DNA of 39,799 nucleotides from a virus (lineage: Duplodnaviria > Caudoviricetes), in the IMG/VR virus record IMGVR_UViG_3300045580_000289, positions 1 to 39,799 of that record; one strand, written 5' to 3'. Under the pieces are notes generated by a model. It worked only from the letters and a program-made list of their open reading frames with translations, did no database searches and was not told where the DNA came from. A program made the position numbers and the translations under genes. Positions 1 to 39,799 of this stretch are shown in pieces. The stretch's first letter is position 1, and each line of letters begins with the position of its first letter.

Positions 1-140
1 ATGTCCGAGACATTGTGCGAGCCAGCCGACCAATGGAGGATGATCCGCTTCATGCTCACGCGGCAGGCTCCGCGGGAACGTAATAGCTCATCCCCCCCGC
101 CCAGATGCGCCGGGGGTTGTCTACGGTGGCGGGGTCCACC
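1..140 (+). repeat. Terminal overlap copy 1 (matches 39660-39799)
   Basis: 1-126 identical to 39660-39785; mismatches at 127, 128 and 137. Confidence 0.97.
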
Positions 141-451
141 CACTCGACGCCAGGGCCGCCTTGAGCCAGCACGGCGAGGTCGTGGCCCTGCTGGACGTAG
201 CCCTCGGGCACGGGGTCGGGAAGCGGGCCGGACACCTGAGTGACACGCACGTTCACATGGTGCCTGTCGTCCATCACCGCTGGCGTGACGATCTCGCCGT
301 CAGGGCCGATCACCGCAGGGGTCACGACGATGGGGCCGATCTCGTCGATGTAGCAGCCAAGCGGGCGTCCCTCGTCATCGGTGAGCGCCATGTCGGAGGC
401 GTAGGCGTCCCAAGCGGCTTTCGTGTCGGCGCGGTACATTAGATCAGACAT
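56..451 (-). CDS. Fibre-associated protein (putative fibre tip partner or chaperone), 131 aa
   Basis: Start overlaps fibre stop at 451; stop overlaps amidase GTG start across the junction; internal VTPAV repeat. Confidence 0.65.
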   Translation of the reverse strand: MSDLMYRADTKAAWDAYASDMALTDDEGRPLGCYIDEIGPIVVTPAVIGPDGEIVTPAVMDDRHHVNVRVTQVSGPLPDPVPEGYVQQGHDLAVLAQGGPGVEWVDPATVDNPRRIWAGGMSYYVPAEPAA

Positions 452-2745
452 CAGACGGTCCTCGCTTGGAGTTCGCTGTCAGAAATGCGGCGTGGCAGAT
501 AGGTGATTTGCCTAATCCAGCCATTCAACGCCTCTTGGTTTGACGCATACGTTCCTATAGTGAGCATCGTGGCTGCGGCAGGCATCGTTACCGTAGTGTC
601 CGGCGTGCCGAGCGTTCCGTTGAGAGCAGCATTCGTGTCGTTAGCCGCAACAGCCGTTCCGACTTTGAAGGTCGTGTTTGATGTAACACTTCCTAGCGCC
701 ACATTTGACTGAGTGCTTCCGCCTGAAACAACGAGCTGTCGGAGTTCTGTCGAGAGCTGCTGATTGTATAGGCCAATGCGGTTTGAAGATGTTTCATTCG
801 ACAGCAGGATGACCGATCTGAAGCCGCCTGATGTAGAAACCGACATCATCTGTGCGCTTACAACCAAGGAAGACGCGCTCGCCGAGTACGGGAACTGACT
901 GGTTGCCACGGAGGCAACATCGGCGCTGCGGGTGACGGTGGATGCGCCCGTGGGAATGTAGCTGGTGGCGAAGGATGCCGCTTCCTCAAGCTGTGCGCCG
1001 TAGATCACCGTGGAGCCTGTCGTGGCATTATTGCTAGTGCCGTTCCCAGTAGTGTTAATCGCCGCAAAACACTGGAAATACAGGGTCACATTACCCGTCG
1101 AGTTGTTCGCAGTTCTGATCTCAACTCGCCAATACGTGCCGTAATCAGTGACCACACACGTAGCTGTCGGCCCTTGGTTCCCGGTTGAGGCAGTGGCAAC
1201 ACCGGTGTTCGTGTTAATCGTGAACCCACTGACAACCGCTTGGCTGCCCCCCAAGATGTTGATCGTAAGCAAAGGGAATGAGGCAGCAGCCGTCGTCTTC
1301 CTAAAGAAAAGGCTGCCTACATAAAGCTTGCTGTCGTTGGCAACGGTATAAGGCTGGAATACAGATGAGGCGGCTGAGGCGTTGCTGTCTGTAATTGTCC
1401 ATGCGCTATTCGTAACACCATCCGGGCCAACTTGATCCTGAGCAAGTGTTGCGCCATCTATTGCTTGCCACGGGGCTGTCGTGAATGCGTTGGTGCGCCG
1501 AAGCAGATTGGTCCTCTGCTCCTCCACCAGCAACCCGCGACACGCAAGAGACGACGGATCGAAATCCCGCCGTGGCCCATGGTAAGCGCCCGCAACGGGT
1601 GCTGCGAAGGGACTGGCGACATAGGGGTCCAGCGAGGCGCTGTCGGAGAGCTGCGCGCCCCAGAGGTAGATGCCAGAGGTGCCGTTCGGGGTCCAACTTC
1701 CGGTAACAGAGCCAGAAGTATAACTATCTGGAAGAATGTAGAGCGCAAACCGCTGCGGGGTCGCTCCTGCAAACGTTGTGGAAATACGATACCAACCGTC
1801 GGATAGAGCAGCAATTTCTGGATTGGTTGGAGTAAGCCCACCTGATGTGTTGGTCGCAAGGACGCTTCCAGCACCGCTTAACAAGAAAGCTACAGAGGCA
1901 CCAGTAAACTGATCTTCTCTAAGTGCTACCTTTGTATATCCATTCGGTTTCACATAGATAGAGTGCTTTTGGCTGTTGCCCGCAGAAGATACACTCGCGT
2001 AAACAACATGAGTTCCGCTTGTTGTGTCTGGAATAATCAGGTCAGCAGTCTGAAGGCCATTGGGCGACAGCAAGGCGTTGGAGAAAGACCCAGAACCAAA
2101 TGCGAGAATGTTCAGCTTGTTCCAATAAGCATTGCTAAAGTCCTCACTGAACCCCAACAGGTTCTTCGCCGTGGTCGGGTTATACAGCGGATAGGCGCTG
2201 GTGTTCGCCTGCATGCCGCCGAGGTCGCTTCTATAACAATAACCGCCCCAAACAAGAAGGTCTGCAGCCGTCTGTGAGCTATCAGCAATAATGCCGACAG
2301 CGTAACTTCCGGCCTGACTTGCAGTAAACTCTATTGTGAATAACTGCCAAGCCGTGGTCGCTGTCTGATTGGAGGAAATTGTTGCCGTCTCATCGCCGTA
2401 TATGCGGAACGTTTGAGATGATCCGATGTTAGACTTCACCCAAAGACCAAAAGTAAACTTTTGTCCAATAGCTTGCGAAATATTTTGTTTGACGAACCAA
2501 AGACCCGCCGCGCCGACCACACGATCAGCAGTCGTTGTGCTGTTTGGCGCGGTGGCCGTATTTGCCGTAACAGTAGCCGCAGCAGTTGTGCTCTTAGTCC
2601 ATACGCTCGCATCGAACTGCTCGCTCGCCAGCAGCAGATTATGCGGAGCCCACTTGATGCGGCCATCCGCGTCCGTCACGGTCGCTAGGCTGCCGCGCGA
2701 GAAGGTGATAAGTTGAGTGGCAAAGCCGGTCGTTGTTGTCGGCAT
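451..2745 (-). CDS. Head-spike fibre / receptor-binding protein with three NLL...GAQL beta-sandwich modules and a LamG-like C-terminus, 764 aa
   Basis: FSRGSLAT...PRRDFDP...RGLLVEEQRTNLL, YGAQLE..FATSYIPT..VTRSAD, C-terminal YLPRRISDSELQ; lies downstream of spike-base gene; AGGGA 8 nt before ATG. Confidence 0.85.
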   Translation of the reverse strand: MPTTTTGFATQLITFSRGSLATVTDADGRIKWAPHNLLLASEQFDASVWTKSTTAAATVTANTATAPNSTTTADRVVGAAGLWFVKQNISQAIGQKFTFGLWVKSNIGSSQTFRIYGDETATISSNQTATTAWQLFTIEFTASQAGSYAVGIIADSSQTAADLLVWGGYCYRSDLGGMQANTSAYPLYNPTTAKNLLGFSEDFSNAYWNKLNILAFGSGSFSNALLSPNGLQTADLIIPDTTSGTHVVYASVSSAGNSQKHSIYVKPNGYTKVALREDQFTGASVAFLLSGAGSVLATNTSGGLTPTNPEIAALSDGWYRISTTFAGATPQRFALYILPDSYTSGSVTGSWTPNGTSGIYLWGAQLSDSASLDPYVASPFAAPVAGAYHGPRRDFDPSSLACRGLLVEEQRTNLLRRTNAFTTAPWQAIDGATLAQDQVGPDGVTNSAWTITDSNASAASSVFQPYTVANDSKLYVGSLFFRKTTAAASFPLLTINILGGSQAVVSGFTINTNTGVATASTGNQGPTATCVVTDYGTYWRVEIRTANNSTGNVTLYFQCFAAINTTGNGTSNNATTGSTVIYGAQLEEAASFATSYIPTGASTVTRSADVASVATSQFPYSASASSLVVSAQMMSVSTSGGFRSVILLSNETSSNRIGLYNQQLSTELRQLVVSGGSTQSNVALGSVTSNTTFKVGTAVAANDTNAALNGTLGTPDTTVTMPAAATMLTIGTYASNQEALNGWIRQITYLPRRISDSELQARTV

Positions 2746-2748
2746 CGA

Positions 2749-2991
2749 TCAAATCCCTATCGCGTAGCTGTCCACTGTGAAATCAAGACCCAGGCCGTTG
2801 TCAGCTCGGATAGGCCCGGCGCCCAGAAGCAGCTCGGCATTGGTGGCGGTGCGAACGGCATACGTGTTGCTGATGAAGTCGAGAGAGAAACCGCGCCACT
2901 CGTCATCAAGCGCGCTCACTGCGGTCCAATGACCGCCCCCGCCCGTGAGCGGTATCGCAGGCGTCGCTATGGCGCGGGCTAGTTTCACCAC
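2749..2991 (-). CDS. Small spike adaptor/anchor protein with two LDF motifs, 80 aa
   Basis: Between spike base and fibre; GFSLDF and GLGLDF motifs; in frame with fibre, separated by TGA TCG. Confidence 0.7.
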   Translation of the reverse strand: MVKLARAIATPAIPLTGGGGHWTAVSALDDEWRGFSLDFISNTYAVRTATNAELLLGAGPIRADNGLGLDFTVDSYAIGI

Positions 2992-3215
2992 TGCCTCACG
3001 AGGCCGGTGGCCGTCGTGGCGGCCATGACGTTGGTGAAACGCTGCACGATGACAGTGCCGGCGGGCACGGCGACAAACGTCACCGTCTGGCCCGCCTCGG
3101 TCTTGAGCGTGACATTACCGGCGCCGCCAACGTAGAGCGCCACGCCGAAATTATCGGCGGTATCGCTCGGCGTCACAGCCGCGGCGTTAGAAGGGATCTG
3201 GGAATTGAGCGACAT
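2985..3215 (-). CDS. Head-spike base protein (RcGTA Rcc01079-like), 76 aa
   Basis: AVTPSDT..ALYVGGAGNV..G.TVTF..VPAGT....V.A.TTATGLV..W pattern; GGAG SD. Confidence 0.85.
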   Translation of the reverse strand: MSLNSQIPSNAAAVTPSDTADNFGVALYVGGAGNVTLKTEAGQTVTFVAVPAGTVIVQRFTNVMAATTATGLVRQW

Positions 3216-3309
3216 CGCGAGCTTCTCCGGCTATCGATCGAGGGGAGATGCCCTGCCTCGAAACCGAGGCGTCGCGCACCGCTAGTTATGCCCTATTCGG
3301 GCCCGGCGA

Positions 3310-3366
3310 TCAATACTTGGGTTTGGGCTTAGAGGTCGGCTTCGGCTTCTTTTTTGAACCAAACAT
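3310..3366 (-). CDS. 18-aa Lys/Pro-rich micropeptide MFGSKKKPKPTSKPKPKY
   Basis: Strong SD TAAGGAG 6 nt before ATG 3366, directly after upstream stop. Confidence 0.5.
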   Translation of the reverse strand: MFGSKKKPKPTSKPKPKY

Positions 3367-3376
3367 GGTTTGCTCC

Positions 3377-3694
3377 TTAGTACTTGGTTGAGAGTTTCGG
3401 GTTGTCTCGGAAATACCGCCGGATGCGCTTCTGCGCCTCGGGCGTGTTCTGCAGGAGGTTGATCCCCTCCTCACGCAGGATCCGCTCGATCTCGACGTTT
3501 GGAATGGATCCCATCTTTCGAAAGGTTCGGCCCGTGGACCAGCCTGCGTTGCCCATGCTGCGCTCGTGCGCGAGCTCCTCGAGCAGCGGCTCAACGTCCT
3601 CGGTCTTGCGGATCAGAAGCTTCTGCTCCTTCCAATCCCAATGCTCCTCGACAAGCTGACCCGTGAGAGGGTCGATGTACCTGGTATCAGGCAA
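3377..3694 (-). CDS. Conserved head-module hypothetical protein (start uncertain)
   Basis: EDVEPLLE...GSIP.VEIE....EGI...NPKL pattern typical downstream of the capsid gene; TTG start overlapping upstream stop. Confidence 0.7.
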   Translation of the reverse strand: MPDTRYIDPLTGQLVEEHWDWKEQKLLIRKTEDVEPLLEELAHERSMGNAGWSTGRTFRKMGSIPNVEIERILREEGINLLQNTPEAQKRIRRYFRDNPKLSTKY

Positions 3695-3962
3695 GGTCTT
3701 CCGCACCCTTGGAGCGGCGCGTGGAGGCCTTCGCAACGGCCGTCACGATCGCCGTAGCGGCCTTCTCCATGGCAGCAGTCTCGATGGACTGGCGCGGCGG
3801 GCCCATGTCAGGCACCGGAGAGAGTTCGGCGTCCTTCGGTGCCTCGACTGCATCACCCACGCCAACGGCGAAGGCGGCCCAGTTCTTGTCGACCTCGATG
3901 ACCGAGCCGACGCCCCAGAACACGTCCGCATAGCAGTTGGGCTTCTTGAGAATGACTTTCAT
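3687..3962 (-). CDS. Hypothetical protein downstream of capsid gene, 91 aa
   Basis: AGGAGA SD; operon position. Confidence 0.7.
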   Translation of the reverse strand: MKVILKKPNCYADVFWGVGSVIEVDKNWAAFAVGVGDAVEAPKDAELSPVPDMGPPRQSIETAAMEKAATAIVTAVAKASTRRSKGAEDLA

Positions 3963-3982
3963 GGTGTCTCCTGGTTGGGGAT

Positions 3983-4006
3983 CCTCGGGAGCCGAAGCCC
4001 CCGAGG
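3983..4006 (-). terminator. UUCG-tetraloop hairpin after major capsid gene (no U-tract; attenuator or mRNA stabiliser)
   Basis: Minus strand CCTCGGGGGC-TTCG-GCTCCCGAGG. Confidence 0.6.
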
Positions 4007-4018
4007 TACGCTGAACGA

Positions 4019-4993
4019 TTACGAGAGCGCGGTGATGATGCCGTGGGCCTTCTGGTTGCCCACCTCGAGGGTGCCCTCGTACTGGATCAGGCGGTTCTCG
4101 GTGTGGCCGGTGCGGGCCAGCTCGAGCTGCCGGGTCGGCTGAAGATCACAGATCTTCACGTACTCGGGATCGATGAGGATCATCGAAGCGGCGTTCGAAA
4201 AGCGATCAGGAATAATTTCAATCATTCCGAATTCGCTTTCATAGAAATCGACCGCATTCACGAGGCGCTTGCTGTCGGCTTCCTTGTACTTGGTGGCGTA
4301 GCCGTTGAAGGTCTTCGAGATGGTGCGCTTCACGCCCGGCCCGACGATCCCGTACTTGACCTCGCCGCCGTTGGTCCAGCAGGACTGCACGACGGTGTTG
4401 AGCATGTCCTCGCTGATGGTGCGAGCGGTGCCCGGAACGTGGGCAGCGTTCGGATAGCCATCGGTCGTGCCCGAAAGCGTCGGGGCTGCACCGGCGCCAG
4501 CGCCACGGGAGGCGTTGGTGATGATCCAGGCCTCGAGGCCGGCGAGCTTGCGGGTCGTCGCGCCCACGGCCGCGCCGGGGTTGGCGGCGACGTTCGCCAG
4601 CATGATCGTCTCCTTATCGCGCTTCAGCTCCTTCAGCTTGTAGGAGATCTGCTTCGCGATCTTCTCGACGTTCGCGGCGCCGTTCACGCGCTGGCTGGTG
4701 TCCGTCACCTTCACGACCTTGTCCATGATCTGCGTATAGTTCGCCATACGCAGGGCAGTGACGGGCGTGTCGGTGGCGGGGCTGTCCTCGCCTTCGGGCA
4801 CGGCATTGTTGGCGTCCACCGCGCCGAGCTCCACAACGGGCCACTCGTGCTTGGTGTTGGTGCAAGAGCCCTTGCCAGCAATGCTGCTGATGAAAGGCGT
4901 CTCGGTCGGGCTGATCATGTTCTCAGCGTCGGTCAGATCCTCGCGGATCGTCTTGCTGTCATAGGTTTCAAGGGCTGCGGCTGCTACGGCCAT
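4019..4993 (-). CDS. Major capsid protein (DUF5309/SU10-like family), 324 aa
   Basis: REDLTD...ISPTETPF, HEW, NYTQI..K...V..T, ELKRDKE, YESEFG, ELARTG..E...I.YEGTLEV.N.KAHG. Confidence 0.92.
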   Translation of the reverse strand: MAVAAAALETYDSKTIREDLTDAENMISPTETPFISSIAGKGSCTNTKHEWPVVELGAVDANNAVPEGEDSPATDTPVTALRMANYTQIMDKVVKVTDTSQRVNGAANVEKIAKQISYKLKELKRDKETIMLANVAANPGAAVGATTRKLAGLEAWIITNASRGAGAGAAPTLSGTTDGYPNAAHVPGTARTISEDMLNTVVQSCWTNGGEVKYGIVGPGVKRTISKTFNGYATKYKEADSKRLVNAVDFYESEFGMIEIIPDRFSNAASMILIDPEYVKICDLQPTRQLELARTGHTENRLIQYEGTLEVGNQKAHGIITALS

Positions 4994-5004
4994 GTTCGTA
5001 TTCC

Positions 5005-6057
5005 TTAAGCTCGCTTGCGCGACACCAAAAGCGTGGCGGCGACATCGTCGGGTTTGCCACTCTTCTTCGCGCGGTTGATGAGTTCAGCTCGGAGCTTCTT
5101 CTCGGAGCTCTGAGCCGGTTGAGCAGTTCCAGGCCGGATGAGCGTCTTCGGCCTCGGCTGGTCGCCGGTCGGCCTCTTCAGGCGGGCCTCGGTCTCAGCC
5201 ATCTGTTCCCGCCGCCAGGCGAGTTCAGCGAGGATGAGGACAGGCACATGGCCGTCGAGAGCATTGAGCTCGTCGTCGGTCACGCCATAGCTCTGTGCCA
5301 CCTCGCGGATCTTCCCCATAACGACTGGCGCTTTCTGGGGGTCGGCGAGGGCCGGCAGTTTTTGCAGAAGGGTGCGGGTTTCCTCCTCGACGCGCTGCGC
5401 TTTGCGTTGGGCCTCAATCTGGGCCTGCTGCGCCTGCTTCGCGGAGATCTCCTGCTGGATCTTCTGCGCCTTCTCCTGGGCATCGATGAGCTCGATCCGC
5501 TTCAGCGCATAGGCTTGCGGGTCACGGGCCCTGAGTTGCTCCAGGTCAATCTGTGGATTTGCGAATTTGTTCCAGACCTCTTGAATGGCCTGGAGGTGCT
5601 GCACTTGCTGCTCGAGCGCAACATAGGACTGCTGCGCGATCTGCTCCTGCTGCTTGCGGTACTCGACCGCCTGCTGCACCTGTTTGGCGATGTATTGCGT
5701 GCCGGAATAGCTCTGCTTCAGCTCGCGGAGCGTGACCTCGGCCGGCTGGCCGTCGACGACGACCTCGACGGTGTAATCATCCAGGTTCTCAGGCACCGCC
5801 TGCTCAGGCTGTTCCTGCTCTTCCGGGGCCTCTTCCTCGGCCTCGGCTGTCTCGGGGGCTACCTCACCGTCTGCCGGCTCGTCATCGGCCTCCGCGGCAT
5901 CCTGCTCGACCGGGGCGAAGCGCCCGTCCGCACCCCTGGATGGAGAACCAGGAGAACGTGCAGGCGCCTCGCCGCCGGCCTCGCTCGCCGCCGGGGCAGC
6001 GGCAGCAGGCGACAGAATGGCGTTAATGACCTCAGAGCTTTCCGCGTCAGGCGGCAT
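5005..6057 (-). CDS. Capsid scaffolding protein, 350 aa
   Basis: Acidic N-terminus, VDG...EVTL.EL...YS, coiled coil, KKSG..DD C-terminus; between portal and capsid. Confidence 0.88.
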   Translation of the reverse strand: MPPDAESSEVINAILSPAAAAPAASEAGGEAPARSPGSPSRGADGRFAPVEQDAAEADDEPADGEVAPETAEAEEEAPEEQEQPEQAVPENLDDYTVEVVVDGQPAEVTLRELKQSYSGTQYIAKQVQQAVEYRKQQEQIAQQSYVALEQQVQHLQAIQEVWNKFANPQIDLEQLRARDPQAYALKRIELIDAQEKAQKIQQEISAKQAQQAQIEAQRKAQRVEEETRTLLQKLPALADPQKAPVVMGKIREVAQSYGVTDDELNALDGHVPVLILAELAWRREQMAETEARLKRPTGDQPRPKTLIRPGTAQPAQSSEKKLRAELINRAKKSGKPDDVAATLLVSRKRA

Positions 6058-6283
6058 CCAGTTTCTCCATTGTGAGCTTGTTCAAATGCGCTTGAAGCCG
6101 GCCCCGCAGTCGTGCGAGGGCGATACGCTCGGCGCGCAAGGCGTCTGCCTTGACGGGGTCGAGGCAGTCCGCGATCTCATCCGCCAACTGGCGGCGCAGC
6201 TCGTCGACGGCCTCGTCGAAATGCGGCTGGTCGAGGGCCTGCTTCAGCGACTGAAGCTGCCGGATCTCGCGCTCGCCCATCAT
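6047..6283 (-). CDS. Small conserved protein between portal and scaffold, 78 aa
   Basis: Overlapping start/stop coupling on both sides; helical. Confidence 0.75.
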   Translation of the reverse strand: MMGEREIRQLQSLKQALDQPHFDEAVDELRRQLADEIADCLDPVKADALRAERIALARLRGRLQAHLNKLTMEKLDAA

Positions 6284-8397
6284 TGCGGCATACCCTGCGG
6301 CACCGGCTCAGGACGGCCGGGATAGTTGCGTTGCGCCGCCTGCTGCGCTGCAACAGCGGCCTTGGCGGCCGCGTCGAGCTGCACTTGCTGGGCCTTGATG
6401 GCGAAATCGGCGTCGGCCAGGTCGCGCTGGCGATCGTCGTCCATACGCGCCTTGACCATGTCGGTGGCGAGCTGGGTCTCGAGCTTGGCCTGCTCGATGG
6501 CGCCACGCTGCTGGATCTCGGCCGATTTGATCTGCATCTGGGCCTGAGCCTTGATCTGCTCGGCCTGCACGAGGCCGGCGCTGGGATCGGGCTGTTGGCT
6601 GGCCTGGGCCTGCATCTGGCGCATCTGAGCCGTGATCTGCTGCAGCATCTGCTCAGGCACGAGCGGCAGATAGTCCGAGACGTTGCGGATGCCGGCGAGC
6701 TTGAGCTTGTCGGAAATGGACTTGCGGAGCTGCTCCCAGCCCGCGATCGGGTTGTCGAGGCCGAGCATGCCGATGATCTGCTGCTGGACCTGAGCCACCT
6801 CGGTAAGAGCCATGGCTTTCTCGCCCACGCGCCCGTTGCCGAGGCCCACGTTGACGTTGATGGTCACCTGGTCGTGCCAGAGGTCGGGCCTGACCTCCTC
6901 AAACCCGGTCATGGTGCGAACCGACTGCGGCCCGCGCATCTCGTACATGGCCGTCCGCAGGATGCAGAGGAACAGATCCGTGACGCCTGTCTCGGCCAGG
7001 TTCCGGGCCATCATCTCGATGCGAGCGTCAGAGCCCTGCACCATGGCGCCGGCGGCTTCCTTGGGCGTTGACTGCAGCACGTCACCGGAAAGGCCCTGCG
7101 AGAGCTTGGTGACGCCCGAGCGGGCCTCGGCCACGGCCTCGAGATATTGCAGCACGGGCAGCGTCTGGCCGGCGACGAAGGGCGTCGTCAGCTCCTCGAT
7201 CATGCCCGGCGCCTTCGTGCGAACGATCGAGCCGATCTCGCCATTGATGAGATCTTGTAGGTTGACGGCCTCCTCGACCGCGGCCGTGCGCGGATTGTTC
7301 ACGAGGCCCGTGTTGTCGATGATCGACCGAAGCAGCGCCGTCTGCGCGTCCTGGTCCTGCATGAGATCTTCCGCCAGGCAGATGGGGAAGAAGCGATGCG
7401 GCTGGAGCTCGGCCTTGAACACGGCCAGCGGAATGAAATTGGCCGGCTCGTCGATCACGATCTTGTAGCCGGTGCCGACCGTGATCAGGTGGCGCAGCTC
7501 GGGGATGCCGTCGCCATCGGCATCGAGCCGGATCCAGGCCTCGCAGACGAGAACCTCGCGGCTGAAGGCGTCGGCATTGTCGACATCGCCCTCGGGATCG
7601 ACGCCGGTGCGGAGATGCGCCTCGGTGTCGAGATCCGGGTCACGATCGGCGTCGGCCAGGTCCTCAAGCGTGAGGCCCAGCGTCTGGATCGCCTCCCAGA
7701 CCTCCATGTTGATGGCCGTGCCGACGACGCGAGCGTCCTCGAGGCGGGTGGCATTGCGGCTGATGAAGAAACTCTCGGGCGGCACCGGGTCGAGATGCCA
7801 CTTGTTGCGGAAGCTCTGCTTCGTGAGCACGACGCCATAGACCTCGCCCTGCCCGTCCGGGGCTGGCATCGGCGGCGTCTGCTCAGTGATCATTTGGGTC
7901 TCGTCCGTCTGCAGCATCTGAAGCTGCTCAGGCGTCACGAGATCCTCGAACGTGTGGACGGCCACCGGCGTGCGCTCGAGGCTGACCTTGATGATGCCCA
8001 CGCGCGCCTTGAGCGCATCGGTGCAGGCCTGGATCAGAGCCTGATAGCCGCCGAACTTGTGGAAGACCTGGTTCACGAAGAGCGTCTGCTGCATGCAGAT
8101 CGTCTCGTCGGCCTCGACCTCGGAGGTGAACTCGGCAATCGTGTCGGATTGAGTGAAGACGCGCGCCAGGCTTGGCAGCACGCTCTTGACCGCGTCACGC
8201 ACGCGGGTGACGACGATCTTCGACCGGCCAGGCACTTGCTGCACGGCCGTCTTGCCGCGGTAGTAGGCATCGGCCTGCTCGCGCCAGGGGGCGATGTCCT
8301 CGTCGATGAACTCACGCGCGTCGAAGATCGCGTTCTTGACGATCGCCTGGATGTTGTCCTGCTCGAGGGGGCGCAACGTTTTCGGTGACTTGAACAT
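6280..8397 (-). CDS. P22-like portal protein
   Basis: GRSKIV...V.D.V, ECW-like EAWIRLDADGDG..ELR, RSGV, Gln-rich C-terminal barrel; ATG 8397 overlaps terL stop. Confidence 0.92.
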   Translation of the reverse strand: MFKSPKTLRPLEQDNIQAIVKNAIFDAREFIDEDIAPWREQADAYYRGKTAVQQVPGRSKIVVTRVRDAVKSVLPSLARVFTQSDTIAEFTSEVEADETICMQQTLFVNQVFHKFGGYQALIQACTDALKARVGIIKVSLERTPVAVHTFEDLVTPEQLQMLQTDETQMITEQTPPMPAPDGQGEVYGVVLTKQSFRNKWHLDPVPPESFFISRNATRLEDARVVGTAINMEVWEAIQTLGLTLEDLADADRDPDLDTEAHLRTGVDPEGDVDNADAFSREVLVCEAWIRLDADGDGIPELRHLITVGTGYKIVIDEPANFIPLAVFKAELQPHRFFPICLAEDLMQDQDAQTALLRSIIDNTGLVNNPRTAAVEEAVNLQDLINGEIGSIVRTKAPGMIEELTTPFVAGQTLPVLQYLEAVAEARSGVTKLSQGLSGDVLQSTPKEAAGAMVQGSDARIEMMARNLAETGVTDLFLCILRTAMYEMRGPQSVRTMTGFEEVRPDLWHDQVTINVNVGLGNGRVGEKAMALTEVAQVQQQIIGMLGLDNPIAGWEQLRKSISDKLKLAGIRNVSDYLPLVPEQMLQQITAQMRQMQAQASQQPDPSAGLVQAEQIKAQAQMQIKSAEIQQRGAIEQAKLETQLATDMVKARMDDDRQRDLADADFAIKAQQVQLDAAAKAAVAAQQAAQRNYPGRPEPVPQGMPQ

Positions 8398-9692
8398 TAG
8401 GCGACCCCCGCGCCGGCGCGAGCCAGGGGCTTCGACCAGTCCGTTTTGGTGTTGAGGAAGGCTTCGTTGATGCCCATCACGCCGATGCGAAGGGCGTCGG
8501 CCCCGTGCGAGGCCCAATCATGAAGCGGTTGAGATTTAATGGTCTGGAGCTTGTCGGAGAACTCGGAACGATAGTTCCGCAAGCAATCGATGCCGCGCTC
8601 GCAGTTCTTCTCGTCAATCCAGAAACGGTTGAACACCGCACGCACAGCATTGATGCCATCGTCCACCCGGTGATTTGCGACCACACGGGTTTTCAGTCCG
8701 CGCTCCTCGAGGAACTGCTTGCGGCTTTTCCCGGTCTGGAGCTCGCGGGCCTGCGCGTCGTGCGGCAGCAAATGCTCGTGGACGGCGTAGGGAAGAGCTT
8801 TGATGATGTCGACATAGGCGTCGAGGCCCTTCCCAGTGCCTTCGATGTAGTGGAGCCAATGCCATTCGCGGTTGATGACCTGGAATGTCCAGATCGCCAT
8901 CGCATCGCCAATGCCAAGATCCCAGCAGGCGAAGACATCGGCCGAGCGGTCATGCGGAACCCGGCCAACACGGCCTTCGGTCTCGGCCGCAACCACGTCC
9001 CGACCGTAATAGGCGCCCTCGGTCAGAACCTCATAGCCGCCGCCCCAAATATGTTGGGCTTTCACCGGGTCGCGGAGATAATCGAAGGATTTCTCCTGCA
9101 GCAGCTCGGTCGGAAGGAAAGGGTTGTCCTCCCAATTCATCTCGACGCAAATCGCGTCCGGGCTCTTAACCGGCCCGCGGAAGAAGGAATCCACCGGATC
9201 CGCCTTGCGCCGCGGATTCCACGAGAACCAGAGCTCGCTTCCAGGCTTACGGATTGTTGGGCGCAGCACGTCGAAGGAACGCTGAGAAAGGCTTTGAGCC
9301 TCTTCCACCCAGGCGATGTCGAAGCCTTCCAGAGACTGAATGCCGATCGCATTCATGTCCTTCATGCCGCGGAAAATGATCAGCGAGCCATTCTTTGCGC
9401 GGATCTCTGTCTCGAGAACCTCGAACAGGCCACCAAGCGACATCTCGTTGATCTTGTCCACGAGAAGCTGCCGAACGGAATCGCGGATGGTGTTCTGGAC
9501 CTCGCGGATACAGACCACACGGGTCGGGCCCTGGATGCAGCGCAGGATGCAGAGCGTCGCGAAGCTATGCGACTTGCCAGAGCCGCGGCCGCCGTAGACG
9601 GCCTTATACCTGGCCGGGCGCGTCAAAGGCTCGAACTTGGCCGGAAGGTTGACCAGCAACTCGCCCTTCTTTGTCGGGCTCATCTGGTTCAC
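8397..9692 (-). CDS. terL: Terminase large subunit (PBSX/Terminase_3 type), 431 aa
   Basis: Walker A YGGRGSGKSH, Walker B WVEEA, WNP, nuclease WDLG and HDWASHGADA. Confidence 0.96.
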   Translation of the reverse strand: MNQMSPTKKGELLVNLPAKFEPLTRPARYKAVYGGRGSGKSHSFATLCILRCIQGPTRVVCIREVQNTIRDSVRQLLVDKINEMSLGGLFEVLETEIRAKNGSLIIFRGMKDMNAIGIQSLEGFDIAWVEEAQSLSQRSFDVLRPTIRKPGSELWFSWNPRRKADPVDSFFRGPVKSPDAICVEMNWEDNPFLPTELLQEKSFDYLRDPVKAQHIWGGGYEVLTEGAYYGRDVVAAETEGRVGRVPHDRSADVFACWDLGIGDAMAIWTFQVINREWHWLHYIEGTGKGLDAYVDIIKALPYAVHEHLLPHDAQARELQTGKSRKQFLEERGLKTRVVANHRVDDGINAVRAVFNRFWIDEKNCERGIDCLRNYRSEFSDKLQTIKSQPLHDWASHGADALRIGVMGINEAFLNTKTDWSKPLARAGAGVA

Positions 9693-10066
9693 GGCTGCGG
9701 CCCCGGAGGCGTGAGGAACTGTACGCCGATGCTGAGAGGCTGATTGTCCGGGCCCGTATGCTCGAGCTGTTGTTTCTCACGCCATTCTTCCGGCGCGGCA
9801 TTGGCGAGAGCAAAGCGGCGGGCATTGACGGCAGGCCCAGGCATGTCGGTCTGAAGCATGCCTTTTTCGAGATAACGTGTTCGGGCCGCCTGGCCCTTAA
9901 GGCAAGCTACAGAAAATTCGGGGTGAACAGAGCGCCACTCGTCAATTGTGATGCGGGCAACGCCGATCTCACCAGCGAAAGCAGTCAGAGACAGGCCCTC
10001 GCCCATCACCTTGACGACTAGGTCGCAATAGCTCGGATCATACTTGCTTGGCCGCCCAGCGGGCAT
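9689..10066 (-). CDS. terS: Terminase small subunit, 125 aa
   Basis: GRPSKY...HTH...W...HPEF and EHTG.D..P.I motifs; directly upstream of terL; GAGGG SD. Confidence 0.88.
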   Translation of the reverse strand: MPAGRPSKYDPSYCDLVVKVMGEGLSLTAFAGEIGVARITIDEWRSVHPEFSVACLKGQAARTRYLEKGMLQTDMPGPAVNARRFALANAAPEEWREKQQLEHTGPDNQPLSIGVQFLTPPGPQP

Positions 10067-10146
10067 TTTGTCCCTCGTGTGTTACCGCCCCGAGTGGACT
10101 TGGCGTCGTGGACATACGCTTCGGTCCACCCGAGGCAGCGACATGG

Positions 10147-10216
10147 AACATACCAAGAACTTTTCTTGTCAACAATAATATTGTCTCTACACATCAATGG
10201 GTTGACCCATGTGTGA
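10147..10216 (-). promoter_or_regulatory. Putative late promoter region with palindromes
   Basis: AT-rich gap; minus strand TTGTTGACAAGAAAAGTTCTTGGTATGTT (TGn extended -10); ACAATA-A-TATTGT and TGGGT-TG-ACCCA inverted repeats. Confidence 0.5.
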
Positions 10217-10217
10217 G

Positions 10218-10688
10218 TTAGGCTGGTTGCCGTTCCAGAATGTGGAGGCCTTGCTTGGTCATGCCGCAAAACGACCAGCCAGCCTTGTAAAAGCACCAGC
10301 CCCAGACTGGCCGGCTGCGTTCCATGGTAGGCTCAACTTTTCTGGGATTTACATAGGTGTAAAGCCGCTCACCCGGCCATCTGGCCCATGCTATCTTCAT
10401 GGCATCCGTCAGCATGTCGGAGGCCTTGCGCTGGCTCTCGTTACGGTAGATTGCGCAATTGACGCCCTGCTGCCCGTCGCCACTGATGAATTTGCGCCAA
10501 ACGCACAAAGCCTGCCCATCGGCCTGCATCAGCACCAGTTTCTCGCCTGGTCCGACGAACAGCTTTGGCCTCCGCCCATCGGCGTAAACATATCGGCTGT
10601 AGTGCCGGTCAAAGATGGAGCGGCAAGACGGGTCACCGTCCAGCATGTGCATCCAGCCTTCGCCTATGAGGAAAGGTTGAACGTTCAC
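10218..10688 (-). CDS. Mom/XF1762-like GNAT-fold DNA-modification protein, 156 aa
   Basis: RHYS motif, LYTYV, G.CFYKAGW..CG.T resemble Mom-family signature. Confidence 0.6.
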   Translation of the reverse strand: MNVQPFLIGEGWMHMLDGDPSCRSIFDRHYSRYVYADGRRPKLFVGPGEKLVLMQADGQALCVWRKFISGDGQQGVNCAIYRNESQRKASDMLTDAMKIAWARWPGERLYTYVNPRKVEPTMERSRPVWGWCFYKAGWSFCGMTKQGLHILERQPA

Positions 10689-10689
10689 G

Positions 10690-10896
10690 TCAGCCCCATA
10701 GATCAGGCCTCAGATCCCTCTTTGAGACCTGTCCTTGTGTGAACTTGTCGATCGCAACAGCCATCTCAGCCGATGGCCTGCCACGCTTCCTGGCGGTCCA
10801 GACTGCATGCTGTGAATAGCCGATGGCTCTGGCGAGGCGGGTCTCGCTGCCGGCGATCTCAATCGCTTTTCGGAAAAGGGATTCTGCCTCACTCAT
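10690..10896 (-). CDS. Cro/YdaS-like HTH regulator, 68 aa
   Basis: AI..AGS...LA..IG.SQ.AV....G.V....LRPD.W. Confidence 0.88.
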   Translation of the reverse strand: MSEAESLFRKAIEIAGSETRLARAIGYSQHAVWTARKRGRPSAEMAVAIDKFTQGQVSKRDLRPDLWG

Positions 10897-11162
10897 GCTG
10901 CAGCCTCTTCGCTCGCGTGCCCCATACCCATGGCGTTCATGTAAACCTCGAGCAAGGTCTCCTCTTCCAGGCGCTCTTCTGCCGTCTTCTTACGGAGCCT
11001 GACCAGCAACCGCATGATCTTGGTGTCGAAGCCCGTTGCCTTTGCCTCGGCATAGACCTCCTTGATGTCGCCAGAAATGGCGGCCTTCTCATCCTCGAGC
11101 CTCTCGATACGTTCTATGAGGCTGCGGAGGTGGCCGGCTGAATTGGAAAGGGTCTCGGTCAT
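10893..11162 (-). CDS. gapR: GapR / DUF2312 nucleoid-associated DNA-binding protein, 89 aa
   Basis: LRSLIERIERLEDEK..I..DIKEVYAEAK..GFD.KI.R. Confidence 0.93.
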   Translation of the reverse strand: MTETLSNSAGHLRSLIERIERLEDEKAAISGDIKEVYAEAKATGFDTKIMRLLVRLRKKTAEERLEEETLLEVYMNAMGMGHASEEAAA

Positions 11163-11194
11163 ATATGATCCTGTTGAGTTCGCTATTTGTTCTT

Positions 11195-11803
11195 CTAAGG
11201 GTTAGCGCCGATACTCCTGGCGTTCCGTGCCGCCAGCTCGGCCATGTCCTTCTCGTAGCCGTCCAGCAGCCTGTCCTTGTCAATGAACTGCGGCTTCTGT
11301 TCCTCGGCCTCTGGTTGGTAGCGTTGGTAATGGTGCGGCTTTGGCATTTTCGTCTTGTATGCCGCGATCGTGGCTTCCCTCTTGGCCGCAGATGCAAGAT
11401 CCAGCCGCTCAGGCCGGTAGTTTCGCATGAACCAGTTGGCGGCCTCCTGATCGCCCTGCACCGTGGCGTCTCCGTCGAACTCATGGGGCCAGCCAGCCGG
11501 CACCGTGAAGCACTTTCCTTCCTTGCCGCGCGCGTCCATGAACTTGAGAGGGATCTTTCGGGCGGCAAGATATGCGCGCCACGCGCCCCATTGCCTGGGA
11601 TTTGACTTCCACTCGATACCCTGTGACACACCATCCGCGAGGGCAATGACAGCGCCGCCATACATGCCAATGAAGGCAGAACCGATCTCCTGATAGTTCT
11701 CGGCCGTCACGTTATGAACGAGATGGCGCGGCGTGTTTCTTGAGGACGGCAAGCCACTGGGCTTCTTTGCTTTCGACGGACGTTCCAGCGTCATATCGGT
11801 CAT
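11195..11803 (-). CDS. Hypothetical protein in replication-partner position
   Basis: Overlaps 3' end of replication gene; GGAG before ATG 11803. Confidence 0.6.
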   Translation of the reverse strand: MTDMTLERPSKAKKPSGLPSSRNTPRHLVHNVTAENYQEIGSAFIGMYGGAVIALADGVSQGIEWKSNPRQWGAWRAYLAARKIPLKFMDARGKEGKCFTVPAGWPHEFDGDATVQGDQEAANWFMRNYRPERLDLASAAKREATIAAYKTKMPKPHHYQRYQPEAEEQKPQFIDKDRLLDGYEKDMAELAARNARSIGANP

Positions 11804-12326
11804 TCCAGCGGTCTCCATTGAGCCAGGTGCGGGGTTGGGGGATGAACTCGGTGCCGACCTTGCCGCGAGCCGTCATGGCCTGGGCAAAGTGCTGGGCGCC
11901 TTCGATGATGGTTGTGAGAGAAGCCCGTTTCCTGGCCGCAGCGAAAGCTTTCACGGCAGACTTGCGGTCCATCGCCCCATCACGCTTCGGGTAAACGCTC
12001 CAGAAAGCATCGAAGCCGTCTGGATCTGTCGCTGAAACGGCTTTGGAAGGGGAAAGGGGTAGGTTTTTAATATCTAACTTAGAGGGTATATTTATAATAT
12101 TATCCTCTACGCGCGCGAGGAGCGTTACATCCTCGTCACTATCGCGTGACTTTGGCGTTACAGTAACGCTACTGTGACGTTCTCTGTAACGCTGTTGTCG
12201 CATCGCTGTTGCGTTACGCTTGGCTTCGTCTGCCTCAAGCTGCTCAGCGAGAAACAGGAGCGCCTCTGCCATAGCCTCCGCAGGCATGGCAGCAATTCTT
12301 TTGAGAGTGGCCGCCGTTATCTTCAC
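11712..12326 (-). CDS. Replication initiation protein, 204 aa
   Basis: RQQRYRER, F..FWS.YPK...K..A..AF, FIP.P.TWLN..RW.D; internal iterons. Confidence 0.85.
   Translation of the reverse strand: MKITAATLKRIAAMPAEAMAEALLFLAEQLEADEAKRNATAMRQQRYRERHSSVTVTPKSRDSDEDVTLLARVEDNIINIPSKLDIKNLPLSPSKAVSATDPDGFDAFWSVYPKRDGAMDRKSAVKAFAAARKRASLTTIIEGAQHFAQAMTARGKVGTEFIPQPRTWLNGDRWNDRYDAGTSVESKEAQWLAVLKKHAAPSRS
12063..12217. other. Putative replication origin: iterons plus AT-rich tract inside rep gene
   Basis: GCGTTAC or its complement GTAACGC at 12122, 12155, 12163, 12186, 12211; AT-rich 12063-12103. Confidence 0.7.
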
Positions 12327-12931
12327 GCCGCCTTCTCCGTCTTGAACTCAAGATCCAGCGCCACAAGGCAGGCTTCCAGCTTCGGCCGGAACTTGCTTAT
12401 CTGCTGGTCAATCTTCTGAATGCCGTGGATCACGGTCGAGTGATCACGGCGCGCAAAGGCGCCTATCTGAGTCGTGGGGCGCGACGTGTAGTTCTTGCAG
12501 ATCCAATAAAAAACCTGCCGAGCCTCCGCGAGAGGCGTCGTCCGCCGATCGCTCATCAAATCAAGCTCGCCGATTTTCCACACGTCACAGACGGCGGAAG
12601 CAATCTCGCGCATCGTGGGCTCAACCTCGCGTCTGGCGAAAACCCGCGAGGCCCACTGGTCCCGCTTAGACCACATCTGATTTATAGCTGTGTGCGATCG
12701 ACCGAGAGCTGCAGCAATCACAAGGCTGTTTTGCCCTGCCCTCTTCATCAGCGTCAGTATTTTTATATCTGCGTCGGTCCAGGGCGCCGCTGTGGAGCCG
12801 TCCTCGCGAAACTGCGGGTTCCACTCCTTCTTTTTCAGAATATCCACAACGGCTGGCTTTCCCGCATCCGAGACCCTGTAGGTCCAAAAATGCCCGTCAA
12901 GCTCCTGAGCAATATCGACCTCTGTCCACAT
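12323..12931 (-). CDS. Protein with DnaA C-terminal (domain IV) HTH and an N-terminal HTH, 202 aa
   Basis: DL.S.RR......ARQV..W......S...IG....RDHSTVIHG; WTDAD...IA..LGRS. Confidence 0.85.
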   Translation of the reverse strand: MWTEVDIAQELDGHFWTYRVSDAGKPAVVDILKKKEWNPQFREDGSTAAPWTDADIKILTLMKRAGQNSLVIAAALGRSHTAINQMWSKRDQWASRVFARREVEPTMREIASAVCDVWKIGELDLMSDRRTTPLAEARQVFYWICKNYTSRPTTQIGAFARRDHSTVIHGIQKIDQQISKFRPKLEACLVALDLEFKTEKAA

Positions 12932-13168
12932 TCAAATAAACTCCCTGCGCTTGAAATTGAGATGCTGAGGACCGCATTTCCCAGTGCCGTTGGCGTGGCT
13001 GCGCTCAGGCTCAGGGGCGTTGTCGCGCTCCCAGACGCACCGGATGGAATGGCCTTGGAACGCGAGGATCTGCGGTGATGAACACCAGCGACCACCCTCC
13101 CGATCGGGGTGCATGAACTCGCAATCCCGGCACATGTTGTCGGTCGTCGTCGAATACTGCGGGCTCAT
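12932..13168 (-). CDS. Cys-rich hypothetical protein (possible Zn binding), 78 aa
   Basis: CRDC..C..C..CGP; ATGA coupling. Confidence 0.7.
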   Translation of the reverse strand: MSPQYSTTTDNMCRDCEFMHPDREGGRWCSSPQILAFQGHSIRCVWERDNAPEPERSHANGTGKCGPQHLNFKRREFI

Positions 13169-14490
13169 GCAGCCTCCATCTCATTGCCGTGAGCGGCCCA
13201 GCCATCGCGGGGAGAACGGCTGAAAAGCTCAATCTTCGGCGTTGTGGGGAACAGGGCCTCGATCATCTCAGCAAAGGCTGCAGGCTTCTCAGAATGGCGC
13301 GAAACAGGCGCCTGGACGACGGATGTCGGCTGAGAGCCGGGCGCAGGGGCCGGAATCGCGCCCTTGGTGCCTATCAGCAGCAGCTCGTGCTGATTCCGGG
13401 CCCAGTAACCCGTGCCCATCCGGTCCTTCACCCAGACGACGTGGCTTTTGTAGGTGAAGCCCCAGGCGCGCATGACCTCGAGTGCCTCGGGCAACATGGG
13501 GCTGGTGGCCCAGAGGAACAGCACGGAATCATCGGCAGCCGGAACTTTCAGGGCCTTAATGGCCTCGAGGTCCATGGTCGGGTAATGGTTGTCGGCCGAG
13601 CGGTCCATGCCAGCCTCGCTGTAGGTCTCGAAACGCCAGGGCGGATCTGCGTACACCACGCCATAAACCGCGGCCTCTGAGGCAAGCGAGACGGTGATCG
13701 TCTTCTCGGCCAGGGCCTTCTCTTTCTCGGCGCGAGCGAGCTGCTTCATCACCGGCTTGGCACTGACCTTCTCACCGGCCGCGGCGCGCTTGATCAGCGC
13801 CTCCTGCTGGGGCTGGGGAAGCTTGGCGAGGGCGTCGAGCTCCTCGCCTTTGTCGAGACTGGTGCCGACGACCTTGGCGATGGAATCGATCTTGGTGCCG
13901 CGGGCGGCATCCTTCTGAACGGCGCTCTCGGAGCGGCCAGTCTTGGCGGCGGTGTCGGCACTGAACCGCCTTGCCTGGCGTTGAAGGATCTCGTTGAAGA
14001 GTGCCTCTTCGGCAGGATCGTAAACTTTACGATCTTCCACCTTGCTATGCTGGTTGGCGCGGTTTTGGTGTTTCCCGTTCTTCGTCTCCGGGTAGAGCTC
14101 TTCATAGAGCTTCTTCCGCTCGGAAACGTGCATGGCGCGCTCAGCCGGTGAAAGCTCACCCCTTGCGAGGTTCTCATCGATCTCCGCCAGACGGGCCTCG
14201 GCATCGCCGGTCTCGACGATGATCGCCGGGATGGCCTGCCAGCCCAATTTCTTGGCGGCCTCGAGGCGGTGAAGGCCGGCGATCAGCCAATAGCCCGTGC
14301 CCTTCTGGGGGCGCAGGATAATCGGGTTGATGAGGCCGACCTGGCGCATGGAATCGGCCAACCTCTCGACGTTTTTGGCGTCAAGCTGGCGCAGACGATC
14401 GGCATAGCCAATGCCGTTGATGTTGATCTGCCGGGATTGAGGAGGGGCGAACCCCTCCTCCGTCGCGAATGATCTGGCTTCCGCCTTCAT
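13165..14490 (-). CDS. ParB/Srx domain fused to MT-A70-family adenine methyltransferase, 441 aa
   Basis: GLINPI...LIAGLHRLEA...EIDENLAR.EL; YADPPW, HYPTM, LFLWAT, WGFTY, HELLLIG, HSEKP, IELFSR. Confidence 0.92.
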   Translation of the reverse strand: MKAEARSFATEEGFAPPQSRQININGIGYADRLRQLDAKNVERLADSMRQVGLINPIILRPQKGTGYWLIAGLHRLEAAKKLGWQAIPAIIVETGDAEARLAEIDENLARGELSPAERAMHVSERKKLYEELYPETKNGKHQNRANQHSKVEDRKVYDPAEEALFNEILQRQARRFSADTAAKTGRSESAVQKDAARGTKIDSIAKVVGTSLDKGEELDALAKLPQPQQEALIKRAAAGEKVSAKPVMKQLARAEKEKALAEKTITVSLASEAAVYGVVYADPPWRFETYSEAGMDRSADNHYPTMDLEAIKALKVPAADDSVLFLWATSPMLPEALEVMRAWGFTYKSHVVWVKDRMGTGYWARNQHELLLIGTKGAIPAPAPGSQPTSVVQAPVSRHSEKPAAFAEMIEALFPTTPKIELFSRSPRDGWAAHGNEMEAA

Positions 14491-15530
14491 GCGATCACCG
14501 GGAAATCTTTGGTGTCATCCCAGGCCAGAGAGGCCGCCGTCGCGCCCGTGCCCTTGGCATAGGTGTGCAGCGCCTTGATGATCATCGCATTGCGCTGGGT
14601 CTCGTGGATCCGCCCCATGTTCTGAGAACGGATCTTCTCCACCAGGTTCACGAGCTTCTTGGCCCCGCCCTTCATCGCCTTAAGGTCGGCCATGAATGCA
14701 GAGGCCGCCTTGTCGTGCTTCTGGCGGAAAATGTAGAGAATGGCCGCCAGTGCGCTTTCGTGCAGCACCTTCGCCGTCTTGCAGGCATACTTGGCCTCAG
14801 CCACGCAATTGTCGAAGAGCGGCTGCTTTAGGCCCCGGTACGTGTCGAGGAGCTCGTTGTTCGTGTAGGTCATGGCGCGGTTCGTAGGCTGATCGCTGGT
14901 CAAGATCAGAACCCACCGCACGGCTGCGGATGCGCTGCTGGCATTGGTGATACCGGCAATGGCGAACACATCATCGCCCTTGCGCTTCCGGCCCGTGTCC
15001 ATGACGGAGAAACTCTCATCATCGATGCCGAAGACGATGTAGGTCTCGAAATTGACACCGGAGCGAATGCAGGCTGCGAGGCGGTGCTGGCCGTCGCGCA
15101 GGATACCGGACCGGCCGAACTTGATCGTGTCGCCGGTGAGCTTCCAGCGGCCCACGGTCATGTCCTGAGCATACTGGACGATATGACTGGAGCGCGTCGG
15201 GCGATTGTGCGGGTTCAGGTCGTTGAGGATGTACTGGGCGAGGAGAGGCGTGACAGTGACACGCCGCGGGTTCTCGGGCGGGTTCTTCCGCAGGGCGTCG
15301 AGCATCGCTACCTGGCGCTCGATCGGGGAATTGGGATCGATGTAACGCGGGCCGCTCTCGAGGGCCGGCAGCGCATCGATCGGCGCCGGCTTGATGTCGA
15401 GCCCGCGCTTTCCCACCGCGATCTCAGCGATGCGGCCGGCATTGGTCTTGAAGAAGGCGGCAATGTCGTGCTGCTTGTCGCCACGCACGAGCATGCCCTT
15501 TACCATTGAGATTTCTTGGTTATTCAGCAT
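14487..15530 (-). CDS. HTH plus ParB/Srx-like (DGQHR) domain protein, 347 aa
   Basis: N-terminal KGML.RGD.QHDIAA.F..N.GRIAEI; VTP..A...L..N..NR.....V..YA.DM..G.W...G..I.F...G.L.DGQHRL.A. Confidence 0.8.
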   Translation of the reverse strand: MLNNQEISMVKGMLVRGDKQHDIAAFFKTNAGRIAEIAVGKRGLDIKPAPIDALPALESGPRYIDPNSPIERQVAMLDALRKNPPENPRRVTVTPLLAQYILNDLNPHNRPTRSSHIVQYAQDMTVGRWKLTGDTIKFGRSGILRDGQHRLAACIRSGVNFETYIVFGIDDESFSVMDTGRKRKGDDVFAIAGITNASSASAAVRWVLILTSDQPTNRAMTYTNNELLDTYRGLKQPLFDNCVAEAKYACKTAKVLHESALAAILYIFRQKHDKAASAFMADLKAMKGGAKKLVNLVEKIRSQNMGRIHETQRNAMIIKALHTYAKGTGATAASLAWDDTKDFPVIA

Positions 15531-15580
15531 TGTCTTCTCACTCTTGCCGGCCTCATTACCCCGGCCGGCTTGGGGAACTC

Positions 15581-15958
15581 TCAGGCCGCGGCGAACGCGT
15601 CGGCCTCGACGATCGTGATCTCGGCGGCAACACCAGCGGGAAGATCAACTGTCCAAAACAGGTTCAGACCCATGACGTGCTTGTCGTCGTCGATGGCATT
15701 GATGTGTTGGAGTAGGTCCAGAATGCCTTTGGCGCGATTATCCAGGTCGGCATTCGCTCGAGGGCGCCTCATCGCCACAGTAACGAAGACGGGCCCGGCA
15801 AAACGATGCTGCTTCATCAGTTGCGGCATGAGGTTCCATTCCTCACCACGCAGGAAGGTCATGTATTCTGCCGTGCGATAGGTCTTCCCGCCTTTCGTGT
15901 GGCGGTAGAGATGGTTCACACTGGGCGGCAATGCATCAAGGCGCAGCTTGGTTTTCAT
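15581..15958 (-). CDS. rusA: RusA-family Holliday junction resolvase, 125 aa
   Basis: PPSVN.LY, DLDN..K..LD.L.....I.DD. Confidence 0.9.
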   Translation of the reverse strand: MKTKLRLDALPPSVNHLYRHTKGGKTYRTAEYMTFLRGEEWNLMPQLMKQHRFAGPVFVTVAMRRPRANADLDNRAKGILDLLQHINAIDDDKHVMGLNLFWTVDLPAGVAAEITIVEADAFAAA

Positions 15959-15975
15959 GGCGTCAGATCCGCCGC

Positions 15976-16338
15976 TTAACCGCGTCTGCCGCCAACACGG
16001 CGCGCTTCGCGTTCTGGACCGAAAAGATCGCCAAGTTCTTCAATGCATTCACGAAAAAGAGCAGGATCACTCTCCTGCATCGCGAGAATAGTTTGAAATG
16101 CTGCTGCCTTGAGTTTCCGATCATGTTCTGCCGCCCGTTGCCTGATTTGATCCGCGATGTGCGCGGGAATATTTTTCCACTCGCGATACCAACCATGCCG
16201 AGCCTGGTTGAACGTGAGGCCACTGTTACGCGCGGCCCTGCGAATGCACGCCTTCACTGACTCGCCCGGCTCGCTCGGGCTGGCGAGCTGCCGAAGCAGC
16301 GCGCTGATTTCGTCCTGCACTTTCTCCGCAGAGGTCAT
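15976..16338 (-). CDS. CII-position DNA-binding protein, 120 aa
   Basis: GAGGA SD; SVKA.I.RAAR..GL......WY.E pattern downstream of cro. Confidence 0.65.
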   Translation of the reverse strand: MTSAEKVQDEISALLRQLASPSEPGESVKACIRRAARNSGLTFNQARHGWYREWKNIPAHIADQIRQRAAEHDRKLKAAAFQTILAMQESDPALFRECIEELGDLFGPEREARRVGGRRG

Positions 16339-16417
16339 GCGTTCCTCATGCGCGGATGATCTTTCCGCCCGCACGGATGCGGATATCAGTATTTTCACTG
16401 ACGGAAAGGAGGGCCTC

Positions 16418-16591
16418 ATGAAAAAGGTGATCAGCTTCAAGGAATGGAAACGGGCGCGACTCGGCGTGAATGACGGCACGCCTGTTCGTCGCCGCGCCCG
16501 GTCCACGCACCGGGGGGAGGCACCCAGCGGTTTCGTGACAATTGGCGTTTTGAGCGCCGAACTCGTGCGGCGCCTGATGGACGAGGAATAA
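16418..16591 (+). CDS. Antisense small basic protein, 57 aa
   Basis: AAAGGAGG SD 6 nt before ATG; ends at hairpin. Confidence 0.55.
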   Translation: MKKVISFKEWKRARLGVNDGTPVRRRARSTHRGEAPSGFVTIGVLSAELVRRLMDEE

Positions 16592-16626
16592 AAAGTGGCC
16601 CGCGTTCTGGGATTTGACGCGGGCCA
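16588..16626 (-). terminator. Intrinsic terminator after cro (tR1-like)
   Basis: TGGCCCGCGT-loop-ACGCGGGCCA followed by CTTTTTA on minus strand. Confidence 0.7.
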
Positions 16627-16695
16627 AGTTGCCGCCCCGCGCACAGGGGGGCGCGGTCACTGGTCTGGAAAGGGGGACGGCCAGCGCGGCGGGGT

Positions 16696-16944
16696 TCATG
16701 CGGCATCCCCAAAGGCGTGGGGACGCTCAACGTGGGCAGGCCATTCCGCATTGTCTGGCCAATTGGCGGAAAACCAACGCATGGCGCGTTCAAAATTGCC
16801 GGTCGATAAATCTCCGCCTGCAGAAATCCTGTCCAAAACATGACCTGCATTGAAAACAATCGTAGATACACGAGCGCGAGAGAGGCTGCGCGCGGAGGCA
16901 TAACCGTCAGCTACAGCGATAAGTTGGTCTCGGAGGGGCGTCAT
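16696..16944 (-). CDS. cro: Cro-like antirepressor, 82 aa
   Basis: Divergent from cI; S.ARVST.VFN.G..L.RI..G.D......RA..WFS.NWP..A.WP..V.RP. Confidence 0.8.
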   Translation of the reverse strand: MTPLRDQLIAVADGYASARSLSRARVSTIVFNAGHVLDRISAGGDLSTGNFERAMRWFSANWPDNAEWPAHVERPHAFGDAA

Positions 16945-16952
16945 GCGACAAG

Positions 16953-17030
16953 ATATTGCGGATTGTTATCCGCACTGTCAAGGGATAACTATCCGCTCCC
17001 TGCAAACCTGTGGCGCGGATAAAATGCCGC
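16953..17030. promoter_or_regulatory. OR-like operator triplet with cro promoter
   Basis: GCGGATTGTTATCCGC 16958-16973, AGGGATAACTATCCGC 16981-16996, GCGGATAAAATGCCGC 17015-17030; minus strand TTGACA-N17-CAATAT. Confidence 0.85.
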
Positions 17031-17785
17031 ACATGCAAGACACAATGGCAAACCGGATCCGCGCACGCATTCAGGAGCTGGGAACTACAGCTCGATCTGT
17101 CTCTATAAAAACGACAGGCAAATCAGATTTCCTGCGCCCCGTCCTTGCTGGCGCCCAGCCTCGTGCAGACAACCTCGCAAAGCTTGCCAGTGTTCTGGGG
17201 GTATCAGTCTATTGGCTCCTTACTGGGGACGAAGAACATATCTCATCTGAGGAGGTTGCCGCAGGCCTGCCCGGCGAAGGCGCGCGCGAGGCAATCGCAG
17301 CTAGTAGTTTAGAAAATTATTCAGGACAAACGCCTGATGCAGTGCCCGAAATTGACGCCAGGGCTGGCGCAGGGAATGGGAATGTTGGAGAACATGCAGT
17401 TGTCACCCTAAAGCGAGGTGAGAGCTACGTGGGCCACAAAGTCACTGCGGAATGGGTTTTCCCATCTACCTTCTTACGACACGAGCTCCGCCTTCAGCCA
17501 GGAGGCATCATGGTGCTTGAGGTGGTAGGTGACAGCATGTCCCCTACTCTTGAGTCCGGCGATCGCGTGATCATTGACACCGCCCATACCCGGCCGACCC
17601 CGGATGGCGTGTATGTGATTGAGGAAGGCGACGGCCCAATGGTGAAGCGGCTGCAACTCATCCGGCGCTCAGAACCGGCCCAGGTTCGGATCATCTCTGA
17701 TAACAAGCATCACGAAGCCTATACGTTGCGCCTAGACGATATTCGGATCATCGGACGGGTTTCAGGCCGAGTCAGCAAAATGTGA
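17024..17785 (+). CDS. cI: CI-like repressor (HTH plus S24 peptidase); start 17024, 17033 or 17045
   Basis: HTH LA.VLGVSV.WLL.G; AGAG cleavage region, V.GDSM.PTL..GD, VKRL, IISDN, IIGRV. Confidence 0.93.
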   Translation: MPHMQDTMANRIRARIQELGTTARSVSIKTTGKSDFLRPVLAGAQPRADNLAKLASVLGVSVYWLLTGDEEHISSEEVAAGLPGEGAREAIAASSLENYSGQTPDAVPEIDARAGAGNGNVGEHAVVTLKRGESYVGHKVTAEWVFPSTFLRHELRLQPGGIMVLEVVGDSMSPTLESGDRVIIDTAHTRPTPDGVYVIEEGDGPMVKRLQLIRRSEPAQVRIISDNKHHEAYTLRLDDIRIIGRVSGRVSKM

Positions 17786-17842
17786 GGCTTGGCAGCAGAC
17801 GGTATATGTGTGTTGTCTTGCCCACATATCCGCCCGCCACCA

Positions 17843-18226
17843 TCAAGGCTTGTAACGCTCTGGCGATAAATTTCTGTTGCCGTTCCATTTTTGACGGTTA
17901 GCAGACTTGCCTGGCTTGGCAGCATTCTTACCGACGCCTTGCACATTGCGTTTCGGCTTGACCCATTCATAGCCCATCATTGTCATACAGTCCTGCTTCG
18001 TGCGGGCCTGCCGAATAATATTGCCAATCCCGTTGCCGATGGCTGCACCAGCCACAAACTCCTGGCTTCCCATAGCGAAAAAGCCTTGCCGCGAGCCGCG
18101 GGCCACCATGTTGCAATATGCTTCAGCCTGGGCGGCTTCATTGCCGGGACGGGCCTTCACGTATTCAGCCCAAGCCTCCGAGCTAGCCACAGCCAAAAAC
18201 GCACACGCAAAAACAAGCTTTTTCAT
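17843..18226 (-). CDS. Secreted/membrane protein with glycine-zipper-like segment; candidate superinfection exclusion moron, 127 aa
   Basis: Signal peptide MKK...AWA; AGAAIGNGIG, C...CM..MGY; GGGAG/AGGA SD; immunity-region location. Confidence 0.7.
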   Translation of the reverse strand: MKKLVFACAFLAVASSEAWAEYVKARPGNEAAQAEAYCNMVARGSRQGFFAMGSQEFVAGAAIGNGIGNIIRQARTKQDCMTMMGYEWVKPKRNVQGVGKNAAKPGKSANRQKWNGNRNLSPERYKP

Positions 18227-18390
18227 AAAATCCTACTCCCGACGAAGGTGCGATCAAGACAGCAGGCGTCTCTGCCTAATCAATACAGATCAATAGACTT
18301 TACACAATCAATAGATGGTTTGCGTGTGGTGGCTAGACGCGCGTTTTAACGTCTACCGATTCCAACTCAGGTTGAGTCGGCCACCTCTAT

Positions 18391-18443
18391 GCGGATAGTT
18401 ATCCGCTTTTCCTCTTGACGCGGATAGTTATCCGCATTACCTT
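18391..18443 (+). promoter_or_regulatory. OL-like operators and early promoter
   Basis: GCGGATAGTTATCCGC at 18391-18406 and 18420-18435; TTGACG(18415)-N17-TACCTT(18438). Confidence 0.88.
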
Positions 18444-18469
18444 CCCTTTCATCAGCAAGGGAGGCCCAC

Positions 18470-18826
18470 ATGGGGACCGCATACATCGACGTTACGATCG
18501 AGCCGAAAGAGCGGGGTGTCCTGCTTTTTCAGGCCGAATGCGCCGCCGAGATTGAATACACGATCGATGACGGCGACCTCATCGACTGGCACGTTTCCAA
18601 CCTCAAGTTCAGCGACACCGGCAGTGTCTGGGATGATACCGCGGGGGAGTGGACGCGCGGCACCACCCGAACAGCGATGGCCCCCAAGGCCCTGAAGGAG
18701 CTGCTTGTCGAGTGCATCGACACGCGAGATCTCGAGGAGCGCCTTTTCGAACATCTCCGGTCCACTGGTGAGCTCGGCTACTTCAACGAAGCTCTTCGGG
18801 CCGATTACCGCGCGGTGGCGCGCTAA
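18470..18826 (+). CDS. Hypothetical early protein, 118 aa
   Basis: GGGAGG SD; first gene after promoter. Confidence 0.8.
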   Translation: MGTAYIDVTIEPKERGVLLFQAECAAEIEYTIDDGDLIDWHVSNLKFSDTGSVWDDTAGEWTRGTTRTAMAPKALKELLVECIDTRDLEERLFEHLRSTGELGYFNEALRADYRAVAR

Positions 18827-19023
18827 TGGCAAGCCGCTGCTATCAAGCGTACATTTGCGCCAACCGCGCAGCCGCTCACCTTATTACGGCTGACGCTCTG
18901 CTTTCTCACAACAAAGACGCCTCTGCGTATTGGCAAGAAGCCGCCATCCGCGAACTGAAGGCGCTTGCCGACATGTTGGGCTTCGAACTCATCAAACCCG
19001 ACTCTGAACAGGAGGCCGCGTAA
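18826..19023 (+). CDS. Hypothetical protein, 65 aa
   Basis: TAATG coupling both ends. Confidence 0.7.
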   Translation: MASRCYQAYICANRAAAHLITADALLSHNKDASAYWQEAAIRELKALADMLGFELIKPDSEQEAA

Positions 19024-19226
19024 TGTTTGGCCGAGAATTGAACGTGCTTGTTAACGCTCAGATGGACCTGAGCGCGGCATCTCAAGCTGCTCTGCAGGCT
19101 TGGACCCTTATCGCCGTTGGCTATGATCCAGAGGTTTACATTCGGCAGATGACTGCCTGCCTCGAGCAGGCTGCATGCTCACTGGGCAAGAAGCTCGTAG
19201 ACGCAAAACCGATGGGGGAAGCGTGA
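19023..19226 (+). CDS. Hypothetical protein, 67 aa
   Basis: AGGAGG SD; TAATG coupling. Confidence 0.7.
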   Translation: MFGRELNVLVNAQMDLSAASQAALQAWTLIAVGYDPEVYIRQMTACLEQAACSLGKKLVDAKPMGEA

Positions 19227-19297
19227 TGCTGCGCGATTACGCAATCTGCCTTGGCCTGTTCCTGTTTATGGTGATCGGAGGCGGCTTCTATGGCTGA
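19226..19297 (+). CDS. 23-aa hydrophobic micropeptide MLRDYAICLGLFLFMVIGGGFYG
   Basis: TGATG coupling; GGGGGA SD; fills gap to Gp157 gene. Confidence 0.5.
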   Translation: MLRDYAICLGLFLFMVIGGGFYG

Positions 19298-19793
19298 CCG
19301 CAAGCTTCATCTCGAGATCGAGGCTGCCCAGCGTCTGAAAGAGAAGCTCGTTGCCACCTACGGCGAGGATGCTGATCTAATCCGAGACATGGTCGAAGGC
19401 GAAACCAACCTCCACGAGGCAATCGGCATCGCCACGCTTGAGCTGGCAGCCGTCGAAGGAATGAAAGACGGCATTGAAATTGCCATCGCCAAGCTGAAGG
19501 AACGCCTAACCCGCCACTGCGATCGAGCGCAGGGCATTCGCGATGCCATCCAGGCAGCTATGGAAGCGGCTGAACTGACTAGCCTTAAGACGCCCGCCGC
19601 AACGCTTTCCATGCGTCCAAGCCCGCCGTCTGTCGAGATTACTGACCAGGCCCAATTGCCGGTCATCTTCCTCAAACAGCCGCCACCGACGATCGACAAG
19701 AAGGCCATCTCAGCCGCCCTAAAGGCCGGCGAGACGATTCCAGGCGCCGTGCTTTCCAATCAACCCCCTGCTCTCTCGGTGAAACTGAAATGA
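19290..19793 (+). CDS. Siphovirus Gp157 family protein, 167 aa
   Basis: D.VEGET.L.E, SV.I.D...LP..F.....P.IDK.AI..ALK.G..IPGA.L. Confidence 0.88.
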   Translation: MADRKLHLEIEAAQRLKEKLVATYGEDADLIRDMVEGETNLHEAIGIATLELAAVEGMKDGIEIAIAKLKERLTRHCDRAQGIRDAIQAAMEAAELTSLKTPAATLSMRPSPPSVEITDQAQLPVIFLKQPPPTIDKKAISAALKAGETIPGAVLSNQPPALSVKLK

Positions 19794-20437
19794 TTGAGAC
19801 CTCAGAAACCACTGCCAAGCTTGATGCTGCCCTCGCCAAAGCTCAGGGCGAGATAGAGGCTGCGGCAAAAGACAAGGTCAACCCGGCCTTCCGGTCTAAG
19901 TATGCCGATTTGACGAGCGTCTGGGCGGCCATCCGTCCAGCTCTCTGCAAGAACGGCATTTCCATCACCCAATGGCCGGTTCATTCGACCGATGGGCGGC
20001 TGCACATTGTGACCCGCTTAGCCCACGATGGCGAGTGGATCCGCGCCCACTTTTCTATCCCGGTGACAAAGCAGGATCCGCACGGCTACGGCAGTGCAAC
20101 GACCTATGCCAAGAGGTTCAGCCTTGCCGCATGCGTTGGCGTTGTGGCCGACGAGGATGACGACGGAAACGCCGCGGCGCAGCGCCCGACCTACCAGGCC
20201 AAGGCGCCTGAGCCCAGTGCGCCGCCGGCCGTCGAAAGCATTGCCGACACCTACATCCGCAAGTTCAGCGAGGCTGAGACTGCAGAAGCTTTCGAGGAAC
20301 AAGTTGAGAAGGCTCGCGCAGCCTGGGGCCGGTTTGACAAGGCCGGCAAAGCAAGGGTGCTGAACTCGATCGAGGCTCGCCGCGCCTATTTCCTAAGCCA
20401 GTCATTCCCTGATGCAGTGGTCGAGGCCGCCGAATGA
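19790..20437 (+). CDS. erf: ERF-family ssDNA annealing protein, 215 aa
   Basis: AL.KAQ......KD..NP.F.SKYADL, H.GEW, GSA.TYAKR..L...G...DEDDDGN. Confidence 0.92.
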   Translation: MIETSETTAKLDAALAKAQGEIEAAAKDKVNPAFRSKYADLTSVWAAIRPALCKNGISITQWPVHSTDGRLHIVTRLAHDGEWIRAHFSIPVTKQDPHGYGSATTYAKRFSLAACVGVVADEDDDGNAAAQRPTYQAKAPEPSAPPAVESIADTYIRKFSEAETAEAFEEQVEKARAAWGRFDKAGKARVLNSIEARRAYFLSQSFPDAVVEAAE

Positions 20438-20865
20438 GCGCGCCCGATCGCGAAAAGCAGCCCCTTGTTCTGCGTCGGACTGATCGGGGCCTCGAGCCCC
20501 GGTCACGTCTGGCCGCAGATCTCCTGAGCCAATACGCCATCGGCTCTGATGTGGAGATCACCATCAGGAAGCGTAGGAGCGCACCGCAGCTCCGACGCTA
20601 CTGGGTGATGCTCCACGAGGTGGTTGAAGCCACGGGAGCCTTCCCTGACGCCGAGAGACTACACGAGGCGCTTAAGCTCGACCTCGGATATGTGACACCC
20701 ATGCGCCTCCTCGACGGCCGCATGGTTTACATGCCCGACTCCACGGCCATGTCGAAAATGGATTCCGCCGAGTTCCAGAGGTTCTTTGACCGCGCTGCGG
20801 CCCGACTGGCTGAGATCTGCGGATTTGACCCGCTTGCAGAAATGCCCGCACAGGAGGCCGCATAA
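20434..20865 (+). CDS. NinB/DUF1367-like recombination accessory protein, 143 aa
   Basis: RRS..Q.R.YW, LH..LK...G, P.S.A...MD..EF..F. Confidence 0.7.
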   Translation: MSAPDREKQPLVLRRTDRGLEPRSRLAADLLSQYAIGSDVEITIRKRRSAPQLRRYWVMLHEVVEATGAFPDAERLHEALKLDLGYVTPMRLLDGRMVYMPDSTAMSKMDSAEFQRFFDRAAARLAEICGFDPLAEMPAQEAA

Positions 20866-21180
20866 ATGCCCGCACAAGCCATTCTCAATATTCAGGCTAC
20901 CCTTCCTGCCTATCCGTGCGGGAAGCCTTTAGACGGCCGCGACAGGTACGGCATGACGCCAGAGCAAGGCGCCTTGTACCGCTGGCTTGTAAAGAACAAG
21001 CCGCACCATGTTGCCTTCCTGATGCACTTTCGAGATGTTGCCAGCGAGTTCAACCGGAGCCTGAGCAAGACACACGTCCAGGTCACCGCGCTGGTGGAGC
21101 GAGGCTGGCTTGAGAAGGTGGAAGATCTTTACGCCTTCGTTCAGCCTGTGATGCACTTTGCAGAGCCGCACAATGGCTGA
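20866..21180 (+). CDS. Winged-helix protein, 104 aa
   Basis: GMTP.Q..LY.WL...S.S..H..V..LVERGWL. Confidence 0.65.
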   Translation: MPAQAILNIQATLPAYPCGKPLDGRDRYGMTPEQGALYRWLVKNKPHHVAFLMHFRDVASEFNRSLSKTHVQVTALVERGWLEKVEDLYAFVQPVMHFAEPHNG

Positions 21181-21547
21181 TTTCCTGCTCACAGGCCGGA
21201 AGGTGGAGGAGTGGATTGGCAAGACGCCAGACACCAAACCACCGAAGGCGGTTCTAGACCGGCTATTCTTGCGCCAAGGCGGCCGCTGCGCGCTCACCGG
21301 AAGGAAGATCCGACCAGGCGAAACCACCCATGCCGACCACATCATTCCATTGAAGGATGGTGGCAAGAATGCGGAGTCAAACCTCCAGCTTGTGCTGGCT
21401 GATGCTCACCGCGAGAAGACGATCGACGAGAACCGTGCTCGCGCGAAGGAGCGCAGGATCAGGCTGAAGCATGCCGGTCTATGGCCGCCCAGCCGAAACC
21501 CTATTCGCTCGCGCGGATTCCCAAAACGTAGCCCTGACACAAACTGA
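21173..21547 (+). CDS. HNH endonuclease
   Basis: EWIG.TPD..PP, DHIIPL.DGG.N.ESNLQ......H..KT. Confidence 0.88.
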   Translation: MADFLLTGRKVEEWIGKTPDTKPPKAVLDRLFLRQGGRCALTGRKIRPGETTHADHIIPLKDGGKNAESNLQLVLADAHREKTIDENRARAKERRIRLKHAGLWPPSRNPIRSRGFPKRSPDTN

Positions 21548-21557
21548 GGAGAGGACA

Positions 21558-21650
21558 GTGACCTATGCGCTGTGGTTCTTGATTTTTGGATGCGGCGTCT
21601 TTGCCGGTTTCATTTTGGCCGCCTTCTTTACAGTGGGGGCGCGCGGATGA
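21558..21650 (+). CDS. 30-aa single-TM micropeptide
   Basis: GAGGAGAGGA SD before GTG; MTYALWFLIFGCGVFAGFILAAFFTVGARG; ATGA overlap with next gene. Confidence 0.6.
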   Translation: MTYALWFLIFGCGVFAGFILAAFFTVGARG

Positions 21651-21865
21651 TCACATTTTTGATCGGACTCTCCATTGGAGCCCTTGTCTCGTTTGCGTTG
21701 CTCTATTTCTTCGTCCTGCGAGAGCGCACCGATGCCGAGCCGGAATGGAACGAAACTTACCCACACCTGGAGCGAGAGTTTGCAGCTTTGCGTCAGCAGC
21801 TCCCGCCACCGGCGCCTCGCGCCGTTACCCGCCTCACCAATCGCGAAAGGACTATCCAGTTATGA
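21647..21865 (+). CDS. Small protein with N-terminal TM, 72 aa
   Basis: MITFLIGLSIGALVSFALLYFFV; ATGA coupling. Confidence 0.6.
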   Translation: MITFLIGLSIGALVSFALLYFFVLRERTDAEPEWNETYPHLEREFAALRQQLPPPAPRAVTRLTNRERTIQL

Positions 21866-22089
21866 GCCTGCAGAAAACAATCAGCGAGCTGGAGCTTGAG
21901 CGCGCTCACAACCGTGTGCTGTTGACCAAACTGCACGAGATCATCGACGAGCGTATCGCTCGCGAGGAAGACCTCAAGCGGATGCTGAATGACGAGTTCA
22001 CAGAGCGGGATAGAGCCCTTGAGCGTCTTGTGACAGGCAAAGAAATCGAGCCGCACATCGCTGTCGTCGAGGCAGTGCCAGAGGCATGA
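21862..22089 (+). CDS. Coiled-coil hypothetical protein, 75 aa
   Basis: AAGGA SD; ATGA coupling. Confidence 0.7.
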   Translation: MSLQKTISELELERAHNRVLLTKLHEIIDERIAREEDLKRMLNDEFTERDRALERLVTGKEIEPHIAVVEAVPEA

Positions 22090-22349
22090 AGCTCATCGGC
22101 GTGATTGTCCTGCTCGGTGCTGAGTGCGTGTCGGCGGCTGATCACGTCCCCAATGGAACGGTGCTGTACAAAACACCCTGCGCTGAATTGATTTTTGAGC
22201 CTGTTGGCAATCCGTACAAGGCAGCGCAGGCGCCTAACACAATCACAATACCGCCGCCGGCGAAGGCGGCTAACAAGAGGTCACTATGTGGATCAAGACG
22301 CGCCGTCTGGTACGTGAAGAACGGCAAGAAGAAATACCGTTGTCGATGA
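22086..22349 (+). CDS. Hypothetical Cys-containing protein with hydrophobic N-terminus, 87 aa
   Basis: ATGA coupling; basic C-terminus C..RR..W...NGK..YRCR. Confidence 0.65.
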   Translation: MKLIGVIVLLGAECVSAADHVPNGTVLYKTPCAELIFEPVGNPYKAAQAPNTITIPPPAKAANKRSLCGSRRAVWYVKNGKKKYRCR

Positions 22350-22405
22350 GCGAGCTCATGCAGCGTGTCCGAAATCTGCTTCGAGCAATAGGTGGCCTGC
22401 AATGA
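22346..22405 (+). CDS. 19-aa bridging micro-ORF MSELMQRVRNLLRAIGGLQ
   Basis: ATGA overlaps at both ends. Confidence 0.45.
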   Translation: MSELMQRVRNLLRAIGGLQ

Positions 22406-22623
22406 AACTGGATCACTTTGCTGAAATTATTGCAAGCATTGCGAAAAACCACCCGGAAGCAGATGTGGTTGTTAGCTATCCTGCGCGCCATGCCGGGAAA
22501 TCTACCACGCGGCGCGGCAACATCACCAGCTACCGGACAAGTGTGCCCTGTCATCCAGTTTTGAAGCCTACGCTATGGATTGAAATCGAACACGCTAGAT
22601 CAGCGGATGCAGAAGATGACTGA
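22402..22623 (+). CDS. Hypothetical protein, 73 aa
   Basis: AGGTGG SD; coupling. Confidence 0.6.
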   Translation: MKLDHFAEIIASIAKNHPEADVVVSYPARHAGKSTTRRGNITSYRTSVPCHPVLKPTLWIEIEHARSADAEDD

Positions 22624-22894
22624 CATCGTGGAGAGGCTGCGAGCTTTCGCTGATAGGGAACGCCCATATGGTCAGCTCCCGGACGCGCTAGACGAAGCCG
22701 CCGCTGAGATTGAGCGCCAAGCAGCGGAGCTGCGCTCCTTGCGTGCGGCGCTGCGTGTTCTAAAGATCGGCTTGAACGGCTTGGTGGACAGCGAAGACGC
22801 CGCTGAGATTGCAAATGCAATTGCGGCTGGTGAAGCCATTGACTGGGACAGGTATCCGCCTGCAACACGCGCCGCGCTGGAGGGGAAGGGATGA
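22616..22894 (+). CDS. Hypothetical protein (MTDIVERLR...AEIER module)
   Basis: Coupled ORF; shared repeat module. Confidence 0.7.
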   Translation: MTDIVERLRAFADRERPYGQLPDALDEAAAEIERQAAELRSLRAALRVLKIGLNGLVDSEDAAEIANAIAAGEAIDWDRYPPATRAALEGKG

Positions 22895-23148
22895 CTGACC
22901 ACAGAAGTTGCACATGCCATCCCGACGAAGCCCCGATACCCTGCCAGCGCGGGTATGCTTTGAGGGTGTGTCAGATGAGAGCCGTGCGGGCGGCGAACGA
23001 GGAAATCATCGCCCTGCGCGCTGAGATTGAGCGCCTGCGTGCGGCGCTGGAGGTGTTTGCGTGCGACTGCGAGGGCGAGGAACTCTGCTTCAACACAGAC
23101 AACTGCCGGAACTTCATCGCCCGCGCTGCGCTGGAGGGTCGCACATGA
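22891..23148 (+). CDS. Cys-rich hypothetical protein, 85 aa
   Basis: GGAGG SD; CTCHP...PC...YAL..C; ATGA coupling. Confidence 0.7.
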   Translation: MTDHRSCTCHPDEAPIPCQRGYALRVCQMRAVRAANEEIIALRAEIERLRAALEVFACDCEGEELCFNTDNCRNFIARAALEGRT

Positions 23149-23492
23149 TTGACAAGAACAAGCAATACAGGACGAGGGATGGCCGTGAGGTCCGCATCTA
23201 TGCGGTGGATGGTCTCAATGGGTGCCGTGTTCATGGTGCAATCCGTCACCCTGAGTACGGCTGGGAACATAGGGCGTGGTTTGCAGACGGGAGAATGTAC
23301 TCTTACCCAAGCGACAGCGACCTCATTGAAGTGCGCCCCCGCATCAAGCGTGAGGTGTGGGTGAATGTGTATCCTGATGGCGTCAGCATGCCTTTCTTAA
23401 CAAAAGAGGCAGCGAACAATTACACGCCGATGGCCGGGCGCATCGCCTGCGTTAAGTTGGTGATCGACTGCGAGGAGGGCGAAGGGCTGTGA
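23145..23492 (+). CDS. Conserved phage hypothetical protein, 115 aa
   Basis: YRTRDGREVRIYA.DG...VHGA...W..DG......DL.E...W.NVY. Confidence 0.8.
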   Translation: MIDKNKQYRTRDGREVRIYAVDGLNGCRVHGAIRHPEYGWEHRAWFADGRMYSYPSDSDLIEVRPRIKREVWVNVYPDGVSMPFLTKEAANNYTPMAGRIACVKLVIDCEEGEGL

Positions 23493-23710
23493 GTAAGCGA
23501 TCAGATGTTTTGGCGGATATTGTGCTAACCGCGCTTGAGCGTCAGAGGCAATACGGAGAGTTTGTAGAACTCACCGCGAACGCGGTCCAATCGAAGCAGA
23601 CACATTGCACTGTGTTAAACGCTGCTCGTCGCGCCTACGAGAAAGAGATCGGCAAAACAACAAAAGCAATCAACGACCTCATTAAGGCTTGTGAGGGGGG
23701 TGGCAAGTGA
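23489..23710 (+). CDS. Hypothetical protein, 73 aa
   Basis: GTGA coupling both ends. Confidence 0.65.
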   Translation: MSKRSDVLADIVLTALERQRQYGEFVELTANAVQSKQTHCTVLNAARRAYEKEIGKTTKAINDLIKACEGGGK

Positions 23711-23922
23711 CCCTCCCAAATCGTGTAGCGGATGCAGCCCGCATTTTACTCAATGCCATGCAGACGGGCCTTGATCCGTTCGATGCCTGCGACCCGGAGG
23801 TCGAGGCGCTGGCCGTCAAATACTCAAGCGAAGGAGGCGACGCCGTGATCGTTCTTGAGACTGCCGATATATTCATGCGCGCTGGGCTGCGGGCCATCAT
23901 CAATCAGTATGGTGACGCATGA
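23707..23922 (+). CDS. Hypothetical protein, 71 aa
   Basis: Coupled ORF. Confidence 0.65.
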   Translation: MTLPNRVADAARILLNAMQTGLDPFDACDPEVEALAVKYSSEGGDAVIVLETADIFMRAGLRAIINQYGDA

Positions 23923-24119
23923 TCCGCGCTGAAGATATACCGGATGAAGTCGAAAGCGCCGCGTGGAATGCTTCCGGCGACAACATGAAAGCGGCTATTG
24001 CTGCTGCCATCAATGCGTGGCCGGGGGCGCGCATTCATAAGCCGTCAGTTCCTCCAAGGCCACCCGCGCCGCGCGCCGTCCTGATCCTCCCCCTGCCGCA
24101 GGAGACGCGCGATGACTGA
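23919..24119 (+). CDS. Hypothetical protein, 66 aa
   Basis: ATGA coupling; IP.EV..AA.....AIAAAINAWPG. Confidence 0.65.
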   Translation: MIRAEDIPDEVESAAWNASGDNMKAAIAAAINAWPGARIHKPSVPPRPPAPRAVLILPLPQETRDD

Positions 24120-24360
24120 CGAAACCAACGCTTACGCTATCAAGATCAACGGCTACACGTTCATCTCTATGGACGCTGCCAAGAGCCTAGTGGACGAAGC
24201 ACGTATGGACGGGTGGAACCTCGCTCTTGAGGAGGCGGCGAAGGTGGCGGAGGATTATGATGGCCCCGGCCTAGACGGAGGTTACGACCGCCATTTGGGC
24301 GATGGATACGAAACGCGCCGCGACATCGCCGCCGCCATCCGCGCGATGGTGAAGGAATGA
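24112..24360 (+). CDS. Hypothetical protein, 82 aa
   Basis: AGGAG SD; ALEEAAKVAE...IAAAIRA. Confidence 0.7.
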   Translation: MTDETNAYAIKINGYTFISMDAAKSLVDEARMDGWNLALEEAAKVAEDYDGPGLDGGYDRHLGDGYETRRDIAAAIRAMVKE

Positions 24361-24366
24361 CTGAAC

Positions 24367-24612
24367 ATGTACCTATCCGACACTGAGATCCGCGAACGGC
24401 TAAACATACCGGAACGACGCTGGCGACCGGCGGTTGAGCATTTTGAAAGAATGGGCTTTCCACGGAAAGACCCTCTCGTCGGCCTGCGTTACTGGCCGGC
24501 CGTCGAGGCCTGGCTGATGCGGCGCTACCTTGACGGCGCGGACAATGCTAACCTCTCTGCCCCTGACGAGACGGAGAACTGGGATGCCTTCCGGCGACAC
24601 GCCCGGCCTTAA
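24367..24612 (+). CDS. xis: Excisionase-like winged-helix protein, 81 aa
   Basis: GFP..DPL.G.RYWPAV.AWL..RY; overlaps integrase start. Confidence 0.8.
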   Translation: MYLSDTEIRERLNIPERRWRPAVEHFERMGFPRKDPLVGLRYWPAVEAWLMRRYLDGADNANLSAPDETENWDAFRRHARP

Positions 24613-25801
24613 ATGCCGAAAGCGGGCAGACGGCACGCTCGTCTACTACTGGGTGGCGGCTCAGTGCTCGAGGAAGGCTGACCACTATCCGCAGAAGACA
24701 GTGCGGCTCAAGAACCAGGCGCCTGACGGCCACGAGGCCCGCGCGGCTCAATGCCAGCACCTCCACATGGAGCTGCAGCTCTGGCTGAACCAGAAAGACC
24801 CATCACGCGAGTTCGACAAGGCCGGCTTCGACGGCACCGTGGCCTCTCTCGTCCGCTACTACAGAGATCACCCTCAATCGCCCTACCGGAAGCTCAAATA
24901 CAACACCCAAGAGATCTACGACCAGCACCTCGACATCATCCGCGATGTCGTGGGCAAGCGCCGCCTTGCCTCTCTCACCGGCGTCGATTTCATCGCTTGG
25001 TACGACAATTTCGCCACCGACGCGGCCGGGCAGCAGACGCTCATCTCCACGGCCCACAAACTACTCAATATGTTCCGCATCGCGATCGGCTGGGGCGTCG
25101 TCCTCGAGCTGCCGCAGTGTGTCAGGCTCCGCGACATCCTCGCCGAGATGCGCTTCAAGAAGCCGCCGGCGCGCAAGACATTCCTGTCCTACGAGCAGGC
25201 CGCGGCCGTCATCGAGAAGGCGCACGAGCTCGGGATCCACTCGATCGCCCTCGCCCAGGCTCTCCAGTTCGAGTTCACGATGCGTCAAAAAGATGTGATC
25301 GGGGAATATCTGCCGAAGGGCTCGCCGGCCGACAGTAACATCATTTTCAACGGCCGACGCTGGGTGAACGGGCTCCTCTGGGAGCACCTAGGCGAGGACG
25401 GCATCCTGCGGAAGGTCACGACCAAGACCGGCGCCACCGCGCTGTTCGAGCTTGCGCGCTATCCCTTGGTCGTCCAGGAGATCGCCCGGTGGCGGGGCCC
25501 GCGGCAGGGGCCCATGATCGTCGACGAGCGTTCCGGCCTGCCCTACCTCAACGAGCGGTTCTCCAAACGCTGGCGAGAGATCGCTACCCTTGCCGGCGTA
25601 CCCAGGGATGTCTTCAACATGGACAGCCGAGCCGGCGGCATCACCGAGGCGACCGACGCCGGGGCGCCACTTGAGACAGTACGCCATCACGCCACTCACA
25701 GCGACGCGCGCACCACAGCGCGCTATTCCCGGCAGACCCTGGCTAAGACCCAGGTTGTGGCGGACATCCGTTCCGCTTCACGGAACAGGCTCAAAACATA
25801 G
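24584..25801 (+). CDS. int: Tyrosine integrase
   Basis: MRQKDV (R), KT (K), MDSRAGG.TE (R), HATHS (H), TARYSR (Y); GGAG SD before ATG 24584. Confidence 0.9.
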   Translation: MPSGDTPGLKCRKRADGTLVYYWVAAQCSRKADHYPQKTVRLKNQAPDGHEARAAQCQHLHMELQLWLNQKDPSREFDKAGFDGTVASLVRYYRDHPQSPYRKLKYNTQEIYDQHLDIIRDVVGKRRLASLTGVDFIAWYDNFATDAAGQQTLISTAHKLLNMFRIAIGWGVVLELPQCVRLRDILAEMRFKKPPARKTFLSYEQAAAVIEKAHELGIHSIALAQALQFEFTMRQKDVIGEYLPKGSPADSNIIFNGRRWVNGLLWEHLGEDGILRKVTTKTGATALFELARYPLVVQEIARWRGPRQGPMIVDERSGLPYLNERFSKRWREIATLAGVPRDVFNMDSRAGGITEATDAGAPLETVRHHATHSDARTTARYSRQTLAKTQVVADIRSASRNRLKT

Positions 25802-25803
25802 AG

Positions 25804-25978
25804 GTCAGAACGGCGTCAGAACGGGTCAGAACGTCGCATATATAATTCAACAGCTTAGACCAAAAAGCAACAGAAGCCGGCACTAACCTATCCCATTGAA
25901 ATCATTGGCCCCCGTTCTGACGCTGGATGCGCTCGCCCCGCTCGAGGGCCGCACTTATCCCGCGGCAGCATCAGAACG
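25804..25978. other. attP-like region with arm-type repeats and IHF-like boxes
   Basis: GTCAGAACG at 25804, 25815, 25825; inverted at 25913-25921; ATCAGAACG at 25970; ATTCAACAGCTTA at 25845-25857. Confidence 0.75.
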
Positions 25979-26036
25979 ATTTACTTTTGTGTTAAACCAA
26001 TTTGTGGTAGAGTTCAGCACGCCCGGAGACCCGCAA

Positions 26037-26264
26037 ATGAAGCATTCCGCCGCAATACTGGAGACCCGCCTCGAGGAGCTCGAGAAGGCCCACGGGTTCA
26101 TCGAGATGTATTACATCCTGCGGGCTGCAGAGCGCCTGACTGAGTGGGCGAAGGCCTACAACGGCCAGCCCGAAGAGGCGGGCCTCACGGTGGCCGTCCG
26201 GCGCCTTTACGAGATGGCGGAAGAGGTGAAAGCCTCACCGCTCCCGCCAGCCGAGATCACTTGA
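26037..26264 (+). CDS. Antisense moron-like small helical protein, 75 aa
   Basis: GGAG SD; own promoter-like motif; converges on last late gene with 8-nt overlap. Confidence 0.65.
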   Translation: MKHSAAILETRLEELEKAHGFIEMYYILRAAERLTEWAKAYNGQPEEAGLTVAVRRLYEMAEEVKASPLPPAEIT

Positions 26265-27801
26265 TCAGTTTCCGACCTTTGAGGAAGTCCAGCAGCTCGG
26301 GCGTGATCTTCTGCGACGGCGCCTGCCTGCCGAAGGTGTACCAGTCCGTCGAGAACATGACCCCTTCCGGGTTGATCCGCGCGTTATTCGCCTGCGCCCA
26401 GTCGTTGAAGAGATAACCCGCGGGAATGGGATCCTCGAGCCGCCCAACCGGCGTTCCGGGAACGCCTGCCGAATAGGTGCCGTGGTCGGAGGGCAGTGGC
26501 TTCCCGTTCGGGTCGACCCGGAAGATGGAGCCCCCAACGCGCTGCGGCGGCATCATGGCGAAATCGTCGTCCGTCATGGCAAACCGGATGGGTCCGATCT
26601 CTGGGGCCCCGAGCTCGCGCGCAGCACGCTTATCCAGCGCCTTCGTCATCATGGTGCGGATCTTGCCTTCGATGCCCGGTTGGTTGGTGAGCAGCAGCGC
26701 GCGGGTCTTCTTGATCGCCTCCGGGGTCTTGATGCCAGGGAAGGCCTTGGGATCGAACCCATCAACTTTCTGCGGGCCTGCCAGAAGGTTCTGGCGCACG
26801 TACTCGTCCAGGCTCTTCAAAGCCTTCTTTGTGTACTTGCCCGTCTGCAGCTCGGAAAGGACGGCGTCGATCACGCCGCTGTTGTAGTCGATGGCGTCGA
26901 AGCCCATGGTGCCGTGGGCCATGACAGGGCTTGCGCCTTCTTCCACGAGCTTCTTGGTTCGGTTGATGGCCGCCGTGGTCGGAGACGGAGCCCCGGCCCA
27001 AGCCGCGCCCTGCGCCATGCGCTTTGGGTCAACGGAATAGCGAGGCCCGCCGCCAGGGTTGACCGGCGACACGAGAGGCCGGCCATTGATCCCAACGATG
27101 GTGTCGATCGTCGCGGTATCGCCCGGCGTCATGGTGATTGTCTGGCCGAGCATATCCTCAAGCTTTAACTCCTGCACAGGCGCAGTGGGCGTCTCGACGA
27201 CCTCTTTCGTCCACTCTTCCGGCGCGGTGTCCTTCGGCCCACGTCGGGCGCCGTATTTCAGTTTCGTGTAGCTGTTGGCGAGATCTACCGGATCGACGCC
27301 CTTGGCCTTCGCCACATCCTGCAACGTCACGAGCTTTTTCTTGCCGCCCGGCGTCGGCGTGAAAAGCTCGGCCGCCAGCGCAATGGCCTTGCCCTTGCCG
27401 CTCTTCGGATCGGGCAACTTGCCGGCGACATCTTCCCACCAACCGATCGTCTCTTCCGAGGTCGGGGCTTTGGCCAGAACCTCGCCCGGCGTGCGCCAGC
27501 CCGAGGCCTTGTCAACGCCGATCGCGTCCATGCCCATGCCCCAGAGCTGGCCGATGTCGCCCACGAGGCCCGGCGTTCCCGCCACGGCCTTGTTGATGCC
27601 CACGCCCGCTGCGGTGATGTCATCCATCACGCGGCTGATAGACTGGCCAAAGGTCGGCTGCGGTGGAACCTTTACGCGCTGCTGAAACCGCTCAAACTGC
27701 GTCGGCTCGCGCTTCGACCGCGACGCGAGAAACGCCTGTAGCTGCTTTGTCTCCTTCGCCTTGGAGCTCTTGCCGAACGCATCTGCCGTCAGTCGCGCCA
27801 T
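26257..27801 (-). CDS. Putative ejection/internal virion protein with unidentified C-terminal globular domain, 514 aa
   Basis: Last gene of ejection block; AAGGA SD; low-complexity N-terminus and complex C-terminus. Confidence 0.65.
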   Translation of the reverse strand: MARLTADAFGKSSKAKETKQLQAFLASRSKREPTQFERFQQRVKVPPQPTFGQSISRVMDDITAAGVGINKAVAGTPGLVGDIGQLWGMGMDAIGVDKASGWRTPGEVLAKAPTSEETIGWWEDVAGKLPDPKSGKGKAIALAAELFTPTPGGKKKLVTLQDVAKAKGVDPVDLANSYTKLKYGARRGPKDTAPEEWTKEVVETPTAPVQELKLEDMLGQTITMTPGDTATIDTIVGINGRPLVSPVNPGGGPRYSVDPKRMAQGAAWAGAPSPTTAAINRTKKLVEEGASPVMAHGTMGFDAIDYNSGVIDAVLSELQTGKYTKKALKSLDEYVRQNLLAGPQKVDGFDPKAFPGIKTPEAIKKTRALLLTNQPGIEGKIRTMMTKALDKRAARELGAPEIGPIRFAMTDDDFAMMPPQRVGGSIFRVDPNGKPLPSDHGTYSAGVPGTPVGRLEDPIPAGYLFNDWAQANNARINPEGVMFSTDWYTFGRQAPSQKITPELLDFLKGRKLIK

Positions 27802-27813
27802 CGCCGTCAGTCC

Positions 27814-28734
27814 TTATCCAAAGATCTTGCCCAAAAGCCCGCCGAGAATGCCCCCGCCCGATGCCGGCATCTTCGGTGCATTCATCTTGCCCTGCAGCAT
27901 CGAGAGGATGCCTGCCTGGTTGCTCATGCCCCGCGGGTAGAGCCGCTTCTTGCCGGTGGGATCGAGGCCGGTGGCCTTGAGAATGTGGTCGAGCTGAGAC
28001 CTGTCACCGTCGTCAAACGCCTGCTGCGCGGTCATCTTCTGGAAGAGCGTCGGGCGAAAATCCTCGGTCGTCTGCCCAACGGCCGGTTGGATGTTGGGCA
28101 GGATGCCTTCCTGCTGACGCCGTGTCACTTGACGAGGCCCGCCCATGAAGCCGCCCATGTCGGTGCCCGCGCCGCCCTGCGGCAGAGCCGGTGAGTTGTC
28201 GGCGTAGAAAGTGATCTCCTCGCCCGGCCGCGTCTCGGCATACGGGCTTCCTGGCGGGTAGTAGGTCTCTGCGGGCTTCCGGTAGCCCGCCATCGTGCCG
28301 CGGCCGGGGCCTGCACCTTGCGGCTCGGCTGGCGACACGCCGAGCGCCTTCGCCCCGGCGATGCCGTCCCAGATCCCCACGTTCACGTTCTTGCGGCCGA
28401 ACCAGCGGCCCCAGCCATCCTTGGCTGCGGTATCGAGGGCGAAATCGATGCCCTGCTTCCAGGTTGAGGGATCCGCCGGGTTCATCCCGGTGGCCCTCAC
28501 AAAATCGTTACCGAGGCCCTGCCGGTAGCCCTTGGGCGCGACGTGTAGCTGGAAGGGCCCGTAGGATCGCTCCCGGCCATAGTCGAGCATGCCCGTCGCC
28601 TGCCACGTATTCGGCGCCAGGCCTTCGCTGCGGGCCACGCGCACCGCAATATCGGGGTCGATGCCACGGGCCTGCGCCGCCTGGCGGATGTAGGCCTCCA
28701 TCTCCTGAACGCTGGGAAGCTGCATCGGCGTCAA
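27814..28734 (-). CDS. Virion-associated lytic transglycosylase/lysozyme-fold ejection protein, 306 aa
   Basis: YIRQAA..RGIDPD.AVRVARSEG...SYGPFQL...GW..W.G; amphipathic C-terminus. Confidence 0.8.
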   Translation of the reverse strand: MTPMQLPSVQEMEAYIRQAAQARGIDPDIAVRVARSEGLAPNTWQATGMLDYGRERSYGPFQLHVAPKGYRQGLGNDFVRATGMNPADPSTWKQGIDFALDTAAKDGWGRWFGRKNVNVGIWDGIAGAKALGVSPAEPQGAGPGRGTMAGYRKPAETYYPPGSPYAETRPGEEITFYADNSPALPQGGAGTDMGGFMGGPRQVTRRQQEGILPNIQPAVGQTTEDFRPTLFQKMTAQQAFDDGDRSQLDHILKATGLDPTGKKRLYPRGMSNQAGILSMLQGKMNAPKMPASGGGILGGLLGKIFG

Positions 28735-28779
28735 TCCTTTTTACGTGCTGCGGAAACTACGGAGTGGTATGTGTCGGGC

Positions 28780-28893
28780 ATGGACAAGGAACCGATCTTT
28801 TTGCCGGGCGCCGGCATTCGCATCCTCATCGTCGTGGTCTCGGTGGTCTTCATGCATTACTGGGCCAAATTCGTCTGGGGGTTGTTCTTCTGA
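28780..28893 (+). CDS. Antisense 37-aa membrane peptide MDKEPIFLPGAGIRILIVVVSVVFMHYWAKFVWGLFF
   Basis: Read manually; hydrophobic; upstream motif shared with 26037 gene. Confidence 0.55.
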   Translation: MDKEPIFLPGAGIRILIVVVSVVFMHYWAKFVWGLFF

Positions 28894-30710
28894 AGCTCCA
28901 GCAGCAAGGCCCTCATCAGCGCCTCGGCCTCGACCTTTGAAAGCCGCTCCAGCACGTTCGGCCCAACAAGCTGGGCAGAGGGCAGAGCGCCCTTGCTAGT
29001 AAGCAACCGCGCTGTTTCTGGCGCCACCCGCATCTGTGTGCGGGATGTGATCTGCTGCCCGACCTTTGGCGCCGTGCGCCGAGCCAGTGCGCTCAGTACG
29101 CCTGTGACGCCCATGGTGAAGGGATCGTAGTCTGAGAGATAGCCACCGAAGCCGGCACCGGCCACGCCTGCGCCGCCAGCTTCAATAAGCTGCCTTGCTG
29201 TAGTCGAATTGCCTAGAGTTTTATTCAAAGCATTGAAGAGCTTTTCACGCTCGATCGCAGCATCAATATCCGTAGCCTTGACCCCTAGGGCTGCTTTGGA
29301 AGCCTCGCGACCCGAGGGCGTGGCAAATTCCGTCATTGCCGCTTCGGAATTGTTGTTGTTCAGAAGGCGCTGTGTTTTCGTCTGAGCATAAGCCGCAGCA
29401 ACGTTCTTGGCGTTGTCAGGTTCGACCTTTGCAGCCCGCTTTGGTGCATCCATCGGCACGTTGCGCTGCCCAAGCTCCTCACCAAGTTGGAAAGCCTCTT
29501 CAGCCTTATAAGCCTTCTGGCGCAGCGCGCGGGCTGCGGCGTACTCGTTGCCATCGAGAAGCACGTCCATTTGAGAGCGAAGATGCTTAGCGAGATCTGA
29601 ATAGACATCAGCCATCGGATCGCTTTCGCGGTAGGCTTTCGTCGCCAGCTTGTCGAGAATGCGTTTTGTTTCATCGAGCACCGCCAGATTTCCGCCGCCC
29701 TCACCCCTCGTGGCAATACGAGTGGCGACATTCTCGGAGGCTTGGTCAAATGCTTTCTTGCCAACCGGCGTAGTCAGAACGTCTTGAAAGAATTCGAGTG
29801 GAACGTCAGCCCCGGCCTGGCGGGCTGTGTCATACGCCGCAGAGATTTGCGGACGGACCGCCTTGTAAGCCTCCTGCTGGAGCTCCTCGACCGTCTTGCG
29901 AGAGCCCTGCGGCACGCCGCCAGCTTTCTGCACGTCTGCCACGAGGCGGGTGTTCTGATTGGCCTTGCGCGCTTGCGCGAAGGTCTCAATCGTCTCTCGA
30001 GCGCCGGGGTTTACGTTAGCAGCACGGCGTGCGACAGCCCTGCCCGGCTCGCCGAGCACATCGACGCGCACCGCGTCAGGCCCAAGCTTTGCGATCTCAC
30101 GGTCCATGCTCATGGCATTGAACGGACCGAAGCGATCATCAGCCATAGCCGCAATCTCACCCGCAGCTCGCGTCTCCGGTGGCAGCGTGATGTTCTTGAT
30201 TGCCTTGCCAGCCTTATCGAGCCCCCAGCCCACGGCCTTACCGGCTGCATAGCCACCGCCGCCGATCAGGGCGCCAGCGCCCCCGCCCGTGGCAGTGTTC
30301 TGCAGCCGCTCCGGGATGCTCTCGGCATCCTGCAGAGCACCGCCCGCAGCGCCATATCCAGCGCCTGTCAGGAGCGCGCCAAGAATACCCTTGCCGACAA
30401 CAGGAAGTCTCGCCACGCCTAGCGCAAGCCCACCGGCATCACCCACGCGGGCCATCACCGGACTGTCCTGATTGTACTGCGCCTGCGCCGCCCGAAGGTC
30501 GGCCAGGTTTTCGTTGTACTGGTTGGAATAGTCGAACCCGCGGCCGCCAATGGCGTTTACCGTGGCGTCAAGCAGCGCCGTCAAAGCAGCGCCGCCCTTG
30601 GTGGCCCCGCCCATGGTGAGCGTGTCCATGGCTTGGCGAGAGCTGTCCCAATACTCAGCAGGCTGCTCAATGACGCGAAATTTCTTATCGCCCTTGACCT
30701 TGTATTTCAC
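28857..30710 (-). CDS. Large ejection (DNA transfer) protein
   Basis: Gly/Ala-rich TM-like hairpins, helical body, NSTTARQL motif; GTG 30710 coupled to upstream stop with AGGAGG SD. Confidence 0.78.
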   Translation of the reverse strand: MKYKVKGDKKFRVIEQPAEYWDSSRQAMDTLTMGGATKGGAALTALLDATVNAIGGRGFDYSNQYNENLADLRAAQAQYNQDSPVMARVGDAGGLALGVARLPVVGKGILGALLTGAGYGAAGGALQDAESIPERLQNTATGGGAGALIGGGGYAAGKAVGWGLDKAGKAIKNITLPPETRAAGEIAAMADDRFGPFNAMSMDREIAKLGPDAVRVDVLGEPGRAVARRAANVNPGARETIETFAQARKANQNTRLVADVQKAGGVPQGSRKTVEELQQEAYKAVRPQISAAYDTARQAGADVPLEFFQDVLTTPVGKKAFDQASENVATRIATRGEGGGNLAVLDETKRILDKLATKAYRESDPMADVYSDLAKHLRSQMDVLLDGNEYAAARALRQKAYKAEEAFQLGEELGQRNVPMDAPKRAAKVEPDNAKNVAAAYAQTKTQRLLNNNNSEAAMTEFATPSGREASKAALGVKATDIDAAIEREKLFNALNKTLGNSTTARQLIEAGGAGVAGAGFGGYLSDYDPFTMGVTGVLSALARRTAPKVGQQITSRTQMRVAPETARLLTSKGALPSAQLVGPNVLERLSKVEAEALMRALLLELQKNNPQTNLAQ

Positions 30711-32182
30711 TGGGCCTCCTTCCAGGTGCCACCATCGAGCACCCACAGCTTGCCATTGCGCTTCCAGTACGTGCGGCCGTCCTCGCCTTCGGCTTGACGC
30801 CCTTCAGGGATGTCATCGGCCGTTGCATCAAAGCCTCCGGTAGCCTGTTGCGGCGAACTTTGAGTTGAAGGCTGGTTCTGCTGCGCTGGAGCCTGAAGCT
30901 CTCGACGCGGGGGCCCGCCATTGGGGCCGTGAACCGTATCCTGGTAGAGGTTCCAGAGGCGGTTGAGGTTGTAGCGAAGCTGATCCTCGCCCTGGCTCAG
31001 TTCGACGCTACCGAGTGCCGAGCGCAGCAGCGCCAGATCTGCGTCACTGACTGCGCCCAGAGCTGCACCCGTTGGGGAGTTCTGGCGCATTTTCTGGATG
31101 CCATCGAGCGTGATGACACTGCCGATCGTCTGCGTGAGACCTTTGAGGTTTGCGGCATTCGTGCCGCCAATCTTCGCAGCAGCAGTTGCGCCAAAGCCGG
31201 TAGCTGGGTTGTACCAGGTGTCGCCGTCGAGGATCGCGATCGAGCGGTCAATCTCCTGCGTGACGAGGTCAACGGTCTGCTGCCTCTGGTCCTGCACGCC
31301 CTGCGCCTTTTGGGCTTGCGTGTTCCGCTCGGCTTCAGCCGGCCCGCCGGGAATGACCTCAAGACGGTAACGCCCGTCCTCGCCTTTGACGGCTTGATAG
31401 CCAGGCGGGATTGTGCCGATCTCGCTGCCCATGTTCACCGTGACGCCATTCCCAGAGACAACGAAAGGCTTGCCAGAGACAGTGTCGATCGCAAGCGGCG
31501 TCTCAGGTGCGACACCAAACTGACGCTTCTCGTCAAGAGTAGCGGGACGATAAGTTGCCTCGGGCTTCTGCATAGACATCTTCCATTGCGCGTAAGGCTG
31601 AATAGGCAAGCCCTGTTGCTCGCGCATATTCTGGTCATTGAGATAAAGCCCCATCTCGCCATCCGGCATCTGAGGCTGGGCCGGAATTAGCAGCTCGGGC
31701 TGCGCGTTCGGGTCGTTTGGCAGTCGGTAAAGAGCGCCGCCAACCTCAACCGTCTTCGGCTCCGCGCCGGGGCCCTGGATCCACAGCTCGGGCTGGGCAT
31801 TCGGGTCATTCGGGTTGCCGCGGTAAACACTGCCGCCCACTGTGAACGTATCGAGCTGCGGAGGCGCCAGAAGCGTCTTGTAGTATTCTGAGATGAGGCT
31901 GGCGCCGACCTCGGGAGGGGCGCCCTCGAGGAACTGCGCCAGGCGAGGGTTCTTGTCCGCCATGCCAGCAGCCTGGTTCTGCAGCCATTTCTTCTGCTGC
32001 ATCTGCTCGGCAATCCTGCGCCTGCGGTCCTGCATGGCGGCCACGGCCGGGGCGATGTTTGCCACCTGGCCCTGATCCATGGCCTGCAGCACCTGGCCGG
32101 CAAGCATGAGCTTCATGCCAAAGTCAGAGCCCATGCCGTTCTCGTCCTGCGGTAGGCCCAAGAGATTTCCGAGAATGCCCAT
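30707..32182 (-). CDS. Ejection protein (P22 gp20-position), 491 aa
   Basis: G.IPPGY...IPGGPA, SPTG.ALG.VS..DL.LL; AGGAGG SD. Confidence 0.78.
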   Translation of the reverse strand: MGILGNLLGLPQDENGMGSDFGMKLMLAGQVLQAMDQGQVANIAPAVAAMQDRRRRIAEQMQQKKWLQNQAAGMADKNPRLAQFLEGAPPEVGASLISEYYKTLLAPPQLDTFTVGGSVYRGNPNDPNAQPELWIQGPGAEPKTVEVGGALYRLPNDPNAQPELLIPAQPQMPDGEMGLYLNDQNMREQQGLPIQPYAQWKMSMQKPEATYRPATLDEKRQFGVAPETPLAIDTVSGKPFVVSGNGVTVNMGSEIGTIPPGYQAVKGEDGRYRLEVIPGGPAEAERNTQAQKAQGVQDQRQQTVDLVTQEIDRSIAILDGDTWYNPATGFGATAAAKIGGTNAANLKGLTQTIGSVITLDGIQKMRQNSPTGAALGAVSDADLALLRSALGSVELSQGEDQLRYNLNRLWNLYQDTVHGPNGGPPRRELQAPAQQNQPSTQSSPQQATGGFDATADDIPEGRQAEGEDGRTYWKRNGKLWVLDGGTWKEAQ

Positions 32183-32192
32183 CTAGGCCTCC

Positions 32193-33290
32193 TTAAAGAA
32201 ACATTCCGCCGATCTGAGCGATAGATCCGAGGATCCCGCCAATGCCGGGGCTGGAGCTGGTGGTCACGGTGCCCTTGGTGTTCGACGTGCCGTAGCCGTT
32301 CGGGCTTTGCGTCGCGCCAAAGTAACGGGCCAAGCCCACATCACCGTAGTTTTGCCAGCCCAGCGTCTGCGCCTTGATCGCGTCGAGGATCGACTGCATC
32401 TGCTGCTGTTGCTGGTTGCCCGCGGCCATGGTGCGCTGCTCGAGGTTCTGGCCCATGCCGAAGCCCTGCTGCGCGAGGCCGCCGAGCTGCTGCTGTCCGA
32501 ACTGTTGCTGGTTCTGGCCCATGCTGGCCATGCTCTGCCCCAGCCCACCGAGACCAGAGAGACCGGACTGGCCCAGACCGCCAAGGCCCGACACGCCGAA
32601 CTGGCCAAGGCTCGAGAGCCCCGAGGCGCCCTGCCCCGCCATGTTGGCGAGGCCAGCAGCACCCGCCTGCATCATGCCGGCATTCATGCCCTGGTTCGCC
32701 TGCTGGGCCTGGAAATTCCGGTTGATGTCGTTGGTGGCCATGCTCTGGGCATTGCCGAAGTTCTGGAAATTGAGGTTGGCAAGCGTCTGCGCGCGGGTCT
32801 GATCGAAATTCCGATTGTTCTCGGCCTGCTGAATGGCCATGCGATCGCCGCCGAAAGCACCGGCGCGCTGCGCCTGGTCCTGAATGGCGAGATCCTGCAG
32901 CTTCTCCTGCCGCCCGAGCTCGCCCATCGTGGCGTCGGTCACCTGGCGCTGGAAGGGGTTCATGTAGCCGCCGAGGTCCGTGCCGGCGAGCGACTGCTCC
33001 TGGATCTGGCTCGGGCTCATGCCCGCCATCCGGTTATAGGCGCCCGTCGCACCGCCGAGCTGCTGGCCCATCTGCCCGAAGAGGCCCATGCCCTGCCTCA
33101 GACCGCGCTGCGCCTGACCATAGCCGCGCATGGCGCCGGGCATGCCGCCTGCCATCATGCCGTAACCGGCCGAGGCCTGATCCATCTGCCCGAGGCCGCT
33201 GCCCAGCATGCCAAGGCCCTGACCGTACATGCCACCGGCATTGCCTGCGGCCTGACTGAAGAGATTAAAGGTCTGATTTGCGAGGCTCAT
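32193..33290 (-). CDS. Gly/Gln-rich ejection (pilot) protein, 365 aa
   Basis: YMNPFQ.QV, AGAFGG.R, C-terminal GGILGSIAQIGGMFL. Confidence 0.8.
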   Translation of the reverse strand: MSLANQTFNLFSQAAGNAGGMYGQGLGMLGSGLGQMDQASAGYGMMAGGMPGAMRGYGQAQRGLRQGMGLFGQMGQQLGGATGAYNRMAGMSPSQIQEQSLAGTDLGGYMNPFQRQVTDATMGELGRQEKLQDLAIQDQAQRAGAFGGDRMAIQQAENNRNFDQTRAQTLANLNFQNFGNAQSMATNDINRNFQAQQANQGMNAGMMQAGAAGLANMAGQGASGLSSLGQFGVSGLGGLGQSGLSGLGGLGQSMASMGQNQQQFGQQQLGGLAQQGFGMGQNLEQRTMAAGNQQQQQMQSILDAIKAQTLGWQNYGDVGLARYFGATQSPNGYGTSNTKGTVTTSSSPGIGGILGSIAQIGGMFL

Positions 33291-33293
33291 GGC

Positions 33294-34043
33294 TCACCAC
33301 CACTTGGCAGGGTTGACGTAGTTGGTCGCCGGCGCCTGCTGCACCGGAGCCGGTGCTGCGGGCTTCTTGTACCAAGGCATCACCGTGTTCGGGTCGATGC
33401 CCTGCCGCAGCGCCTTGTTGAATTGATCCTGATAGATCTGGCCGCCAGAAATGCCCGGAATGCCGATCGAGTAGAACACGTCGGCGACGCCACCCATGCT
33501 GTTATTGCCGGGCTTTTTCTGGACGCCGAACGGGAAGAGGCCGCCCATAGCACCCGATGCCGAGCCGCTGGAAGAGGCCGAGGATGCGCTCGCCTTTGCA
33601 GCCGTGTCGCCGACGTTCCAGGGGCTGTTGGCCACGGCATTGGCAGGCTTTGACGGATTGGCGAGAAGATCGCCTCCGAACTGCGTGAGGAGGTCATACT
33701 GCTTCGGCATGCGCTCGCGCAGCAGCTCGAGGTTCCGCATCATGCCCGGCGCCGAGGCGTAGCCAGCAACGCCCGAGCCGTCGACGGTCGCCTGCGGCAT
33801 GCCTGCCATGGCATCGACCCGGCCGGTGCCGTCTGACGCGCTCATCCAGTCCGAGGCAGACTGCATGGCCCGCTGCTGCATGGGGGTGAAGGCCGCGACC
33901 TCGTTGCCCATGTAAGGCACGAAGCCTGCCTGGTTGATGCGGTCTGCGACCTGGAGCGACTTGATTGCCGCGTCCTCGAACCACTTGGGCGGCTTATTGA
34001 CCGTCGAGCTGTTCGTCTTCTGCTTTTGGGATCCGCCACCCAT
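33294..34043 (-). CDS. Ejection protein with MGGG..T..S...P.W N-terminus, 249 aa
   Basis: GAAGGAG SD before ATG 34043; PY.G..VA.FTP.Q..A. Confidence 0.75.
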   Translation of the reverse strand: MGGGSQKQKTNSSTVNKPPKWFEDAAIKSLQVADRINQAGFVPYMGNEVAAFTPMQQRAMQSASDWMSASDGTGRVDAMAGMPQATVDGSGVAGYASAPGMMRNLELLRERMPKQYDLLTQFGGDLLANPSKPANAVANSPWNVGDTAAKASASSASSSGSASGAMGGLFPFGVQKKPGNNSMGGVADVFYSIGIPGISGGQIYQDQFNKALRQGIDPNTVMPWYKKPAAPAPVQQAPATNYVNPAKWW

Positions 34044-34045
34044 GG

Positions 34046-34435
34046 TTAGATCTCCTTCTCGAGATATGCGAGGGGCTGCTTCCAGCCCTGTTTCATTACG
34101 CGACGCACAAAGCCCTTCCGGCAGAGCGTCACCATCTTCTTCGCGCCAATCATCTGACCCCAGATCCTGACGACACCCTCGAGTTGCTCGAGGGCGGACT
34201 GAGATCCGCCGCCCACGAGGACGTGAAGGTGAAGGCCACTTGCCCACTGCTGCGGGTCGACGACAACAAAACCCTCGGGCGTGGCAAACATGAAGAACCG
34301 GCCCTCGTCGACGCCATCGGCCAGCTCCTCGAAATCCATCACGTTACCGCCGGCCGCGAGAGCCTTCTCCACCTGGGGCCGCCAGGCAGCGAGGTCGTGG
34401 CCAGTGCCGAGGATATGTCGCGTCAGTGCGTTCAC
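34046..34435 (-). CDS. GNAT-fold virion assembly protein, 129 aa
   Basis: LHV..GGG....L..L......W....G.......RKG..R.....GW; precedes ejection genes. Confidence 0.7.
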   Translation of the reverse strand: MNALTRHILGTGHDLAAWRPQVEKALAAGGNVMDFEELADGVDEGRFFMFATPEGFVVVDPQQWASGLHLHVLVGGGSQSALEQLEGVVRIWGQMIGAKKMVTLCRKGFVRRVMKQGWKQPLAYLEKEI

Positions 34436-34659
34436 TGGCTCGGGCTCTTCGACACGATGGGCTTGTTTGCCGTGCGCTCGACGCCGATCGCGACGATCGC
34501 GGCCGTGACGAGCGACATGATCCAGTCCTCGGCGCTCTTAGGAATGTTGACGCCACCGCCCTGCTCGATCGACTGAATGATCAGCGTGGCGAGGCCTGTC
34601 AGGAAGAACGCCACGACGGCCTTGAGGCGGCTGAGTAGCAGTCCGTAGAAGAGGCTCAT
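34432..34659 (-). CDS. Holin-like protein with two TM segments, 75 aa
   Basis: KAVVAFFLTGLATLII and WIMSLVTAAIVAIGV...NK. Confidence 0.65.
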   Translation of the reverse strand: MSLFYGLLLSRLKAVVAFFLTGLATLIIQSIEQGGGVNIPKSAEDWIMSLVTAAIVAIGVERTANKPIVSKSPSQ

Positions 34660-34919
34660 TTCAGTTTCTCCTTGTTGAAAAGGACGGCCCGAAGCGCGAG
34701 AACATCCTCGCGCATGTAGTCCACGTTCTGCTCAAGCCTAATGATGCGCTCGCTCTGTTTTTGCATGCTTTCGCTTGCAACCACCATGCGCTCAATCTGG
34801 TAATCAATCTGGGTTTTCCACTGCACGGTATAGACCGTCATGCCGAGCGCCCAGATGACGAATGGAATGAGTGCCAGGAGCGGCGTCCGCTTCAGTAAAT
34901 CATTGAGCATCAGCGTCAT
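34656..34919 (-). CDS. Single-TM coiled-coil protein (lysis-associated?), 87 aa
   Basis: TM then ERIIRLEQNV coiled coil; GGAGG SD. Confidence 0.6.
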   Translation of the reverse strand: MTLMLNDLLKRTPLLALIPFVIWALGMTVYTVQWKTQIDYQIERMVVASESMQKQSERIIRLEQNVDYMREDVLALRAVLFNKEKLK

Positions 34920-35209
34920 CCGCACCTCCAAACACTACCGTCGAAATACACTGTGACCCCAACGGTGCCGCCTCCGGTGACTGCCGTTGCAAAGGTCGGG
35001 GTTGTCGCGTCAGTCACGTAGCCCCGCACGCCAGCCTGGGCGTCGACAGGCAACTCCGACACGAGGCAGGCCGGGAGGAAGCCAGCAAGCAGGCTCTCGC
35101 GGATCTGTACGTTGTTACGGCGGATGACTTCCTCGATGCGGCGATTGCGCTGCCGCTCGTGGGCCGGGTCGTAAACAGGTGACGGCTGGACGAGGGTCAC
35201 GTCGCTCAT
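34916..35209 (-). CDS. Tail needle/plug-position protein, 97 aa
   Basis: Follows nozzle; C-terminal LP.....G.RGYVTDAT..TF...V.GGG...V.VYFDG..W..G. Confidence 0.6.
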   Translation of the reverse strand: MSDVTLVQPSPVYDPAHERQRNRRIEEVIRRNNVQIRESLLAGFLPACLVSELPVDAQAGVRGYVTDATTPTFATAVTGGGTVGVTVYFDGSVWRCG

Positions 35210-36855
35210 CGCATGCCTCCCGCCTTCAGCCGCATGCGAAGCTTGCCCAACGCCCAGGGCGTGTCTGCCGTGGGTGTCAGGCGCATGGCCATGGAGCGCG
35301 AGCGGAAGCGAACACCCGTATAACCTTCAGTGTTGTTCAGCGAGATGGGCCCCACGACACGCTCAGGAGCCGCAGGCGCCTGGCGCAGCTTGAACGTCAG
35401 GGCGTATGCAGGCTCCGAGTAGTCGAACCCGTGGACCGGGTCATTCGTCCAGCCATCCTGCCAGATCCGGTCAACGCGCATGACGCGGTCACCATTGGCA
35501 ATCTCGAACTGGCCCGTCTCGGCGTAAATGTCATTGACGCGCGTGGCGCCGGCGGCGAGATCTCCGGTCTCATGGAAATACTCGTACTGGCCATTGAACA
35601 GGATGGGCTTGCTGTCCCAGATCGGATTGAGCCAGGCCGTGCGCGCGAGTTGCCCCATCGACCAGTAAGGCTCGCCGGCGATCGACACGAACACGTAGCG
35701 GTCTGGGCTTGGCGAGCCCGTCGAGGGGTAGAAGCACCAGATCTCGCGGTTGTACTCGTTATAGCCAAGGAAGACGTTGGCCGGATTGCTGAGGTTGCCC
35801 CGGAGCAGCACCTCACTGTCGACCGTCGAGGGCACCGGCGTGATGGCGCCATCGAAGCGCCAGAAGCCTTCCTTGGAGAGCCAGAAAGCCCCGCCCGTGA
35901 CAGAGACAAGCGTATTCTTGCCCGCACAGCCCACCTCGTCAGAGAGACGACGACGGGCGTAATAGGCAGGCGCGCCCACGTACTCGATCATGTGCGCGTC
36001 GACATCGGTCAGCACGAGGATGCCGCCCTGCACCGGGCAGGCCGCAACGATCGAGCCCGAGCTGTTGAGCTCGAACCCGCCAGCGGTGTTCGTGGCCGAG
36101 GCCGTCCAGGTCGTGATGTCTTCGCGGTTGCACCATTTCACCCGGCGCGGGTTGTTCCGGCCGCCGAGCACCATGACCATGCGCTCCTCGGTCACGACGA
36201 CGAGGCCGTTGCCGGTGGGTGCATTCGTCACCGGCTGCGCCACGACGGTAGGGGTCGACGGATCCCACGAGAACAGGCGGCCGTCCTGGGTGTGGACGGC
36301 GACGAGGTAGCGCCCGAAATTGTCGAGGGACCACTGGCCGATGCTGTCCGACACGGTGGGCGCACCCTTCCCGTAGTAGCCGTCGCCGAAAAGGCCGGCG
36401 CCGTAGCCTGACACCGGGGGCTTGCTCCACACAAGACCGGCCGGTGTGATCGTGCGGACGGTCGTATTCGTGGGGCTGGGCGAGGTGGCGTAAAGGTTTC
36501 GCTGCGTGCCGACCGCGTACCACGGGGTCTTGCCGTTGTCGACCCAGGAATAGGCATCGCGGACAATCTCGAGGGCTGACGGTTGGGATCCGGGGATGAT
36601 CTCCGCGGCCGTGGCCGTGCGGACGGCCGAGGCATCGGTCGTGAAATCAAGCGACATGCCCTGCCACTCGTCGCCGATGAGGCTGGTGTCGACGCCGAAG
36701 CCCTTGCCCTTCACCCAGCCCTTGATCGGCGTGAGTTGCCCCTGCTCCCAACGCACCCAATTCACGTCCCACCAGCGGCGCCCCACGGAATAGGGAGTGC
36801 CGTTCCGAACGACGCCGGGCGGGATGTCAAGAACTGGTGCGCTCTCTCCGCTCAT
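35206..36855 (-). CDS. Tail nozzle / DNA stabilisation protein (P22 gp10-like beta-propeller)
   Basis: IPPGV.RNGT.Y....RW.D.N.VRW, WSLDNFG..L, R.V.W...ED.T.W.....N.AG, EIW.FYPS, G.L.RT.W, G.R end. Confidence 0.88.
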   Translation of the reverse strand: MSGESAPVLDIPPGVVRNGTPYSVGRRWWDVNWVRWEQGQLTPIKGWVKGKGFGVDTSLIGDEWQGMSLDFTTDASAVRTATAAEIIPGSQPSALEIVRDAYSWVDNGKTPWYAVGTQRNLYATSPSPTNTTVRTITPAGLVWSKPPVSGYGAGLFGDGYYGKGAPTVSDSIGQWSLDNFGRYLVAVHTQDGRLFSWDPSTPTVVAQPVTNAPTGNGLVVVTEERMVMVLGGRNNPRRVKWCNREDITTWTASATNTAGGFELNSSGSIVAACPVQGGILVLTDVDAHMIEYVGAPAYYARRRLSDEVGCAGKNTLVSVTGGAFWLSKEGFWRFDGAITPVPSTVDSEVLLRGNLSNPANVFLGYNEYNREIWCFYPSTGSPSPDRYVFVSIAGEPYWSMGQLARTAWLNPIWDSKPILFNGQYEYFHETGDLAAGATRVNDIYAETGQFEIANGDRVMRVDRIWQDGWTNDPVHGFDYSEPAYALTFKLRQAPAAPERVVGPISLNNTEGYTGVRFRSRSMAMRLTPTADTPWALGKLRMRLKAGGMR

Positions 36856-37091
36856 CAAATCGCGTCCAAAATTGCCTTGAGTTCGGTTTCGGTTGTTGCA
36901 GCGTCAATACGCAACTGCATCGCCGCATACTTGTCACGAATGACCTGGCGCGAAACCTCTGCCGCCGCAGCCTGCGCGCCGGGGATCTGCAGCGCGATGA
37001 TCTGATCGTAGGGGGCGAATTCCTGCGCCCGGCGAGCACGGCGAATGTCGTGTGCGATGGATTTCGCCTTGTTCAGGTTAACCGAGATCAT
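36855..37091 (-). CDS. Tail fibre assembly-like small protein, 78 aa
   Basis: I.VN..KAK.IAH..RR..R..EF.P.D; downstream of fibre. Confidence 0.7.
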   Translation of the reverse strand: MISVNLNKAKSIAHDIRRARRAQEFAPYDQIIALQIPGAQAAAAEVSRQVIRDKYAAMQLRIDAATTETELKAILDAI

Positions 37092-37279
37092 GCGGCGTAC
37101 TCCCAAGCATCGCGGAACGTGCGGTCGGTCGGGATTTCGGATACGTCGACAATCTTAAAAGGCTTGCCAGCAGGCACGTCTTTGGCTGCGATCTGTTCGA
37201 TTGTGAGGCCGCAGTCTGGTGCCGGCGCTACAATAGCGACGCCGCCGTCATTGGTCGGATATATTATGCACTTTTCCAT
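37088..37279 (-). CDS. Tail fibre-associated small protein, 63 aa
   Basis: IIY....GGVA...P......IE.IA.KDVP.G.P..IVD...IP.DRTFR.AW. Confidence 0.75.
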   Translation of the reverse strand: MEKCIIYPTNDGGVAIVAPAPDCGLTIEQIAAKDVPAGKPFKIVDVSEIPTDRTFRDAWEYAA

Positions 37280-37283
37280 ATAA

Positions 37284-38408
37284 CTACCCCATAACGATGA
37301 CGGCAACATTGTCCGGGTTAAAGACCGTTGGATTGCCGTTGTTTTGATGGACTGTGTTTATCCGCAGTGCCGCGGCGGTCGGCGACACTGAAGGGTGTCG
37401 GCAAACGACACCGTAGTTTGATCGCGTGCAGCATCCGGCATATGCGTAGTTTGCATCCGGCATGGCCGTTGCAAAGTTGACCGTAAAGTCTCCCGTCCCA
37501 TTGTCGGTTACGCTGGTCACATTTCCAGAGCCATTAACAGCAAGTGTAGCAAGGGAAGGATTGAACCTAACCCAGGCCCGCGCAGCATAGATCGGAGCTG
37601 AGCCTGACTGAGCTCCGTTCAGCTTCGCCGGCGTGATGCTGGCGTCTGCAATCTTGGCTGTAGTGACGTTCGCATCAAGGATTTTGGCCGTCGTCACGTT
37701 GTTGTCGGCGATCTTGACGGTCGTCACAGACCCATCGGCGATTTCAGCGGTTCCGACGCTGCCGTCAGTGATCTCGGAAGACCCGACCGCGCTCAACACC
37801 GCCAAGGCGCCCAGCCCGAGCGAGGTGCGGGCCTGAGCCGGCGTCTCCGTTATCCACGTCGAGCCGTTGCTCACGATGAAATTGTCCGCGGCGTGGCTCA
37901 AACCGGCCAGAGCCGTGAGATCCGCGTCGAGGGGCTGATAGCTGCCGGTGTCGAGCACCCAGGTGTTTGCCCCCGTCTTGGTCAGAAAGCCCGAGGTGCC
38001 TGCGAGGCCGGCAATGGCCGTCAAGTCAGCGTCAAGGGGCTGATAGCTCGAGGTATCGAGCACCCACGTATTGGCCCCGGTCTTGGTCAGGAAGCCCGAC
38101 GTTCCGGCAAGCGCGCCGATGGCCGTCAGATCAGCATCGAGGGGCTGGTAGGACGTGGTGTCGAGCGTCCAGGTGTTGGCGCCCGTCTTGGTCAGGATCC
38201 CGCTCGTGCCCGCAAGCCCGGCGATAGCCGTGAGATCGGCGTCGGCATCCTGCTTGGAGCTCTGCAGCGCCGTGATCGCGTCGGCTCGCGCCTTGATCTG
38301 CGTGTCGACCGTGTCCCAGTTAGAGTTGAGGTAGGGCCCCCAGGCATCCTCTTCCTCGAACGGATTGGGCTTTATCAGGCCGTAGTTGGTGGTTACTGTC
38401 GTGCCCAT
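37284..38408 (-). CDS. Tail fibre protein, 374 aa
   Basis: T.NYGL.KP.....D.WG..LN.N N-terminus; internal repeats; ARAWV.F...SGNV.SVTD.GTG.F.VNF...MPDANY C-terminus. Confidence 0.85.
   Translation of the reverse strand: MGTTVTTNYGLIKPNPFEEEDAWGPYLNSNWDTVDTQIKARADAITALQSSKQDADADLTAIAGLAGTSGILTKTGANTWTLDTTSYQPLDADLTAIGALAGTSGFLTKTGANTWVLDTSSYQPLDADLTAIAGLAGTSGFLTKTGANTWVLDTGSYQPLDADLTALAGLSHAADNFIVSNGSTWITETPAQARTSLGLGALAVLSAVGSSEITDGSVGTAEIADGSVTTVKIADNNVTTAKILDANVTTAKIADASITPAKLNGAQSGSAPIYAARAWVRFNPSLATLAVNGSGNVTSVTDNGTGDFTVNFATAMPDANYAYAGCCTRSNYGVVCRHPSVSPTAAALRINTVHQNNGNPTVFNPDNVAVIVMG
37905..38250 (-). repeat. About 3.3 tandem 105-bp (35-aa) repeats in tail fibre
   Basis: YQPLDADLTAIxxLAGTSGFLTKTGANTWVLDTxS; TCGAGC anchors at 37951, 38056, 38161. 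Confidence 0.9.
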
Positions 38409-38409
38409 A

Positions 38410-39021
38410 TCAAATGATCCTCAACGTGCGGCGAAGCGGCGTGCTGCCAAGCTTCACTCTCTTGGGGTTCTCGTTCGCGGCCTTGAGCGCCGAGAGATAT
38501 TTGGCCTCGAACAGGGCCGCGCGGTCGTCTTCGACGATGTAGTTCGAGCCCTCGATCAGGCAGGCCCAGAGCATCAGATCTGAGTAGCTGGTCGTGAAAA
38601 CGTTTGAGCTCACGGACACCGAGATAGGCGGCACTGCGACGAAATAGTCGATGGCCACGATGGTGCCGTCCACGAGGGTCGGCCAGAGGATGATCTGCCC
38701 CGCGTCGATCGCGAAGAGACGCTGCGTCTCGTCATCGGCCGCCTTGCGGTTGGCGATCTCGCCCTTGGTCGCAGCCTCGTAGGTTCCGACACCATCGACC
38801 GACACCTGGCGGATCCTCGAGAAATCCGCCGGCAAAGTCACTGAGCCCGAGGCCGCCGTGCGGTTGATCGTGGCCTCCATCTCCCAAGCGTTCAGCTCCC
38901 GGTTCAGCCGAGACTGCGCCAGGCTGATGAAGCCCTGAACCTCGGCATCGGTCAGGTTGTCGGCATTGAGCCAAGTGCGGACCCCAGCAGTCCATGCGGC
39001 GTAGTTGGCGTAGAGCGTCAC
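38410..39021 (-). CDS. Head-tail adaptor protein
   Basis: WLN..L....FI.LA..RLNR.L....ME...LP.DF...Y.DL.L.A.L.E; GGGAGG SD, GTGA coupling. Confidence 0.82.
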   Translation of the reverse strand: MTLYANYAAWTAGVRTWLNADNLTDAEVQGFISLAQSRLNRELNAWEMEATINRTAASGSVTLPADFSRIRQVSVDGVGTYEAATKGEIANRKAADDETQRLFAIDAGQIILWPTLVDGTIVAIDYFVAVPPISVSVSSNVFTTSYSDLMLWACLIEGSNYIVEDDRAALFEAKYLSALKAANENPKRVKLGSTPLRRTLRII

Positions 39022-39242
39022 TTGGCGCCTCCCGTGCAATCCCGAGCCATCTGCAGCAGCCGCTCCTGGAGGGCGTCCTGCTTTGCGAGCTGCTTCTGGA
39101 CGAAGGCGTCAACGCCCGTGACGCGGCGGTGCTCCCACCAGCCGAAGCCCGCGATCAGCACGACGTTCAGAAGCAGCAAGCCCGTCAGGATGGGGCTGGC
39201 CTTGTAGGCGTCGACGATGCGGCCGGCGAGCTCGTCGGTCAT
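39018..39242 (-). CDS. Single-TM holin-like protein, 74 aa
   Basis: PILTGLLLLNVVLIAGFGWW; directly after endolysin. Confidence 0.6.
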   Translation of the reverse strand: MTDELAGRIVDAYKASPILTGLLLLNVVLIAGFGWWEHRRVTGVDAFVQKQLAKQDALQERLLQMARDCTGGAK

Positions 39243-39718
39243 TGCACCAGGCTCCTGATGTAATTGCCGCAGGCCTTGGCCGTCTGCAGCTCAGGCTTGC
39301 CGGGAATGCCGAAGGCAATGTCCACCTTGCCATTCTGCTTGATGCCCAGTGTCGTCTGGACCTCGGCGTGGGAGAGCACCGTCGAGGCCGTTACGGGGAT
39401 CCCGTACTGCTTCGCCAGCTTCTTCACGAGGGCCATGCAGGCATCAAACTGGACCTTGGTCAGAGGATACTTGCCAAGCCTGCCGGGCCCTTCAGCGCCG
39501 AGCATACCAGCCATCGCCACGCCGATTGATCCGGCATTGCAGCCTCGCGTGTGGGCCGCGTAGATGCCATCCGACGTGCTGAGATTGTCTTCGATCGGGT
39601 GATCGCCCTTCACGATCGTGCCGTCACCGGCAACAATCCGATGGTAGTGCTCGCGGTCAATGTCCGAGACATTGTGCGAGCCAGCCGACCAATGGAGGAT
39701 GATCCGCTTCATGCTCAC
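39239..39718 (-). CDS. Endolysin, N-acetylmuramoyl-L-alanine amidase (Amidase_2), 159 aa
   Basis: RIILHWSAG, HYH....DG, AHT.G.N.GSIGV, VLSHAEV, K.D. Confidence 0.9.
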   Translation of the reverse strand: MSMKRIILHWSAGSHNVSDIDREHYHRIVAGDGTIVKGDHPIEDNLSTSDGIYAAHTRGCNAGSIGVAMAGMLGAEGPGRLGKYPLTKVQFDACMALVKKLAKQYGIPVTASTVLSHAEVQTTLGIKQNGKVDIAFGIPGKPELQTAKACGNYIRSLVQ

Positions 39719-39799
39719 GCGGCAGGCTCCGCGGGAACGTAATAGCTCATCCCCCCCGCCCAGATGCGCCGGGGGTTGTCTACGGAAGCGGGGTCAACC
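39660..39799 (+). repeat. Terminal overlap copy 2 (matches 1-140)
   Basis: Direct comparison, 137/140 identical. Confidence 0.97.

Follow-up and report, generated by a model that had tools for sequence, protein, structure and literature searches.

A peptide detached from a phage fibre recurs on a head adaptor and in the tail nozzle: a candidate socket for one fibre at both ends of the virion

The fibre encoded in the head-fibre locus of a freshwater phage from a temperate group lacks a short peptide that related fibres carry in their own chain, and this peptide occurs twice on a small adaptor encoded by a separate gene and a third time in the tail nozzle. As the peptide is missing from the fibre chain and present on these two other proteins, it likely serves as a socket for one and the same fibre on head and tail, and we consider it probable (roughly 65%) that a strand complementation in trans gives this fibre several addresses on the virion. 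Base and fibre are homologous to the head spike of RcGTA, and in related loci the gene context is complementary, with the peptide either in cis or in trans.

All genes discussed here lie on the minus strand of the window, i.e. of the whole stretch of 39,799 nucleotides that was analysed, and the head-fibre locus reads base, adaptor, fibre, the same three open reading frames (76, 80 and 764 aa) that had been listed in the initial annotation. The base (76 aa, 2985..3215; phrog_12296) is homologous to the small jelly-roll base Rcc01079 (phmmer to 6tb9_E3, E 0.0042, residues 13-71), and by homology it forms a pentamer on the capsid vertices. The adaptor (2749..2988) probably starts at the second GTG at 2988, which gives 79 aa (the first GTG, at 2991, would give 80); this start overlaps the base stop and fits the homologues, which start with MK(L/V)ARG. 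Its first 10 residues (2959..2988) are the predicted base-binding anchor, as the anchor type correlates with the base family from locus to locus, and they are followed by two candidate donor peptides, namely copy 1 (DEWRGFSLDFISNTYAVR, 2851..2904; 38.6 bits with the motif profile) and copy 2 at the adaptor C-terminus (2752..2802; 19.4 bits). The split point (2746..2758) consists of an SD-like AGGGA (2754-2758), a TGA (2749-2751), one codon and the fibre ATG. The Rcc01080-like fibre (764 aa, 451..2745; phrog_5939; hmmsearch to 6tb9_F3, E 5e-48, chain residues 58-284) contains neither anchor nor xDF peptide, and its stop is overlapped by a conserved partner gene (131 aa, 56..451), relatives of which are found behind most split and fused fibres; a chaperone or cap role of the partner protein is a guess.

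In RcGTA, residues 2-10 of Rcc01080 constitute an N-terminal anchor that is bound to the base (PMC7296036), which together with the homology of base and fibre supports what the initial annotation had stated about fibre binding to Rcc01079. The fibre in the window has no such anchor and no LDF strand, as had been noted before, but it does not begin at ITFSR: the start is a conserved MPTTTTG 13 residues before TFSR. An anchor-like stretch is found on the adaptor. As the anchor is on the adaptor and not on the fibre, the locus represents a three-gene variant and not a canonical RcGTA-type spike. In fused relatives, xDF does precede F-x-R, in agreement with the stated order of an LDF strand and an F-x-R-type start within one chain.

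Two copies of the motif on the adaptor and one in the nozzle are present where they had been placed, and the 24-residue segments of adaptor and nozzle are indeed identical in 16/24 positions. This is beyond chance, as 60 shuffles of the adaptor ORF against all six frames resulted in best 24-mers with 9-12 identities. At the nucleotide level, 48/72 nt are alike (20, 19 and 9 of 24 at codon positions 1, 2 and 3), and a search of the phage's own genome with the adaptor matches the nozzle with E 8e-10 (residues 10-61). The adaptor matched no PHROG family and no Pfam family, no relative was found in GTDB prophages, and the ESM Atlas gave weak matches to unnamed viral clusters with a low recognition score. 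As the adaptor is absent from all 50,697 deposited phage records, it has probably never been seen in a cultured virion. Among the listed datasets that contain this DNA, there is no RNA dataset apart from one with a small share. The motif profile, for which adaptors were the training set and which overlooks diverged donors (the L041 tail, for example), matches 82 clusters (50% identity), mostly proteins of about 44-156 aa with 1-3 peptide copies each, and single-copy donors are common among them. The motif resembles beta-propeller blades, chance matches of that kind making up 3/39 of the DNA-pattern matches; the nozzle, too, is a propeller.

The complementarity of the gene context becomes evident when fused and split fibres are compared. 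In fused relatives, the peptide lies 26-38 residues ahead of F-x-R (P0318 with 35.9 bits; P0153, P0161, P0165, P0211, P0238), and P0308 has two modules with a peptide at the start of each. When 106 distinct fibre starts out of 155 loci were counted, which include relatives and are not independent, 41/47 fibres without xDF were preceded by a gene with the peptide at its end (24 adaptors, 15 fibre C-termini and 2 proteins of 138-139 aa), as compared to 2/59 cis fibres, both of which are false positives by eye; as the loci are related, the Fisher p of 2e-20 was not used. What the acceptor fibre misses is thus a segment that is found in cis in its relatives, as expected for a donor-strand system. 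Whole records with a split fibre contain a donor in 27/30 cases, with a tail-region donor gene in 11/30, and the 3/30 records in which no donor was seen are 33-70% complete. A donor outside the fibre was found in 0/13 fused-fibre records, a weak negative because the adaptor-trained profile misses diverged donors. The split fibre of L329 has no visible donor upstream. In split fibres themselves, the motif profile had no hit, and a relocation of the peptide to the fibre's own C-terminus (circular permutation) was rejected, with no match above 6.4 bits.

The tail nozzle (549 aa, 35206..36855; phrog_3287) belongs to the podophage nozzles of the VP1 gp16 and SU10 type by sequence family and by its place beside adaptor and tail fibre genes: its family profile finds the VP1 nozzle gp16 (8zkk, E 2e-18) and 7z47 (E 3e-11), the single sequence having no direct hit in the PDB. 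The nozzle insert of about 40 residues (~54-95; 36571..36696) contains donor peptide copy 3 (36601-36672) and appears as a clean 40-residue indel between nozzles that are 95% identical. A quick tree with 28 rows indicates 5 gains or losses, at least 4 of which are forced. A metagenome scan for nozzles returned mainly distant relatives; when the search started from the nozzle, all 4 contigs with the insert also contained the fibre, and the initial annotation had counted an insert in relatives without the fibre as evidence against its proposal.

It could be that docking of the fibre through the adaptor is confined to the capsid spikes, and that the nozzle copy is unused or differently used, being a duplication that is tolerated or one more hairpin of the propeller. 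The insert is certainly dispensable, as it is missing from 95% identical nozzles and as 5/9 near-complete split-fibre records show a head adaptor and no tail donor; the nozzle loop also accepts unrelated inserts of 220 residues, and the motif has its propeller-like appearance. Nevertheless, a docking on the head alone appears unlikely. The motif columns of the insert are conserved, with codon positions 1-2 conserved above position 3 as in the nozzle body, which indicates a selection at the protein level. Moreover, the peptide occurs in at least six unrelated, non-propeller tail proteins, and its independent carriers include the nozzle (two different loops), the tail terminator (PF11367), a phrog_384 protein, the phrog_1082 tail assembly protein and the tail-fibre C-terminus. 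It is also present in proteins of the baseplate region, in tail adaptors, and at the C-terminal end of complete fibres that immediately precede a split fibre. One clade with a split fibre has no head adaptor at all, its sole donor being encoded in the tail region by a gene of 69 aa (G018, 97% complete), and in P0080 the same nozzle loop houses an entire LamG domain of the fibre type in cis (hhalign 85%, E 6e-6; phrog_5939 E 6e-7). The start of this P0080 insert looks peptide-like by eye and gave no score with the motif profile. Fibre matches were found in 4/19 records with the 69-aa tail donor and in 0/3 records with W-repeat tail adaptors, the misses being fragments of 7-58% completeness. From the earlier proposal of a fibre on both ends, it can be retained that the nozzle copy is real and under selection, but the tail copy is optional. 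Tail docking in this particular phage is likely.

How the peptide contacts the fibre is a separate question. According to the AlphaFold2 model and its VIA matches (Z 13-20), the fibre comprises three CBM4/16/22-like domains (about residues 36-172, 194-368 and 412-590) and a C-terminal CBM40/LamG-like sandwich (614-764), and it is predicted from these folds to bind sugars; Foldseek with the whole model found multi-domain glycan-binding proteins with low, uninformative TM-scores. Without peptide, the sandwich is modelled confidently (620-763, pLDDT about 85-95; last strand at residues 742-750), and residues 1-35, 176-193, 371-397 and 607-617 are left unplaced. This would agree with a peptide that binds in trans at the surface of a small hub of fibre linkers and does not replace a missing LamG strand, the fibre being stable alone, and so would the fact that the alignment of Rcc01080 (325 aa) with P0318 covers only its residues 42 to 289, Rcc01080 being too short to include the full C-terminal sandwich. 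However, P0320 accommodates the peptide and a LamG-like domain within about 220 residues with no inserts, and in solved CBM40/pentraxin chains the alignment with the modelled sandwich starts about 20 or more residues into the chain, leaving the N-terminal residues before it with no counterpart in the model, which is suggestive. Such a surface contact appears unlikely. A homologue search found no further compact P0320-like modules, and no useful hit came from searching the PDB by sequence with the alignment of the fused N-termini, the last 169 residues of the fibre and the P0320 module. As AlphaFold2 leaves the peptide region unplaced even in the fused homologue P0211 (residues 1-84 including the peptide, pLDDT <50), there is no model with the xDF strand in place. 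The donation in trans that had been suggested in the initial annotation is thus strongly supported by comparative genomics, and its carriers are more diverse than proposed (many tail proteins, other fibres), but the structure models do not capture it.

That the peptide binds the 131-aa product or other peptide copies and holds the fibre indirectly is improbable: the 131-aa family does stand behind most fibres, and tandem copies could zip together, but this gene accompanies fused fibres too, the trans donors track the loss of the cis peptide, and many donors have a single copy. That the stop is a sequencing error, recoded or read through to yield one fused protein, as the common reading frame of adaptor and fibre in the window and their separation by one codon might suggest, is largely refuted by a TAA in a sister strain (another strain retains the TGA), by 16/24 distinct related junctions that are out of frame with all three stop codons used, and by 109/120 fibre homologues that begin at a common start point. 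The stop is hence genuine, and there is no read difference across it in the likely source run (depth 34; not independent). The fibre's own SD, claimed before, corresponds to the SD-like AGGGA 8 nt upstream of the ATG.

In the trans complementation that we favour, the adaptor N-terminus would plug into the base pentamer like that of Rcc01080, and the peptide would form a beta-hairpin and supply the missing first strands of a LamG-type domain that is discontinuous in the fibre (residues 1-35, 371-411, 596-764), beside which the MPTTTTG strand would pair; this completion of the domain is very probable. With two copies per adaptor, each vertex could carry two fibres, and on the tail the six subunits of the nozzle could provide as many as six sites. 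A socket of about 20 residues could be inserted by recombination into any exposed virion protein and be freely gained and lost. The chances are about even that the 20-residue strand of a lectin fibre has in general become a portable virion address label, with copy number and site of fibres being set by gain and loss of cassettes and the fibre being swapped as one gene. The evenly balanced idea would extend to spike adaptors (1-3 copies), nozzle loops, the tail terminator, baseplate or tail-fibre proteins, and the end of another fibre, where fibre-on-fibre chains would result.

As a rule, the attachment proteins of head and tail are encoded by separate genes and have site-specific anchors. If the trans complementation applies, one receptor-binding gene addressed to several virion sites by a short mobile peptide would couple the specificities of head and tail, a one-gene swap would retarget both, and a large family of unannotated phage genes (45-155 aa, 82 clusters) would be explained. 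The peptide region also bears on the build of Rcc01080-type fibres, as it is unresolved in the RcGTA map, and peptide and domain would be a natural pair for protein display.

A literature search found no precedent for a shared head-and-tail socket, and the proposed system may work in analogy to RcGTA spikes and to the nozzle strand docking of phage A1002. The RcGTA head spike (Rcc01079 = GhsA, Rcc01080 = GhsB, PDB 6TB9) likewise has homologous base and fibre proteins from adjacent genes, and its role as capsule-binding fibre on vertex pentamers is the one expected here. Rcc01080 holds its own anchor and there is one fibre per pentamer, whereas here anchor and xDF peptide belong to a separate gene, with two adaptor copies and a third copy in the tail; RcGTA head and tail fibres are stated to be non-homologous to each other (PMC10218006). 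The Pseudomonas podophage A1002 has a chain-like fibre of a nozzle-rope gp39 with gp40/gp41 dimers (PMC13730344), in which an extended nozzle segment docks fibre subunits via beta-sheet augmentation and split genes complement missing strands. In that description, the docked units are small GP4 gp80-type dimers and only the tail is concerned, whereas the socket in the present phage is a segment detached from the fibre itself, on head and tail; the 140-170-aa fibre dimers of the GP4 gp80 type (A1002/GP4/VP1) are not among the PDB hits of the fibre, and the docking principle alone is shared. In KP32, K11 and KP34, podophages of Klebsiella, an exchangeable receptor-binding protein is attached by means of a conserved short peptide and a partner domain (PMC13352976). 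In those phages it is the incoming protein that bears the peptide, and the branching domain belongs to the virion side, the reverse of the arrangement here, and the system as outlined is restricted to trimeric tailspikes on the tail. A T4 gp10-like branching domain is absent among the PHROG and Pfam hits of fibre and adaptor, and as the polarity is apparently reversed, we do not class the system as a KP32-type branched receptor-binding protein. An incomplete beta-sandwich also receives its missing strand from another chain in chaperone-usher pili and TasA. These are Ig-like or TasA folds that form open-ended polymers, in contrast to the LamG-type domain here, and no fibre was seen that both lacks the strand and donates one. 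The fibre-to-fibre donation in L041-type loci would be comparable to a chain of two such units.

The split fibre with copies of one peptide on both the adaptor and the tail nozzle is real and conserved. On the minus strand of the window, the 76-aa spike base (2985-3215), the 79/80-aa adaptor ORF (2749-2988/2991) with two motif copies, the 764-aa fibre (451-2745) and the third copy in the 549-aa nozzle (35206-36855; within an insert of about 40 residues, 36571-36696) all lie where the initial annotation had placed them. Its identity of 16/24 between the adaptor and nozzle segments was also reproduced, whereas 60 ORF shuffles against all six frames give 9-12/24. Codon positions 1, 2 and 3 agree in 20, 19 and 9 of 24 cases, and as third positions agree least, the likeness is kept at the protein level. 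The base is related to the RcGTA base Rcc01079 (E 0.004), the fibre family to the RcGTA fibre Rcc01080 (E 5e-48), and the nozzle family to the VP1 nozzle gp16 and 7z47.

Adaptor and fibre share one frame in the window, which made it necessary to check for a sequencing error or readthrough. Across the stop, the likely source run has zero differences, and two other strains bridge it, one with TGA and the other with TAA. The TAA strain, together with out-of-frame junctions in 16 of 24 distinct cases (from 34 loci), rules out both explanations, and the split that had been claimed is thus no error. Among the best 120 of 1983 fibre homologues, 109 have the MPTTTG-type start (the window's own included), 7 are fused and 4 truncated, with one row reassigned by hand from split to truncated. 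In many relatives (e.g. loci L004, L009, L021, L022, L038, L046), the V-R codons (GTG AGG) ending the adaptor are also the ribosome-binding site of the fibre, which may be how the split came about. Two sister strains have an adaptor nearly identical to that of the window, and their sequence departs soon after the fibre start, with a different fibre sequence beyond 2606 (region 2606-2728 and fibre interior). Together with the low G+C content of the fibre (54% vs 61% for the genome), this switch would fit a frequent cassette exchange. Nearly all such fibres, split or fused, are followed by a gene of a conserved 82-166-aa family, for whose copy in the window (56-451) no family name was found.

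The adaptors form an unnamed family, of which 82 clusters (50% identity), mostly 44-156-aa proteins, match the motif profile; no match to the adaptor was found in 50,697 phage records. A variable N-terminus is followed by one to three copies of L-x-x-E-x-x-G-h-x-h-D-F-x-x-N-x-Y-x-h-R, the xDF peptide. The type of N-terminus follows the upstream gene family: K-h-A-x-x-I-A-T-P is found beside 76-82-aa Rcc01079-like bases, R-x-h-h-S-P-h-x-G-I beside 94-aa and A-G-h-G-K/R beside 107-aa upstream genes, and fused fibres start with the same anchors when beside the same families, which argues that the small ORF is a detached fibre N-terminus with a doubled xDF peptide. One adaptor (P0297) has an alternating L-G-L-G-L anchor, as described for Rcc01080.

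Judged by sequence context, the xDF peptide appears to be the missing part of the fibre. In fused relatives it lies 26-38 residues ahead of the F-x-R motif, and in the tandem protein P0308 it opens each module. The comparison covered 106 distinct fibre starts in 155 loci, which are related and whose counts are thus not independent. The gene directly before a split fibre ends in the peptide in 41/47 cases, as opposed to 2/59 before a cis fibre; both of these exceptions have no motif recognisable by eye. Four of the six misses belong to a clade with the donor in a 69-aa tail-region gene, L031 has a donor by profile, and in L329 none was seen. Three donor types recur across related loci. It is the fused relatives that give the proposed detached strand its precedent in cis. 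In 15 of the 41 cases (L041:8119-12199, L042, L268, L270, L271, L273, L275, L278, L279, L303-L306, L311, L332), a complete fibre keeps its cis peptide, ends in an extra one and adjoins a second fibre without peptide, an arrangement for which fibre-on-fibre chaining is predicted.

With a probability of roughly 0.65, we propose that the adaptor, anchored in the base pentamer, provides two sockets, that each nozzle subunit provides one, and that the fibre would complete its own fold on whichever socket it meets. The main alternative, a use of the peptide on the head only, appears unlikely. In a survey of 50 whole records with a motif profile that misses diverged donors, a donor occurs in 27/30 split-fibre records, in 11/30 within a tail-region gene, whereas 0/13 records with a fused fibre contain a donor beyond the fibre itself. 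Tail carriers are nozzles (two different loops), a tail terminator, a phrog_384 protein, 69-90-aa and W-repeat tail proteins, a phrog_1082 tail assembly protein and a tail-fibre C-terminus. The small, tail-region W-repeat proteins (L035:3089-3352, L229, L233, L243, P0296, P0302), with the donor peptide N-terminal and short Trp-containing repeats C-terminal, are a possible second class of adaptor.

Among the 50 closest nozzles, 8 have the window-type insert. A 28-row quick tree requires 5 changes for this insert, at least 4 of them forced; it is a clean 40-residue indel between two 95% identical proteins and has the codon pattern of a selected protein. A nozzle-first search gave 7 loci, 4 with the insert and 3, all 6-10% fragments, without; in one of the latter (L001), an unrelated 467-aa protein fills the slot of the fibre. 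All 4 insert-bearing loci are on fibre-holding contigs. By contrast, 5/9 near-complete split-fibre records are without tail donor. This absence counts against tail docking, as do fibre matches in only 4/19 records with the 69-aa donor and 0/3 with a W-repeat donor (misses 7-58% complete). For tail docking speaks protein P0080, with an entire fibre-type LamG domain in cis in the same nozzle loop. Inserted domains of 180-230 residues are seen in the nozzle relatives P0036, P0040, P0041, P0045, P0080 and P0086, five in the loop of the peptide insert and the CBM-like one of P0086 elsewhere. In the clade of L015, L030, L044 and L066 and records G010, G018 and G040, the split fibre has no upstream head adaptor, the 69-aa tail-region gene is the sole donor, and the fibre may be tail-only. 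A further point against is that 3 of 39 DNA-pattern matches are chance propeller-like ones in records without fibre.

In the AlphaFold2 model, the fibre has three domains of CBM4/16/22-like type and, at its C-terminus, a CBM40/LamG/pentraxin-like sandwich, which aligns with solved chains (Z 13-16) only from about 20 residues or more into those chains. In LamG domains, the first strand pairs with the last. Fibre residues 1-35, 176-193, 371-397 and 607-617 are unplaced, and a fused homologue was modelled no better (residues 1-84 under pLDDT 50); both the binding of the peptide to the fibre and its exact groove are therefore predictions. Binding to a linker hub rather than to the sandwich, for which these unplaced stretches leave room, is a little less probable than head-only use; against it stands P0320, in which the peptide is joined to a LamG-like domain without inserts. 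Another partner altogether, such as the product of the gene after the fibre, is at odds with the peptide preceding split fibres, which makes it quite improbable. An artefact, to which the shared frame might point, is practically dismissed by the out-of-frame junctions and the TAA strain.

With capsid, portal and adaptor genes of SU10 type and an integrase gene, the phage is a temperate podophage. As its ends overlap (1-140 vs 39660-39799, 137/140 bases alike), the window is probably a complete circular genome of 39.8 kb; CheckV gives 66% completeness. The 3 differences are close to the very end and likely reflect a strain variant or an assembly end effect. Sequencing runs with the window sequence are mainly freshwater metagenomes, and a host search found none.

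Several known systems resemble parts of this arrangement. In RcGTA, each base pentamer takes one fibre, bound via residues 2-10, with the rest unresolved (PMC7296036); this spike works alike, but its anchor sits on the Rcc01080-type fibre itself, a feature that the window's fibre does not have. A1002 offers a solved precedent for strand docking on the nozzle (PMC13730344), a peptide mediates the attachment of RBPs in phages of KP32 type (PMC13352976), and crAss001 has distinct fibres for head and tail (PMC10172136). A literature search, with most subscription papers outside its coverage, gave no report of a single detached fibre peptide on head and tail. While the RcGTA-type spike and nozzle strand docking are thus known, one detached fibre peptide carried by both head and tail proteins would be new here.
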